Source of the DNA: Parcubacteria group bacterium
GTDB lineage: Bacteria; Patescibacteriota; Minisyncoccia; Phycocordibacterales; Phycocordibacteraceae
Direction: 5' to 3'
Assembly (NCBI GenBank): GCA_028286945.1
Contig: JAQBQR010000028.1
Span: 1 to 51,755, forward strand
DNA: 51,755 bases
Shown: positions 1 to 51,755 of the stretch, in pieces
How positions within the stretch are numbered: the first letter of the stretch is position 1
Layout of the letters: each line of letters starts with the position of its first letter
Translations under genes and position numbers: made by a program
The notes under the pieces: model-generated
The model's database searches: none
Told to the model about the DNA's origin: nothing
Seen by the model: the letters and a program-made list of their open reading frames with translations, nothing else

Positions 1-2618
1 GCGGAACTAACACCGCAGTCGGTACGTCAACGCTTACAATCTCAACTGCAAGCTATGTGGGCATTGGTACCACTTCGCCTGCATCACTTCTTGAAATATC
101 AGGAACAGATACCGGCACAACGGCCACCACATTCACTCCCGCAACGACGCTTTCAATTGGAAACCGTTCAACGACGAACAACACCATTGCTACACTCGCA
201 TTCCGCACGCAGGACGCGACAAATGGTGTAGCATCTTCTTCAGCACAAATTGTTTCAATTAATAGCAGTCACACAGCAACGAAGATTTCAGGTATTCTTT
301 CGTTCCAAACAAATAATGCGGGTTCTCTAACGGAAAAAATGCGTATAACGGCCGCAGGACTTGTGGGCATTGCAACCAATGCTCCGGGATCGTATCTGAC
401 TATTAACCCAGCAACTCCGGCCGCAGGCACGGCGAATCTCAATGCCACTCAACTTGTGCAAATCGTAGGTGGTGCCGGCGGCGATAATACCGCGAATACG
501 GGCACCGTGTTTGCAGGAAATGGAGGTGCTATCGTCATTAACTCAGGTGCCGGTGGTTCGATTACAGGAACACCAACCTCAGGGTTTGGAGGTACCGGTG
601 GAAACATAAGCTTTATTGCCGGTGCCGGTGGTGCAGGAGGAGGAACGACTCCATTTGGTGGTAGCGCGGGCACCATAAGCTTCACCGCTGGCGCTGCCGC
701 TTCAAATGCTGGTGCAGTTGGTGGAGACGTCACCATCGGCGGGGGATCTGCAAGCCTCTCAACGGCCTTTGCTGGGTCGGTATACATCGCTGGTGGTAAC
801 GCAAGCACGAATGCGGCTACGGGAAATGTTATCTTGGGCGTCAGTATTTCAGGAGGTACTCCTCGTGGCAGGGTCGGCGTGGGAACCACAACTCCGTGGG
901 CTCTTTTCTCTATTGATCCAGAAACAACAAATCTTGCAGGAGGTACTCCTGAATTTGTCATTGGTTCTTCGAGTGCTACTCATCTGATTGTTACGCAGGC
1001 AGGTAAGGTTGGTATCGGTACTACTTCGCCTGCAGCACAGCTCACGACGACCGGTACCGTCCAATTCGCGAACTATGGCAGTGCAGGGGCAACCGTAACA
1101 ACTGATGCAAACGGTAACTTGTCTGTGTCATCTGACGAGAGACTCAAAGATATAAATGGCAGCTTTAACCGCGGTCTCGCTGAAATCGAACAGCTTTCCC
1201 CAATCCTGTACCATTGGAATGCAACAAGCGGTCTTGATCAGAAGGGTCAGTATGCCGGTTTTAGCGCTCAGAATGTAAAATCCGTAATTCCTGAAGCGGT
1301 GGCTACCGACAGCCGTGGATACCTTACCCTTGCTGATCGTCCTATCATTGCTGCAAGCGTGAACGCCATAAAGGAGCTCGCGGGACGCACCGATACGCTT
1401 GCGACCAGCTCGGCTAGCTTCACAGCACAGCTCCAGACATTGAATACGGCATTTGCTCAGAATCAGACAAATTTGGCACTTCCACATGCGCTTACCGCCA
1501 CAACACTTACCGCAGAATCACTCAGCATTGCGCAGGGAATTTCTTCCGGCTCACTCACCGCACAGTCAGTGAACGCTGCCGGAACCATATCAGCTGCACG
1601 CTACACCGTGCCGGCTGAAGCAAATGTGTTTACGTTCGGCTCAAGTACGATGAGCACCGTGCTTCCGCAGGAAGCACTAACAGATAACGGAAGTGTTGAT
1701 ATCTACAAACTTGCAAGCTACGGCGTCGCGCGCGTTCAAGCACTTGCAGAGCGCACTGATCTTCTTTCGATAAAGATTGATGATATTGAATCACGCCTTG
1801 CGGCGATAGAAGTACTTACCGGTAGCTCAAGTACCGATCCGGTGAACATCGTGGGAACTACGCTAACAAATATTCTTTCATCACTCGGCGTAGTGATGAA
1901 GGACGGTCTTGCGATGTTCAATAATTTGATAACGCATCAGCTTACGCTCGTGGGAGGAACGGACGGAACGGCATCAACGGGTTCAGTAACCATGCCGTCT
2001 GGATCTACCTCAATCGTTGTTACGAATGCACTCGTGCACCCAAGCTCAAAGATTTTCCTCACCTTCACTTCGTCAGTAGACGGTTCGTGGTACCTCTCAG
2101 AAAAGAAGGAGGGAAGCTTCACGGTAATGCTCTCGAAGCCACAAACGTCTGACACGGCCTTTGACTACTTCCTCATTCAAACTGACCCTCACGCGCAGGT
2201 CGCAGCGGCAGGACAGGCAAACCAGCCTGCGACGCCACCACCAGGAAGTTCAGAGGCAACAACCACACCACCTACGGTTTCTCAGGATGGGGGACCAACC
2301 GTCTCGCTCGTTGGGGACGCTGCAGCACAGGTCGTTCAGGGTGGCGCATGGACAGATCCTGGAGCCACCGCTGCCGCAGCTGATGGCACGAGCCTCACCG
2401 CAGACATTGTAGTAACCGGTACGGTAGACGTGCAGACGCCAGGGCTCTATACCATTACCTACCGCGCTACCGATGCAGGAGGGAAGATTGGCCAGGCATC
2501 ACGCGTGGTAACGGTTCTGGCGCCTGTAAGCGGCGCATCTGATCCTGCGGTAACCGCCACGCCGCCTGCAGACTCCGGCCCAACGGCTGGGGCTGATGCT
2601 GGCACACCGGCTTCATAA
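1..2618 (+). CDS. Giant surface/adhesin-like protein, C-terminal part (5' truncated): GIGTT-type repeats, Gly-rich region, peptidase S74-type intramolecular chaperone domain, C-terminal Ig-like (DUF5011-like) domain
   Basis: Frame is open from base 3. Repeated VGIGTTSP/VGVGTTTP motifs. SSDERLKDI...GFSAQNVKSVIPEAV...AIKEL is the S74 pattern. C-terminal GGAWTDPGATA...GTVDVQTPGLYTITY...RVVTV is Ig-like. Confidence 0.8.
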   Translation, partial: GTNTAVGTSTLTISTASYVGIGTTSPASLLEISGTDTGTTATTFTPATTLSIGNRSTTNNTIATLAFRTQDATNGVASSSAQIVSINSSHTATKISGILSFQTNNAGSLTEKMRITAAGLVGIATNAPGSYLTINPATPAAGTANLNATQLVQIVGGAGGDNTANTGTVFAGNGGAIVINSGAGGSITGTPTSGFGGTGGNISFIAGAGGAGGGTTPFGGSAGTISFTAGAAASNAGAVGGDVTIGGGSASLSTAFAGSVYIAGGNASTNAATGNVILGVSISGGTPRGRVGVGTTTPWALFSIDPETTNLAGGTPEFVIGSSSATHLIVTQAGKVGIGTTSPAAQLTTTGTVQFANYGSAGATVTTDANGNLSVSSDERLKDINGSFNRGLAEIEQLSPILYHWNATSGLDQKGQYAGFSAQNVKSVIPEAVATDSRGYLTLADRPIIAASVNAIKELAGRTDTLATSSASFTAQLQTLNTAFAQNQTNLALPHALTATTLTAESLSIAQGISSGSLTAQSVNAAGTISAARYTVPAEANVFTFGSSTMSTVLPQEALTDNGSVDIYKLASYGVARVQALAERTDLLSIKIDDIESRLAAIEVLTGSSSTDPVNIVGTTLTNILSSLGVVMKDGLAMFNNLITHQLTLVGGTDGTASTGSVTMPSGSTSIVVTNALVHPSSKIFLTFTSSVDGSWYLSEKKEGSFTVMLSKPQTSDTAFDYFLIQTDPHAQVAAAGQANQPATPPPGSSEATTTPPTVSQDGGPTVSLVGDAAAQVVQGGAWTDPGATAAAADGTSLTADIVVTGTVDVQTPGLYTITYRATDAGGKIGQASRVVTVLAPVSGASDPAVTATPPADSGPTAGADAGTPAS

Positions 2619-2639
2619 TCCATATAGTATTCTGTAACC

Positions 2640-2894
2640 ATGTCTCCCGTCACTTTCAATGAGCCCTCATACGAGTTCAGAAGCAATACTCCGAAAAGTA
2701 AGGGCATTACGGGTTGGCTCGTCGCGCGTGGTTTTGCAAAGGATGACAAAGGTGCGAACGTGCTGATGCTTAGTATCGCAGGCATTGGGTTTGCGATAAT
2801 GGTTGGCGTTTGGATAACCATGCCAAGCAAACATACTCAAACACCCCAAGAGCGTGCACGTATCGAAGCTTCTACCCGCATGCCCATTAAGTAG
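2640..2894 (+). CDS. Small single-TM membrane protein, paralog of 5333..5599, directly upstream of a pilin
   Basis: Hydrophobic segment VLMLSIAGIGFAIMVGVWI. Shares V.FNE.P.Y and AKD...A..LL.IA with 5333..5599. TATTCT -10 lies 6 nt before the ATG. Confidence 0.7.
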   Translation: MSPVTFNEPSYEFRSNTPKSKGITGWLVARGFAKDDKGANVLMLSIAGIGFAIMVGVWITMPSKHTQTPQERARIEASTRMPIK

Positions 2895-2899
2895 CAAAT

Positions 2900-3382
2900 A
2901 TGAAAAACATCCGCACCAAAGGTTTTACTCTCATTGAACTTCTCGTCGTCATTGCAATTATTGGAGTGCTCTCATCCGTGGTTCTGGCGAGCTTGAATTC
3001 AGCTCGTAATAAAGGAAAGGACGCTGCGATAAAAGAGGGAGTGCAACAAATGAGAAGTCTCATGGCCCTTGAGTATAACGACACGGGAACCTATACCGCG
3101 CTAGAACCAGGCCGTTGGTTCTATAGCACCGCGGACTGTGCAGCCTCATTTAGTGGAACGTATGCGGCAAATGCTCGTACCATTTGTTCGAACCTCTTTA
3201 GTAACACCTCAGGTTCAGGATCAGTGCTGTTTATAGGAAATGCCGTGGATCCGGTAGGGAAGTTCGCCATAATGGTTCTGTTGAATAGTAAAAATACGTA
3301 TTATTGCGCAGGAAGCAGCGGAGCCACATCGGATATAGAGACGGGCGGATGGGGCTCACCCGGCTGCTACGGTAATCCGTAG
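2900..3382 (+). CDS. Type IV pilin-like protein (prepilin N-terminal cleavage/methylation motif)
   Basis: KG^FTLIELLVVIAIIGVLSSVVLASLNSAR; Cys pairs in the C-terminal domain. Confidence 0.92.
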   Translation: MKNIRTKGFTLIELLVVIAIIGVLSSVVLASLNSARNKGKDAAIKEGVQQMRSLMALEYNDTGTYTALEPGRWFYSTADCAASFSGTYAANARTICSNLFSNTSGSGSVLFIGNAVDPVGKFAIMVLLNSKNTYYCAGSSGATSDIETGGWGSPGCYGNP

Positions 3383-3449
3383 CGCAGACGTGGTGCGCAC
3401 GAGCAGTGTTAGAATTATCAAATAGAAATTACCTCACGAATTTGCCCTT

Positions 3450-4463
3450 ATGAAACCTGTACGCGTAGCTATTAATGGATTCGGTCGCATTGGCCGCGCT
3501 TTTGTGCGTCAGGCATATGACCGCCCTGAGATTGAAGTGGTGGCGGTGAATGATTTGGGTTCGCTTGAAAATCTTGCGTACCTCCTTAAGTACGACACCG
3601 TGTATAAGCGCGCACCGTTTTCTGTAGAAGCGAAAGATGGAAAGCTAATGGTTAATGGAAAGGAAGTTGCATTCCTTTCTGAAAAAGATCCTGCGATGCT
3701 TCCGTGGAAGGATTTGAATGTAGATGTGGTAATTGAATCAACAGGATTTTTCACTGACTACGAAAAAGCGAATGCGCACATCACTGCTGGTGCGCGACGC
3801 GTGGTTATCTCTGCTCCGGTTAAAGATGAAAATCCTTTGGGCGCAACCGTGCTCATGGGACTTGATGAAAGTAAGTTAGGTACGTGCATGATCACAAGCA
3901 ATGCCTCATGTACCACGAACTCTGCGAGCCCGGTTATCGCTATTCTTGATGAAGCGATTGGTATTGAAAAAGCGATTCTTTCAACAACGCACGCATATAC
4001 TGCAAGTCAGTCCATTGTGGATGGCTCTGCGAAGAAAGATATGAAGGAAGGCCGCGCCGCGGCCCAGAACATCGTACCCACTTCAACGGGTGCAGCCATT
4101 GCCGTTACAAAAGCGTACCCATCACTAGCAGGGAAGTTTGATGGTATTTCACTTCGTGTGCCGGTTCCTGCAGGTTCGATAGCTGACGTTACGTTCATTG
4201 CGAAGCGCGCAACCACCGTAGAGGAAATAAATGCGGCGCTTCGCGTCGCCGCCTCTTCACCACGCTGGGCAGGAATCTTTTCTGCCACGGACGAAGAATT
4301 TGTTTCAAGCGACATCATCGGCGAACGCTTCGCTTCCATTGCTGACCTTGGCATGACGCGCGTCGTGGATGGCACGCTCGTAAAAGTACTCGCGTGGTAT
4401 GACAACGAAGCAGGGTACACGCACACACTCGTTGAGCATGCCATTAAAGCAGGGAATGCATAA
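3450..4463 (+). CDS. gap: Type I glyceraldehyde-3-phosphate dehydrogenase
   Basis: INGFGRIGR, SNASCTTN catalytic Cys, PTSTGAA, WYDNE. Confidence 0.97.
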   Translation: MKPVRVAINGFGRIGRAFVRQAYDRPEIEVVAVNDLGSLENLAYLLKYDTVYKRAPFSVEAKDGKLMVNGKEVAFLSEKDPAMLPWKDLNVDVVIESTGFFTDYEKANAHITAGARRVVISAPVKDENPLGATVLMGLDESKLGTCMITSNASCTTNSASPVIAILDEAIGIEKAILSTTHAYTASQSIVDGSAKKDMKEGRAAAQNIVPTSTGAAIAVTKAYPSLAGKFDGISLRVPVPAGSIADVTFIAKRATTVEEINAALRVAASSPRWAGIFSATDEEFVSSDIIGERFASIADLGMTRVVDGTLVKVLAWYDNEAGYTHTLVEHAIKAGNA

Positions 4464-4481
4464 CCAGTAATACATCTATAC

Positions 4482-4775
4482 ATGGAAGCATCACCAGAAA
4501 TCCAAGAAGTGCTCGATACGATACGAAGAGAAAACCGTCATACTCGAATGGTCTTCGGAGTTGGAATCATAATCCTGGCGGTGGTACTCATGTATCTCGC
4601 TCCAGTGGTAATCCGTTCTCAATTTGCGAACTCAGAATCAAACACCGACGATACTGCTCTGACCGCTACGATGCACAAACCAGTACCTGGAAAGCCAGCT
4701 AATAGCGGGCTAATAACCCATAGCACTACCACGTCGACCACCACTACCACGCAGGCCACATCGACAAAACCATAA
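4482..4775 (+). CDS. Hypothetical single-TM protein with Thr-rich tail
   Basis: TM MVFGVGIIILAVVLMYLAPVVI; fills the gap between gap and rpiB. Confidence 0.6.
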   Translation: MEASPEIQEVLDTIRRENRHTRMVFGVGIIILAVVLMYLAPVVIRSQFANSESNTDDTALTATMHKPVPGKPANSGLITHSTTTSTTTTTQATSTKP

Positions 4776-4825
4776 CTCGTGAGACTTCATTTCTTTCTCA
4801 CGTCAGACGCACTAGTATTAATTCT

Positions 4826-5308
4826 ATGAATATTTACCTCGCCGCTGATCACGCTGGATTTCGTCTAAAAGGGGTGTTGATAGAGCAGCTCGGCCTCTTG
4901 GGACACGCGGTCACCGACTGCGGTGCATTCGAACTTAATCCTGATGATGACTATCCTGATTTCGTTCAACCACTCGTAGAAAAAGTACTCGCCGATGAAG
5001 GGTCTTTTGGAATTATCTGCGCAGGCAGCGGGCAAGGGGAAGCGATGTGTGCGAATCGAACGCCAGGTATTCGTGCTGCCGTATTCTATGGACCCATGCC
5101 CGCACACGAAGCACTGGACCGCGAAGGTGGTTTTTCACAAGATGGATATGATGCGGTGCGTCTTTCACGCAGACATAATAATGCGAATGTGCTCTCGATT
5201 GGTTCACGATTTGTTTCTCCTTCACAAGCAGACGAGGCCATCCGAACCTTCCTTTCTACTGAGTTTACCGGTGACGAACGCCATATCCGCCGTCTCGGAA
5301 AGTTCTAA
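4826..5308 (+). CDS. rpiB: Ribose-5-phosphate isomerase B (RpiB/LacAB family)
   Basis: AADHAGF.LK, DYPDF, GSGQGE, RRHNNANVL, RHIRRL. Confidence 0.93.
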   Translation: MNIYLAADHAGFRLKGVLIEQLGLLGHAVTDCGAFELNPDDDYPDFVQPLVEKVLADEGSFGIICAGSGQGEAMCANRTPGIRAAVFYGPMPAHEALDREGGFSQDGYDAVRLSRRHNNANVLSIGSRFVSPSQADEAIRTFLSTEFTGDERHIRRLGKF

Positions 5309-5332
5309 ATTGGCCTGATACTATATAGAAGT

Positions 5333-5599
5333 ATGGCCAATGTATCCTTTAACGAAGAACCAAATTATCGCTACGCCTCTACAAAAAAGGTTCAAGCAAA
5401 GAGCAGCATCAGTGGTTTCTTAATACGAAATAATATTGCAAAGGACGAACGCAGCGCCCAGTACGTCCTTCTTGGTATTGCCGTGGTAGCTATCATTATT
5501 GCGATTTTTATCCTGACCCATTCGACAAACACCGCTGGCACTCCCCATCCATTGCCCGTACCCGCAGGTACCGTACTTCCCAGTCACGCAGTACGGTAA
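5333..5599 (+). CDS. Small single-TM membrane protein, paralog of 2640..2894, directly upstream of a pilin
   Basis: TM YVLLGIAVVAIIIAIFIL; motifs shared with 2640..2894. Confidence 0.7.
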   Translation: MANVSFNEEPNYRYASTKKVQAKSSISGFLIRNNIAKDERSAQYVLLGIAVVAIIIAIFILTHSTNTAGTPHPLPVPAGTVLPSHAVR

Positions 5600-5608
5600 T
5601 ATAAAGAT

Positions 5609-6043
5609 ATGAAGCAGAACCGCGCCTTCACCCTCATTGAACTCCTCGTCGTGATTGCAATCATTGGCCTTCTATCCAGTGTCGTACTTGCTTCGCTTAA
5701 CTCCGCACGTTCTAAGGCACGTGATGCACGAAGAATTTCTGATTTACATCAAATTCAAACCGCTCTTGAAACGTACTACGATAAAGTCGGCTCATACCCA
5801 CCCTATGGAACAACGTTTGTAACCGATGATCTCACCGTGTTAGTGCCAAACTATATTCCTGCATTCCCGCGAGATCCGAGTGTGCAAACCGCCCTTGGAG
5901 GAACGGACTACCGTTATTCCTCAGCAGGGGGAACAGCCGGATATGCGATACTCGCCTTTCTTGAAAAGACGCGTACGTGGTGCCAGATATCGAGCGGTAC
6001 TGATGCTCCCGGTTTGAACTGGGCAGCATTACCTCACTGTTAA
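5609..6043 (+). CDS. Type IV pilin / GspG-like pseudopilin
   Basis: RA^FTLIELLVVIAIIGLLSSVVLASLNSARSKARDARRISDL..IQTALETYY....YP; P.DP motif. Confidence 0.92.
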   Translation: MKQNRAFTLIELLVVIAIIGLLSSVVLASLNSARSKARDARRISDLHQIQTALETYYDKVGSYPPYGTTFVTDDLTVLVPNYIPAFPRDPSVQTALGGTDYRYSSAGGTAGYAILAFLEKTRTWCQISSGTDAPGLNWAALPHC

Positions 6044-6058
6044 ATTACGCGGTCATCT

Positions 6059-6778
6059 ATGAATATCATCATCCCGGCCGTCCTTCCAATCTCATCAGAA
6101 GACTTACAGGATAAACTTCTGCGGTTACAGGGGTTTGCCAAAAACGTCCAGGTTGATTTAGTAGATGGAGTATTTGCGTCGCCAGCGTCATGGCCATTTA
6201 CTACTCCGGGGAAAATAGATGAGCAAGGGCAAAATCTGGATGCACTTGAATTTTTGGGTGCGCTTCATATGGAACTTGATTTAATGGTGACAGATCCTGA
6301 AGCCTGCATTGATCCATGGATAACTGCCGGTGCGAATAGGATCACTATTCATGCGGAGAGCACACGAGTACTCCCAAAAATACTTTCAGATATTAAAACT
6401 AAATACGGTCATGATGTGGCATTTATGCCTGGCCTTTTATCCATCGGACTCGCTATTCATGCTTCTACAGAAATAAGTCTTATTGAGCCTTTTTTGAACC
6501 AGGTGGATTACGTACAGTTTATGGGCATTGATACCATTGGACGGCAGGGTGAACCCTTTGATGCCCGTATTTTGCCCAAGCTTCGCGCCTTTAAGAAAAA
6601 ATATCCGAAGATGCCCGTGCAGGTAGATGGAGGGGTATCGCTTGAAACGGCACCTGCGCTTTTATCTGCGGGAGTCTCGAGACTCATTGTGGGTTCTGCG
6701 ATATGGAAGGCGAAAAATGTGGAGACTGCGTATGCAGAGTTTGAAGAATTAACCACAAGGTACGGTATCTATACGTAA
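6059..6778 (+). CDS. rpe: Ribulose-phosphate 3-epimerase
   Basis: QVDLVDGVF, ITIHAE, QFMGI...GRQGEPF, QVDGGV, IVGSAI. Confidence 0.88.
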   Translation: MNIIIPAVLPISSEDLQDKLLRLQGFAKNVQVDLVDGVFASPASWPFTTPGKIDEQGQNLDALEFLGALHMELDLMVTDPEACIDPWITAGANRITIHAESTRVLPKILSDIKTKYGHDVAFMPGLLSIGLAIHASTEISLIEPFLNQVDYVQFMGIDTIGRQGEPFDARILPKLRAFKKKYPKMPVQVDGGVSLETAPALLSAGVSRLIVGSAIWKAKNVETAYAEFEELTTRYGIYT

Positions 6779-6809
6779 CTCAGAGCGCGTGCGTGGTATC
6801 GTAATATCA

Positions 6810-7688
6810 ATGAGTGTTACTGATGCAGAAGTAGCAGACCTTGAGAAAAAAGCGGAACAGATTCGCGAGACTATTATTACCATGCTTGTGTCAGCAGGTT
6901 CCGGGCACACTGCAGGACCCCTTGATATGGCTGATATTTTCACGGCTCTGTATTTTCATATCCTTAAACACGACCCGAAGAATCCCGAATGGGAAGAGCG
7001 CGACCGGTTAATTCTTTCAAACGGACATATTGTTCCTGTACGCTACGCAACGATGGCTCACGCAGGATATTTTTCGGTGGAAGAATGTCAGACACTTCGG
7101 AAATTCGGTTCGCGGCTGCAGGGACACCCGGAACGTGAGCGCCTCCCAGGACTGGAAACCACCTCAGGTCCACTGGGCGAAGGACTTTCACAAGGTGCGG
7201 GAATTGCGTACGCATTTCGCATGAGTGAAGGCACGCGAGCCAGCGCAAGCAACGCACGTCATGTATACGTCTGTATGGGTGACGGGGAACAAGACGAAGG
7301 AAACGTGTGGGAAGCCGCTATGTGGGCAGGAAAGAATAAGCTTTCAAATCTGATTGCAATCATTGACCGTAATAACATTCAGATAGATGGGATGACCGAA
7401 GACATCATGCCCCTGGGAGATCTGCGCGCGAAGTATGAAGCGTTTGGATGGCATGTGCTTGAAGTTGATGGACATAATATGCGCCAATTCATTGAAGCCG
7501 TAGATGAAGCGAAAGCTATTTTTGAAAAGCCGACAGTGATCATTGCTCATACCATCGCCGGAAAGGGAGTGCCGGATATTGAAACGGATTTTCACTGGCA
7601 TGGAAAACCTCCGACAAAAGAAGAAGGTGCGAAGTTCCTAAAGGAACTTCGCACGGCTGGCGGTCGGGTGCCGCACGAATATTCATAA
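6810..7688 (+). CDS. Transketolase, N-terminal (TPP-binding) subunit
   Basis: SGH, RDRLILSNGH, LQGHP, GDGE...W...N TPP motif. Start moved to ATG 6810 because TGG-TATCGT lies 7 nt upstream. Confidence 0.93.
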   Translation: MSVTDAEVADLEKKAEQIRETIITMLVSAGSGHTAGPLDMADIFTALYFHILKHDPKNPEWEERDRLILSNGHIVPVRYATMAHAGYFSVEECQTLRKFGSRLQGHPERERLPGLETTSGPLGEGLSQGAGIAYAFRMSEGTRASASNARHVYVCMGDGEQDEGNVWEAAMWAGKNKLSNLIAIIDRNNIQIDGMTEDIMPLGDLRAKYEAFGWHVLEVDGHNMRQFIEAVDEAKAIFEKPTVIIAHTIAGKGVPDIETDFHWHGKPPTKEEGAKFLKELRTAGGRVPHEYS

Positions 7689-7690
7689 CT

Positions 7691-8683
7691 ATGATTTCAC
7701 CTCACGCAAAACTAGCGGATACTGTCTTTTCTAAGGACGTCGAATTAAAATCGACGCGTGATGGTTTTGGTACGGGAACAGTAGAAGCAGGAAAGGCTGA
7801 TGAAAACGTAGTGGTGCTCTGCGCAGATCTTAAAGAATCAACGCGTGCCGAATGGTTTGAAAAAGAATTTCCTGGTCGCTTCATTGAGGTTGGCATTGCT
7901 GAACAAAATATGGCTGGTCTTGCTGCGGGGTTTGCGATGGCTGGCAAGGTTCCGTTCATCGCAAGCTACGCTGCATTCTCTCCTGGACGAAACTACGAAC
8001 AGCTTCGTACGATGGTTGCGCTTAACAATCTGCCCGTGAAAGTCATGGGAATGCACGCCGGTGTTTCTGTCGGGCCTGACGGTGCAACCCATCAAATGCT
8101 CGAAGACATGGGATTGATGCGTATGCTCCCTCGCATGGTGGTCATAAATCCTATTGATGCAGAAGAGGCGCGTAAGGCAGTAGTGGCAGCGGCAAAGACA
8201 AAAGAACCTACATATATTCGTTTTGGTCGTTCACCCGTGCCGGTGATTACCACGTCTGAGACACCATTTGAAATAGGGAAGGCACTTACGTTATGGAACG
8301 CGTCGAAGCCGAAGGTAGCGCTTATGGCGACCGGTGCGATGTCATCCGTGGCGCTCGCTGCTGCTCGTGCACTTGATGCTGATGGTATCGCCTGCACCGT
8401 GCTTCACGTACCCACAATCAAGCCACTCGATGAAAAGGCGGTATTAGCTGCGGCGCAAGCCGCCGGAAAGGTTATTACGATTGAAGAGCATCAGGTGGCC
8501 GGCGGCTTCGGCAGCGCCATCTGTGAATTCCTCGCAGAAACATATCCCGTACCAGTGAAGCGCCTCGGCATTCAGGATGTATTCGGTCAGAGCGGTGAAC
8601 CGAACGAGCTCTTAGAGCATTACGGACTCGGCGCACCGCACATTGCTGAAGTAGCCCGACAATTCGTAGGAAAGACGTTGTAA
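7691..8683 (+). CDS. Transketolase, C-terminal subunit
   Basis: GIAEQNM, GPDGATHQMLED, TIKPLD, IEEHQ..GGFGSA. Confidence 0.93.
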   Translation: MISPHAKLADTVFSKDVELKSTRDGFGTGTVEAGKADENVVVLCADLKESTRAEWFEKEFPGRFIEVGIAEQNMAGLAAGFAMAGKVPFIASYAAFSPGRNYEQLRTMVALNNLPVKVMGMHAGVSVGPDGATHQMLEDMGLMRMLPRMVVINPIDAEEARKAVVAAAKTKEPTYIRFGRSPVPVITTSETPFEIGKALTLWNASKPKVALMATGAMSSVALAAARALDADGIACTVLHVPTIKPLDEKAVLAAAQAAGKVITIEEHQVAGGFGSAICEFLAETYPVPVKRLGIQDVFGQSGEPNELLEHYGLGAPHIAEVARQFVGKTL

Positions 8684-8684
8684 T

Positions 8685-8834
8685 ATGGCTTCAAAACAAA
8701 TCAATCCTTTTCTAGCTATCCTTGCAATCACGATTATCGGTGCAACGGGTACTTTTTTCGTCGTACATAAAATATTTGATACCGACTTTACGTATGCTTC
8801 TGCCGCTGCACATGACGGCATTTCAACGAACTAA
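8685..8834 (+). CDS. Small 49-aa single-TM protein (not in the ORF track)
   Basis: ATG 1 nt after the tkt stop; MASKQINPFLAILAITIIGATGTFFVVHKIFDTDFTYASAAAHDGISTN; fills the gap to the convergent gene. Confidence 0.55.
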   Translation: MASKQINPFLAILAITIIGATGTFFVVHKIFDTDFTYASAAAHDGISTN

Positions 8835-8842
8835 GTTTTTCT

Positions 8843-9277
8843 CTAAGAACGAAACGAATGATCAAGTCCGGTGTCTGTTAACCTACCAATAGCCGCTTGG
8901 ATACGTCGATATTTGGCGTGAAATCGTGCTTTAATCTCGTCTGGCATTTGAGACTGTCGCTCTAAAACATTCTTAACTGCAACGATAGCAGGTAGCGCTT
9001 CCTTCGCTGACTCGCGCGCTGTATTTGCTTTAGCTTCTTCGTAAGTATGAAGTTGAATCGCAGCAAGCGCAGCAATATCATGCGTCTGTTCAAAGTTTTC
9101 AAATGCGTCTTCTAACTCCTTAATTTTCTCAGCGAGTTGTTCTGCGCTGAGTCCATCTCTTTCCGGAGCGGGGTAGTCGTTAGCAAATAATCTTGCTTGT
9201 TCCTGATCCTCTATTTCTTGCTGGTTCAATGCTTCCTTCGTTTCAAACACCGCTGGTTTCGGAGGTTTTTCTGACAT
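8843..9277 (-). CDS. Hypothetical acidic helical protein
   Basis: 144-aa ORF 8 nt downstream of transaldolase on the same strand; no recognised motif. Confidence 0.6.
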   Translation of the reverse strand: MSEKPPKPAVFETKEALNQQEIEDQEQARLFANDYPAPERDGLSAEQLAEKIKELEDAFENFEQTHDIAALAAIQLHTYEEAKANTARESAKEALPAIVAVKNVLERQSQMPDEIKARFHAKYRRIQAAIGRLTDTGLDHSFRS

Positions 9278-9285
9278 AGGTACTT

Positions 9286-10011
9286 CTAAAGAGAAAAGCC
9301 TGCAGCCTTACCGTCTTCGTAGAATGCCTTTACACCCTCAAGTGAAAACTCAGAAAGATCTTTGCCGATATCTCCAATCTTCTTAAGAATATCGGGTGGT
9401 ACGGTGATAATGTCTGCGCCCACAGACTCTGCTTCGTAGATGTTGTACACTTCGCGACAACTTGCCCATAAGAGCTGAGCAGCTGGCTTTGAGGAAAGAA
9501 TACTCTTTGCTTCACGCATGATCGGAAGGGGATCAACTCCGGTATCAGCAATACGCCCAGCGAATATAGAAACAATAGACGGAACATTTGCATCAAGTGC
9601 ATCGGCAACTTCTGCTACTTGTTCAGGAGCAATGATGAGTGTGATGTTCAACTTCATTCCTTCAGCCGCGAGCTTTTTAATAAGTGGCGCAGTAGATTCG
9701 CCGGAGGTATTGGTCACCGGAATTTTTACGTACACATTTTCACCCCAGGTATGGATGATGCGAGCTTGGCGCTCCATCTCCACAAGATCATCAGCAAACA
9801 CTTCAAAGGAGATGGGCTTGTCAGTAATCTCTTTAAGAATGTCGGTGGCGAATCCTTGATAGTCGCTTACTCCAGCCTTTCGTAAAAGATTAGGATTTGT
9901 CGTAAAACCCTTTATATATGGGTGAGTAGCGAGCTCGATAAGATCTTCACGCTTAGCGCCATCTACGTATAACTGTACGTGAAGCTGATCGATGGGTGTG
10001 GGTTTTTTCAT
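9286..10011 (-). CDS. tal: Transaldolase (short TalC/FSA-like type)
   Basis: GFTTNPNL, ISFEVF, NVYVKIP Schiff-base Lys, SIFAGRIADTG, LLWASCRE. True start is MKKPTP at 10011, with TATAAT 6 nt upstream. Confidence 0.92.
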   Translation of the reverse strand: MKKPTPIDQLHVQLYVDGAKREDLIELATHPYIKGFTTNPNLLRKAGVSDYQGFATDILKEITDKPISFEVFADDLVEMERQARIIHTWGENVYVKIPVTNTSGESTAPLIKKLAAEGMKLNITLIIAPEQVAEVADALDANVPSIVSIFAGRIADTGVDPLPIMREAKSILSSKPAAQLLWASCREVYNIYEAESVGADIITVPPDILKKIGDIGKDLSEFSLEGVKAFYEDGKAAGFSL

Positions 10012-10018
10012 AGCTACA

Positions 10019-11017
10019 TTATATAACCTCGAGCACGTATGACGCAGGAGCGTCAGCGATATATTTCTCGAGCTGCTCACGGGTGAGAAGGCCTCGCTGT
10101 GCACCAATGTCCTGCACCACCGACATGGAGTTAATGGGACCCCAGAGTAGTGCTTCTTCAAGCGGCTTTCCAAGAGCGAGTGCTGCAACAACGGTAGATG
10201 CGAAGGCATCGCCAGCACCGGTGCGTTCAAATGGCTTGCGCGCATCAGGATACATCGGGATCTTCCACGACGTAGTGCCGTCATATGCATATGCGCCATT
10301 TGTTCCATCCGTAATAACCACAATCTTTGGTCCAAGAGCGCGCATGCCCGTGAGGAGGTCCTTGATTGATGGCACTGCCGTGAATTTCAAAATGTGTTCT
10401 GCCTCTTCTTTGTTGCAAAAGAATATTTCTGAAGCCGCGTATACATCAGCAAATTCTTTAGCATCTGTCTTAATCTGGAACGTGCCAGGCTGGAAAGCGA
10501 TCTTTATTTCTGGATGCTTTGCAAAAAGCTCCATGAGCGCGTGATAGTAGGGAATTGAATTATCGGCAAGAGATGAGCAGTACACCCAAACAGGAGAGGA
10601 AGAAAGAGTTGGCACTTCATAGTCAAACAATTCGTGCTTGATCAGAATGGTGCGTTCGGTTTGGTACCAAAGCACATAATGGTAGTTCGAAGCCTTGCCT
10701 GGCTGTGTGACCATGTATTCCGTGGAGACCTTTTCATTCTTAAGCACTTCAAGCATTTCTTCACCGTATCGGTCTTCGCCAACATATGCGCGCAGGCCAG
10801 AGTCTAGGCCTAGACGAGCAGCTGAAACGGCAGCATTCGAAGCATTTCCCACAGCAGCTACCACGGTGGCTGATTCGTAGGGGATCTTTTCGCCAAATGC
10901 TAAACAGAGCTGGCATTCTAAAGCTCCTTTTTCACAATGCACCTCAGCTTCGGTTAGACGGATAAACGGTTCAGTGACTATGTCGCCGATGGCAAGGAAA
11001 TCAAGTGGTTGAGACAT
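10019..11017 (-). CDS. PfkB/ribokinase-family carbohydrate kinase
   Basis: GNASNAAVSAARLG, N.EEA, ITDG..GA, ERTGAGDAF. Confidence 0.92.
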   Translation of the reverse strand: MSQPLDFLAIGDIVTEPFIRLTEAEVHCEKGALECQLCLAFGEKIPYESATVVAAVGNASNAAVSAARLGLDSGLRAYVGEDRYGEEMLEVLKNEKVSTEYMVTQPGKASNYHYVLWYQTERTILIKHELFDYEVPTLSSSPVWVYCSSLADNSIPYYHALMELFAKHPEIKIAFQPGTFQIKTDAKEFADVYAASEIFFCNKEEAEHILKFTAVPSIKDLLTGMRALGPKIVVITDGTNGAYAYDGTTSWKIPMYPDARKPFERTGAGDAFASTVVAALALGKPLEEALLWGPINSMSVVQDIGAQRGLLTREQLEKYIADAPASYVLEVI

Positions 11018-11114
11018 ACTCTCATTCTAAGCTCTTGAACCAAGAGCGTCGAGCAAATCACGGTGACGAAGTATGAGGAAATCTTCATGTAGACGTACGT
11101 GATACACTTCCAAC

Positions 11115-12125
11115 ATGATTGATCTTCAAGACGTTGCACATACGCTTTTACGAAGCGGCAAGGGAATTTTGGCAGATGATGAGACTGACGTTCACGCTGA
11201 CAAATGGCTTGCAGCACACGGAATTGAAGGCGGAGAGGAAATGCGTAGGAAGTTTAGAAATCTATTTCTGGCTGCACCTGATAACGAAAAGTATCTTTCG
11301 GGAGTAATTTTATTTGAGGGAACGCTTACACAAAAAGCAGATGACGGAACGCTTTTCACTGAACTCCTTGCGAAAAAAGGAATCCTTCCCGGCATTAAGG
11401 TGGACCAGGGTTTAGAACCATTTCCAGAAGGCGGAAAGGAAACCATAACGAAGGGCTTGATTGGTCTCCCTGAACGTCTTATGGAATTCCGCGCCAAATA
11501 CGGTACCGGATTTGCGAAGTGGCGCGCAGCAATAACCATAGAAGGTACGCAGCTTCCCACTGCACAGGCAATTCATGAAAATGCGAAGCGTCTTGCGCTC
11601 TACGCGCTTGAAGTGCAAAAGGCAGGCATGGTACCCATCGTGGAGCCTGAAGTATTGCTCGAAGGAAATCACAGTCGCCTTCGCGCACGTGAAGTCGTGG
11701 CAGAAACCATCAGTGCTGTTATTTCGAGCCTTGAAGATCAAGGGGTAGATATCACTGGTGTCATCCTTAAAACATCAATGGTGCTTTCTGGAAATAAGAG
11801 CGGAAAAATGGATACGCCCGAAGAAGTGGCTGAAGACACCGTCGGTGTCCTTTTGGAAAATGCACCAAAAGATCTTGCCGGTATTGTTTTTCTTTCAGGC
11901 GGACAATCCACCGAACAGGCCACCGCGAATCTTCGCGCCATCGAAGCACTTGCAAAAGAAAAGAACGCACCCTGGCCGCTCACGTTCTCATACGCTCGAG
12001 CGCTTCAGGATGAAGCGCTCACCATCTGGCAGGGAAAAGATGAAAACATTCCCGCAGCCCGTGAAGCGTTTATTACGCGACTCAAAGAAGACGCCTGCTT
12101 TACGCTCGCTGATTCCGCTTGTTAG
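11115..12125 (+). CDS. Class I (eukaryote-type) fructose-bisphosphate aldolase
   Basis: GKGILADDE, PGIKVDQG, FAKWRA, VPIVEPEV, FLSGGQS, LTFSYARALQ. Confidence 0.93.
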   Translation: MIDLQDVAHTLLRSGKGILADDETDVHADKWLAAHGIEGGEEMRRKFRNLFLAAPDNEKYLSGVILFEGTLTQKADDGTLFTELLAKKGILPGIKVDQGLEPFPEGGKETITKGLIGLPERLMEFRAKYGTGFAKWRAAITIEGTQLPTAQAIHENAKRLALYALEVQKAGMVPIVEPEVLLEGNHSRLRAREVVAETISAVISSLEDQGVDITGVILKTSMVLSGNKSGKMDTPEEVAEDTVGVLLENAPKDLAGIVFLSGGQSTEQATANLRAIEALAKEKNAPWPLTFSYARALQDEALTIWQGKDENIPAAREAFITRLKEDACFTLADSAC

Positions 12126-12176
12126 GTACTGCTCCGGCTCTTCAAGTCGGTTCTGATACAATCAGGGACTATACCT

Positions 12177-13181
12177 ATGCAAAAGCACGAACAAGGAAAG
12201 ACCTCAGTAATGGCTGCGTTAGCCGGGAATGTTTTTATAACGCTCATTAAAACAGTAGCGGCGATTTCAAGCGGTTCGGTGAGTATGTTTGCGGAGAGCG
12301 TGCACAGTTTTGCTGACACGCTTAACCAAGCGTTATTACTGATTGGTATACAACGCTCAAAGAAGCCGGCGGATGATATTCGCGGATATGGATATGGAAT
12401 TGAGCGATTCTTCTGGTCCCTTGTTTCTGCATGTGGCGTACTTTTCATTGGCGCAGGAATTTCTGTCTATCATTCGATTAACTCTTTGCTGCACATAAGT
12501 CATGAGGCTGCTGCCTTCAGCTTGCTCGGTATCATTGTGCTTCTCGTAGCTCTGGTGATTGAAGGAGCGACGTTATGGATTGCACTTACTGAATTGCGTA
12601 ACGGAGAAAAATTCTCACGCGAGCTTTTCCAAGAAGCAGATCCAGTACTGCTCGCTGTTATCTATGAAGACGGAGTGGCGGTCTGCGGTGTGATCTTTGC
12701 ACTCATCGCTCAGGGGGTAACATATTTAACAGGGAATGCAGTATATGACGCAATTGGCGGAATCGCCGTTGGTCTCATTCTGGGCGTGCTTGCAATCATG
12801 CTCATTATAAAGAATCACAAATACATAATAGGGAAGGCTCTCGACGAAGATATCGGTGCAGATATTATTGAGGCCCTTGAACGCGATCCCTGCGTTGAGA
12901 AGGTCATTGAGTTCAAGTCGGCTGCAATTGATGTAAATAAATACCGAATCTTCGCGTCAGTCGAATGGAACGGTTCGCCATTATACGAGGAGATATATGG
13001 GGAAGGTGATCTTCAGGAAGAATTTAACGATATTAAAGATAGTTTTAAGGAGTTCACTAAACTCATGTTTAGGACCACGGACCGTATCCCACGCCTCGTG
13101 GGTAACCGTATTGCGGTGATTGAGAAGAATATTACCGCTGAGTTCCCCCAAATAGCATACGTGGACATAGAGATTAACTAG
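12177..13181 (+). CDS. Cation diffusion facilitator (CDF) family transporter
   Basis: SGSVSMFAESVHSFAD, YGYG.ERFFWS, several TM segments, C-terminal cytoplasmic domain. Confidence 0.9.
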   Translation: MQKHEQGKTSVMAALAGNVFITLIKTVAAISSGSVSMFAESVHSFADTLNQALLLIGIQRSKKPADDIRGYGYGIERFFWSLVSACGVLFIGAGISVYHSINSLLHISHEAAAFSLLGIIVLLVALVIEGATLWIALTELRNGEKFSRELFQEADPVLLAVIYEDGVAVCGVIFALIAQGVTYLTGNAVYDAIGGIAVGLILGVLAIMLIIKNHKYIIGKALDEDIGADIIEALERDPCVEKVIEFKSAAIDVNKYRIFASVEWNGSPLYEEIYGEGDLQEEFNDIKDSFKEFTKLMFRTTDRIPRLVGNRIAVIEKNITAEFPQIAYVDIEIN

Positions 13182-13239
13182 ATTTAGCCTCTGCCGGGCA
13201 TTTGCGAAAAGCCCGTATATGGGGCATACTCGACCTACT

Positions 13240-13893
13240 ATGAATACGTTGAATGCAACCAAGCGCACCGAGACCGGAAAGGCCTCACGCACCCTTCTCG
13301 CTACTGGCAAGATGCCGGCTGTTGTCTATGGTCCTAACCAGGAGACAGAGTCGATCACCCTTACCCTTACTGATTTTACTAAAATCCTTCGTGATGAAGG
13401 CGAGTCAACCGTTGTTGAGATCGCTGGACTTGGAACGACCTTCCAGGCACTCATCCAGGAAATTGATCGTGACCCTGTTACGCATCAGCCACGTCACGCT
13501 GACTTCTACGCTATTAAGAAAGGCGCAAAGGTTACCGTTTCTGTCCCACTTTCATTCATCGGCGAAGCTGGTGCTACGAAGCTTGGTGCAAGTATCGTGA
13601 AAGTTATGCACGAACTTGAAGTTGAAGCAGATCCTTCAAAACTTCCTCACGAAATTGAAATTGATCTTGAGGTACTTGAGAACATTGGTGACCAAATTCA
13701 TGTTAAGGACGTGAAGCTTCCTGCAGGAGTTGTTGCAACTCTCGACGGTGAAGAAGTGGTGGTTCTTGCTCAGACAACTCAGGAAGAGCCTGAAGAGGAT
13801 GCCGGCGCTCCAGACATGGACGCAATTGAGGTAGAGCAGAAAGGTAAGGAAGACGGTGAAGAAGGCGACGCAGAAGAGAAGTCAGGAGAGTAA
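13240..13893 (+). CDS. rplY: 50S ribosomal protein L25/Ctc
   Basis: GKMPAVVYG, DRDPVTHQPRHADFY, LPHEIEID, IHVKD; acidic tail. Confidence 0.93.
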   Translation: MNTLNATKRTETGKASRTLLATGKMPAVVYGPNQETESITLTLTDFTKILRDEGESTVVEIAGLGTTFQALIQEIDRDPVTHQPRHADFYAIKKGAKVTVSVPLSFIGEAGATKLGASIVKVMHELEVEADPSKLPHEIEIDLEVLENIGDQIHVKDVKLPAGVVATLDGEEVVVLAQTTQEEPEEDAGAPDMDAIEVEQKGKEDGEEGDAEEKSGE

Positions 13894-13908
13894 TACTTTT
13901 GAAGTAAC

Positions 13909-13940
13909 GCAAAAACCGCCGAAAGGCGGTTTTTGCTTTT
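13909..13940 (+). terminator. Intrinsic terminator after rplY
   Basis: GCAAAAACCGCC-GAAA-GGCGGTTTTTGC followed by TTTT. Confidence 0.85.
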
Positions 13941-14015
13941 ATGCTCACCTTTTCTTTTGCGTACGCGTAACATTCTCCGGTCGCCAGCGTCTCAAATGGT
14001 ATACTGTCCTTCTGT

Positions 14016-15404
14016 ATGGTGTTTCAAAAACGTTTATATACCCCTTTGTTTTACCTGGCATTTGCCACACTCCTAACGACCGCAATTTTCATATATCCTC
14101 AGCTTTCTCAGGCACAAACAGCAGATGCCGCTCTGGGTGCACGTCGCGCCGCCCTCCAGGCCCAGCTCGATGACCTTGAAAAACAGATCGCTGCCACACA
14201 GTCCACGCTCACCGGACTTAAGGGTGAAGGACAGTCCATTCAGCGCGATATCAGCATTCTTGACGCGGGTATTAAAAAGTCACAGCTTCAAATTCGCGCG
14301 ACGCAGGTGCAGATTAATGCGCTCGCACAGAATATTGTAGTCCACGCAAATACCATCGGTCAGCTTTCAGGGAACTTGGATAGCGAGCGAGCTTCGCTCG
14401 CTCAGATCCTTCGCAGCACGAATGAGATCGACGACTCTTCATCACTCATTGAAGTGATACTTTCCGCACAAGACGTCTCAACATTCTTTCGCGACTTAGA
14501 CGCATACGTAACGCTTAAGTCTGCGCTTGGTCAGTCTAGCCAGCAACTCATCAACACTCGTGCCGCAGCAGAAACAGAAAAGGACGCGCTCGTAGATCAG
14601 AAGTCACAGCAAGAAAAGCTCGTGGCCATTCAAGCGCAGGAAGAAGCAAGCATTGTGAATCAGCAAGCTCAAAAGAAAGTGCTGCTCGCACAGAACAAGA
14701 ACACTACAGCAAAGTACCAAAGTATTTTTGATACGCAGTCAAAGACCGCGGGACAAATTCGTGCAGAACTCTTCTCGCTCGCCGGTGGTAGCGGACAGAT
14801 CCCCCTTCCAACGGCCATCGCGCTTGCGAAAGCTGCAGGTGCCGCCACCGGCGTTCGCCCCGCGCTCATCCTCGGCATTTTAAAACAAGAAACAAACCTT
14901 GGACAGAATGTGGGGCAGTGTCTCCTTACGAATACACCTAATAAAGGTGACGGAAAGGGAAAGAACACCGGAACACCGTTTGATGGCGTGATGAAGCCAA
15001 CGCGCGACGTTGATCCATTCATGGCGATCACTACTTCGCTTGGCATTGATTGGCAAACGCAGCCCGTGTCATGTCCTCCGTCATATGGATACGGCGGTGC
15101 TATGGGTCCTGGCCAATTCATCCCTTCCACCTGGATGCTGTATACGGATCGCGTAGCTAAGCTCGCTGGACACCCTGGCACTCCCGGAAACCCATGGAAT
15201 AACCTGGATGCCTTTACGGCCACGGCTATGCTTATGGCAGATAACGGCGCTGCGGCACAGACCCAGGACGCTGAACGCATGGCCGCACTTCGCTACTTCG
15301 CTGGATGGGGAAATGCCTCAAACCCTGCATACTCCTTCTATGGCGACGGCGTACTCGGCTTCGCCGCTCAGTTCCAGGTAGATATTGATACGCTGGGCAG
15401 TTAA
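14016..15404 (+). CDS. Secreted coiled-coil protein with C-terminal lytic transglycosylase (MltB/SLT_2-like) domain
   Basis: Signal/TM segment, long coiled coil, ILKQET catalytic Glu, GGAMGPGQFIPSTW, NPWN..DA. Confidence 0.85.
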   Translation: MVFQKRLYTPLFYLAFATLLTTAIFIYPQLSQAQTADAALGARRAALQAQLDDLEKQIAATQSTLTGLKGEGQSIQRDISILDAGIKKSQLQIRATQVQINALAQNIVVHANTIGQLSGNLDSERASLAQILRSTNEIDDSSSLIEVILSAQDVSTFFRDLDAYVTLKSALGQSSQQLINTRAAAETEKDALVDQKSQQEKLVAIQAQEEASIVNQQAQKKVLLAQNKNTTAKYQSIFDTQSKTAGQIRAELFSLAGGSGQIPLPTAIALAKAAGAATGVRPALILGILKQETNLGQNVGQCLLTNTPNKGDGKGKNTGTPFDGVMKPTRDVDPFMAITTSLGIDWQTQPVSCPPSYGYGGAMGPGQFIPSTWMLYTDRVAKLAGHPGTPGNPWNNLDAFTATAMLMADNGAAAQTQDAERMAALRYFAGWGNASNPAYSFYGDGVLGFAAQFQVDIDTLGS

Positions 15405-15417
15405 TAAAAAAGTTCGC

Positions 15418-15831
15418 ATGACGAACGCTCGCTTCCCAGTATCGCGCTCGTACTTCGCCCGATATTATCTAATGGCAATCGGAGGAGCCATAATCAACTT
15501 CGGCTCTTTTTGGGTTTTCTACCATGTTCTTCAGATTTGGTATCTTCTCGCGGCGGTAAGTGCCTTTGCACTTAGATTCTTTTTTAAATTTCTCATCATT
15601 CGCACGTGGCTTTTCCTCGACCCGCACATGTCAGGAACATTTCTCATACACGGCACGTATTTTTTTGTCTTAGAGCTCTCGAGTCTTGCCGTAAGTACAC
15701 TGCTGCTTTTCATCCTGGTCCAAGGTCTAGAACTACCACCGTTCTTGGCCCTCATTGGTATTGTTGCACTAATGAGCGCAGGGAATGCCATGCTTACACG
15801 ACTTTTCTTTCGCCCTAGAGTGAGCGCCTAA
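15418..15831 (+). CDS. GtrA-family small integral membrane protein (putative lipid-linked glycan flippase)
   Basis: FARYYLMAIGGAIINF, WYLLAAVSAF, R.WLF; four-TM pattern. Confidence 0.7.
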   Translation: MTNARFPVSRSYFARYYLMAIGGAIINFGSFWVFYHVLQIWYLLAAVSAFALRFFFKFLIIRTWLFLDPHMSGTFLIHGTYFFVLELSSLAVSTLLLFILVQGLELPPFLALIGIVALMSAGNAMLTRLFFRPRVSA

Positions 15832-15856
15832 GGCCGCGGCTGGTAGTATGGTGAAT

Positions 15857-16360
15857 ATGGAATCCTGGATTTTCACGTCACTTTGGTTCGTCCTTTGGTG
15901 CTGGACGGTAAATCTAAGTCTGAACGCGCTTGGCTATGCAACCCTCCGATTCGCATGGCTGCGTACCCGCGATCGTGCACTCGATGGGCGGGAGGCGTTC
16001 TTTGACCACAAACGATTTCTCGGAGATTCGACAACCTGGGGAGGCCTCATTCTTGTAGCCATACTTGGTCTTATCGGCATGAATATTTGGCCGGGTAGGT
16101 ATCTGTTGCTACTTTCATTCAGCGTATATGCAGGACATGCCCTCGGAAGTTTTATTAAACGTCGTCTCGAACTTCCGCGTGGCGCCTACCTGCCGTTTGT
16201 CGATCATGGCGATTACCTCATTACAGCAGGTGCTGTCGCCTGTGCTCTTGGCATAGTGTCTGGGTGGAGCATTGTGTTTTGGATATTTTTTACGATCGCA
16301 ACAACGCCGCTCGTAACTTCCGCTGCTTTTTATCTACACCTTCGACGCGCACCTTTATAA
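15857..16360 (+). CDS. CDP-archaeol synthase-like (CarS/DUF46) membrane protein
   Basis: LDG....DHKRFLGDSTTWGG, GSFIKRRL..PRG..LPFVDHGD. Start inferred from TGG-TAGTAT 7 nt upstream. Confidence 0.75.
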   Translation: MESWIFTSLWFVLWCWTVNLSLNALGYATLRFAWLRTRDRALDGREAFFDHKRFLGDSTTWGGLILVAILGLIGMNIWPGRYLLLLSFSVYAGHALGSFIKRRLELPRGAYLPFVDHGDYLITAGAVACALGIVSGWSIVFWIFFTIATTPLVTSAAFYLHLRRAPL

Positions 16361-16363
16361 TCT

Positions 16364-17776
16364 ATGTCCTACATCCTCGAACTGCTTAATAGCATCATGA
16401 ATACGGTTACCCTCGGCACGTACCCGGTGCGCCCTTTTTTGCTTCTGGGGTATGGAGTACTTATTATTCTTGCGGCAACAACATTTCCGTACCTCCACAA
16501 AAGAATTTCCATTTCCACTCGCGTGCGCGCAGGGCTAGATCAAAGCCTGCGCATACTCGCGCTCGCTTCGCTCACGCTTCTTTTTCTTATCCCGATAGTA
16601 AGTGAAGTTGCTGTTTTTCATAGCTTCGGCATTCCACAAAGCTCACTCGGCATCTTCTTCGCAGGTGACGAAATAACAAGCACGCGCATCGCTCATAACC
16701 ATTTCGGGAAAACTGCCATTGCTCAATTCTTTGGGTACGGACAATCTTCTATTGTTCAGGCATCTGACACTGGCGCAGCCCTTTTGCCGTATATGCCTGC
16801 GTGGCTGCCGCCCGTAGAGGCAGTGCTCTTCGTCATAGCGTTGCTGTGTTCTCTCTATATTGCCGCTCGCTTTGTTGCGACGATTTTTGGCCGGACAAAT
16901 AAAGCGTGGGCGATGGCGTTGTGCACACTCATCGGATTTCTCATGCTCGAGAAATCACTCGATGGGGGATTTGTAAGTGATGGGGCAGGGATAGCATGTG
17001 TTGCATATGTAATCCTCATATTTTTCCATGCACATTATTTTTACAAAGCAGTACTCTATGCCACGCTCGGATACCTGTGGCTCATTAGTGTCTTATATGT
17101 CACAGGATTCTATAGTCCGCAGTCGTATATTCTCTACACGGCCATACGTTCTGGAGTTCTACTACTTTCTATTTTTGCTCTGTACCGTGTAGCGAAAGGA
17201 AAGCGTGATCAAATGCTATTGCTCCTAGCAATTAGCGCCATTGCAAGTATCGCGATACTTTCCTACACACAAGGGAAATGGGACCGCGCATATCTCCAGA
17301 TGCCACTTACTCCAGGGAGTTCGTACCTGACTGCCTATACTTCGGAACTTCCACCAGCATTTCCTCTGCAAAAAATTGGAACGGTCGGCAATCTTTCTAT
17401 ATATAATCCAATGGATACTCCGTATAAAACCGTTGGCGCAATGGTCGCGGCGTACAGCCTTCCTTATTGGTATCGACCTCTTACTTCAGATGTTCTTCAG
17501 TGTTCAGGCAAAATAACTGCACGTACTGCACGATTTACCATATATTCTTCTGCTCCTCTCCAGAATGTACCTGCTAAACCGGGTGTTTTTGCTGATGCGC
17601 AATTCGTCCCGATGAGCGCAACGCCGAATGGCTGGTATGCATATCAAGCGGAAGTTGCCTATCACCCCTGCATTTCCCGTTATTTAAATGTGATTCAAGA
17701 AACTGTTCATACGGCAGGTTCAGACAGGTTTATCGTATTTGGGTTGACTATTCATTCCCAGGCGACTCCTGAATAG
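16364..17776 (+). CDS. Polytopic membrane protein with C-terminal extracytoplasmic domain, function unknown
   Basis: About 9 hydrophobic segments; starts 3 nt after the CarS-like gene. Confidence 0.7.
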   Translation: MSYILELLNSIMNTVTLGTYPVRPFLLLGYGVLIILAATTFPYLHKRISISTRVRAGLDQSLRILALASLTLLFLIPIVSEVAVFHSFGIPQSSLGIFFAGDEITSTRIAHNHFGKTAIAQFFGYGQSSIVQASDTGAALLPYMPAWLPPVEAVLFVIALLCSLYIAARFVATIFGRTNKAWAMALCTLIGFLMLEKSLDGGFVSDGAGIACVAYVILIFFHAHYFYKAVLYATLGYLWLISVLYVTGFYSPQSYILYTAIRSGVLLLSIFALYRVAKGKRDQMLLLLAISAIASIAILSYTQGKWDRAYLQMPLTPGSSYLTAYTSELPPAFPLQKIGTVGNLSIYNPMDTPYKTVGAMVAAYSLPYWYRPLTSDVLQCSGKITARTARFTIYSSAPLQNVPAKPGVFADAQFVPMSATPNGWYAYQAEVAYHPCISRYLNVIQETVHTAGSDRFIVFGLTIHSQATPE

Positions 17777-17845
17777 GCCCTTAAAACGTGATGGGGATAG
17801 CCCGCAGCAAAGCGTAGCCGGACTGTCATACTGTAAGGTACTAGT

Positions 17846-18805
17846 ATGGATATCACCCAAACCACTACTCCTCCCGCACTAGCTCCCCTCAAGCGCACGC
17901 CACCCCATGCACGACATGTGATCATTGGACTCGTGGTCGGTATCCTTGTCGTCCTTGTGGCGGCAGGATATTGGTTTACCCATAGTGCCATTGGCACATT
18001 CTATGGTGTTGAATACGTTGCCGGTCCGTTTGAAAGCCGCACCGTGTATCAAATTGGACTGAGCGGAGCCCGCGCAATTACGCTGCCTGTTCCGGGAAAA
18101 GTGTTTGACTATGCACGAAACGGAAGCGCTCAAGTGGCGCTGGCAACAGCCACAAATGGGGACGAAGAGGTGTATCGCATTGAGGGTGGCACAGCAAAAA
18201 TGCTTACAAATGACGGAATGATTAAATCCGGTATCGCGCTTTCTGCGGATGGAAAAACTATTGCGTACGCGGAGCGCATAACGTCTGCAACATCTACGGA
18301 CCCAAATGCCTTCTATGAACCAAATAATTGGACGGTGCAATTGATCGACACTACGTCCTCTAAGCCTCGGACGATAGGTATCGGATACGGACCACAGTTC
18401 TTCGTACAGAATGGTTCGTTGCATCTTTTGTATACCTCAAGCGCTGCTATTCATCTCGCTGATCTTGTAACTAATACCCACCAAGACATCCCCGTATCAC
18501 TTGCTTCTCGAAAAGGTTTTCGTACAAGTATAGTCTCGGCAGACGGGACCTATCTAATCCTGCCTGACGTTGCCGCGGGATACGCACTCTACACGCTCAC
18601 ATTCCAAGGTGGACTCGCCACGTTCGCACCCGTCGGCCCGCTTCCTTCTAAAACGAGTGCGGTTGCTTTCAAAGGGAATACGATACTAAGTGTTTCAGAC
18701 GACGGAGTTCATTCGCTCTTCCGCACTTCGCTTCCTGAAACTCCTTCGCGTATCGTAAAGGCTCGCCTTGAACCTTTGAACGTTATATTCAAACTGGTAC
18801 CATAA
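17846..18805 (+). CDS. Membrane-anchored TolB-like beta-propeller protein (pair 1)
   Basis: N-terminal TM; LTNDGMIKSGIALSADGKTIAY, VSADGTYL repeats; similar to 23124..24137. Confidence 0.65.
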   Translation: MDITQTTTPPALAPLKRTPPHARHVIIGLVVGILVVLVAAGYWFTHSAIGTFYGVEYVAGPFESRTVYQIGLSGARAITLPVPGKVFDYARNGSAQVALATATNGDEEVYRIEGGTAKMLTNDGMIKSGIALSADGKTIAYAERITSATSTDPNAFYEPNNWTVQLIDTTSSKPRTIGIGYGPQFFVQNGSLHLLYTSSAAIHLADLVTNTHQDIPVSLASRKGFRTSIVSADGTYLILPDVAAGYALYTLTFQGGLATFAPVGPLPSKTSAVAFKGNTILSVSDDGVHSLFRTSLPETPSRIVKARLEPLNVIFKLVP

Positions 18806-18810
18806 TTCGT

Positions 18811-20745
18811 ATGAAAATCACCCCCCGACAATTTCTTGTTCAGAATCGATTTCTTGCGATGGCGATCTTCGTAACTGTAGTGGCGTTCTCGAGTATCGTA
18901 TTTCTTAATGTAGGAAATGTGCACGCACAGTCATGTGGGGACTATATCCAGGGAGGTGGTGGCACGTGTACCGATCTTGATCCAAGCCGCCAAGATCCCG
19001 CACAAGTGGCATTCACGGCAAATCCAAGCAGCATTCAGTCAGGCGCCAGCTCGCTTCTTTCGTGGGGTTCGGACAATTCAAGCAGCTATTATCCCTATGA
19101 TACTTGTACGATCGATCATGGTGTAGGAGCTTTTGCTAATTCGGGATCAGTAAGTGTTTCTCCAGCACAAACCACCACATACAACATCTTTTGTCGGCAT
19201 ACCGTGCAGTACTCAACTCCGTGCGGTAATACGAATTGTTTTACCTATGGGTATATAGATTCAAGTGCAGCCACTACGGTCAGTGTCACGCAAAATCCTT
19301 CGCTTCTCGTTTCTTGTTCTGTAACTCCCGCTTCCATAAATACAAATAATTCGGCCACCTGGGCGGTATCTGCATCTGGAGGAACGGGTTCGTATACGTA
19401 TGCGTGGAGCGGAACCGATGGACTTTCGGGTACTTCAGCTTCTGTTTCAAAACTCTATACAGCTGCCGGCGCAAAAAGTGGAACAGTTACGGTGACTTCA
19501 GTAGGAGGACAAAGTTTAAATACAATTCAACCAACTCAAGATCATCCTGGTTTGCTCGGATACGCAACGGACATCGTTGCCATGTTCTTGCACCCGGTTA
19601 ACATAGCGCATGCAATGATGATTGCTTGTGATGGTGGAGGATTCGCTTTCTTTATCGGAAATGGTGGAGGATGTGATGCCGGTGTTGGAGGTGATGGTCC
19701 AAGCGCCACCACTGTTTCTTGTACTAATACCATTACCGTCAATTCTCCACTCCAACCTGACCTCACCCCACTCTCCCTCACCCCACACACCGTAGTGGCA
19801 GGGCAATCATCAGTCTTCACAGCGACCCTTGCAAACACGGGCACGGCAGCCACTCCAAACTTCTCTTCAACGGTCTATGTTTGTGCCACGAGTGATGCCG
19901 CGTGTCTTGGAAACTCACTTGCACGAGCACAATCTGTTTGGGACAAACTCCTTGCTTATGTGCACGCGCAGATTGCACACGCAGCCACGTCCATGAAGAT
20001 CACCCTTACCGGAGCTGCTATCGGTGCAGGAAGTACCGGTCCCCAAAGCGGTTCGTATACCTTTGCTTCACCTGGCACGTATCAAATGCGCCTTTGTGCT
20101 GACCTTCCAAACAATCAAGTGACTGAATCAGATGAGAATAACAACTGCGGAAACTGGGAGGTACTTGCCGTGTGTCCTTCAGGCAACACGATAGATGGTT
20201 CAGGAAACTGTGTAGCTCCTCCGCCACCATCTAATCCTCAGCCAACGTGTTCACTCACTGCAACTCCTTCAAACTCTGTTCCCTCAACACTCACCTGGTC
20301 ATCAACTAATGCCACGACGTGTACGGGTGGTGGATTCTCGGCGGGGAATGCAACAGGTGGTTCGGTAACAGCAGGAACGCCGGGAACGTATACGCTTAGC
20401 TGTACCGGTTCGGGAGGTTCATGTAGTACCTCTGCAGATATTTCTGGAGGTGTCTGTACTGGTACTCCAACCATTACCATCGCCGCTGCACCCGGTCGCG
20501 TTCGTGTCGGCCAAACCTCGACCATCTCATGGACGGCAACTAACGTTCCAGGAGCAAGTCCAACCTGCACTGTCTCTGGTCCAGGCGTATCACAAAGTAT
20601 TCCAGCAGGAGGTACGCCAACGTGTGCAATTCCAAATGGATCGGCATCACCAACCATAAATACGCAGTCCACCTACACCATTACCTGTGCAGGCATCTCA
20701 AAGAGTGTGACCGTGAACGTGATTCCTAAATTCATCGAGTTCTAG
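18811..20745 (+). CDS. Secreted Cys/Thr/Gly-rich surface protein with Ig-like repeats and a CARDB domain (pair 1)
   Basis: Signal peptide ending NVHA-Q; PDLT...ATLANTG...GTYQMRLCAD..NQVTESDENNNC; C-terminus VNVIPKFIEF. Confidence 0.8.
   Translation: MKITPRQFLVQNRFLAMAIFVTVVAFSSIVFLNVGNVHAQSCGDYIQGGGGTCTDLDPSRQDPAQVAFTANPSSIQSGASSLLSWGSDNSSSYYPYDTCTIDHGVGAFANSGSVSVSPAQTTTYNIFCRHTVQYSTPCGNTNCFTYGYIDSSAATTVSVTQNPSLLVSCSVTPASINTNNSATWAVSASGGTGSYTYAWSGTDGLSGTSASVSKLYTAAGAKSGTVTVTSVGGQSLNTIQPTQDHPGLLGYATDIVAMFLHPVNIAHAMMIACDGGGFAFFIGNGGGCDAGVGGDGPSATTVSCTNTITVNSPLQPDLTPLSLTPHTVVAGQSSVFTATLANTGTAATPNFSSTVYVCATSDAACLGNSLARAQSVWDKLLAYVHAQIAHAATSMKITLTGAAIGAGSTGPQSGSYTFASPGTYQMRLCADLPNNQVTESDENNNCGNWEVLAVCPSGNTIDGSGNCVAPPPPSNPQPTCSLTATPSNSVPSTLTWSSTNATTCTGGGFSAGNATGGSVTAGTPGTYTLSCTGSGGSCSTSADISGGVCTGTPTITIAAAPGRVRVGQTSTISWTATNVPGASPTCTVSGPGVSQSIPAGGTPTCAIPNGSASPTINTQSTYTITCAGISKSVTVNVIPKFIEF
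19750..20235 (+). repeat. Diverged direct repeat (CARDB module), copy 1; copy 2 at about 25058..25530
   Basis: Near-identical protein segment QPDLTPLSLTPHTVVAGQSSVFTATLANTGTA...GNTIDGSGNCV; DNA differences mostly at third codon positions. Confidence 0.85.
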
Positions 20746-20857
20746 ATTTTAGATAGAGTATAGAGCCCGTCAGGCCTTGTTAGTTTCGCATAAGTGTGGT
20801 TATGTGAGGGCTGTGGCGCTTTTGCCACGTCCTTTTCAGACCACAGGAGGGTTCGAG

Positions 20858-21442
20858 ATGATTCGTTATACACTCGCAGTCGCGATGATGCTCGGTCTTT
20901 CTGCGGCAGCGCATGCCCAGGAGGACTATCCACACGCCGCGGACATACGTCCGATGGGTCCGCAAGAGCAGGCGGGGAGGTATCAACCCCCGCCGAATCC
21001 GCAGATGTCGCAACGGGATGTCCGTAAACTATGCCCGAACGATACAGAGTGCATCTACTGGGTGAATCACAGTAAGCATCGCATTACCCAGATGCTCTAT
21101 GCCGTTGCCCGCGACGCGTCGACCGGCCAGTATTTCTGGAGCGGTAAGCAACTCGCACCCAACGTCGAGCTCTATAACAACAGATGGATCTTCATTCGTC
21201 GGCCGAAGGACATGGGCTGTTCGATCGCCTTTCGGATCTGGCTGGAGTATAAGGGGCACTCGATCTGGGCCGAAGACGAATTCAACTTCTGCACGGACAA
21301 GGCCTCATATATCGAACTCAAACCTCCCCAGATGCCAAATGCTCCGAAACGTCCATGTGTGTACGTCGAGGCGGATCCGAACGCTCCTTCTGAGTCAACG
21401 GCTGCTGCACAGGAACGATGTACCCAGTCTCAGTCGAACTAG
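20858..21442 (+). CDS. Orphan secreted protein, Cys-containing
   Basis: AGGAGG SD at 20845-20850; signal peptide MIRYTLAVAMMLGLSAAAHA-Q; own terminator. Confidence 0.7.
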   Translation: MIRYTLAVAMMLGLSAAAHAQEDYPHAADIRPMGPQEQAGRYQPPPNPQMSQRDVRKLCPNDTECIYWVNHSKHRITQMLYAVARDASTGQYFWSGKQLAPNVELYNNRWIFIRRPKDMGCSIAFRIWLEYKGHSIWAEDEFNFCTDKASYIELKPPQMPNAPKRPCVYVEADPNAPSESTAAAQERCTQSQSN

Positions 21443-21466
21443 GTCATGCGCGCCCATTTCGACAAC

Positions 21467-21503
21467 AGAGCCCGCCAACCCTTTCAGGGAAGGCGGGCTT
21501 TTT
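21467..21503 (+). terminator. Intrinsic terminator after the orphan gene
   Basis: AGCCCGCC...GGCGGGCT followed by TTTT. Confidence 0.75.
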
Positions 21504-21557
21504 GCATATTTGGCTTGGTATTGCCGCTACAGGTTAGATTTGGTATAGTCTTCACAC

Positions 21558-21809
21558 ATGAAAAAAGACATCCACCCCGCAGATTACCGCCAGGTGATTT
21601 TCGAAGATATTGCCTCAGGCAAGTCTTTCCTTATTGGTTCAACCATCCATGCCACGGAAACGGGCACGTTTGAAGGAAAGGAATACCCAAAGGTAACCGT
21701 TGAAATCTCAAGCAAGTCTCATCCTTTCTACACCGGTGAAGATCGTACGCTTGATAAGACAGGACGTGTTGAGCGCTTCAAGCAGCGCGCACAGAAGGCA
21801 GGGAAGTAA
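21558..21809 (+). CDS. rpmE2: 50S ribosomal protein L31 type B (zinc-free)
   Basis: MKKDIHP.DY..VIFED, EISSKSHPFYTG, GRVERF; no Cys. Confidence 0.95.
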   Translation: MKKDIHPADYRQVIFEDIASGKSFLIGSTIHATETGTFEGKEYPKVTVEISSKSHPFYTGEDRTLDKTGRVERFKQRAQKAGK

Positions 21810-21839
21810 CAAAAAAGCCGCTTCACAGCGGCTTTTTTG
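21810..21839 (+). terminator. Bidirectional intrinsic terminator after rpmE2
   Basis: CAAAAAAGCCGCT-TCAC-AGCGGCTTTTTTG. Confidence 0.85.
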
Positions 21840-21910
21840 TTGGCGGCAGATTGTTTTGTGCCGAACCCTCATCAAGAAGGTAATTATAATTCTTTGAATT
21901 CTGAAGTCAA

Positions 21911-21949
21911 TTATAAAATCAAACACACCGCTCAAGCGGTGTGTTTGAT
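21911..21949 (-). terminator. Probable terminator of the tRNA-like RNA
   Basis: 14-bp stem ATCAAACACACCGC/GCGGTGTGTTTGAT, followed on the minus strand by TTTAT. Confidence 0.65.
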
Positions 21950-21951
21950 AG

Positions 21952-22020
21952 TGCCGGCGGAGGGAATCGAACCCTCATGTCAAACTTGATGAGGGTTCGG
22001 CATGCGAACCTGCCACCGGC
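21952..22020 (-). ncRNA. tRNA-like RNA: acceptor stem and T arm intact, D and anticodon arms non-canonical
   Basis: GCCGGTG/CGCCGGC-A acceptor stem; GAGGG-TTCGATT-CCCTC T arm; TATAAT at 22029-22034 upstream; terminator downstream. Confidence 0.6.
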
Positions 22021-22104
22021 ACATTGGAATTATAAGAAACAGTCGATCAAGAAAATCTTGAGATTCTTTAGGTAAAAACTGAGTTTTTTGCTAGGATTTG
22101 GGAA

Positions 22105-23058
22105 ATGGAATATTCGCCAGAATTTAAAACGAATCACAAGACCGCGTATCTGGCGGAAGAATATGAGCGCCTGGTGCGTGAGTATGAAGACGCTGTGGGG
22201 GCGGCAGCAGGTGACGCGGAACTTTTAGCACTAGCGGATGAGGACAAAACTCGCATCGAAGCGCGTCAGGGCGAGATCCTAGGAGAGATTGAGCAAATTC
22301 TCGATAAGGATAAAGAAGAAGAAACCTTGCCGAAGGCCGTGGTGCTTGAACTTCGCGCAGGTGCAGGAGGTGATGAAGCATCGCTGTTCGCCTCGGAGCT
22401 TCGTGATATGTATATAAAATATGCGGAAGGGAAACGATGGCAGGCACGCCGTATTGATGATCTTACTATTGAATTTGCCGGAACGGCCGCATACGAAGCA
22501 CTTCGCTATGAAACGGGCGTTCACCGCGTGCAGCGTGTGCCCCTCACAGAAAAGAACGGACGAATTCATACCTCAACTGCTTCGGTGGCCGTGCTCCCCA
22601 TTCGCACAAAACCAAAGTTCGAAATCAACATGGCAGATATCGAAATGGAATTCTCTCGCTCCGGAGGAGCTGGCGGGCAGAACGTGAACAAGGTTGAAAG
22701 CGCTGTGCGTCTTATCCATAAGCCCACCGGTATTGATGTGCGCTCGACCAGCGAACGTTCACAGCTCAATAACCGCCTTAAGGCGCTTGAGCTTCTTTCA
22801 GCAAAACTTGAGACCATCTATGAAGAAGAGGAGGCGAAGAAGCACGCAGATCTTCGAAGCGGTCAGATTGGCACCGGCGACCGTTCTGAAAAAATTCGTA
22901 CCTATAACTTCCCGCAAGACCGTGTGACGGACCATCGCCTCAAAGAGTCATGGCATAACCTCCCGAAGATTATGCTTGGGGGCATTGACCCAATAATCGA
23001 AGCCCTTCAGACCGCAGCAGCAAGCGGAGGAGTTGGTGCGGCAGATAGTGACGACTAA
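22105..23058 (+). CDS. prfA: Peptide chain release factor 1
   Basis: [20 protein letters not shown] (PxT motif of RF1), [26 protein letters not shown]. Confidence 0.93.
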
Positions 23059-23123
23059 TCGAAAACCATGCCATATCCACATCGTTCAATTCACTAGGTT
23101 GCTTGCATGCTACTGTTTAAGTA

Positions 23124-24137
23124 ATGAACGAACCGACCCCGCTCGCTAACGTTGTTCCACCCCTTACTCGATCCGCTCAGACCTCTTTTGGTGCGCGGAA
23201 AATCTTATCAATAGTTGTTCTCCTCGCCGTAATCATCCTGATTCTGGTTGCGGCGCTTTGGTATTCTGGGAAACATAACGCAACCGCAAAACCATTAACG
23301 GGATTTGCTGTTGCGTTAGGCCATGGCCCTGCACGCTCAATGTATGGTGTCGATTTTAAAACAAATACATTCTCACTTCTTGATATTAGTGATGCAAACG
23401 GTACACATTACTTTGCGCTCGATGCACTAACTGGAGCAGCTCAAGAAGATGGGTACGCATACTACATCCTTGGCGCAAAGAATGCTCCAACAAAGGAGAC
23501 TGATCTGTATACCAAGGGCGCAGACGGGAATCTTGTCGCACTCACGCACTCGAACACCTTTAAATACAATCTTTCTGTAGATACAAAAGAAGGTTTATTT
23601 GCATATGAGGCAACTGCGGCAACAAGCTCCACAGCCATAAACACAACCAAAGATTGGCGTATCACCATCTTTTCACAGCAATCGAAGAAGGAAAGTGTAA
23701 TTGCGGCAGGCAATAACCCTGTTCTTCTGTCCGGCATGCACACTGTGGTGTATGACCGAAATCAAAAATTGTATTCCTTTAATATGCAGTCTCAAAAAGA
23801 AATGCAGCTCTTCGACATCGCAACGGGTACTCAATATGCAGTAGATGGCGTACGCAACATGCTTGCGGTGCAAAATCCAATCACGAAGAACATAGATTTC
23901 TTTGATATTGTATACGGCTCTTCGCTTAGTTATGAAAAATCAGTGCCTCTCGTCAAAGCACCGGATTCACTTTCTTTTGTTAATGAGGCGCTTATTGCTG
24001 CGTACTTCACTCCAACCAAGGAAGCCACAACCACCTATCGTTTCCAGTCAGTGGGAAGCCTGAATTCTGCGGTGATCACGGCCCCGCCAACTTATACCTA
24101 CGGAGACGTCCTTCGCACCTACCCATACCATGACTAA
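23124..24137 (+). CDS. Membrane-anchored beta-propeller-like protein (pair 2)
   Basis: N-terminal TM; LTHSNTFKYNLSV, W.ITIF, G.NPV align with 17846..18805; overlaps the start of the next gene. Confidence 0.65.
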   Translation: MNEPTPLANVVPPLTRSAQTSFGARKILSIVVLLAVIILILVAALWYSGKHNATAKPLTGFAVALGHGPARSMYGVDFKTNTFSLLDISDANGTHYFALDALTGAAQEDGYAYYILGAKNAPTKETDLYTKGADGNLVALTHSNTFKYNLSVDTKEGLFAYEATAATSSTAINTTKDWRITIFSQQSKKESVIAAGNNPVLLSGMHTVVYDRNQKLYSFNMQSQKEMQLFDIATGTQYAVDGVRNMLAVQNPITKNIDFFDIVYGSSLSYEKSVPLVKAPDSLSFVNEALIAAYFTPTKEATTTYRFQSVGSLNSAVITAPPTYTYGDVLRTYPYHD

Positions 24138-26040
24138 AAACATTACCTACAGCTTTGTACTTTTTATTGCCGCATTTGCCTTTACCGCACATGCGCACGC
24201 TGCATTCAATCTTCAGCAGGTATCACAGTATGGTGATAATAAGGTGTTCATGACCAATACAACTGGAGCGTACCATACACATTCAGGTGTTAATTATGAC
24301 AGTAGCGATTCTGCGAATTACAACGGTACCTTTACCGATAACTCACAGAGTCTTTGTAATAGTGCAGTCGCTGCATCAGGACTTTCAGATACTCTCGATA
24401 CATACTGTATTTTCGATAAAGATGACGCTCGTGTAACACAAGTTGTACTTGCGCCTCTTGCCCCGTGCGTTACCTGTGATGGTGGAGGCATTACAGGCGG
24501 TCCTGGCAGTGGTGGAACATTCTATATTCGTTCAATCAGTAAAGACGTAATTGTGTATCAAGTTCCTCTTCAACAGGATCTGCTTTCAACTGTTATTCCA
24601 GCAACGAATACATGGATCGATGCTGACTGGGCATGGATGCTCGCTGGAGGATTTATGGGAACTGCAGGACCTGAACCGCAGCGTCCGTACCCGCCTGACG
24701 TTTGTTTTAACTCACACAGCAGTCTTTACCACAGCCCAATTTCACTTGGTTTCACCACAATAACTTCTGAGACGCGAACCTGTGACGTGTATCATCATAC
24801 TGGCACTATAAATCAAAATCCTGTTGCAACCCTCACAGCCGCTCCTCCAACAGTCGTGGCAGGTGGCGCCTCTCTCTTAACCTATTCGTGCAGTAACGAC
24901 GCAACTGCAGCTGCTATCGATAACGGTGTTGGAGCGGTTAGTCCTGTTGCAGCTGGAAGTCGTTCGGTGACCCCCTCAGATACAACCGTATACACCCTTA
25001 CCTGCACTAACTCGCACGGTTCATCAACGGCGAGCGCAACGGTCACCGTCACTGTGCAACAACCAGACCTCACCCCTCTCTCCCTCACCCCTCATACCGT
25101 AGTGGCAGGGCAGTCTTCAGTCTTCACTGCAACGCTTGCGAACACCGGTACTGCGCCCACGCCAAACTTCTCTTCAACGGTGTATGTATGTGCAACGAGT
25201 GATGCGGCGTGTTTAGCTAACTCTCTTGCGCTTAATTCTTCTACTACCGTCTGGAATAAAATCCTTGCGTTTGTAACAAACATCGCGCACGCCGCCACGT
25301 CCATGAAGATCACCCTTACGGGCGGAGTGATCGCTGCAGGTGCGAATGGTACACAGTCTGGCTCCCACCCCTTTGCCTCACCAGGTACGTACCAAATGCG
25401 TCTCTGTGCTGACCTTCCAAATAATCAGGTCACCGAGTCCGATGAAAACAACAACTGCGGAAACTGGGAAGTGCTTGCCGTATGTCCTGTAGGCAACACG
25501 ATAGATGGTTCAGGAAACTGTGTGCCACCTCAGCCACCTGTTAATCCGCAGCCAACGTGTTCGGTTACTGCCAACCCAACCAGTGGAGTTCCTTCAACCA
25601 TTACCTGGTCTTCCACGAATGCCACGTCATGTACGGGAGGAGGATTCTCAACGGGAGGAGCTCCAGCCGGATCAGCAAACGTTGGAACTGCTGGAACATA
25701 CACTCTTTCTTGTTCAGGCACCGGTGGGTCATGTCCTGTCGCAAGTGTGACTTTGGGTGGGGGAGCATGTACGAACCCTACAGCAACCATTACTGCCGCT
25801 CAGACTCGTATCCGGTCCGGAGGAACCACCACTATCACGTACGCTGCCAGCGGGGTCTCAGGAGCTTGTACCGTTACGGGTCCTGGAGCGCCAGGTGCGG
25901 TTAACCCAGCTTCCTGCAACGTAGGTTCTACGTCTTTCCCAACTCCGGCCCTTCAGACCCAGACCACGTACACCATTACGTGTCCAGGGGCGACGAGTCA
26001 GGTGATTGTGAACGTAATACCTAAGTTCATCGAGTTTTAG
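24130..26040 (+). CDS. Secreted Cys/Thr/Gly-rich surface protein with Ig-like repeats and a CARDB domain (pair 2)
   Basis: Signal peptide ending AHAHA-A; same CARDB module; C-terminus VNVIPKFIEF. Confidence 0.8.
   Translation: MTKNITYSFVLFIAAFAFTAHAHAAFNLQQVSQYGDNKVFMTNTTGAYHTHSGVNYDSSDSANYNGTFTDNSQSLCNSAVAASGLSDTLDTYCIFDKDDARVTQVVLAPLAPCVTCDGGGITGGPGSGGTFYIRSISKDVIVYQVPLQQDLLSTVIPATNTWIDADWAWMLAGGFMGTAGPEPQRPYPPDVCFNSHSSLYHSPISLGFTTITSETRTCDVYHHTGTINQNPVATLTAAPPTVVAGGASLLTYSCSNDATAAAIDNGVGAVSPVAAGSRSVTPSDTTVYTLTCTNSHGSSTASATVTVTVQQPDLTPLSLTPHTVVAGQSSVFTATLANTGTAPTPNFSSTVYVCATSDAACLANSLALNSSTTVWNKILAFVTNIAHAATSMKITLTGGVIAAGANGTQSGSHPFASPGTYQMRLCADLPNNQVTESDENNNCGNWEVLAVCPVGNTIDGSGNCVPPQPPVNPQPTCSVTANPTSGVPSTITWSSTNATSCTGGGFSTGGAPAGSANVGTAGTYTLSCSGTGGSCPVASVTLGGGACTNPTATITAAQTRIRSGGTTTITYAASGVSGACTVTGPGAPGAVNPASCNVGSTSFPTPALQTQTTYTITCPGATSQVIVNVIPKFIEF
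25058..25530 (+). repeat. Diverged direct repeat (CARDB module), copy 2
   Basis: Aligns with 19750..20235. Confidence 0.85.
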
Positions 26041-26080
26041 GGATTTGCCCCTATTAAAGCCCTGTGATATCTTATTCCTT

Positions 26081-26782
26081 ATGAATACTGCAGATATGCA
26101 GGGTGTTGGCGTCGACCGTCTTTTTGAGGCGGGCGCCCACTTTGCCCAAGTAAAAAGCCGCCGTCACCCAACAATGAAGAAGTTTGTCCTTGGCACCAAG
26201 TCCAAGGTTGAAATCTTTGATCTCGTGAAGACTGATGAACAGCTCATCGCTGCAAAGACTGCTATGGCTGCTCTTGCTCGTGATGGAAAGACGGTACTTT
26301 TCGTTGGAGGAAAGCGTGAAATCTCAGACCAGGTCCGTGAAGCTGCTGCTAAAATTGGTCAGCCGTACGTAGCCGGCCGTTGGCTCGGAGGAACTATCTC
26401 TAACTTCGTAGAGATTAAGAAGCGTATCGATCGTCTTGCTGATCTTCAGGCAAAGCGCGATTCAGGTGAACTTGCTAAGACTCACACGAAGCTTGAGCGT
26501 GTCTTCATCGACCGTGAAATCGAGCGTCTTGAGACTCGTCTTTCAGGACTTTCTACTTTGGCAAAGCGTCCTGACGCTATGATCATCGTTGACCCTAAGC
26601 GCGAAGCACATGCAGCAAAGGAGGCGAATGACGCACACATCCCGGTGATTGGCATCATGAGCTCTGACAACGACCTCTCAGATGCACAGTTCCCAATCGT
26701 GACGAACGACGCGTCTCGCAAGACCGTTGAGCTTCTCCTCGGAGAACTCGCAGCTGCATACGCTGCTGGCCGCGCCGCGTAA
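26081..26782 (+). CDS. rpsB: 30S ribosomal protein S2
   Basis: LFEAGAHF, LFVGGK, RWLGGTISNF, P..NDAS. Start set from TGA-TATCTT 7 nt upstream. Confidence 0.95.
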   Translation: MNTADMQGVGVDRLFEAGAHFAQVKSRRHPTMKKFVLGTKSKVEIFDLVKTDEQLIAAKTAMAALARDGKTVLFVGGKREISDQVREAAAKIGQPYVAGRWLGGTISNFVEIKKRIDRLADLQAKRDSGELAKTHTKLERVFIDREIERLETRLSGLSTLAKRPDAMIIVDPKREAHAAKEANDAHIPVIGIMSSDNDLSDAQFPIVTNDASRKTVELLLGELAAAYAAGRAA

Positions 26783-26819
26783 GTGGTTGGTTAGTTTTGG
26801 GTGATTGTTTGGTGCAATA

Positions 26820-26888
26820 GGATTGGCGCAGAGGATAGCTTCCGAGCGAGCGGAGCCCGTGCAGGAAGACTATCCGTGCAGTCAATCC
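26820..26888. other. Long imperfect intergenic hairpin between rpsB and tsf
   Basis: GGATTGGC-GCA-GGATAG-CTTCC pairs with GGAAG-CTATCC-TGC-GTCAATCC. Confidence 0.6.
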
Positions 26889-26924
26889 ATTTACGTAATA
26901 CTTATTTCAAATAATTGATCTTCT

Positions 26925-27509
26925 ATGGACATCTCAATGGACACTCTAAAAATGCTTCGCGACAAAACCGGCCTTTCGGTTATGCAGTGCAAGAAAGCCC
27001 TTGAAGAGGCGAACGGCGACGCTGCACAGGCAGAGGTAATCCTCCGCAAGCGCTCGAGCGATGCTGCTGACAAGAAGTCAGATCGCGAGCTTGGTGCTGG
27101 TGCCGTAGCAAGTTACATCCACGGTGGTGAAATCGGCGCGATGGTTCTTCTTTCATGCGAGACCGACTTCGTTGCGCGTAACGAAGAATTTCCTGCGCTT
27201 GCCCGCGAAATTGCCATGCAGGTTGCTGCAACAAATCCAAAGTATCTCCATGATACGGATATTGATGACACTGCGCGTACTGCTGCAATGACCGTCTTCA
27301 CTGAAGAGGTTAAAGATAAGCCGGAAGAAATGCGTGAGAAGATTCTTGAAGGAAAGATGCAGTCATACTTCAAGGACATGGTTCTTATGAACCAGCCGTT
27401 CATCAAGGATGATTCAAAGACCATCCAGCAGCTTGTGGATCAGGCGTCACAGAAATTTGGTGAACGCGTAGTGATCTCACAATTCGTTCGCTTCTCAGCG
27501 CGCGGATAG
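26925..27509 (+). CDS. tsf: Elongation factor Ts (short form)
   Basis: LRDKTG.SVMQCKKALEEA.GD, CETDFVARN, QPFIKD. Confidence 0.95.
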   Translation: MDISMDTLKMLRDKTGLSVMQCKKALEEANGDAAQAEVILRKRSSDAADKKSDRELGAGAVASYIHGGEIGAMVLLSCETDFVARNEEFPALAREIAMQVAATNPKYLHDTDIDDTARTAAMTVFTEEVKDKPEEMREKILEGKMQSYFKDMVLMNQPFIKDDSKTIQQLVDQASQKFGERVVISQFVRFSARG

Positions 27510-27546
27510 CACAGAAAGGACCAGGCCTAGCCTGGTCCTTTCTGTG
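27510..27546 (+). terminator. Terminator-like hairpin after tsf
   Basis: CACAGAAAGGACCAGGC-CTA-GCCTGGTCCTTTCTGTG, 17-bp stem. Confidence 0.75.
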
Positions 27547-27565
27547 TATGTCATACTCTTATCTC

Positions 27566-28006
27566 ATGACGTCGTATCTCATTGCCATCTTCATTCCTCT
27601 CGGTATCTTAGTCGGCTTTTTGCTGCTGATTACCGTGGAGGGACGTCGAGGCGCGCGAATCATTCTGCCAGGCCGTAGATATCAATTTGATCTTAAAGCT
27701 GCGCGCGCTCTCTTCATACTTAAGCACGTAGACTGGGGAGCGTTCGCCCATGACCTCACCCGCACCGGTATTGAGAGAATGGCCCATGACATCGCCCACA
27801 GCACTCTGATGGCCGTACGCGCCCTTGAGAGGCAGCTTACGCAGGTGGTGAGGACATTGCGGGCTCGTCGCGAACACCCACTTTTCCCGATCTCTGCAGC
27901 TGACCGCCCGTCACGTATTCAGACCACTATTTCCTACGTAAAAAAGACGGTCAGACGCTCTCGAAAGCAGCCAACAGAAACGCCAGACCAGACCCGCGCA
28001 CAGTAG
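27566..28006 (+). CDS. Hypothetical membrane-anchored basic protein
   Basis: N-terminal TM; start 27566 favoured over 27548 by CATACT 8 nt upstream. Confidence 0.6.
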   Translation: MTSYLIAIFIPLGILVGFLLLITVEGRRGARIILPGRRYQFDLKAARALFILKHVDWGAFAHDLTRTGIERMAHDIAHSTLMAVRALERQLTQVVRTLRARREHPLFPISAADRPSRIQTTISYVKKTVRRSRKQPTETPDQTRAQ

Positions 28007-28045
28007 CGAGTTTTGTGGTAAAACATATAGCAGTGCCCAATACGT

Positions 28046-28121
28046 GCCGCCTTAGCTCAGTTGGTAGAGCAACACTTTTGTAAAGTGAAGGTCCCCAGTT
28101 CAAGCCTGGGAGGCGGCTCCA
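28046..28121 (+). tRNA. tRNA-Thr (anticodon UGU)
   Basis: GCCGCCT/AGGCGGC acceptor stem, TAGCTCAGTTGGTAGAGC D arm, TTTGTAA anticodon loop, GTTCAAG T loop, encoded CCA. Confidence 0.96.
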
Positions 28122-28123
28122 AA

Positions 28124-28822
28124 TTATTTCTTCTTTGCAGTGGTAGTAGCAGTTGAGGTAGCCGTGCTTGTCGCGAAGAAGTCCTTAGGGAAGAGAGTTT
28201 CGAAGGAATTAAGCGTCGTAAATCCATACGATGTTTTTCCATTTATCACGAAGGCAGGGAAGTTCGGTTGAATCTTCTCAACGCTCTTAAGGGTGTCGAG
28301 TGCGCCAAGTGCAAGGTCATAGTCAAAGGCGTATACGCGAAGCTTTGGGTTCTGGTTGTGGAGATATGAGAGCGCATATACGGCACGGTCACAGTCAGCG
28401 CATGAGCCGGGCTTGTTTGAATAGAAATAGAGCACGACCGTTGGGTTTACGTGACAGGTTGCAGAGAGACGCTTCGTCAAAAGATAGTCGCGAATCTGGA
28501 GAAGGGTGTACTGCTTCTTAAGTTGAATAACCTGTTCGTTCGTACTGCCGAGCTGCGTCTCTGTTGAAGAGAGTCGGTCACCGAGGTTTGATACTTCCGT
28601 AGAGAGCGTATTGCCTTCAGTGAGGTTTTCACAAGGAGCTTCTTCAAGAAGCGCAAACTGCGTCTCTAATGAAAGAGTGTCTGTCGCAAGCTGATCCTGA
28701 AGTTCAGAAAGCTGAGCCACGCGCTGCTGGTTAAGGAAGTTAATGGCGTATATAACCGTGCCTATAAGCACGAGGGTGATTATGAGGGAGATAAGGAGGT
28801 TGCGGCCGAGAATTAATTTCAT
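28124..28822 (-). CDS. Membrane-anchored protein with coiled coil and C-terminal thioredoxin-like CxxC domain
   Basis: N-terminal TM; VLYFYS....CADC; FPAFVING. Confidence 0.65.
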   Translation of the reverse strand: MKLILGRNLLISLIITLVLIGTVIYAINFLNQQRVAQLSELQDQLATDTLSLETQFALLEEAPCENLTEGNTLSTEVSNLGDRLSSTETQLGSTNEQVIQLKKQYTLLQIRDYLLTKRLSATCHVNPTVVLYFYSNKPGSCADCDRAVYALSYLHNQNPKLRVYAFDYDLALGALDTLKSVEKIQPNFPAFVINGKTSYGFTTLNSFETLFPKDFFATSTATSTATTTAKKK

Positions 28823-28872
28823 AGGGTGATTTAAGCACGGACTGGGCTACTCGTCATGGGGTCAGGGGTGGA

Positions 28873-30132
28873 CTAACGCCAGCCGCGTCGCGTACCGGTA
28901 ATGAGATCATACATAGAACGAATGAGCCAGATAGGTGCGATCAAGCCGTAGAAGGTCATATACATAATAATACCAACGAACAAATTGCCGGATGTTTTTG
29001 AGATGTGTTTACCCACAAGCATGGTTGTCACTGCGCCCATGAGCATGATGAGTGAAAGAAGCATAATGAATGAGACGGGGAAGAATAGGAAACTAAACGA
29101 AACGTGGGGGGTAAGGGTATACAAAAGAGGAAAACCAGAAACAAGAGCGATTTGATTCCAGATGGCCTGAACCGTTCTAACAACGATCACACCGAACATA
29201 ACGATTCCCGAAACGTTTGCAATAAGTCCAATTGGAATCATGAACAACCCAAGCGTACCGAATTGCTTATTTCCAATCATGTGACGGTAGTCATAAATGA
29301 CGTTACGTAGAAAGCCGGTGGTCCAGCGCGTACGCTGCTTCACGAGCGCGCGAACGGTAAGCGGTGTCTTTGTATAGACACGAGCCCGCGGCGCGTTCTC
29401 CAAAATGTATCCCGCGTTCTGCAAGCGGAGTGCCATCTCAAGATCCTCGGTGTTATGGGCATTTCTAAAGCCGCCTACTTTGAGAACAATATCGCGACGG
29501 AAGAATGAGAAAGGCCCTGGGGTCACATACAGACCGTTGAGTGAAGAGATCACGTGGCGAAGGGTAATGCCGTGGATGTAGTCAGCATTCTGCATACGCT
29601 CCAAAAGAGTCTTTGGATCCCATACCGACATGGCGCAGGTGACGGCCGCAACTTTTTCATCATCGAAGTACGCAATTATTTCACGAAGTGCATCTGGCGC
29701 TACGTATGAGTCTGCGTCGAGACATCCCACATAGACTGCGTCGTGTGCCTTTTCAATACCCAGGTTCATCGCTGTGTGCTTGCCACCGTTTTCTTTATGA
29801 ATGACCGTGACCTGCGGATTCTCGGCGTACTGATCCATAACGGCCGGCGTGTTGTCCGTGGAGCCGTCATCCACAAGTATGATTTCCAATTTGTCAGCAG
29901 GGTAATCAAGGGCCAGCAATGACTCTACGGTTCCCTGAATAGTGTTCTGTTCGTTCCAGCACGGAACAACAACCGCCACCTTCGGCGTCTGTGTAGAAAG
30001 TGCTCGGGAACGACGCTCACGGGCGGGCTCAGAGAGGAAAGTAACTAAGAGAAAAACCTCAAAGAAAACTGCGAGGAAGATAAAGGGATAGGTGAGGGCC
30101 TCAACAAGCATATAGGCGAATGTTCTAGTCAT
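28873..30132 (-). CDS. Processive GT2 glycosyltransferase (IcaA/PgaC/cellulose-synthase-like)
   Basis: VVPCWNE, DDGSTD, NGGK, LDADS, TED, QRTRW; C-terminal TMs. Start may be ATG 30111. Confidence 0.9.
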   Translation of the reverse strand: MTRTFAYMLVEALTYPFIFLAVFFEVFLLVTFLSEPARERRSRALSTQTPKVAVVVPCWNEQNTIQGTVESLLALDYPADKLEIILVDDGSTDNTPAVMDQYAENPQVTVIHKENGGKHTAMNLGIEKAHDAVYVGCLDADSYVAPDALREIIAYFDDEKVAAVTCAMSVWDPKTLLERMQNADYIHGITLRHVISSLNGLYVTPGPFSFFRRDIVLKVGGFRNAHNTEDLEMALRLQNAGYILENAPRARVYTKTPLTVRALVKQRTRWTTGFLRNVIYDYRHMIGNKQFGTLGLFMIPIGLIANVSGIVMFGVIVVRTVQAIWNQIALVSGFPLLYTLTPHVSFSFLFFPVSFIMLLSLIMLMGAVTTMLVGKHISKTSGNLFVGIIMYMTFYGLIAPIWLIRSMYDLITGTRRGWR

Positions 30133-30164
30133 TCTACCAAAAAAGTGCGAATATTACAGGCACA

Positions 30165-30914
30165 ATGAGCGCCGGCCGTTTACATCCTATGTCCATCGCC
30201 ATCCGCGAGATTTCGGAGATTTTCGCGCGTATGGGCTTCGGTATTGCGTATGGGCCTGAGCTTGAAGATGAGTGGTACAACTTCGATGCACTGAACGTTC
30301 CGCCTGAGCACCCAGCTCGGGACATGCAGGACACTTTTTGGACGAAGGAAGAGAAACCACGCACGCCGCGTACGCACACCACGTCCGTAACTATCCGATG
30401 CCTTGAAAAAATGGCGAAAGAAGGACTTCAAGAAATGCGTATGATTGCTCCGGCAAAAGTGTTCCGCAACGAAGCAACGGACATGACGCACGAAGCGCAA
30501 TTTTTCCAACTCGACGGCTTCGCCGTCGGCCCTGTGGGTTCGGTGTCACTTGCGCATCTTAAAGGTACGTACGAACAATTTTTCAAAGAGTATCTGGGTC
30601 CGAATGCAAAAGTCCGTTTTCGTCCAAGCTTCTTTCCGTTCACCGAACCTTCGGTGGAAGTTGATGTTTGGTTTGAACCAGCAGGAAAGGAAGGTCGATG
30701 GCTCGAAGTTGCCGGCGCTGGAATGCTCCACCCAAACGTCCTTACTAATGGGGGATTGGATCCAAAGAAGTATGGCGGTTTTGCGTTCGGCGGTGGCATT
30801 GAACGTTTGATTATGGTGAAGTATGGCGTCCCAGACGTGCGTCTTTTCCATAACGGAGATATTCGCTTTGTATACGGCTTTGATGAGTCAGTGATAGGAG
30901 GAATGCCTGCATAA
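30165..30914 (+). CDS. pheS: Phenylalanine-tRNA ligase alpha subunit (catalytic domain only)
   Basis: NFDALN.P.EHPARDMQDTF, FRPSFFPFTEPS, GFAFG.GIERL. Confidence 0.95.
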   Translation: MSAGRLHPMSIAIREISEIFARMGFGIAYGPELEDEWYNFDALNVPPEHPARDMQDTFWTKEEKPRTPRTHTTSVTIRCLEKMAKEGLQEMRMIAPAKVFRNEATDMTHEAQFFQLDGFAVGPVGSVSLAHLKGTYEQFFKEYLGPNAKVRFRPSFFPFTEPSVEVDVWFEPAGKEGRWLEVAGAGMLHPNVLTNGGLDPKKYGGFAFGGGIERLIMVKYGVPDVRLFHNGDIRFVYGFDESVIGGMPA

Positions 30915-30917
30915 GAT

Positions 30918-32885
30918 ATGAAAGTTTCTCTTACCTGGCTTCAGAAATATTTTGCAGAACCGCTTCCTTCGGTGGATGTGCTCGTGGATACGCTCACCTT
31001 TCATTCAAGCGAAGTTGAGGAAGTGATAGGCGAAGGGGAGAATACTGTTTTCGATGTGAAGGTTCTTCCTGATCGCGCGTCATACGGACTTTCGCACCGT
31101 GGAATTGCATATGAGCTAGCAGCTGCATTAGACCTGCCTCTCGCAGAAGATCCGCTTCGCACGGCACTTCCTGACTGGAATGAGAAAAATGCCGGTGGGG
31201 AAGCTACAAAGATAACGATATCTATTGAAGACGCGGAGAAATGTCGCCGCTACATGGCAGCGCGCATCACCGGAGTGAAAGTTGGCCCTTCACCTGAATG
31301 GTTAAAGACTGGGCTTACGCGTATTGGGCAGCGTTCTATCAATAACGTGGTTGATGCCACGAACTACGTGATGCTAAACATCGGGCAACCACTCCATGCT
31401 TTTGATGCATCGAAGCTCGCAATAGCGACAGATGGCACTCATGCGATATCTGTCCGTGCAGCGCATGAGGGTGAAAAAATAACCACGCTCACTGGCGAAG
31501 AGTTTACGCTGACACCGGCGACGCTCGTGATTGCTGATGGCACAAATGACACAGCACTTGGAATTGCAGGAGTGAAGGGAGGCAAGGCTGCGGAAATAAC
31601 GGAAGCCACAACGGACCTTATTATTGAGTCGGCGAACTTTGATGGGACAAAGACACGTAAGACATCGCAAACATTAAAACTATGGACGGATGCAAGTCTG
31701 CGTTTCCAAAATAAACTTTCGCCGGAGTTTGCGGCGTACGGGATGCGAGATGTAGTGACGCTTATTTTGGAGCTCGCCGGAGGCGAGCTCCAGGGCGTCG
31801 TCGATTCTTATCCAAACCCCGAAGCACCCGCTTCTTCGGTTTTGATTACCCTCGGTATGCTTAACGGGCACCTCGGCACGTCATTTGTTTCTGATGACAT
31901 GACGAATGTGCTTAACCGTCTCAGCCTTTCATTCGAAGTTTCAACACAAAGTACCGGCGATTTTACGGCGAAGGTCACGCCATCATTTGAACGACGCGAC
32001 ATTGTTATCTGGCAGGACCTCGCCGAAGAGATTGGTCGTATTCTGGGATATGACCGCGTTGAGCCCGTTCTACTTCCTCCCATGCCTACAGCCCCGGATC
32101 AGACCCGCTACGCGGGCATTGAAGCCGTTAAAGACGTTCTCACCCAGCATGGCTTCACTGAAATCAGCACGCCATCATTCGCCGCAGAAGGGGAGATCGT
32201 ACTTGCGAATCCTCTTCAGTCAGAAAAGCCCTGGCTTCGCGCCTCTCTGTCAGCAAACATGACTGATGCTATAGCGCGCTCTGCGTCCGTGGCGCCACGG
32301 GTGCTTGGTCCTGACCCTATGCTGAAACTGTTTGAAATTGGAACGGTATTCACAAAAGAGGGCGAACACCTTTCACTTACGCTGGGGTATCGTCAGCTCA
32401 CGGGTAAAGCGTCTGCGGTGGTACTCACCGATGCCATCGATGCGCTTACATCAGCTTTTCCTGACGCAGGTATTCCACAACCAACCACCACTGTGGCAAA
32501 TTCAGAAGTGCTCGAGCTTTCTCTTAAAGACGTAGATTTCTCTGCCATCGGCAAAGACCACTCGTTCACACAGTACAAACTCGATATGTATCATTCGTTT
32601 TCACTGTACCCATCCGCACTTCGCGACATTGCAGTGTGGACGCCATCAGGTACGGAAGAATCTGAGGTCGCCCTTTTGATACAAGAGAACGCAGGGGACT
32701 TACTTGCGCGTATGGATCTTTTTGATAGATTCGAGAAAACGGATGATGCTGGAACGCGTACTTCATTCGCATTTCGTTTAGTCTTCCAAGCAAATGATCG
32801 TACGCTTTCAGACGTAGACATTGATCCACTCATGACCGCAACCACCGCTGCATTAAACGCTAAGGAAGGTTGGCAGGTACGTTAA
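30918..32885 (+). CDS. pheT: Phenylalanine-tRNA ligase beta subunit (short, lacks the B2 OB-fold)
   Basis: LSHRGIA.E, INNVVDATNYVM...GQPLHAFD, DLAEEIGRILGYD, RDIA...DRTL (FDX-ACB domain). Confidence 0.93.
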   Translation: MKVSLTWLQKYFAEPLPSVDVLVDTLTFHSSEVEEVIGEGENTVFDVKVLPDRASYGLSHRGIAYELAAALDLPLAEDPLRTALPDWNEKNAGGEATKITISIEDAEKCRRYMAARITGVKVGPSPEWLKTGLTRIGQRSINNVVDATNYVMLNIGQPLHAFDASKLAIATDGTHAISVRAAHEGEKITTLTGEEFTLTPATLVIADGTNDTALGIAGVKGGKAAEITEATTDLIIESANFDGTKTRKTSQTLKLWTDASLRFQNKLSPEFAAYGMRDVVTLILELAGGELQGVVDSYPNPEAPASSVLITLGMLNGHLGTSFVSDDMTNVLNRLSLSFEVSTQSTGDFTAKVTPSFERRDIVIWQDLAEEIGRILGYDRVEPVLLPPMPTAPDQTRYAGIEAVKDVLTQHGFTEISTPSFAAEGEIVLANPLQSEKPWLRASLSANMTDAIARSASVAPRVLGPDPMLKLFEIGTVFTKEGEHLSLTLGYRQLTGKASAVVLTDAIDALTSAFPDAGIPQPTTTVANSEVLELSLKDVDFSAIGKDHSFTQYKLDMYHSFSLYPSALRDIAVWTPSGTEESEVALLIQENAGDLLARMDLFDRFEKTDDAGTRTSFAFRLVFQANDRTLSDVDIDPLMTATTAALNAKEGWQVR

Positions 32886-32895
32886 CGCCCTCACC

Positions 32896-34059
32896 ATGGA
32901 GAAAAATCCAGCAACCATTCTATTTTTTGGTCGCCCTGGCGCCGGCAAGAGTACTCAGGCGGAATTACTCACGACCTATTTACAGGCGAACTATACTCGA
33001 CGAGTCGTGTCCTTCCTCTGGTCATATGTACGTGACGAGTTCATGCGAGGCAATACAAACGTACAAAAGAGACTTCAGGAAAATCACGCGGCTGGAAAGC
33101 TGCAGCCAAAGTTTTTTAGTGTAAGTGTGTGGGGTCCAGAACTCTTACGCGAAATGACGGGCAACGAGCACTTGCTTATCGACGGCGTACCTCGCCAAGT
33201 GTTTGAAGCTGAAGCGCTTGATTCCGCTTTTGATTTTTTCGACCGAAAACAGGTACTAGTATTCAACATGTATATTAGTCGTGAGAAAGCTGTTGCTCGC
33301 ATACGCCAGCGTGCAGCTACCGACGGACGCATAGACGACACAAATGAAGAAGTCGTTCAGCATCGCTTGGATTGGTTTGAGACAGATACCGTACCCGTGT
33401 TAGACATGTTCAAAAAGAATCCTCGGTATCGAGTAATTGATATTGATGCTGATGCTCCTAGAAGTACTATCCAAAGCCAGCTTGCCTCACATGTTGCAAA
33501 CATATACGGAGACGCAGAGAATATCGCTATTTCCCAAAGTGCGAAAACGCATGAGCCGGCGATTGTCGTCAGTATTGGAATACCTGGCGCGGGTAAGACG
33601 ACTATCCTCAAGCCACTTGCTGATCGCCACCAGTCTATCTATGTAAGTCGCGACGACATACGACAGGAATTTTTTGGAAACCCGCATCTTCAGCAAGACA
33701 AGGATCTTATTTGGAAAGAAGCCGAAAGGCGAGTGCGTGCTGCTCTTACTGCGGGAACAACCGTAATATATGACGCTACATTCGCTGAACAGAAGAAGCG
33801 TCGCGACTTCGTTGCGTCACTCAAAGTGATGGGATGGAAGAATGTTATTGGTTTTTACGTGGATACTCCAGGCGATGTTGCAAAGGAACGTAACCGAAGA
33901 CGTAACTTAGATAAGATAGTCCAAGACGACGTTATGGATACTTTTTACATTGAACCTTTGCACGAACACCCTCCTTCACTTGAAGATGGATTCACCGAGC
34001 TGTACACGCTTAAAGAAATCGCGAAATTTGAAGCCAACCTCCTAAAGTACGAGGATTGA
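32896..34059 (+). CDS. Adenylate-kinase-family domain fused to an AAA_33/polynucleotide-kinase-like P-loop domain
   Basis: GRPGAGKST, IDGVPR, GRIDD...RL in the N-terminal half; GIPGAGKTT, SRDDIR, DATF in the C-terminal half. Confidence 0.8.
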   Translation: MEKNPATILFFGRPGAGKSTQAELLTTYLQANYTRRVVSFLWSYVRDEFMRGNTNVQKRLQENHAAGKLQPKFFSVSVWGPELLREMTGNEHLLIDGVPRQVFEAEALDSAFDFFDRKQVLVFNMYISREKAVARIRQRAATDGRIDDTNEEVVQHRLDWFETDTVPVLDMFKKNPRYRVIDIDADAPRSTIQSQLASHVANIYGDAENIAISQSAKTHEPAIVVSIGIPGAGKTTILKPLADRHQSIYVSRDDIRQEFFGNPHLQQDKDLIWKEAERRVRAALTAGTTVIYDATFAEQKKRRDFVASLKVMGWKNVIGFYVDTPGDVAKERNRRRNLDKIVQDDVMDTFYIEPLHEHPPSLEDGFTELYTLKEIAKFEANLLKYED

Positions 34060-34129
34060 CGATACCCTTTATTTTCAGTATGTTCGTAGTGGGTAGTTGA
34101 TCCCATCCCATTAGATATAGGAGGCATCC

Positions 34130-34852
34130 ATGTGGCCAGGAGCAGATCCTGACGCAATCGTGGATGCCTACCGGCATCCAGTAAGTAAACCGAACGTAAC
34201 CGGCATACACGAAGGAAAAGAAGCACAGTTAAGCCCGGAAGGAGAACTGCAAGTTCAGCCCATGTGCGCGCATATGAAAAAACAAGGCGTGCGCCGCCTG
34301 TTCTGCAGCCAAGCGGACCGGGCACTCATTCCGACGATTGAGATGGCGACCAAGCACAGCCTCTCGATGCAGGCTGACGAACGGTTCGACGAATTTCTTC
34401 GCCCGGATTGGACCATCGGTAGAGAACCCGATGACCCAGAAGTGTCTGAATTTCGCCGCCGCCGCATTGAGTCCTTCAGTCCGAATTGTAAGCCCCTTAA
34501 AGGCGAACACGGGCTTCTCGATTCAGCCATGATCACCAGCAGCGGATTGCAGTTGCTTCTCGACACTGCGATCGAGCAAGAAGAAAAGCACCTGGGGCTT
34601 CTCACGCATGGCCTGCACCTCCGCAGGATCTTTGCGTGGATTATGTCTCGGGGAGACTTTGATCGCTTCGGGTGGTACTTTCAAGACTCCTACTACGTCG
34701 GGGGTCTCGAGAATGCCGCTCATCTTCGTTTTTGGTATGGACACCCGTTCCGTAACCTCTCTCGGAGATGCTGGAATGTCGAATTGGGCGACAACAGCTA
34801 TTTGCCGCTTGAACTTCAATCGTTTTGGCGACGAGAGTGGCTTGCCACCTGA
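34130..34852 (+). CDS. Histidine phosphatase (phosphoglycerate mutase) family protein, divergent
   Basis: YRHPVS..N...LS.EG..Q, CS...RA, DERFDE, LTHG; AGGAGG SD. Confidence 0.7.
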   Translation: MWPGADPDAIVDAYRHPVSKPNVTGIHEGKEAQLSPEGELQVQPMCAHMKKQGVRRLFCSQADRALIPTIEMATKHSLSMQADERFDEFLRPDWTIGREPDDPEVSEFRRRRIESFSPNCKPLKGEHGLLDSAMITSSGLQLLLDTAIEQEEKHLGLLTHGLHLRRIFAWIMSRGDFDRFGWYFQDSYYVGGLENAAHLRFWYGHPFRNLSRRCWNVELGDNSYLPLELQSFWRREWLAT

Positions 34853-34885
34853 ACTCCAATAGCATTGCGAAAGCAATACAAAACG

Positions 34886-34971
34886 GGCCCTCTTCGCATC
34901 ACACGAAGGGGGCCTGGTTTCTTTTATCTTTTCTATATAAAAAAGCAGCCCTTCACTTGCGTGAAGGGTGC
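34886..34971. terminator. Pair of convergent intrinsic terminators
   Basis: GGCCCTCTTCG...CGAAGGGGGCC + T-rich tail (+ strand); AAAAAAGCAGCCCTTCAC-TTGC-GTGAAGGGTGC (- strand). Confidence 0.75.
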
Positions 34972-35001
34972 AGGATTCGGACTGTCGCCACGCAATCGTG
35001 G

Positions 35002-35184
35002 CTATTGTTCGTCGGTGTCAGCTGACGGTAGCTGAAGCGGACCGTGGGACGCAATATCTGCGACCTCAAGGACCATGGCGAAAATGCCAACGGCGAAGAA
35101 CCAAATCACCATAGTGATGAGCCTCAGAACTCCCCGTGGCGTAGTGCCAGGTACTCCGCTCATTTGATCAGGATGCGTGAGCAT
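35002..35184 (-). CDS. Small orphan membrane protein (60 aa)
   Basis: GGGGAGGA SD 5 nt before ATG 35184; TM LITMVIWFFAVGIFAMVL; terminator downstream. Confidence 0.5.
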   Translation of the reverse strand: MLTHPDQMSGVPGTTPRGVLRLITMVIWFFAVGIFAMVLEVADIASHGPLQLPSADTDEQ

Positions 35185-35280
35185 GCAATTCCTCCCCAAT
35201 TCGGCATGAGTGCCTAATGAAAAGTATACGATTCTTGACGGAATTGTCAATTAATTGCAGGGGATAGGGAGCTTCATCTG

Positions 35281-35289
35281 TGCTATACT
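35281..35289 (+). promoter_or_regulatory. Extended -10 promoter of gyrB
   Basis: TGC-TATACT, 12 nt before the ATG. Confidence 0.6.
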
Positions 35290-35301
35290 ATTGATAACAA
35301 T

Positions 35302-37404
35302 ATGGCTAAGAAAGACGACGAAAAGACGACGAAACCCGCCGCCCCTAAGAAGGCAGGTGGCCAGTACGACGCCTCAAGCATTACTGTGCTCGAGGGTCTT
35401 GATCCCGTGCGTAAGCGTCCAGGAATGTACATTGGAACCACCGGTCCTGATGGTCTCCACCACCTCATTTGGGAAATCTTCGACAACTCACGCGACGAGG
35501 CCATGGGCGGATTCGCTGATGACATTGAAATTACCCTTCTTCCTGACGGGTACGTACGCGTCGTGGATAACGGTCGCGGTATTCCTGTGGGCATTCACCC
35601 TAAGACAAAAATCTCAGCACTTGAGATGATCATGACGACGCTTCACGCCGGCGGTAAGTTCGGTGGTGAGGATTCAGGATACAAAGTCTCAGGAGGTCTC
35701 CACGGTGTGGGAGCTTCAGTGGTTAACGCGCTTTCAGTACACACGAAGGTAATCGTTCACAAAGACGGTGCTATACACATGCAGGAGTATGAGATCGGTA
35801 AGGCGAAAGCAAAGGTGAAGCAAATTGGAAAGACGAAACATAACGGTACCGTTACTTTCTTCAAACCAGACGTTTCAATCTTCAAGGATGGTATTAACTG
35901 GAACTGGGATAAGATCGTCGGCCATGTTCGCCAGCAGGCATATTTGGTAAAGGGAACACGTATCAGCGTCGTAGACGCACGTGATTTAGAGAACGTAGAT
36001 CACGAAGAAGTTGCATACGTTCGTGAGCTTGGTCTTGAAGTTCCTTCGATGACCTTCTACTTTGAAGGCGGTCTTCGCTCACTTGTGGCGTTCTACAACC
36101 AGCATCAAACTCCCGTACATAAGAACATTTTTTACGTAGATCAAGAAAAGGATGATGTGGCGGTGGAGATTTCACTTCAATACATCGACGACATCAGCCC
36201 TCGTCTCATGGCCTTCGCAAACAATATTTATAACCCAGAGCAGGGAACTCACGTGACCGGTTTTAAAACAGCACTCACGCGAACCATTAATGCCTACGCG
36301 CGTACCGCAAAGCTTATTAAAGAAGCTGACGAAAACTTCACCGGTGAAGACGTGCTTGAAGGCATTACCGCCGTGGTATCCGTAAAGATGCCCGAGATTC
36401 AGTTTGAGGGACAGACAAAAGGAAAGCTCGGTTCTGTGGAAGCACAGGGAGCTGTAGCGAGCGTATTTGGAGAAGCATTCAGTTCATTCCTTGAGGAGAA
36501 TCCTGATGATGCGAAGGCAATCATAAACAAAGTATCGCTCGCGCTGCGCGCTCGTAAAGCTGCTAAAGCCGCTAAAGACTCAGTGCTCCGCAAGGGTGCT
36601 CTCGAAGGAATGACGCTTCCAGGAAAGCTTGCAGACTGTCAGTCAAAGAGCGCCGAAGAATCAGAACTCTTTGTGGTGGAGGGAGACTCTGCTGGTGGTT
36701 CTGCAAAAATGGGTCGCGACCGACGCACACAAGCCATCCTCCCACTTCGTGGAAAAATCCTTAACGTTGAGCGCGCGCGTCTTGATAAGATGCTTGCTTC
36801 AGAGCAGATAAAGAATCTGGTGATAGCCATGGGTACGGCCATCGGAGACATTTTCGATATTTCAAAACTTCGCTACCACAAAATCATCATCGCTACCGAC
36901 GCCGACATCGACGGAGCCCATATCCGTACGCTTCTCCTCACGCTTCTGTATCGCCACTTCCGTCCGATAGTTGATGGTGGGTTCGTATACATGGCCCAGC
37001 CACCGCTCTATAAGATCAAACAGGGAAAGAAGATTTCATATGCATACTCTGACGAAGAGAAATTCCAGGTTCTTGGGGGTGCAGATGTGGAGGTAGAAAT
37101 TGAAGGCGAAGGATCAGAAGCTGAGCCAGAAGTTGAAGAGGAGGGAGGTGAGGACGCTGCAGAGACCACGGCGAAGAAGGGACCCGCAAAGGCGTCTATC
37201 CAGCGATACAAAGGACTTGGCGAGATGAACCCTGAGGAGCTCTGGGAGACCACCATGGATCCCCAGCGACGTCTTCTTAAGCGTGTGACCGTAGATGACG
37301 CTGCTGATGCGGACCGTATCTTCGATATCCTTATGGGTACCGACGTGGCGAGTCGAAAGGCATTCATCCAGTCAAACGCGAAACTCGCTACGTTGGACGT
37401 TTAG
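35302..37404 (+). CDS. gyrB: DNA gyrase subunit B
   Basis: VRKRPGMYIG, DNGRGIP, LHAGGKF, SGGLHGVG, VEGDSAGGSAK, PLRGKILNV, DADIDG.HI, RYKGLGEM. Confidence 0.95.
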   Translation: MAKKDDEKTTKPAAPKKAGGQYDASSITVLEGLDPVRKRPGMYIGTTGPDGLHHLIWEIFDNSRDEAMGGFADDIEITLLPDGYVRVVDNGRGIPVGIHPKTKISALEMIMTTLHAGGKFGGEDSGYKVSGGLHGVGASVVNALSVHTKVIVHKDGAIHMQEYEIGKAKAKVKQIGKTKHNGTVTFFKPDVSIFKDGINWNWDKIVGHVRQQAYLVKGTRISVVDARDLENVDHEEVAYVRELGLEVPSMTFYFEGGLRSLVAFYNQHQTPVHKNIFYVDQEKDDVAVEISLQYIDDISPRLMAFANNIYNPEQGTHVTGFKTALTRTINAYARTAKLIKEADENFTGEDVLEGITAVVSVKMPEIQFEGQTKGKLGSVEAQGAVASVFGEAFSSFLEENPDDAKAIINKVSLALRARKAAKAAKDSVLRKGALEGMTLPGKLADCQSKSAEESELFVVEGDSAGGSAKMGRDRRTQAILPLRGKILNVERARLDKMLASEQIKNLVIAMGTAIGDIFDISKLRYHKIIIATDADIDGAHIRTLLLTLLYRHFRPIVDGGFVYMAQPPLYKIKQGKKISYAYSDEEKFQVLGGADVEVEIEGEGSEAEPEVEEEGGEDAAETTAKKGPAKASIQRYKGLGEMNPEELWETTMDPQRRLLKRVTVDDAADADRIFDILMGTDVASRKAFIQSNAKLATLDV

Positions 37405-37475
37405 ATTCACTCACGAGTCGCATAAAATAATCAAGCCGGGCGAGATATTCCGGTTTGTGTACTACAATTACGTCC

Positions 37476-38834
37476 ATGCAAATCGACATTAAATCAGCAG
37501 TCAAAGAAGTCGAACACCTATTAGAGGCATGGCTTCCGTTAAGACTCCAATACGATAAAGTCCTTGGTGCCTCAATTGCAATTATTTATAAAGGGGAGAT
37601 TTTATACAAAAAGGGCTTTGGGTACGCTGACCTAGAAAAAAAGATTGAAACAGACGAAAATACGTTATATCGCGTCGGCTCTGTATCAAAGATATTTACC
37701 TCAGCTGCAATTTTTCAGCTCGCAGAACAAAAAGAGATTACTATCACTGATCCTGTTTCAAAGTACCTGCCTTGGTTTAAAGGAGAAAATGAAAAAGGGA
37801 AGTTAGAAGATATTACAATCGAGGAATTGCTTTCGCACATGTCTGGTATTTGGGGAAATGGTAATACCCCGCATTGGTTTACCGGTGAATTTCCAACAAC
37901 ACTAGAGCCTCTTCCGAGCGAAGCGTTGGTTTTTGAGCCATCTTCAGAATTCAAATATTCTAATTACGGCTTTGCTGTTTTGGGTGAACTCATTGCCACG
38001 GTAACTGGTTTACCGTATGAAAAGTATGTTCAGACAAACATTTTACATAAACTTGGAATGGCATCGACGTTTACCGATTACAAAGATGATATAGCAGGCA
38101 TTGCAAACGGACTTGGACGAGAAATACCAGGTCAGGAAAGAGAAAAATATGGGCATTACGCTACTAATGCATATGCGCCAGCGACTGGCTTTATTTCAAA
38201 TGTTGTTGATCTTGCTAAGTACATTGCCACCTTCCCGGTCAGTGCTTCAGAGGAGATTCTAAAAAATGAATCCAAGCAAAAAATGATTGAGGAACCTGAT
38301 ACTTACTCAAGAGGTACTGACAAATACTGTTTAGGGATTGAAAAATATGAGATCGATGGCAAAAAGATATACGGCCATGGCGGGGGGTTTAAGGGCTTTG
38401 TATCACAAGTTTCAATTGATGCTGATAATGAGTTGGGCGTGGTTGTCCTTACGAATTCCTCAAAAGCACCCGTATGGACATATACCCAAAGTATTTTCCA
38501 AGCGATATATGGCATTGCTGAAAATAGTTCTGATTACCTATCAGAAAATAAAATTGATACAAAAAGATATGAGGGAATCTATCGAAACTCTGGAGAAGAT
38601 AACGTCGTAGTTAGGATAAAGGACGTATTAATTTCTTTTGGAATAAATACGAGCTCGCCATTGTTTGGTAATAATAAGACAATTTTGCATCCGATATCTG
38701 AAGATGTATTTCTCCTAGAAGGCGGCGGCGGATTTGGCGCAAAGGGTGAAACGGTTACCTTTAGCGATATGAAAGATGGTTTATCTCAGAGAGCAACGTT
38801 TGCTGGCACCCCGATGATACGGGTTAATCAGTGA
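37476..38834 (+). CDS. Serine hydrolase, beta-lactamase/PBP-like (AmpC-related) family
   Basis: SVSK (SxxK), YSN, HGG motifs; AT-rich relative to its neighbours. Confidence 0.88.
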   Translation: MQIDIKSAVKEVEHLLEAWLPLRLQYDKVLGASIAIIYKGEILYKKGFGYADLEKKIETDENTLYRVGSVSKIFTSAAIFQLAEQKEITITDPVSKYLPWFKGENEKGKLEDITIEELLSHMSGIWGNGNTPHWFTGEFPTTLEPLPSEALVFEPSSEFKYSNYGFAVLGELIATVTGLPYEKYVQTNILHKLGMASTFTDYKDDIAGIANGLGREIPGQEREKYGHYATNAYAPATGFISNVVDLAKYIATFPVSASEEILKNESKQKMIEEPDTYSRGTDKYCLGIEKYEIDGKKIYGHGGGFKGFVSQVSIDADNELGVVVLTNSSKAPVWTYTQSIFQAIYGIAENSSDYLSENKIDTKRYEGIYRNSGEDNVVVRIKDVLISFGINTSSPLFGNNKTILHPISEDVFLLEGGGGFGAKGETVTFSDMKDGLSQRATFAGTPMIRVNQ

Positions 38835-38840
38835 TGGAAG

Positions 38841-39338
38841 ATGAAAGAAGATACCCCACAAGAACAGTCGTCAGTTCCCGTATCATTGCGACAAGCAACT
38901 AAGGATGATTTATCGTTTCTATTTACGGTTTTAACAGAAGCAATGAAGCCGGTGGTGAAGATACTTAATCCAGACAAGGTATTTGATCAGGAGGATGAGC
39001 GGAAGAAACATGAAGCGGAGTTTGTGCCTGAACAAATAGAAGTTATTCAATATGAGAACAAAGACGTGGGTCGCTTGCGAGTAGTTCGTACTGACGAATC
39101 TATCTATATTGGCGGCATTCAAATTCTTCCTGAATACCAAGGAAAGGGAATTGGTACGGCCATTTTCACCAACCTCATACAAGAGTCTGAACAGTCGGGA
39201 CTACCCATTGCCTTGAAAGTGCATGACGTCAACGAACAGGCACTTAATTTCTATAGAAATCTTGGCTTCATCCCTGGCGAAAAAGTAAAGGATCAGACCA
39301 TGATGCGATACGTCCCTGCTGGGAAAGGTTCTAAATAG
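38841..39338 (+). CDS. GNAT-family N-acetyltransferase
   Basis: ILPEYQGKGIGT, N..ALNFYRNLGF. Confidence 0.9.
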   Translation: MKEDTPQEQSSVPVSLRQATKDDLSFLFTVLTEAMKPVVKILNPDKVFDQEDERKKHEAEFVPEQIEVIQYENKDVGRLRVVRTDESIYIGGIQILPEYQGKGIGTAIFTNLIQESEQSGLPIALKVHDVNEQALNFYRNLGFIPGEKVKDQTMMRYVPAGKGSK

Positions 39339-39365
39339 AGAGAAGTATTAATAATCGCGGAGAAA

Positions 39366-39403
39366 AAGAAAAGCCCCGCCGGCATGCCGGCGGGGCTTTT
39401 CTT
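39366..39403. repeat. Perfect 38-bp palindrome / bidirectional terminator, copy 1
   Basis: AAGAAAAGCCCCGCCGGCATGCCGGCGGGGCTTTTCTT, identical to 44044..44081. Confidence 0.9.
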
Positions 39404-39411
39404 TTTGCCTC

Positions 39412-40182
39412 TTAGTTATTGATGTCGATTGAACGACTTGCGAAGTTGTTTCCTTCATTTGATTCAACAACCTGATTGTTTGAATCAAGCGCGACGGTAA
39501 TGGTTCGGCTTACGCCTGAGTTACCACGGTCAAAGCCAAGGACGTAGTCAATGCTGTCGCCAGGTGCGAGTGACGGCTGATTTGCAGAGTTGTAGTTCTG
39601 CGCAGGAACCGTTGGAACGTTTACGTTGAAGTTCCAGCTTCCGGTGTAGTTTGTACCGGCGTTCGTAACGGTGAACTGGACTGCGCCAGACTTTCCATTA
39701 GGAACATTGTTTGAGGGAACGAACGTAGACGTATTTCCAGGAGAGTTCAGGTATCCCACGGCAGTGATGATCACCGCGAGGTCAGAAAGACCATGTGGTG
39801 CAACAGGAGTTGTGACGGTGGTCACCACGGTGGATGTCTGGCCCGTACCGGTTCCCGTCCCCGTACTGGTATGAACCGGGGTAGTGGTCGTTGCTGCAGT
39901 AACCGTGGTGGTTGCCGTAGTCGTAGCCACTATCGTTTCAAAGGGAAGGGTAGTCGTTGCCGTAACCACCTGGAGTGCAGGATCTTCGTTCTTCTTAAAG
40001 ATTGAAGAAAGTGAAACCGCAGCACCGCCAAAGCGTGATGCAATGCTTGGAACAAAGCGCGCACTGTAGATTGCAAGCCCAATACCAATAATAAGAAGCG
40101 CAATAAAGCCAACAATGGCAAGCGCATTTACAGCCGCACGGCGGCTGGGATCCCGGTTAATCGTCGTTGTCGTTATTTCCAT
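39412..40182 (-). CDS. Membrane-anchored protein with Thr-rich stalk and C-terminal CARDB domain
   Basis: N-terminal TM; SDLAV...FTVTNAG...LAPG...DSNNQVVESNEGNN. Confidence 0.8.
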   Translation of the reverse strand: MEITTTTINRDPSRRAAVNALAIVGFIALLIIGIGLAIYSARFVPSIASRFGGAAVSLSSIFKKNEDPALQVVTATTTLPFETIVATTTATTTVTAATTTTPVHTSTGTGTGTGQTSTVVTTVTTPVAPHGLSDLAVIITAVGYLNSPGNTSTFVPSNNVPNGKSGAVQFTVTNAGTNYTGSWNFNVNVPTVPAQNYNSANQPSLAPGDSIDYVLGFDRGNSGVSRTITVALDSNNQVVESNEGNNFASRSIDINN

Positions 40183-40191
40183 ATACTACGT

Positions 40192-40220
40192 TGTTTACCA
40201 TACTCGTATCATACTGTCAA
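40192..40220 (-). promoter_or_regulatory. Sigma70-type promoter of the CARDB gene
   Basis: TTGACA-17 nt-TAAACA with an extended TG. Confidence 0.55.
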
Positions 40221-40264
40221 GTCCGAATTATGAAGACGGCGTGAGCCAGGGTCTCACGCAGGGC

Positions 40265-40293
40265 TTGACATACTGTGATTTATAGTGTAAATA
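40265..40293 (+). promoter_or_regulatory. Sigma70-type promoter of the sortase gene
   Basis: TTGACA-17 nt-TAAATA. Confidence 0.55.
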
Positions 40294-40306
40294 TATGTAA
40301 GACTAT

Positions 40307-40987
40307 ATGACCACGAATTCGACCAGTGTACAGACCGCCGTCAAGCTTGTTACCGCAAGCCATAAGGCGTATACCCAGAAATGGGCCTTCCTGGGCCTCT
40401 TCGTGTTCGTTCTATTCATCTCAACCAGCGCGGCAGCAATCTTTGATGTGCTTCCTGATCCTGCGAAAACAGTGGCTGACGAAACAAGCGCACCGCTTGT
40501 CCTCGCACCAGTAACAGCGGTAGCTACTCCCGAGCTTCCAACGAAGATCGAGATCCCAGCCATCAGCCTTTCGCAGAAGATCGCAAACCCCAACACGACT
40601 GATGTGCAGCTTCTCGACAACGCACTTCTTGCTGGCCCGGTACGTTACCCAACTTCCGCCGAACTCGGCGTGAACGGTAACGTGATCATTTTCGGACACT
40701 CAAGCTACCTTCCGATTGTAAATAACCAGGCCTTCAAAGCCTTCGACGGAATTCAGAAGCTTAAGCAGGGAGATCGCATCACGGTCACCGGTGCTACACA
40801 TGTATTCGTATACAGCGTGGAGACCGTTGAAAAGAAGAGCGCCGCTACGGACGATTCGATTCCGCTTAGTGTTGAAGGAAGCAAGCTTACCCTTGCGACC
40901 TGTAACTCATTCGGAACTCATTCGGATCGTTTCGTAGTGACCGCTACGCTGGTTGAGACAGATGTACTTGTAAATACAGTGCAATAA
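40307..40987 (+). CDS. Sortase
   Basis: N-terminal TM; GNVIIFGHSS (His), L..GD.I.V, LTLATC (Cys), downstream R (SDRFVV). Confidence 0.9.
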   Translation: MTTNSTSVQTAVKLVTASHKAYTQKWAFLGLFVFVLFISTSAAAIFDVLPDPAKTVADETSAPLVLAPVTAVATPELPTKIEIPAISLSQKIANPNTTDVQLLDNALLAGPVRYPTSAELGVNGNVIIFGHSSYLPIVNNQAFKAFDGIQKLKQGDRITVTGATHVFVYSVETVEKKSAATDDSIPLSVEGSKLTLATCNSFGTHSDRFVVTATLVETDVLVNTVQ

Positions 40988-41107
40988 GTATTGTGGTAGG
41001 CTATCTGCCCCGGACATTCGTCCGAGATAGATAGCTCATTGCAATTCGGCATGAGTTGGTCTTAACAGCCGTCCCTTCAAGGGGCGCAAATAGAGGGAAG
41101 AACGTCA

Positions 41108-41992
41108 ATGAAATCGATCATTGCCGCCCTTGCGCTGCTCTTCGGGGTCGCGCTTGGGCAACCTGCGTCCGCGCAGTCCGTGGATCCGTGCAAACGTCCT
41201 GGCGTTTCCTGCTGGCACAATTTCGGGGCCGACCCCGCATATCACAGCAGGGCCGCCGCGATCGCCGATGCACCCCGTGTGTTTCGGCAAGCCGGATATT
41301 CCGAAAAGGTCATCAACGCTTTCAAGGCCGCGATGGCCAAGCCCGGCCGCCGCGTTCGTCTGGTGAATGGCGACATCCTGGCATTCATGCGCACGGGACC
41401 TTCGGGGATCATGCGCAACGTGCTGGTGGCTTTCCGCCAGCCGGTTGTCAACATGGAATTCGCCGCGCCTGCCGAGGAGTGGACCGTCGTCGTCGACGGC
41501 GAGACGCTCACGTCGGGCATTCCGGACATCTGCGACAACCTCTACATGAGGGTGCGGATTGTGGACGGTTGCGTTGAACTCACCTTCAATGCGAAAGTCC
41601 ACGGCAAGGTCCGGTGGGGCATCGGCTCGACCAATGGACCCATGCCTCCTGACGTTTGCAACGCGCAACATCAGGGTTCGGACGCCTGGTCGGCCTGGTA
41701 CGGCGAATGCGACGTGTGCATCCCCGCATACGGCTACATTCGCCGCGTGATGGGCGAGAACGCAACGGTGCCGCATCGGTACATGTATGACGTCACGCAG
41801 ACTCGACAGACTATTCGATTCTCGCGCGCAGTCTGGGCCAAGTTGGCTTATATCTGCCTCGAGGATGAGAATGGGGTCGGAACCTGCGGTGTCTACGTGC
41901 CGCCGAACGGCGTCGCGAGTGGTTGGAACAACCGCCATCACGTCGACATCGTCGACAGCTTCTGGCACTGGGGTGAAGATTGCCCTGAGTGA
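41108..41992 (+). CDS. Orphan secreted Cys-rich protein, GC-rich
   Basis: Signal peptide MKSIIAALALLFGVALGQPASA-Q; many Cys; purine-rich SD-like leader; own terminator. Confidence 0.72.
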   Translation: MKSIIAALALLFGVALGQPASAQSVDPCKRPGVSCWHNFGADPAYHSRAAAIADAPRVFRQAGYSEKVINAFKAAMAKPGRRVRLVNGDILAFMRTGPSGIMRNVLVAFRQPVVNMEFAAPAEEWTVVVDGETLTSGIPDICDNLYMRVRIVDGCVELTFNAKVHGKVRWGIGSTNGPMPPDVCNAQHQGSDAWSAWYGECDVCIPAYGYIRRVMGENATVPHRYMYDVTQTRQTIRFSRAVWAKLAYICLEDENGVGTCGVYVPPNGVASGWNNRHHVDIVDSFWHWGEDCPE

Positions 41993-42013
41993 CACGTCGT
42001 CACTCCCTCGCCT

Positions 42014-42055
42014 GTTAGGGGGCTCTGTTGCTTGCAACACCCTCCTAACTTTTTT
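42014..42055 (+). terminator. Intrinsic terminator after the orphan gene
   Basis: GTTAGGGGG...CCTCCTAAC followed by TTTTTT. Confidence 0.65.
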
Positions 42056-42118
42056 GTACGCCCGTAAGGGCAGGAGAACAATTTATTTATCTTTATTAAC
42101 GGTTAGAAAATTATCGAA

Positions 42119-44032
42119 ATGACTATGAAATCTATGAAAGATACAGTTACAAAAGTACAGGATCGTCCCATTGCAATGGGTATATTCGTCGTGCTTGCAG
42201 TTTTGGGTGTGGGTATTGCCATCGCTTTTGCGACTGGCATGACTTCTCCTACACTGGTTAAGGCGCAGGTTGTTGGTCCTCCATGTTGTACTCCACCACC
42301 GCCACCCCCCCCTCCTCCGCCCCCCCCACCGCCCCCACCACCGCCACCTCCGGTTGTTCCACCGATCCCACCGGTTACTCCTCCTGAACTTCCACCACCA
42401 CCACCAGAGACGCCACCAACTCCTCCAACTACACCTCCACCTCCTTCAGCAACCTGTGACTCACTCACCGCAAGCGCTGCGAGCATTAATCCTGGAGATG
42501 CGGTGACTCTGACCTGGCACACTACGAACGCAACTGCCTTTACGATTGATAATGGTGTTGGTTCCGTAACACCTGTTGATTCCGGAAACGTCGTTGTTCA
42601 TCCAACAGCGGACACCACCTATACCGGTACAGCTGCAGGAGCTTCAAACTCGGCAAGTTGTTCGGCACCGGTTCACATCATCCCAAAGACGACTACTACT
42701 CCTACCTGTAACTTCCTTCACGCAAGCGCGTCGACCATCAATTCTGGTGACGCCGTAACGCTCACGTGGAGCACCTCGAACGCAAGTTCAATCAGCATTG
42801 ATAACGGAGTAGGACCCGTAACGCCTGTTGATTCCGGAAACGTCGTTGTTCACCCAACGTCAAACACCACCTATACCGCAACGGTTCCTGGCGCACCTGC
42901 GAACTCAGCGTGTCAGGTTCCGGTTACGATCACGACGACCCATGTTCCAACCTGTGCTGAAACCAACTCATGCGGAGGAGGTGGAGGAGGGGGCGGTGGT
43001 GGAGGCGGCGGGGGCGGAGGAGGTGGTGGAGGCGGAAGCCCCAACATCGTTCTCAGCTCAAGCTCACGTCTTGCACCCCCACTTGGTAGCGTGTACCTCT
43101 CACAGATCCCGTACACCGGTCTTGACCTCGGTCCCGTTGGAACCGTTCTCTACTGGACAATGCTTGTGATCTGGAGTCTTGCAGCTGCATACCTCGTTCT
43201 CTTTGGATTCATTCCATTCATGCGTCGCCGCGCTGTAGCCTTTGGCTCAAACGTGAGCGAAGCACTTAACAACCAGCCATCACACACGGGGGCACACGCT
43301 ATGCCAGCAGCAAGTGTTGCCGCTTACTCAGCACCAGCTCCTGTCTACACGGCACCTGCGTATGCACCTGTTGCGCCGGCTCACACGCCAAACGTACATG
43401 AAACAGTTCACGCTGCAGCCGTAACGGCCGCAATGCCTGCACTCATGCCGCGTACCGCACCAGCACCTCGTATGGAAATGTCAGGTGACGGCTTCAAGAA
43501 GTTCGCTACATCTGACAGCCTCACCATCGATGACATCGTTAAGGGACTTTCACGTGAGTCAGGTATGCAGTTCACTGCAGAACCTACACACGCAGAAGCA
43601 CCCGTACAGCAGTCTGCACCTGCAGCTCCTGCACACGTTGAGGCACCGGTGTATGAAGCACCAGCTCCTCGTCCAGCTGCACCTGCAGCAAAGGTAGAGG
43701 AAGTACACCCTGAAGTAACAAACTTCATCGCCGCTATCCTTGAAGGTGAACGTGATGTGGTCTTCTCAACGATCCGTCACATTAATCAGGCAGGACACGA
43801 CGTTGAAGAGTTCGTCTCACACGCTATCCTCGCACTTGATGATGCCTACAAGGCCCGCATCGACGGAACACCTGTTCACGAAGATGTGAAGCGTGTAACG
43901 GATCACTGTGCAACGTCATTCCTCGAGCGCCTCGTCACGAGCCTTACAACGGCCGTTGACGGTAGCTACTCAATGGGAGTTACGGGCATCAAGCTTGCGC
44001 TTACGCGCGCACTTGCTGTGGCTCAGGGATAA
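42119..44032 (+). CDS. Putative sortase substrate: poly-Pro, two Ig-like repeats, poly-Gly, internal IPYTG-TM-RRR signal, cytoplasmic Ala/Pro-rich and helical domain
   Basis: Signal segment ending VKA-Q; Pro20 at 42293-42352; Gly21 at 42974-43036; IPYTG at 43106-43120; TM followed by RRR. Confidence 0.75.
   Translation: MTMKSMKDTVTKVQDRPIAMGIFVVLAVLGVGIAIAFATGMTSPTLVKAQVVGPPCCTPPPPPPPPPPPPPPPPPPPPVVPPIPPVTPPELPPPPPETPPTPPTTPPPPSATCDSLTASAASINPGDAVTLTWHTTNATAFTIDNGVGSVTPVDSGNVVVHPTADTTYTGTAAGASNSASCSAPVHIIPKTTTTPTCNFLHASASTINSGDAVTLTWSTSNASSISIDNGVGPVTPVDSGNVVVHPTSNTTYTATVPGAPANSACQVPVTITTTHVPTCAETNSCGGGGGGGGGGGGGGGGGGGGGSPNIVLSSSSRLAPPLGSVYLSQIPYTGLDLGPVGTVLYWTMLVIWSLAAAYLVLFGFIPFMRRRAVAFGSNVSEALNNQPSHTGAHAMPAASVAAYSAPAPVYTAPAYAPVAPAHTPNVHETVHAAAVTAAMPALMPRTAPAPRMEMSGDGFKKFATSDSLTIDDIVKGLSRESGMQFTAEPTHAEAPVQQSAPAAPAHVEAPVYEAPAPRPAAPAAKVEEVHPEVTNFIAAILEGERDVVFSTIRHINQAGHDVEEFVSHAILALDDAYKARIDGTPVHEDVKRVTDHCATSFLERLVTSLTTAVDGSYSMGVTGIKLALTRALAVAQG
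42450..42930 (+). repeat. Tandem intragenic repeat, 252-nt period (two 84-aa Ig-like units)
   Basis: Identical 29-mer CCTGTTGATTCCGGAAACGTCGTTGTTCA at 42572-42600 and 42824-42852. Confidence 0.85.
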
Positions 44033-44043
44033 TTCATCTCAAT

Positions 44044-44081
44044 AAGAAAAGCCCCGCCGGCATGCCGGCGGGGCTTTTCTT
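44044..44081. repeat. Perfect 38-bp palindrome / bidirectional terminator, copy 2
   Basis: Identical to 39366..39403; lies between convergent genes. Confidence 0.9.
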
Positions 44082-44092
44082 ATGTCTATGCG

Positions 44093-45856
44093 CTATGCAC
44101 GGGTTTTAATTTCTTCCTGCACCTTAGCAGCGAAGTCAGCAACGCTCATGGGCTCGAGCTTACCTGCATCACGGCTTTCAGGTGTTACGGTGCCAGCTTC
44201 CATCTCAGCGTCACCCACTATGAGTAGGTAGGGGATCTTTTGCATCTTTGCTGCACGGATACGCTTACCCAATGATTCATTTCCATCTTCAGCTTCTGCT
44301 CTAATACCTGCGTCAAATAATGTCTTAGCCACCTTGGCAGCGTATTCAGCGTGTTTGCCAGAGACAGGAAGTACCAATGTCTGTACTGGTGCTAACCAGG
44401 TAGGGAATGCTCCAGCAAAGTGTTCAATGAGGAAGCCAATAAATCGCTCATGCGTCCCGAGTGGCGCGCGGTGAATGATTGCTGGCGTTTTCTTCTTACC
44501 GTCGTTGTCCGTATACTCAAGTCCAAACCGCTTTCCCATAAACAAATCAAGCTGATTAGTCGATGCGGTGAACGCACGTCCAATAGAGGAGAAGATTTGG
44601 AAGTCCATCTTCGGGCCATAGAATGCAGCACCTTCATGTACTACCTTATACGGCACGCCGGACTTCTCCATGGCCTCAATGGTCATACGTTCTGCATCAA
44701 GCCAATCCTGCTCGTCCCCGTGGTATTTATCCATCTTGTTAGGGTCGCGCAGCGCAAGCTCCATTTCATAGTTTTCAATACCAAGAGCTTTGTAGTAATA
44801 CTCGTGAAGTTGGATTACGCGAACAAACTCTTCAACAGCATCCTCCTTCTGAATATAGATATGCGCATCATTCATCTGCATGCCGCGTACGCGCATAAGT
44901 CCGAAAAGGCTGCCAGAATCTTCGTAGCGATGGCACCATCCATATTCTGCATAGCGCACAGGGAGATCACGATAACTTTTTGGTCGTGCAGCAAATGTTT
45001 TATGATGGAACGGACAGTTCATCGGCTTGATGTAGTAGTTACCGCCTTCAATTTCAATCGGCGCATACATACTGTCCTTATAGAGAGGCAAGTGGCCAGA
45101 GGTATAGAACAGGTCTTCTTTCGTAATGATAGGTGTGGTTACACGCTGGTACCCCCACATTCGTTCCGTTTCCTTTGCCCAGTTCTCAAGCTCCTCTTTG
45201 ATGATATTTCCCTTAGGTAGCCATATGGGAAGTCCTTTTCCGATAGACTCATCGAAATGGAAGAGATCCATGTGTTCTCCAATGATGCGGTGGTCGCGCT
45301 TCTTTGCTTCCTCAAGCTGTGCCTTATGTGCATCAAGTTCTTCTTTCGTATCAAATGCTAATCCGTAAATGCGGGTGAGCATCGCGTTCTTTTCGTCTCC
45401 GCGCCAGTAGGCGCCAGCAATACGGGAAAGTTCGAAGGAATCTGGTGCTATCTCCTGGGAAGGATTTTCAACGTGGCCTCCACGGCAGAGGTCTGAATAT
45501 GTGCCGGAGGTGTAGAAGGAAACTTTTTGACCGTCCTTAGTAAACTCATCGATAAGTTCCTGCTTATACGGATTATCGACATATTCTGCTTTTGCTTCAT
45601 CAGCGGTCTTTTCGCTGCGGGTAAATTCAGTCCAGGTGGGGAGGATGTCACGCATGGTTTCTTCGATGCGCTTGAAATCTTCCTCGGAAGGTTTTTCATC
45701 AGGGAATTCAAAGTCGAAATAAAAACCGTCATCAATAGCGGGACCAATGGTGCGCTTAGCTGTTGGGTAGAGCTCAAGAACGGCTGCAGCTAAGAGGTGT
45801 GCCAGGGTGTGGCGCTTTTCGGACAGTGAAGTTGAAGTGGGAATATTCGATACCAT
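44093..45856 (-). CDS. thrS: Threonine-tRNA ligase (lacks the N-terminal TGS domain)
   Basis: RHTLAHLLA, DLCRGGH, GAYWRGD, RDHR, KPMNCP, GLMRVR, AFYGPK, HRAPLGTHERFIG. Confidence 0.96.
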   Translation of the reverse strand: MVSNIPTSTSLSEKRHTLAHLLAAAVLELYPTAKRTIGPAIDDGFYFDFEFPDEKPSEEDFKRIEETMRDILPTWTEFTRSEKTADEAKAEYVDNPYKQELIDEFTKDGQKVSFYTSGTYSDLCRGGHVENPSQEIAPDSFELSRIAGAYWRGDEKNAMLTRIYGLAFDTKEELDAHKAQLEEAKKRDHRIIGEHMDLFHFDESIGKGLPIWLPKGNIIKEELENWAKETERMWGYQRVTTPIITKEDLFYTSGHLPLYKDSMYAPIEIEGGNYYIKPMNCPFHHKTFAARPKSYRDLPVRYAEYGWCHRYEDSGSLFGLMRVRGMQMNDAHIYIQKEDAVEEFVRVIQLHEYYYKALGIENYEMELALRDPNKMDKYHGDEQDWLDAERMTIEAMEKSGVPYKVVHEGAAFYGPKMDFQIFSSIGRAFTASTNQLDLFMGKRFGLEYTDNDGKKKTPAIIHRAPLGTHERFIGFLIEHFAGAFPTWLAPVQTLVLPVSGKHAEYAAKVAKTLFDAGIRAEAEDGNESLGKRIRAAKMQKIPYLLIVGDAEMEAGTVTPESRDAGKLEPMSVADFAAKVQEEIKTRA

Positions 45857-45883
45857 ATGACCAAAAGGATAGCATATATAAGG

Positions 45884-46002
45884 AAAAACCGGGTGACGCT
45901 CTTGCGAGAATCACCCGGCTCTTACCGACGTGCAAGCACGTGGCGTCTCCGCGTCAGCCCAGAAAGGTGGGGATGGCACTGACACGAAAGGGGTACGGTG
46001 CT
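45884..46002 (-). ncRNA. Putative small RNA A (paralog of 46909..47044)
   Basis: Follows TTGACA-17-TACAGT; begins AGCACCGTAC; TTCGTGTCAG/CTGACGCGGA stem; CUUG-tetraloop hairpin; ends in a terminator CCGGGTGA...TCACCCGGTTTTT. Confidence 0.6.
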
Positions 46003-46008
46003 GGCAGC

Positions 46009-46037
46009 ACTGTAATTCAAGGAATGGCCAATGTCAA
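46009..46037 (-). promoter_or_regulatory. Sigma70-type promoter of small RNA A
   Basis: TTGACA (46037-46032), 17 nt, TACAGT (46014-46009). Confidence 0.7.
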
Positions 46038-46048
46038 TAGTAGATAAG

Positions 46049-46078
46049 AAAAAGGTCGACCGGGTTACCGGTCGACCA
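46049..46078 (-). terminator. Intrinsic terminator of the orphan gene 46096..46791
   Basis: GGTCGACCGG-TAAC-CCGGTCGACC followed by TTTTT. Confidence 0.8.
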
Positions 46079-46095
46079 GTTTGCGCGGATGCACG

Positions 46096-46791
46096 TCAGA
46101 GCTCGAAGCCCAGAAGCACGGCGACGCATTTTCCACGCCCCAGGAGCGTCAGCCCGGGAACAAAGCATGCCTTGAAAGCAAATTTGAATCCGAGGAAGAA
46201 TTCGCGAGCATAGTGCCCCGTCTTCGGGTACAAGAACCCGAGCCGGCAATAGAGACGTGCCAGCTGCTTCTGGTTCGTCACATAGGTTGACGCATCTTCA
46301 GCAACGAGATCGAGCCAGCGCATCGCCTCTTTTGTCTTGATATGCAGACCTGCGTAGGTCGTCGCAATCAAATAGTAGGTATGCGCCCTGTCGGTGTCCT
46401 TGAGCGCCCGCAGTTCAGATGTGTCGAGGGCCGCTTGGCACATCTTGCTTGCTAAAGTTTTGAGCTTCTCGCGTTCGCTGAAATCGAGTTCCGGCCGTTC
46501 CGCGATGTACGCGAAATAGGTCGTGATCATGTCGACGCGGTCGAAATGGTTCGACTCGAAATAGTCGTCGAAGTCAGCTGACGCGAGCACGTCCTTCTGC
46601 TGCAAGAGTTCGTCGCGCTTGGCGACAAGCTCAAAGCTGCAGCTTGGGCGCATTCGCGCGCTGTATAGCGCTACGCATAGCAGGATGAGATAGCGCTTGG
46701 GATCTTCCTGATATTTGGCGCGCGCATAGGCGACCGCTTTCGGATCACCACGCCATACGGCGTCTTTGTGCAGTTCGGCAGCTGTTGCCAT
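46096..46791 (-). CDS. Orphan alpha-helical (TPR-like) protein
   Basis: GAGGAG SD 7 nt before the ATG; TGA-TATAAT promoter at 46869-46877; helical pattern such as QLARLYCRLGFLY..G; own terminator. Confidence 0.7.
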   Translation of the reverse strand: MATAAELHKDAVWRGDPKAVAYARAKYQEDPKRYLILLCVALYSARMRPSCSFELVAKRDELLQQKDVLASADFDDYFESNHFDRVDMITTYFAYIAERPELDFSEREKLKTLASKMCQAALDTSELRALKDTDRAHTYYLIATTYAGLHIKTKEAMRWLDLVAEDASTYVTNQKQLARLYCRLGFLYPKTGHYAREFFLGFKFAFKACFVPGLTLLGRGKCVAVLLGFEL

Positions 46792-46908
46792 CGTTCGTCT
46801 CCTCGTTTTCTACTAGGGAAGGGAAATCTGTTATACGTATTCGTGTTGAGAAAGGCCGCTCAACGCACATTATATCACGTAAACCCCGTATGTAAAATTT
46901 CGCTAAGT

Positions 46909-47044
46909 AAAAAGAAAATCGGCTGCAGCTGGGGGGAAAAGCTGCAGCCGACCATTTCTCGCTCCCGATACTCAACTAGGGGCGAGTATCCGCGCAGGGT
47001 GGGGGGCCGAGCGGGGCCCTGCGCGAAATCGTATGTACGGTGCT
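46909..47044 (-). ncRNA. Putative small RNA B (paralog of 45884..46002)
   Basis: Follows TTGAAA-17-TACAGT; begins AGCACCGTAC; TTCGCGCAGGG/CCCTGCGCGGA stem; GATACTC/GAGTATC hairpin; terminator TCGGCTGCAGCT/AGCTGCAGCCGA + TTTTCTTTTT. Confidence 0.6.
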
Positions 47045-47050
47045 TCCCGC

Positions 47051-47079
47051 ACTGTATCAGAGTGCCTTGAGGTTTTCAA
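47051..47079 (-). promoter_or_regulatory. Sigma70-type promoter of small RNA B, embedded in the dnaE 3' end
   Basis: TTGAAA (47079-47074), 17 nt, TACAGT (47056-47051), with an extended TG. Confidence 0.6.
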
Positions 47080-50000
47080 TAGCTATGGTAGTTTCGCCAT
47101 TTCGCAGAGAAACGTTGCCTTTAATGAGTACGCAGGTGCCCGGTACAATCAGCGCCATATGTTCTTTGAAAAGTTTCGGGAAGATAACACCCTCAATGGA
47201 ATCGGTCATATCTTCAAACGTAACGAAGGCCATACGGTCGCCGCCCTTGGTGAGATGAATCTTTGTTTCCATGATGAGCACCGGAAGGATGATGGTGCGT
47301 CCTGGCAATGGATCTTCTTTCGTGCGCTTTAGATCTGTACCGGCTTTTGTGCGGTATGCCTCGTGTGCTTCGAGCGGGTGTCCCGAAACATAAATACCAA
47401 GGAGTTCTTTTTCCCAGGCAAGTTTTTCTGAAGCAGGTGTTTCTGCAAGTGGTGCAGGAAGAGTGAGTGTGGGTGCCAAAGCAAATGCGCCGAAGAGAGA
47501 GTCTTGTGGTTTCTCTGCGGTGGCGTCGCGATGGAAGGCAAGCAGCGTTTCAATATGCGTAATCAAATGGCCGCGACCTCCCGATCCTTCTGCAAAACGA
47601 TCAAGCGCACCACCTTTAATAAGTGACTCGAGTGATTTGCGGTTTAGAGACTTATTCGCAACGCGCGCAAGAAAATCTGCGAGCGAGGTGTACGGCCCTT
47701 TAGCATTTCGTTCATCAAGGATGGCGTGCGAAATTCCTTCACCAAAGTTTTTAATAGAAGTGAGACCAAAACGAATGGCATCTTCGCCGTTAGGACCGCC
47801 ACCCTTCACCACAGTGAAGTCCGTACCACTTTCGTTCACATCAGGAGGAAGCACTGGAATTCCAAGACGCGTGCTTTCTGCGACGAATATAGAAATTGAT
47901 TCAGTGTCACCAGCGTCTGCCGTAAGTACCGCCGCCATATACTCAACCGTATAATTAGCCTTTAGATAGGCCGTTTGATAGGCAACTTTTCCGTAGCAGG
48001 CGGCGTGTGCTTTTCCGAATCCGTACGCTGCGAATGGTTCAATAAGTTTCCAAAGTCGTTCGCCTTTAGCAGGAGAGAGTTTTCCATATTCAGCAAAGCC
48101 CTTTAGAAGCTTCTCTTTCTGCGCGGCCATCTCTGCAGGAATCTTCTTACCCATAGCTTTACGGAGTGTGTCAGCCTCAAGCCAGGAATATCCTCCGAGC
48201 GTAATGGAGGTGAGAAGCACGTCGTCCTGGTACACGAGGAGACCATATGACGCATCCAGATAATCCTTCATGCGCGGATCAAGGTAGGTAACTTTTTCAG
48301 CATGCATTTTTCGATCAATGTATTCAGGAATTGATTCCATCGGACCCGGACGGTACAACGCCACCATGGCGTTGATGTCGTGAATGGTCGTGGGTTTAAG
48401 TTCCTTGAGATAGCGCGTCATACCTGAACCGTTGAGCTGGAAGAGTCCTTCTGTGTCGCCGCGAGCAAGCATCTCGAATGTCTTCGCGTCATCAAGCGGA
48501 ATATTTTCAATATCAATATCAATGCCGCGCGTGCGGCGAACACATTCCACCGCGTCTGAAATAATCGCCAAGTTCTTAATACCGAGGAAGTCGAATTTCA
48601 AAAGACCTGCTTCTTCCACCGCGTGCATGTCGAACTGGGTGATGAGCTTTCCCGTCTTAGGATCAACCTGGAGCGGCGTCCAATCCGTGAGGGGAGTCGG
48701 CGCAATAACCACACCGGCGGCGTGCACACCCGTCTGACGCGCGCAGCCCTCAATCTGTTTTGCCAAATCAATGATCTCACGCGTGTCGTCATCTTCTTCA
48801 TACAGCTGTTTGAGTTCAGGCTCTATTCCAATAGCTCGCGTAATGGTCATAGGAAATCCCTGCGCTCCAAGAGGAATGAGCTTCGCAATGCGGTCACCCG
48901 TGCCGTATGAGTGACCCAGTGCGCGCGCCACGTCACGCACGGCAGCGCGCGCCATCATGGTGCCGAACGTTCCAATCTGCGCCACATTATTTGCGCCATA
49001 CTTTTCCTTTGCATACGCAATCATTTCGTCACGGCGGTTATCAGCAAAGTCCATATCAATATCCGGCGCCTTTGGGCGCTCAGGGTTAAGGAAGCGCTCG
49101 AAGGGAAGTTTGTACGAAATAGGGTCCACCGTGGTGATACCGGTAAGGTAGGAGACGATGGAGCCCGCGGCGGAGCCGCGGGTCGTAGACAGAATACCCA
49201 CTTTCTTTGCGTAATGAAGAAGATCAGACACAGCAAGGAAGTACGGTGCGAATCCTTTTCCGTTGATGACCCCGAGTTCGTATTCAATGCGTTCAAGCAC
49301 TTCGGAAGTTTCCTCCATACCTCGACGCACCAAACCTGCGTACGTATCTTCACGCAACATTTCCTCATGCGTCTTTCCGTCTACCGTATCCACCTTCGGG
49401 AAGTTCCAAGAACCAAGCTCGAGCGTCACGTCACAGCGATCCGCAATTTCACCAGATGCATCCACCGCCTCAGGTACATCCTCAAACCATTCGCGCATCT
49501 GATTCTCATTCACGAATGAGAAATCTTCGTCTTCACTACCGCCTCCGCCTCCAAGACCAATGCGTCGCATCACTTCCGTGGCTTCACGGTCTTCAGGCTT
49601 CAGGTAGTAGACATCGTGCTGTGCCAGAAGGGGAACGCCCGATGTTTTTGAAAGCGCCTTCAACTCCTGCATACGAGCTTCGTGCCCGGCCACGCGCGGA
49701 TGGTGAGAAATTTCCAAATATAAATGATCAGTACCAAAAATACTTTGGTACTCAGCGAGCGCTGCAGCTGCAGCATTTTTATCTCCCGCAGCCAGCAAGC
49801 GCGCAGGGTCGCCGGCGAAGGAAGGAAGAATAGCAATGAGTCCGCCTTTGAGTTCACGAAGAATATCACGGTCAATGCGCGGCTTTTCAAAAAAACCTTC
49901 TACCTGCGCTGCCGAAACTAATTTCAGCAAATTCTTATATCCTTCATTATTTTCTGCGAGCAGCACGATGCGGCTTCGCTTCGCGTCTTGGACCGGGTCC

Positions 50001-50233
50001 TTATCAAAGCGTGTTCGTGGCGCCATATATATGTCGACGCCAATGATCGGCTTTATATCTTTCTTATGTGCCGTCTTATAGAACTCAATGGCACCGTGGA
50101 GGTTTCCCGTGTCCGTAAGTGCAATGGCGTCCATCCCTGCGTCCTTAGCAGCTCCCACGAGTGCCGGCACCTTAGGAAGCGCCTGAAGGAAGCTGTAGTG
50201 GCTATGTGTGTGGAGATGAATGAAACGACCCAT
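47057..50233 (-). CDS. dnaE: DNA polymerase III alpha subunit
   Basis: HLHTHSHYS PHP domain, RGSAAGS, FERFLNPER..PDID.DF, HAAGVVI, KFDFLG, YGFGKAHA, C-terminal OB fold. Confidence 0.97.
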   Translation of the reverse strand: MGRFIHLHTHSHYSFLQALPKVPALVGAAKDAGMDAIALTDTGNLHGAIEFYKTAHKKDIKPIIGVDIYMAPRTRFDKDPVQDAKRSRIVLLAENNEGYKNLLKLVSAAQVEGFFEKPRIDRDILRELKGGLIAILPSFAGDPARLLAAGDKNAAAAALAEYQSIFGTDHLYLEISHHPRVAGHEARMQELKALSKTSGVPLLAQHDVYYLKPEDREATEVMRRIGLGGGGGSEDEDFSFVNENQMREWFEDVPEAVDASGEIADRCDVTLELGSWNFPKVDTVDGKTHEEMLREDTYAGLVRRGMEETSEVLERIEYELGVINGKGFAPYFLAVSDLLHYAKKVGILSTTRGSAAGSIVSYLTGITTVDPISYKLPFERFLNPERPKAPDIDMDFADNRRDEMIAYAKEKYGANNVAQIGTFGTMMARAAVRDVARALGHSYGTGDRIAKLIPLGAQGFPMTITRAIGIEPELKQLYEEDDDTREIIDLAKQIEGCARQTGVHAAGVVIAPTPLTDWTPLQVDPKTGKLITQFDMHAVEEAGLLKFDFLGIKNLAIISDAVECVRRTRGIDIDIENIPLDDAKTFEMLARGDTEGLFQLNGSGMTRYLKELKPTTIHDINAMVALYRPGPMESIPEYIDRKMHAEKVTYLDPRMKDYLDASYGLLVYQDDVLLTSITLGGYSWLEADTLRKAMGKKIPAEMAAQKEKLLKGFAEYGKLSPAKGERLWKLIEPFAAYGFGKAHAACYGKVAYQTAYLKANYTVEYMAAVLTADAGDTESISIFVAESTRLGIPVLPPDVNESGTDFTVVKGGGPNGEDAIRFGLTSIKNFGEGISHAILDERNAKGPYTSLADFLARVANKSLNRKSLESLIKGGALDRFAEGSGGRGHLITHIETLLAFHRDATAEKPQDSLFGAFALAPTLTLPAPLAETPASEKLAWEKELLGIYVSGHPLEAHEAYRTKAGTDLKRTKEDPLPGRTIILPVLIMETKIHLTKGGDRMAFVTFEDMTDSIEGVIFPKLFKEHMALIVPGTCVLIKGNVSLRNGETTIAIENLKAL

Positions 50234-50278
50234 TAATGATGATTATACCTGCATTGTCGTAAGTGCTAAAATTTGGAT

Positions 50279-50896
50279 ATGACGGAGAAAGAAATCTTGG
50301 ATACTATTCGTTCCGATTCAGAGAGAATGTCCATTTTAAAAGCTGTTTCAGAGCTTAAACTATCTGACTGGTGGATTGGAGCGGGATTCGTGCGAAGTGC
50401 TGTATGGGATCATCTGTTCGCAAAAGGAAACCATACAAAGCTGAATGACGTGGACGTGGTGTATTGGAAATCACTCGACTCATATGGAATTCCTGAAGAA
50501 ACACTGATTTCTGTACTGAAAAAAGATGAAGCTAATCCTGTATGGGACGAAGAGCGTTTTTATCAAGAAAAACTCTCCTCATTCGTTCCTGGATATGAAT
50601 TTGAAGTAAAGAATCAAGCGCGCATGCATTTGTGGTCGGGGAAGTTAATTGAACGTGAGCCATACCTAACGGCAGCAGAGGGAATCGCCGACTGGGTTGA
50701 GACGGCTACGACTGTCGGCGTGCGTTTAAATGAGGGTGGAGAATTAATATTCACTGCTCCTAATGGTATTTTAGATTTAGTGAATGGAATTATTAGACCG
50801 CGAAAGAAGGAACTAACCGAAGTCACCTTAGAACGTACGGCAAAAAAGAATTGGTTAACGCAATGGCCGGGACTTCATTTCGAAGATGCTATATGA
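50279..50896 (+). CDS. Nucleotidyltransferase-family protein (DUF925-like)
   Basis: WWIGAGFVRSAVWD, DVDVVY, EVKNQARMH, ETATTVGVR, APNGILDL, W...WP.L. Start set from TGC-TAAAAT 6 nt upstream. Confidence 0.85.
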   Translation: MTEKEILDTIRSDSERMSILKAVSELKLSDWWIGAGFVRSAVWDHLFAKGNHTKLNDVDVVYWKSLDSYGIPEETLISVLKKDEANPVWDEERFYQEKLSSFVPGYEFEVKNQARMHLWSGKLIEREPYLTAAEGIADWVETATTVGVRLNEGGELIFTAPNGILDLVNGIIRPRKKELTEVTLERTAKKNWLTQWPGLHFEDAI

Positions 50897-51477
50897 GTTG
50901 GGTAGTTGGAATTGACGAAGCAGGGCGGGGCCCGCTTGCGGGCCCCGTGGCGGTGGGGCTCATTCGTGCACCCGAATCCTTCGACATTCTTGCAGCATTT
51001 CCCGGCCTCAATGATTCGAAGAAGCTCACGGAAAAAGCTCGGGAACGTCTTTTCGTACTACTTGAAGAGCGGGTGAATGCTGGCGACATCTCATACTCCG
51101 TTGAACTGCGCTCGGCAGAAGATATTGATACGAAGGGAATTGCCGTTGTGATTCGCGACTCCATTAAAAGTGGTCTTGAGGCACTTTGCGATGAGGAAGA
51201 TAAGGAAACGAAAATTTGGCTCGATGGTTCTCTCAGTGCGCCTGTTCACTACACCCAAGAAACAGTCATAAAAGGTGACTCGCTTATTCCTTCAATCATG
51301 CTCGCATCCATTGCAGCGAAGGTAACTCGTGACCGACTCATGTGCGGCGTCGACGCACAGTATCCGCAGTACGGATTCGCCAAGCATAAAGGGTACGGAA
51401 CGAAGTCACATATGGATGCACTACGCGTCCATGGACTTTCCGACATGCACCGCAAGACATTTATTCACTTTGTATAA
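50893..51477 (+). CDS. rnhB: Ribonuclease HII
   Basis: GIDEAGRGPLAGPV, DSKKL, KGD, ASIAAKVTRD, HKGYGT, HRKTF. Confidence 0.95.
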   Translation: MSWVVGIDEAGRGPLAGPVAVGLIRAPESFDILAAFPGLNDSKKLTEKARERLFVLLEERVNAGDISYSVELRSAEDIDTKGIAVVIRDSIKSGLEALCDEEDKETKIWLDGSLSAPVHYTQETVIKGDSLIPSIMLASIAAKVTRDRLMCGVDAQYPQYGFAKHKGYGTKSHMDALRVHGLSDMHRKTFIHFV

Positions 51478-51509
51478 AAATAGTCGGCGGGAATGAATCC
51501 CCGCCGACC
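51476..51509 (-). terminator. Intrinsic terminator convergent with rnhB
   Basis: GTCGGCGGGGATTCATTCCCGCCGAC followed by TATTTTT on the minus strand. Confidence 0.7.
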
Positions 51510-51755
51510 CGTATGGTGTAGCACCGAAGCGCTACGAGGTATGTACAGATGTCTTAGCCCAACATCCGTGAATGTGCATGCGTTCCCTCGTTTCCGAGGT
51601 GACTAAACGCACGCGCGTTCATGAAGGTGCGGGTGGCTTCAGCCGCTTAGGTTTCCCCGGCGGCGCCCCATCATCGGTGAAATTCGTCTGCTTGAGAATA
51701 AACGCGGGCATGATGCGGCCCCTTACTGACTTGAGTTCTCACTAGGACGAATCGA
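51510..51755 (-). ncRNA. Possible structured RNA or structured 3' UTR (5' end outside the window)
   Basis: Consecutive minus-strand helices with GAAA and cUUCGg tetraloops, ending at a terminator. Confidence 0.4.

Follow-up and report, generated by a model that had tools for sequence, protein, structure and literature searches.

A sortase and a candidate substrate whose sorting signal is internal and followed by a long conserved tail in a Parcubacteria group bacterium

We analyzed a window of 51,755 nucleotides, the whole stretch of DNA under study, from a Parcubacteria group bacterium. A sortase gene, its candidate substrate and two neighboring genes lie together in it, with the following features:

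39412..40182, minus strand: CARDB protein of 256 aa, membrane-anchored, with a C-terminal CARDB domain (PF07705).
40307..40987, plus strand: sortase of 226 aa with a PF04203 match, the sole sortase found in the genome.
41108..41992, plus strand: secreted Cys-rich protein of 294 aa, a member of a fast-evolving family that always lies between sortase and substrate.
42119..44032, plus strand: candidate substrate of 637 aa with an internal sorting signal and a predicted cytoplasmic tail.
42167..42247, plus strand: N-terminal hydrophobic segment, aa 17-43, seen in a hydropathy scan; putative signal peptide or signal anchor.
42293..42451, plus strand: proline-rich stalk, aa 59-111.
42452..42931, plus strand: pair of Cys-bounded repeats of 76 aa each, at aa 112-187 and 196-271.
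42974..43036, plus strand: poly-glycine run, aa 286-306.
43091..43120, plus strand: candidate sorting motif VYLSQIPYTG, aa 325-334 (IPYTG at aa 330-334), within the segment YLSQIPYTGLDLG, which includes the presumed cut between T333 and G334.
43145..43222, plus strand: predicted membrane helix, aa 343-368, with conserved Y345, W346, W352 and Y358 (hydropathy; AF2 helix with pLDDT 86-96).
43223..43231, plus strand: RRR, putative stop-transfer residues, aa 369-371, followed by 266 further residues.
43490..43558, plus strand: motif of the predicted cytoplasmic part, GF..F...LTIDDIVKGLSRE, aa 458-480 (LTIDDIVKGL at 468-477), a short helix in a disordered Ala/Pro linker.
43706..44029, plus strand: C-terminal six-helix domain, aa 530-637 (AF2 pLDDT about 95), modeled with the clamp-loader domain III (collar) fold.

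The sortase matches the Pfam Sortase family (PF04203) at 71.1 bits against a cut-off of 26.6 (E 9.3e-20), and this is the one PF04203 match in a genome that is 86% complete. The preliminary description had called its His/TLATC/Arg residues intact, and they are: H131, TLATC at residues 195-199 (with C199 as the cysteine) and R208 are all present, and H131, C199 and R208 are invariant across 42 aligned sortases. None of the NCBIfam sortase class models scored above its cut-off. The best was class E, at 47.4 bits against 160, followed by class C (33.6 bits), class D (29.5 bits) and class F (26.1 bits). Judged by these models, the sortase is a member of no curated class. Hence, its specificity is unreadable from known enzymes.

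The gene for the candidate substrate begins 1132 bases beyond the sortase stop codon. The protein has several properties of an LPXTG-type signal: an xPxTG pentapeptide, and directly after it a hydrophobic helix and then basic residues. The signal is not at the extreme C-terminus. The layout previously proposed for this protein, with IPYTG, a helix and RRR followed by a 266-aa continuation, is present in full. No Pfam family was found on the protein, and no NCBIfam family, curated LPXTG-anchor models included, matched it at E values up to 0.1. The two repeats are identical at 50/76 residues and vary in copy number among homologs; they are probably beta-sandwiches.

The family is large, with 522 cluster representatives in a library of 1.84 billion proteins. 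Conservation of IPYTG had been named as a check on the earlier proposal, and the motif is indeed conserved, beyond what chance would give: all 120 listed homologs carry xP[YH]TG (IPYTG in 67, VPYTG in 27, MPYTG in 13, LPYTG and TPYTG in 6 each, VPHTG in 1), with P, T and G invariant and Y present in 119. In alignment A2, the Y, L, P, Y, T and G of the motif are invariant. The motif is followed by 245-319 residues in the 114 homologs measured. A near-invariant stretch, LDLGP.GT..YW and the membrane helix, continues past the pentapeptide. This conservation reaches much further than in an ordinary sorting signal, and the segment therefore has a sequence-specific role beyond the needs of sorting; it could be kept for reasons unrelated to the sortase.

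Is the long reading frame real? The protein would be an artefact if a stop codon or frameshift after RRR had been missed and the tail were a separate gene. The poly-proline and poly-glycine runs make the gene hard to assemble, and split forms exist in some relatives. Against this, 42354-44002 is matched by a Logan contig of run X1 without a single difference or gap; X1 is probably the source sample, so its contig is a second assembly but not independent DNA. In contigs of a relative (run X2), 22 of 23 substitutions fall at third codon positions of the substrate frame, both before and after RRR, and the sole indel is of 3 bases. Moreover, a single ORF holds at least one of two family marker motifs in 80/80 related loci, and both in most. 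The unchanged second assembly and the codon-position pattern rule against a missed stop, and we regard an artefact as almost certainly the wrong explanation. No RNA data set was listed as containing the sequence, and two metatranscriptome runs of the same study gave next to nothing on the substrate gene.

Several observations connect the sortase to this protein. We scanned 2601 six-frame ORFs for xPxT[GASN] plus a helix and found no classical C-terminal sorting signal in the genome and no other substrate candidate; the remaining rows were, by our own judgement in sorting them, polytopic membrane proteins or spurious frames. Of 80 loci, 54 have a sortase ortholog upstream of the substrate gene and on its strand. 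These are 54/54 of the informative loci, since the remaining 26 have the substrate gene truncated by a contig end or <900 bases from one. The synteny with sortases that had been suggested as a check thus holds at every informative locus. Part of it may be inherited gene order, because the whole gyrB-to-thrS neighborhood is syntenic in relatives. Among 259 genomes of the taxonomic family, the tail profile occurs in 241 and the sortase profile in 237 (both in 227, tail only in 14, sortase only in 10, neither in 8; two unlisted negatives are inferred from absence). Many of the 24 genomes with just one of the two genes are fragmented assemblies, and all 6 single-contig genomes of the family have both genes. 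The genomes compared are close kin rather than independent observations. Beyond the family but within the order, 5/5 other genomes with the substrate family have the same sortase clade adjacent (112-199 bits). In genomes of the order that lack the substrate family, this clade is found in 0/14, and 11/14 are without any sortase domain. The other 3/14 have a different sortase clade paired with a classical LPNTG, FPTTG or LPRTG, and these proteins end 31-34 residues after the motif.

Natural variants provide further evidence. In a genome outside the order (G374), a protein encoded near a sortase of the same clade has YLSQVPYTG, a helix and basic residues, and stops 30 residues past the motif. Beside two more of the most closely related sortases outside the order lie FLSQVPYTG with 70 residues after it (G145) and IPPTG with 32 residues after it (G028). 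In two genomes of the same genus, G502 (a closed genome) and G619, the sortase is intact, the substrate ends 33-35 residues past PYTG, and a separate small ORF comes next that retains both the family helix and the (I/V)(D/E)DIVKGLSR motif. The match tables of 14 further genomes have the same two-frame pattern. Read from their sequences, these split variants, seen in some genomes of the genus, consist of a substrate of classical form and a small membrane protein. Lastly, in five representatives (P0186, P0188, P0195, P0196, P0197) the ectodomain is absent and the motif is degenerate or gone, with helix and tail kept. A degenerate DNA pattern for S(Q/E)(I/V/M)PYTG matched 11 of 401 class genomes, against 5 hits in a reversed control; of the 11, 6 proved to be genuine genes of the cluster (G000, G291, G325, G193, G374, G145) and 5 lay in unrelated frames or lacked an ORF, and the pattern is too unspecific for counting. 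A word-index search that started from G374's classical signal gave 9 candidates, none of which scored.

An alternative explanation is that the protein is not cleaved at all. It could be a two-pass or single-pass membrane receptor or adhesin in which PYTG is a conserved juxtamembrane element, with the sortase acting elsewhere or merely docking. The position of the signal away from the C-terminus, the conservation into LDLGP.GT..YW and the helix, and the lack of a match to any curated LPXTG-anchor model would all fit. However, this would leave the sortase without any candidate substrate in the genome. In addition, G374, G502 and G619 have the motif as a classical C-terminal signal next to a sortase of this clade, the motif decays where the ectodomain is lost, and a second sortase clade present in the order goes with other motifs. 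We consider an uncleaved receptor decidedly unlikely. Together, synteny, co-occurrence, relatives with the same motif in classical form, and motif decay upon ectodomain loss strongly support pairing of the sortase with the 637-aa protein, and IPYTG as its sorting signal, in agreement with the preliminary description.

What is the functional significance of the tail? It is better conserved than the ectodomain, with 42-77% identity. The G, F, D, I, V and L of its motif are invariant, and the LTIDDIVKGLSR helix lies within the disordered linker (AF2 helix at model residues 161-168, low confidence). In the AF2 model, the C-terminal domain has the helical collar fold of clamp-loader domain III. With VIA, it matched E. 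coli gamma/tau at Z 14.1 (rmsd 2.1, 106 residues), and the top 12 rows were all C-terminal domains of the clamp-loader clade, with unrelated rows at Z of about 6. The top Foldseek rows are also clamp-loader proteins (best E 1.2e-3). In a Pfam search of 43 tails, all matches were sub-threshold (PF12169 in 4/43, best E 0.049; PF08542 in 3/43, best E 0.025), and this genome's own tail had no Pfam match above or below cut-off. An hhalign comparison with DnaX placed the start of the domain in register at a probability of 10%, which is no proof of homology, and in Protein Atlas clusters bearing PF12169 head the list at 0.86, under 0.9, which makes them a lead only. We did not find dnaX in this genome (86% complete). 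The tail as a stand-in for a missing DnaX domain III is ruled out by the presence of full DnaX (341-353 aa) in 5/5 closed relatives. In a search of the same five for holA, the best matches were the dnaX genes themselves and the remainder were weak.

It is possible that the sortase cleaves the protein but that the tail acts only before cleavage, by placing, retaining or pacing the precursor at some specific site or partner of the membrane, and is then degraded, leaving no second functional product. Tail and signal form one chain in most genomes. In 19 genomes of the same genus, the tail is shortened or lost and the sortase retained; hence, the tail is not essential for sorting. On the other hand, the tail is better kept than the ectodomain, its domain is modeled with high confidence, the part with helix and motif survives as its own small ORF in split variants, and the full tail is kept in ectodomain-less variants, where there is nothing to sort. 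We think a purely pre-cleavage role unlikely. A design in which the predicted cleavage gives two products had been suggested for this protein, and natural variants that encode the two halves as separate genes lend it support.

The neighboring genes raise the question of what the ectodomain would be joined to. The CARDB match of the 256-aa protein scores 35.1 bits against a cut-off of 22.7. A CARDB homolog adjoins the sortase in 53/80 related loci and is also present in the divergent clusters of G193, G235 and G374. The Cys-rich protein has no Pfam or NCBIfam family. By phmmer clustering, 50/53 of its positional counterparts fall in one cluster, with C142 and C155 invariant, and its AF2 model (pLDDT 84.7) has no clear fold relative (best Z 5.7). 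One possibility is that PYTG is cleaved and the ectodomain joined to a protein rather than the wall: to the Cys-rich protein, to the CARDB protein, or to another copy of the substrate in a pilus-like polymer. The four genes stay side by side even in distant clusters, P0195 and P0197 have the N-terminal membrane segment of the CARDB protein joined to the tail module, and many Gram-positive pilin domains are among the weak fold matches of the C-terminal half of the Cys-rich protein (Z 4.4-5.3). However, those matches are at noise level for beta-sandwiches, and there is only one sortase in the genome. In known pilus systems, a polymerizing sortase is paired with a housekeeping one. A protein acceptor therefore seems to us a slim prospect. 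The genome encodes two PBP transpeptidases and one MraY-family gene for peptidoglycan.

We propose that the 637-aa protein is a real, dedicated substrate of the adjacent unclassified sortase, and that cleavage links the ectodomain to the wall and leaves a cytoplasmic product tethered to the membrane; we hold this reading to be reasonably probable. YLSQ-IPYTG, the membrane helix and RRR would work as a classical signal does, with the chain continuing into the cytoplasm. The N-terminal hydrophobic segment would carry the repeat-bearing ectodomain through the membrane, and the second helix and RRR would halt transfer and leave aa 372-637 in the cytoplasm. The sortase, itself anchored in the membrane, would then cut between T333 and G334 and hand the ectodomain to a nucleophile, for which a peptidoglycan precursor is the most likely candidate. 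About 300 residues, from G334 onward, would remain in the membrane as a fragment consisting of the conserved helix, the disordered linker with its short helix, and the collar-like domain. We infer that this fragment persists as a product in its own right, probably an oligomerizing or docking module.

A bolder version is that sortase cleavage is a switch that frees the membrane-tethered module of about 300 residues, whose collar-like domain docks on the clamp loader or another cytoplasmic assembly. We consider this a long shot. If true, surface anchoring or contact between ectodomain and host would be reported to replication or growth, and two-product, cleavage-coupled signaling would have been built on a sortase in an ultra-small, uncultured and probably host-dependent bacterium. 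An episymbiont lifestyle is presumed, the sole grounds being the names of relatives (Paceibacterota, Parcubacteria, Kaiserbacteria) and a 0.72-Mb genome.

By definition, and in prediction software, sortase signals are C-terminal. The internal signal would be a lineage-wide exception to this rule, spanning 241/259 genomes of one taxonomic family. The surface proteomes of CPR bacteria would thus be under-called, and YLSQxPYTG offers a search motif for this sortase clade. The locus also offers a small system, open to testing, for a precursor that may yield an outside and an inside product, with classical, split and ectodomain-less forms as natural controls. A single sortase with a single substrate would provide an entry to the envelope and host contact of Paceibacteria, which have few tractable handles. 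Our search of the literature on sortase in Parcubacteria, and on PYTG with sortase, found no description of this arrangement; the supplement of PMC6744442, which may list CPR sortase neighbors, was outside its scope.

How does this system compare with known ones? The closest solved sortases are of class D and class E (4d70 and 5go5). They have the sortase domain and catalytic residues in common with our enzyme, but the sequence matches are just E 8.6e-9 and 1.2e-6, and its scores are far under the NCBIfam class cut-offs. Classical Gram-positive substrates of the housekeeping sortase have LPXTG, a hydrophobic helix and basic residues at the extreme C-terminus. The protein described here shares the pentapeptide with invariant P, T and G, the hydrophobic helix, the basic residues, and an acidic residue soon after G, and its partner is likewise a membrane-anchored Cys transpeptidase with a His/Cys/Arg triad. 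In contrast to the classical system, the consensus is YLS(Q/E)(I/V/M/L/T)PYTG(L)(D/E)LG, the helix itself is conserved in sequence, the signal is internal with 245-319 conserved residues after it, and the enzyme is in no curated class.

The modeled tail domain shares its fold, with weak sequence echoes, with clamp-loader domain III of DnaX gamma/tau, delta, delta' and RFC. Unlike PF12169 (DNA_pol3_gamma3) and its relatives, it has no AAA+ module or lid before it, and unlike clamp-loader subunits it hangs by a disordered linker on a predicted membrane helix. The nearest functional parallel may be in Streptococcus gordonii where, as cited in PMC11502775, the short hydrophobic C-peptide left by sortase A cleavage acts on a histidine kinase. 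As in our proposal, a membrane-embedded remainder of sortase cleavage has a function of its own. In contrast to that peptide as described there, no kinase is implicated here, and the remainder would be a fragment of ~300 residues with a folded cytoplasmic domain.

The sortase and its candidate substrate lie in a unit of four genes on the window, at 39412–44032:

39412–40182, − strand, CARDB-domain protein, 256 aa, membrane-anchored
40307–40987, + strand, sortase, 226 aa (Pfam score 71.1 bits vs a cut-off of 26.6)
41108–41992, + strand, middle protein, 294 aa, secreted, Cys-rich
42119–44032, + strand, candidate substrate, 637 aa

The coordinates given for the sortase and the substrate in the preliminary description were all correct. 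The order that it had read in the substrate, IPYTG followed by a helix, RRR and 266 further residues, is borne out in the open reading frame at 42119–44032:

aa 17–43, N-terminal hydrophobic segment
aa 59–111, proline-rich stretch
two Cys-bounded repeats of 76 residues each (50 of 76 residues identical)
aa 286–306, run of 21 glycines
aa 325–334, VYLSQIPYTG
aa ~343–368, hydrophobic helix
aa 369–371, RRR, then 266 more residues to the end

The catalytic residues of the sortase (H131, TLATC at 195–199 and R208) are invariant across 42 aligned sortases. The protein scores below every NCBIfam class cut-off, the top class being E (47.4 vs 160 bits), and the closest solved structures are distant (4d70, E 8.6e-9). 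The genome (716 kb, 86% complete) has one sortase. No second plausible substrate was found there in a motif-plus-helix scan and a scan for classical C-terminal anchors, the few other regular-expression matches being judged by reading. The middle gene is placed between sortase and substrate in every case; its family evolves very fast (columns average 13% identity, and two Cys are invariant), and its confident model (pLDDT 84.7) has no clear relative, the best fold match reaching only Z 5.7. Between gyrB and the cluster, at 37455–39338, are genes for a beta-lactamase-family serine hydrolase (PF00144, 196.5 bits) and a GNAT acetyltransferase (PF00583). This segment has a GC content of 0.444, below its flanks, and homologs of either protein occur in none of 80 related loci in the stretch compared; it appears to be an insertion peculiar to this genome.

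Could the long tail result from a missed stop codon after RRR, as the preliminary description had allowed? None was found. All 80 related loci have a single open reading frame with at least one of two family marker motifs, and most have both. A Logan contig from sequencing run X1 spans 42354–44002 with 0 differences and 0 gaps; X1 is probably the source sample, and hence the contig counts as another assembly, not as independent DNA. Contigs of a relative in X2, a run of another study, differ by 23 substitutions, of which 22 lie at third codon positions in the substrate frame, on both sides of RRR; their sole indel is of 3 bases. The poly-Pro and poly-Gly runs (42288–42353 and 42951–43078) disturb assembly: the Logan contig skips 42288–42353, foreign contigs pile on the poly-Gly run, and 26 of the 80 related loci are cut inside or just before the substrate gene.

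The signal and the tail are conserved together. A query with aa 310–637 retrieved 203 proteins at E ≤0.001 among 8000 candidates scored. The motif proved to be conserved, as xP[YH]TG, in all 120 homologs listed, and is followed by 245–319 residues in the 114 homologs measured. Alignments contain four conserved blocks: Y-L-S-x-x-P-Y-T-G-L-(D/E)-L-G-P-x-G-T-x-x-Y-W, positions inside the hydrophobic helix, the cytoplasmic G-F-x-x-F ... L-T-I-D-D-I-V-K-G-L-S-R, and most of the final 100 residues. The ectodomains are variable, with a few repeats at one extreme and >1,800 residues at the other. A profile built on the cytoplasmic region matched 522 cluster representatives at E ≤0.001 (399 at 1e-10) in 1.84 billion proteins. 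The relatives are labelled as Paceibacterota, Parcubacteria or Kaiserbacteria MAGs. In one representative, P0162, a UvrD-like helicase N-terminus runs into the last part of the family helix plus the tail; the likeliest cause is a chimera in the contig or the gene call.

Synteny with the sortase, a check proposed earlier, holds: 54 of 80 loci have an ortholog upstream of the substrate gene, on its strand, and the other 26 are all cut at a contig end or lie <900 bases from one. This is weaker evidence than it appears because the whole gyrB–thrS stretch is conserved among these relatives. Phyletic data are more helpful. In the taxonomic family of the window, 241 of 259 genomes (183 of 188 high-quality) match the tail profile and 237 (179 of 188) match the sortase profile; 227 have both, 14 the tail only, 10 the sortase only and 8 neither. 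All six single-contig genomes of the family carry both. The tail profile matches 7 genomes in a 401-genome sample of the class. In the order, the five other genomes with the substrate family all have the same sortase clade adjoining it (112–199 bits), and none of the 14 genomes without the substrate family has this clade. Eleven of those 14 lack any sortase domain by the Pfam model; the other three (G121, G341 and G356) have a different clade, whose neighbours carry classical LPNTG, FPTTG or LPRTG motifs 31–34 residues before the stop. Different clades pair with different motifs, and therefore sortase clade and motif go together.

The same motif also occurs in classical form. The best sortase match outside the order is in G374, a genome of a different taxonomic family, where it heads a cluster of four genes; next come a secreted protein, an ORF of 249 residues and a CARDB protein. 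At its C-terminal end the 249-residue ORF has YLSQVPYTG, then a helix and basic residues, and it stops 30 residues past the motif; the middle-protein profile matches its counterpart there weakly (E 6e-6, in a tiny search). Among other genes neighbouring this sortase clade, that of G145 has FLSQVPYTG followed by 70 residues, and that of G028 has IPPTG followed by 32. A third, in G073, from another taxonomic family of the class, has VPYTG, a helix and 134 residues of another tail type, and lies beside the sortase (locus L112, 5103–6770, minus strand). That tail does not match the tail profile; by eye, it is similar to the additional helical segment that the divergent members G021, G193 and G235 have in their tails. 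Beyond this one family, PYTG signals may carry cytoplasmic extensions more widely and in more varied forms.

The two halves have also been dissected naturally. Nineteen genomes of the same genus have weak tail matches only, and we read the loci of five. G502 (a closed genome) and G619 each retain an intact sortase. Their substrate stops 33–35 residues past PYTG, and directly downstream is a separate small frame with a Met start, a family-type helix, a diverged linker and G-F-x-x-F-Q-T-G-x-E-L-T-V-E-D-I-V-K-G-L-S-R before its stop; this frame has no collar-like domain. G435, G613 and G575 have shortened tails. Match tables for the remaining 14 give the same two-frame pattern: a 470–520-residue frame with the signal and a 105–157-residue frame with helix and motif. 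The reverse also occurs: five cluster representatives without an ectodomain keep the helix and the full tail, with the sorting motif replaced by ISYAG (P0188), ATSTG (P0196) or FPYSG (P0186), or absent (P0195 and P0197). The last two start with a segment that shares 44–47% identity with the window's CARDB protein over its N-terminal membrane segment (E 9e-11). In both, a CARDB-type membrane segment is thus fused to the family helix and full tail, an arrangement that gives a hint of joint action by the CARDB protein and the tail module in the membrane. Together, these forms show that the motif persists where an ectodomain is there to be anchored, and that the tail can stand alone.

The preliminary description had placed a helical domain in the tail, and AlphaFold2, run on 45 sequences, predicts one. 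The model has a long helix that spans the membrane region (pLDDT 86–96), disorder with one short helix at LTIDDIVKGL, and a six-helix domain at aa 530–637 (pLDDT ~95). In structure comparison, this domain matches domain III of clamp-loader subunits: E. coli gamma/tau (Z 14.1, rmsd 2.1 over 106 residues), B. subtilis delta (12.0), archaeal RFC (10.6), Rad24-RFC (10.0), delta' (9.9), delta (8.8) and the T4 clamp loader (7.9), with MgsA-type C-terminal domains at ~7 and unrelated rows at ~6. Z values as high as those of the clamp-loader matches can arise by chance between helical bundles. Against chance, the top 12 matches are all from a single clade and span the domain completely. Agreement from other tools is weak: Foldseek returns the same top rows (best E 1.2e-3), hhalign puts the domain start in register with DnaX at a probability of only 10%, 7 of 43 tails have sub-threshold PF12169 or PF08542 matches, and, in the Atlas, clusters with PF12169 score 0.86. 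Domain III of clamp loaders builds an oligomeric collar. From this we infer a docking or oligomerising role for the modelled domain, and nothing more. The 86% complete genome has no clear dnaX (contigs C1, C17 and C36; best dnaX_nterm match 32.9 bits); all five closed relatives have the gene, and it is probably in the unassembled part here.

What would such a protein do? On the classical scheme, the ectodomain would be exported and stop-transfer would leave the tail in the cytoplasm; the dedicated sortase would then cleave between T333 and G334 and pass the ectodomain to the wall. The genome encodes two PBP transpeptidases and one MraY-family protein for peptidoglycan. The leftover fragment would be a membrane protein with conserved parts of its own. 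On balance, we favour cleavage of the substrate by this sortase. If it is cleaved, persistence of the tail as a functional second product seems to us less likely than not. The split variants, with each half in a gene of its own, add support to the two-product design proposed earlier. They also show that a membrane protein of the leftover type is viable as a separate gene.

A sortase family is present in more than half of CPR genomes, according to PMC6744442. Our literature search found no paper on a sortase substrate with an internal PYTG signal and a cytoplasmic tail. The system resembles the classical sorting scheme but departs from it in three respects: its consensus motif differs, its sortase is unclassified, and a large, conserved extension continues into the cytoplasm. 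For the tail fragment, the nearest functional precedent that we found is in Streptococcus gordonii, where a sortase-released C-peptide signals through a histidine kinase (as cited in PMC11502775).

Follow-up and report, generated by a model that had tools for sequence, protein, structure and literature searches.

OmrA/OmrB and PrrF1/PrrF2 are sibling base-pairing small RNAs (sRNAs) that have a conserved 5′ end. The DapZ/MicL type comprises 3′-UTR-derived sRNAs, and their promoter lies inside the upstream coding region. For the 6C RNA of Actinobacteria, a chaperone-independent mode of action through C-rich loops is reported (PMC6486639). Our literature search yielded hardly any work on small regulatory RNAs of Patescibacteria, and nothing treating leaderless genes and the Shine-Dalgarno (SD) sequence jointly in this group.

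The window analysed here is the whole stretch of 51,755 nt, and a DNA run of the same study, possibly the source sample, covers it without differences. It belongs to a genome (G000) of 716 kb in 42 contigs that is 86% complete. On its minus strand we compared two units, A and B, which a first-pass annotation had described as paralogous small-RNA transcription units of the same architecture around an orphan protein. The units are a tidy pair of candidate small-RNA genes and putative new members of the sRNA genes. The gene order on this strand is dnaE, unit A, the promoter of a 231-aa open reading frame (ORF), the ORF itself, its terminator, unit B, a −10 box, and thrS.

Like OmrA/OmrB and PrrF1/PrrF2, the units are adjacent paralogues with their own promoter and intrinsic terminator, identical 5′ ends, and diverged middles. 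They differ from both pairs in having no sequence or Rfam relation to them, in the separation of the units by a protein gene, and in that no Hfq gene was found here. Unit A resembles the DapZ/MicL type, as the closing codons of dnaE contain its −35 box and its terminator is common to dnaE, whereas unit B follows a gene with its own terminator. The two units are candidates predicted from sequence. No RNA run was listed as containing the locus, and two RNA runs of the same study yielded no contigs; neither outcome speaks for or against expression. As a delimited candidate sRNA pair in a 0.7-Mb genome with no detected Hfq or ProQ, they would offer a concrete first test case.

Anatomy of the two units

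The dnaE gene (DNA polymerase III alpha; 47057..50233, minus strand) contains the −35 box of unit A in its 3′ end. The promoter scan of positions 45600–47400 gave five promoter-like sites, compared with 1.5 ± 1.1 in shuffled sequence. The unit A promoter (TTGAAA-17-TACAGT; 47051..47079, minus strand) carries a TG before the −10 box, and its −35 box falls in the final dnaE codons. The unit B promoter (TTGACA-17-TACAGT) was located at 46009..46037 on the same strand. The decamer AGCACCGTAC occurred exactly at 47044..47035 in unit A and at 46002..45993 in unit B. In both units it begins at the 7th base past the −10 hexamer, so the first 10 transcribed bases would be identical, in agreement with the promoter and 5′ end reported in the first pass. 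A 22-nt direct repeat of 86% identity spans the −10 box to the 5′ end in A and B. The promoter spacers were identical at only 5 of 17 positions by ungapped count, but both hexamers and the 17-nt spacing were kept.

The predicted RNA of unit A (46909..47044, minus strand; 136 nt) folded at −58.3 kcal/mol with a z-score of −4.84, and none of 200 shuffles was as good. The predicted RNA of unit B (45884..46002, minus strand; 119 nt) gave −53.0 kcal/mol and a z-score of −4.33, again with 0/200 shuffles as good. In the fold of unit A, the 5′ tail occupied about 47044–47028 and was followed by hairpin P1 (about 47027–46989) and hairpin P2 (46990–46967). The terminator hairpin with a CCCCCC loop lay at 46952–46918 and the U-tract at 46917–46909. 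Unit B showed a 5′ tail at 46002–45990, P1 at 45989–45947, P2 at 45944–45924, and a terminator hairpin with U-tract at 45923–45884. The base of P1 reads UUCG(C/U)G...CGCGGA in both units and surrounds a C-rich interior with a common CCCCACC. After P1, both units showed the second hairpin and then a long hairpin, rich in GC, ahead of a U-run.

The simple terminator scan matched only the terminator of the 231-aa ORF (46077..46054). It did not flag the terminal hairpins of the units, because a 9-nt loop or an internal loop breaks the rules of the scan. The terminator calls for the units therefore rest on the folds. Local alignment of A with B resulted in a z-score of 5.4, and the score was reached by 0 of 300 shuffles. 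No ORF was present in either unit and none was shared between them, as had been proposed before. Own promoter, intrinsic terminator and lack of an ORF, which mark an sRNA gene, were found for both units as consensus and fold predictions. The two units were confirmed as real paralogues with a predicted promoter, structured body, and terminator on the minus strand, and ‘fixed scaffold, variable loops’ describes them fairly. The further suggestion that U–G wobbles favour this strand held in part. The z-scores of A/B were better on the minus strand (−4.8/−4.3) than on the plus strand (−3.1/−2.5), but the raw energy of unit A was lower on the plus strand (−62.1). The orientation of the units rests mainly on the promoter and the U-tract.

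CCCCCC occurs twice in unit A, once inside P1 and once in the loop of the terminator, with an extra hairpin between the two. Unit B has one CCCC. The one further copy, found in a sister species (genome G055) and described below, has one CCCCCC, and the loop position of the run differs among the three copies. Loops with six-C runs, of which unit A has two, are a feature of 6C RNA, and a chaperone-independent C-rich-loop mode would suit a genome with no detected Hfq or ProQ. 6C RNA is nevertheless known from another phylum, Actinobacteria, and the units stay below its gathering score. The Rfam scan of the whole window at gathering scores returned only a tRNA, and a permissive scan of the unit region gave only a weak 6C (RF01066) match. 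Unit A scored 29.9 bits (E = 0.15) with a 36-nt insertion, compared with a gathering score of 47 bits. Unit B gave no match with E up to 10, and neither did the unit of G055 with E up to 1. Membership in 6C was rejected on this score and on the lack of two adjacent hairpins with loops of about six C. At gathering score, the units belong to no described Rfam family, as the first reading had supposed.

Distribution, conservation and history of the units

Only two copies of the unit were found in the 716-kb genome, 1042 bp apart. Elsewhere in this genome AGCACCGTAC has five exact copies, all within long open frames and lacking the rest of the unit; three of the five are antisense to an ORF, yet deep inside it. 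A search pattern made from the conserved parts matched 4 of the 222 genus genomes, namely G000 with two copies, G055 with one, and two extra genomes. The two extra matches were rejected as chance, as they lie inside long ORFs and a backward control yielded five. A covariance model, R1, was built from the 5′ tail and P1 of the three copies (A, B, and G055). R1 gave 53–56 bits on these training copies and 28 bits for the next-best match among 151 genus genomes; both the pattern and R1 are derived from the same three copies that they recover. The six best extra R1 matches were discarded, since they overlap open frames of 126–768 codons and show no recognisable promoter or terminator.

Applied to 150 further genomes from the order, R1 returned no match at E up to 0.01. 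A scan with promoter plus pattern gave 0 matches in metagenome contigs, and in contigs of species-representative genomes it matched the G055 contig only. The family thus consists of three copies in two sister species, and these look like lineage-specific candidate small RNA genes. The very narrow distribution limits their weight, as does the fact that they are candidates at the sequence level for which no target was predicted above noise.

The spacing of 1042 bp between two copies might suggest a MITE or a repeat family. This is scarcely credible, as the genome holds only two copies, apart from the G055 copy none occurred in the searched genomes and contigs, and neither terminal inverted repeats nor target duplications accompany the units.

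In G055, too, the end of dnaE embeds the promoter seen for unit A, at the same position. A predicted 140-nt RNA with three hairpins follows (z-score −8.99, 0/200 shuffles as good), and after it come the thrS promoter and thrS; the 231-aa ORF is absent. Local alignment of the G055 unit with A and B gave z-scores of 1.0 and 0.3, with the score reached by 43/300 and 98/300 shuffles, respectively. As this similarity is not significant, the kinship rests on synteny, the AGCA start, the basal P1 pairs, and the architecture. Four of the 10 bases of the 5′ tail differ in G055. Seven basal P1 pairs are shared by the three copies (21 of 21 cells paired), and four of these seven pairs are invariant. Covariation analysis, on three sequences only, detected one pair changed on both sides; with the score reached by 144 of 500 shuffles, the signal was not significant. 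MAFFT alignments of the full units gave no usable consensus structure.

Sequence around the units was more similar. Unit A and the G055 unit share the promoter at the dnaE end with a z-score of 13.6. The segment from the unit B terminator to the thrS promoter aligned best with the same segment of G055 (z-score 6.7), and most of this alignment is the thrS promoter. The simplest history would be one ancestral unit, of which the part from promoter to P2 was duplicated upon arrival of the ORF cassette.

The divergence between the two genomes is large. Over the last 750 nt of dnaE, third-codon positions were 40–56% identical between G000 and G055, so unconstrained sequence is expected to be nearly randomised. 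Both promoter hexamers (−35 and −10) and the distance between them were kept, as were the AGCA start, the P1 base, and three hairpins with the terminator. Retention of promoter, 5′ end, stem base, and layout despite near-saturation points to selection. We regard this persistence across saturated divergence as good indirect evidence for a function of the predicted units.

The units might otherwise be neutral leftovers of a decaying duplicated intergenic segment, with promoter-like and hairpin features of no relevance. Their narrow spread (2 of 222 genus genomes, 0 of 150 others of the order, and no metagenome contig) is consistent with such decay. The gap between dnaE and thrS is also a hot spot of gene turnover in the genus. 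Neutral decay is quite unlikely, however, with neutral sites near saturation between G000 and G055 and with the A and B promoter spacers already dissimilar. Hexamers, spacing, start, stem base, and stable folds (z-score to −9.0) are present in all three copies.

The enclosed protein

The 231-aa ORF (46096..46791, minus strand) has its own promoter, TTTACA-16-TATAAT, at 46869..46896, which is TG-extended and matches at 11/12 positions. GAGGAG precedes its ATG, and its intrinsic terminator lies at 46054..46077, all as described in the first pass. No Pfam or PADLOC family matched the protein, and a word-index search matched nothing beyond the protein itself. The label ‘orphan’ did not survive a profile search. 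With the protein and two genus homologues as query, this search gave at least 174 representative clusters at E up to 0.001, mostly of 200–240 aa. The seven clusters that were looked up are unnamed or ‘hypothetical protein’. The structure was predicted with confidence (pLDDT 87.6) and shows 14 helices. In Foldseek against the PDB, the best matches were TPR-like and helical-repeat proteins, but none was significant (best E = 0.22). No toxin or nucleic-acid-binding match was observed. We describe it as an all-helical, TPR-like protein of an uncharacterised family.

The position of this ORF between A and B in this one genome had led to the proposal that the units serve the protein as RNA antitoxins or cofactors. 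Homologues in two sister genomes, G134 and G074, occupy the same gap with a plain terminator before thrS and no flanking unit. Only one of the three loci with a full-length homologue in the gap (G000, G134, and G074) carries units; two partial matches, in G017 and G015, were left out of this count. G055 has the unit and no protein. In addition, the TPR-like helical protein gave no match to toxins or nucleic-acid-binding proteins, and the unit tails are not complementary to the 5′ UTR of the ORF. Given that units and protein do not co-occur, the antitoxin or cofactor idea is not supported and is largely refuted; we consider it very improbable.

Proposed mode of action and the thrS slot

The comparisons above show the predicted anatomy, the paralogy, one syntenic orthologue, and the retention across saturated divergence. 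The reading that we tentatively prefer, at somewhat less than an even chance, is that the units are independent sibling sRNAs which probably act by base pairing through the 5′ tail or the C-rich loops. Each unit would be transcribed from its own σ70-type promoter, start with AGCACCGUAC, and end at its intrinsic terminator. The products would be RNAs of about 136 and 119 nt, in which a single-stranded 5′ tail precedes two hairpins and the hairpin of the terminator. They may act in trans on mRNAs by chaperone-independent pairing, with the conserved 5′ tail, the exposed C-rich loops, or both as pairing surfaces. Unit A doubles as the dnaE 3′ UTR and terminator, and its layout would be that of a 3′-UTR-derived sRNA with an internal promoter in the coding end of dnaE. 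Searches of the 86%-complete genome detected neither an Hfq nor a ProQ gene, so that the closest precedent is pairing through C-rich loops that needs no chaperone.

When targets were predicted among the crude 5′ regions of 6251 candidate starts, the output was noise, and the best matches were the antisense of the units themselves. Pairing of the 5′ tails with the 5′ UTR of the 231-aa ORF or with the thrS start was no better than in shuffles. The guide-like and anti-SD roles suggested in the first pass gained no direct support; the idea of an anti-SD mimic was set aside, since a 16S rRNA gene was not assembled in either G000 or G055.

The target searches, which yielded none, would also be consistent with structured RNAs selected for a role other than pairing, either as termination and insulation modules or as a protein-binding decoy or scaffold. 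Such modules would terminate dnaE and the ORF and insulate thrS, and the promoter and 5′ tail would have been retained to secure abundance or processing rather than as a seed. The free drift of the sequence beyond the stem base, while the hairpins stay, fits this account. So does the lack of any other dnaE terminator ahead of that of unit A. Many sister loci carry only a plain terminator at the unit position, which also suits a terminating role. A plain terminator, however, needs no conserved promoter, fixed start, or two extra hairpins. The second full copy follows a gene already equipped with a terminator, and no candidate partner protein co-occurs with the units. A non-pairing role is for these reasons rather unlikely.

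Unit B lies directly upstream of thrS (threonyl-tRNA synthetase; 44093..45856, minus strand), and the end of its terminator is about 30 nt before the gene. The thrS gene has no SD sequence. Its TG-extended −10 box (TGCTATCCT; 45866..45874, minus strand), 9 nt ahead of the ATG, forms a leaderless-type promoter. The contents of the dnaE–thrS gap vary in the genus. Some gaps hold nothing, some hold small ORFs with SD sequences, and those of G134 and G074 hold the 231-aa homologues. T-box-like leaders were observed in the gap at loci L046, L053, L063, and L089; the T-box matches of L089 and L046 are both sub-threshold (33.4 and 29.6 bits, compared with a gathering score of 93). Leader peptides with runs of Thr and a terminator were found at L039, L040/L094, and L076. 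The first-pass annotation had not noted that unit B adjoins thrS in the slot of these sister leaders.

This shared slot raises the explanation that the units are cis leaders or attenuators. Unit B and the G055 unit would then govern read-through into thrS by way of ThrRS, tRNA-Thr, or threonine as a third device in the thrS slot, and unit A would be a duplicate ahead of the 231-aa ORF. The units resemble T-box (RF00230) or Thr leader-peptide leaders of thrS in gap, orientation, and a terminator just before thrS, and the layout is the same in G055. Masking the 3′ arm of the terminator in unit A allowed the 5′ arm of this terminator to pair with the 5′ tail. The units differ from these leaders in lacking a specifier, a T-box motif, a leader ORF, and a convincing antiterminator. 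The alternative folds reached −42.6, −34.0, and −51.6 kcal/mol, compared with −58.3, −53.6, and −75.2 kcal/mol for the respective terminator folds, and none was close. The T-box model had no match in 45700–47300 at E up to 10. No ATG-started Thr-run ORF was present upstream of thrS at L037 and L054, unlike at L039 and L040. Descent from the sister Thr leaders was rejected as well, because the alignment was not significant (z-score at most 0.6).

The promoters also argue against a cis leader. TGnTAnnnT was observed 5–11 nt before an in-frame thrS ATG in 25 of 30 genus loci, both unit-bearing loci included. The five loci without this TG-extended −10 box are exactly three with T-box-like leaders and two with Thr leaders; as the genomes in this 30-locus count are related and not independent, it describes a pattern rather than a test. 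The unit-bearing loci thus keep the leaderless-type thrS promoter that all five real-leader loci lack, so the units are not needed for thrS transcription. The 11/12 promoter between unit A and the 231-aa ORF likewise speaks against unit A as a leader of that gene. A cis-regulatory reading of unit B is natural by position, but the data lean against it and we consider it unlikely.

A variant that joins the two ideas treats the unit as a third, undescribed kind of thrS-linked RNA device that reports threonine charging. Its partner may be tRNA-Thr or ThrRS, or it may exert an effect in trans on translation genes, and its duplication would have brought a second gene under the same signal. We hold this variant to be improbable. 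Independent sibling sRNAs remain our preferred reading of the units, and more may possibly be learnt from their surroundings than from the units. Across a single genus, thrS stands under one of three control types, namely a leaderless promoter, a leader of the T-box-like kind, or a Thr leader peptide, and these are exchanged inside one small gap. The Thr leader peptides read MAFVTTTTTTP in G058 and G102 and MILTTTTTAR in G073.

Start of thrS and its putative leaderless-type promoter

The thrS gene (44093-45856, minus strand) lacked a Shine-Dalgarno sequence ahead of its start, and the same was observed for the thrS loci of the genus (L037-L066, n = 30). A TGnTAnnnT box was located 5-11 nt ahead of the thrS ATG in 25 of these 30 loci, and the window copy carried it at 45866-45874. 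As this box sits so close to the ATG, the thrS mRNA looks leaderless, judging by its sequence. The five loci without the box were those with T-box-like or Thr-leader elements.

T-box-like and Thr-run leaders in sister genomes

T-box-like leaders occupied the dnaE-thrS gap at L046 (genome G012), L053 (G015), L063 (G004), and L089 (G084). Each combined the GGTGGAACCGCG motif and a terminator with a short first stem whose loop contains an ACC triplet. Scored with the Rfam T-box model, L089 reached 33.4 bits and L046 29.6 bits, both far under the gathering score of 93, and L053 and L063 gave no match at E up to 1.

Leader ORFs with five or six Thr codons in a row were observed at L040/L094 (G058), L076 (G102), and L039 (G073), with the peptide sequences MAFVTTTTTTP and MILTTTTTAR. 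A TATACT box was present 6-7 nt upstream of the leader ORF start, and the leader peptide of these loci is predicted to be leaderless itself. Downstream of the ORF, a hairpin and a strong terminator were followed directly by thrS. By sequence, these loci are laid out like a classical leader-peptide attenuator, in this case one placed ahead of a gene for an aminoacyl-tRNA synthetase. When the Thr run was masked in folding, the antiterminator was still not the best fold.

Kinship of the flanking genes and other contents of the gap

The DnaE C-terminus of the window copy showed 93% identity to that of the sister species G055 and 60% to that of G051, whereas the ThrRS N-terminus showed 84% identity to G051 and 57-59% to G055. 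This disagreement in kinship suggests a recombination break within the dnaE-thrS gap (window 45856-47057).

Many sister genomes (L070, L071, L080, L087, L091, L092, L096, L038, and others) showed a TGTGATATA-type promoter at the dnaE stop, driving a small, poorly conserved ORF ahead of thrS with a clear GGAGG-type ribosome-binding site. At L073 (G067), a near-perfect long inverted repeat, with arms of ~30 nt enclosing ~90 nt, lay right behind the dnaE stop and filled the space up to thrS; this repeat may represent another kind of structured or mobile element.

Additional features of the window and genus

A 637-aa ORF (42119-44032, plus strand) converges on the end of thrS. It encodes 20 consecutive prolines, 23 consecutive glycines, and two Thr/Ser-rich repeats that resemble each other, and its product is probably secreted or located at the cell surface. 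The assemblies of the source genome G000 and of G055 contained no 16S gene. In G122, the 16S rRNA 3' end was matched at L124 1501-1515 (minus strand), and the sequence at this end seems to differ from the usual pyrimidine-rich anti-Shine-Dalgarno tail. A 15-nt stretch on the P1 3' side of unit B (45951-45965), one of the two predicted small-RNA genes, resembled 46146-46160, near the 3' end of and within the 231-aa ORF (46096-46791, minus strand), with 87% identity, a likeness that is probably due to chance.
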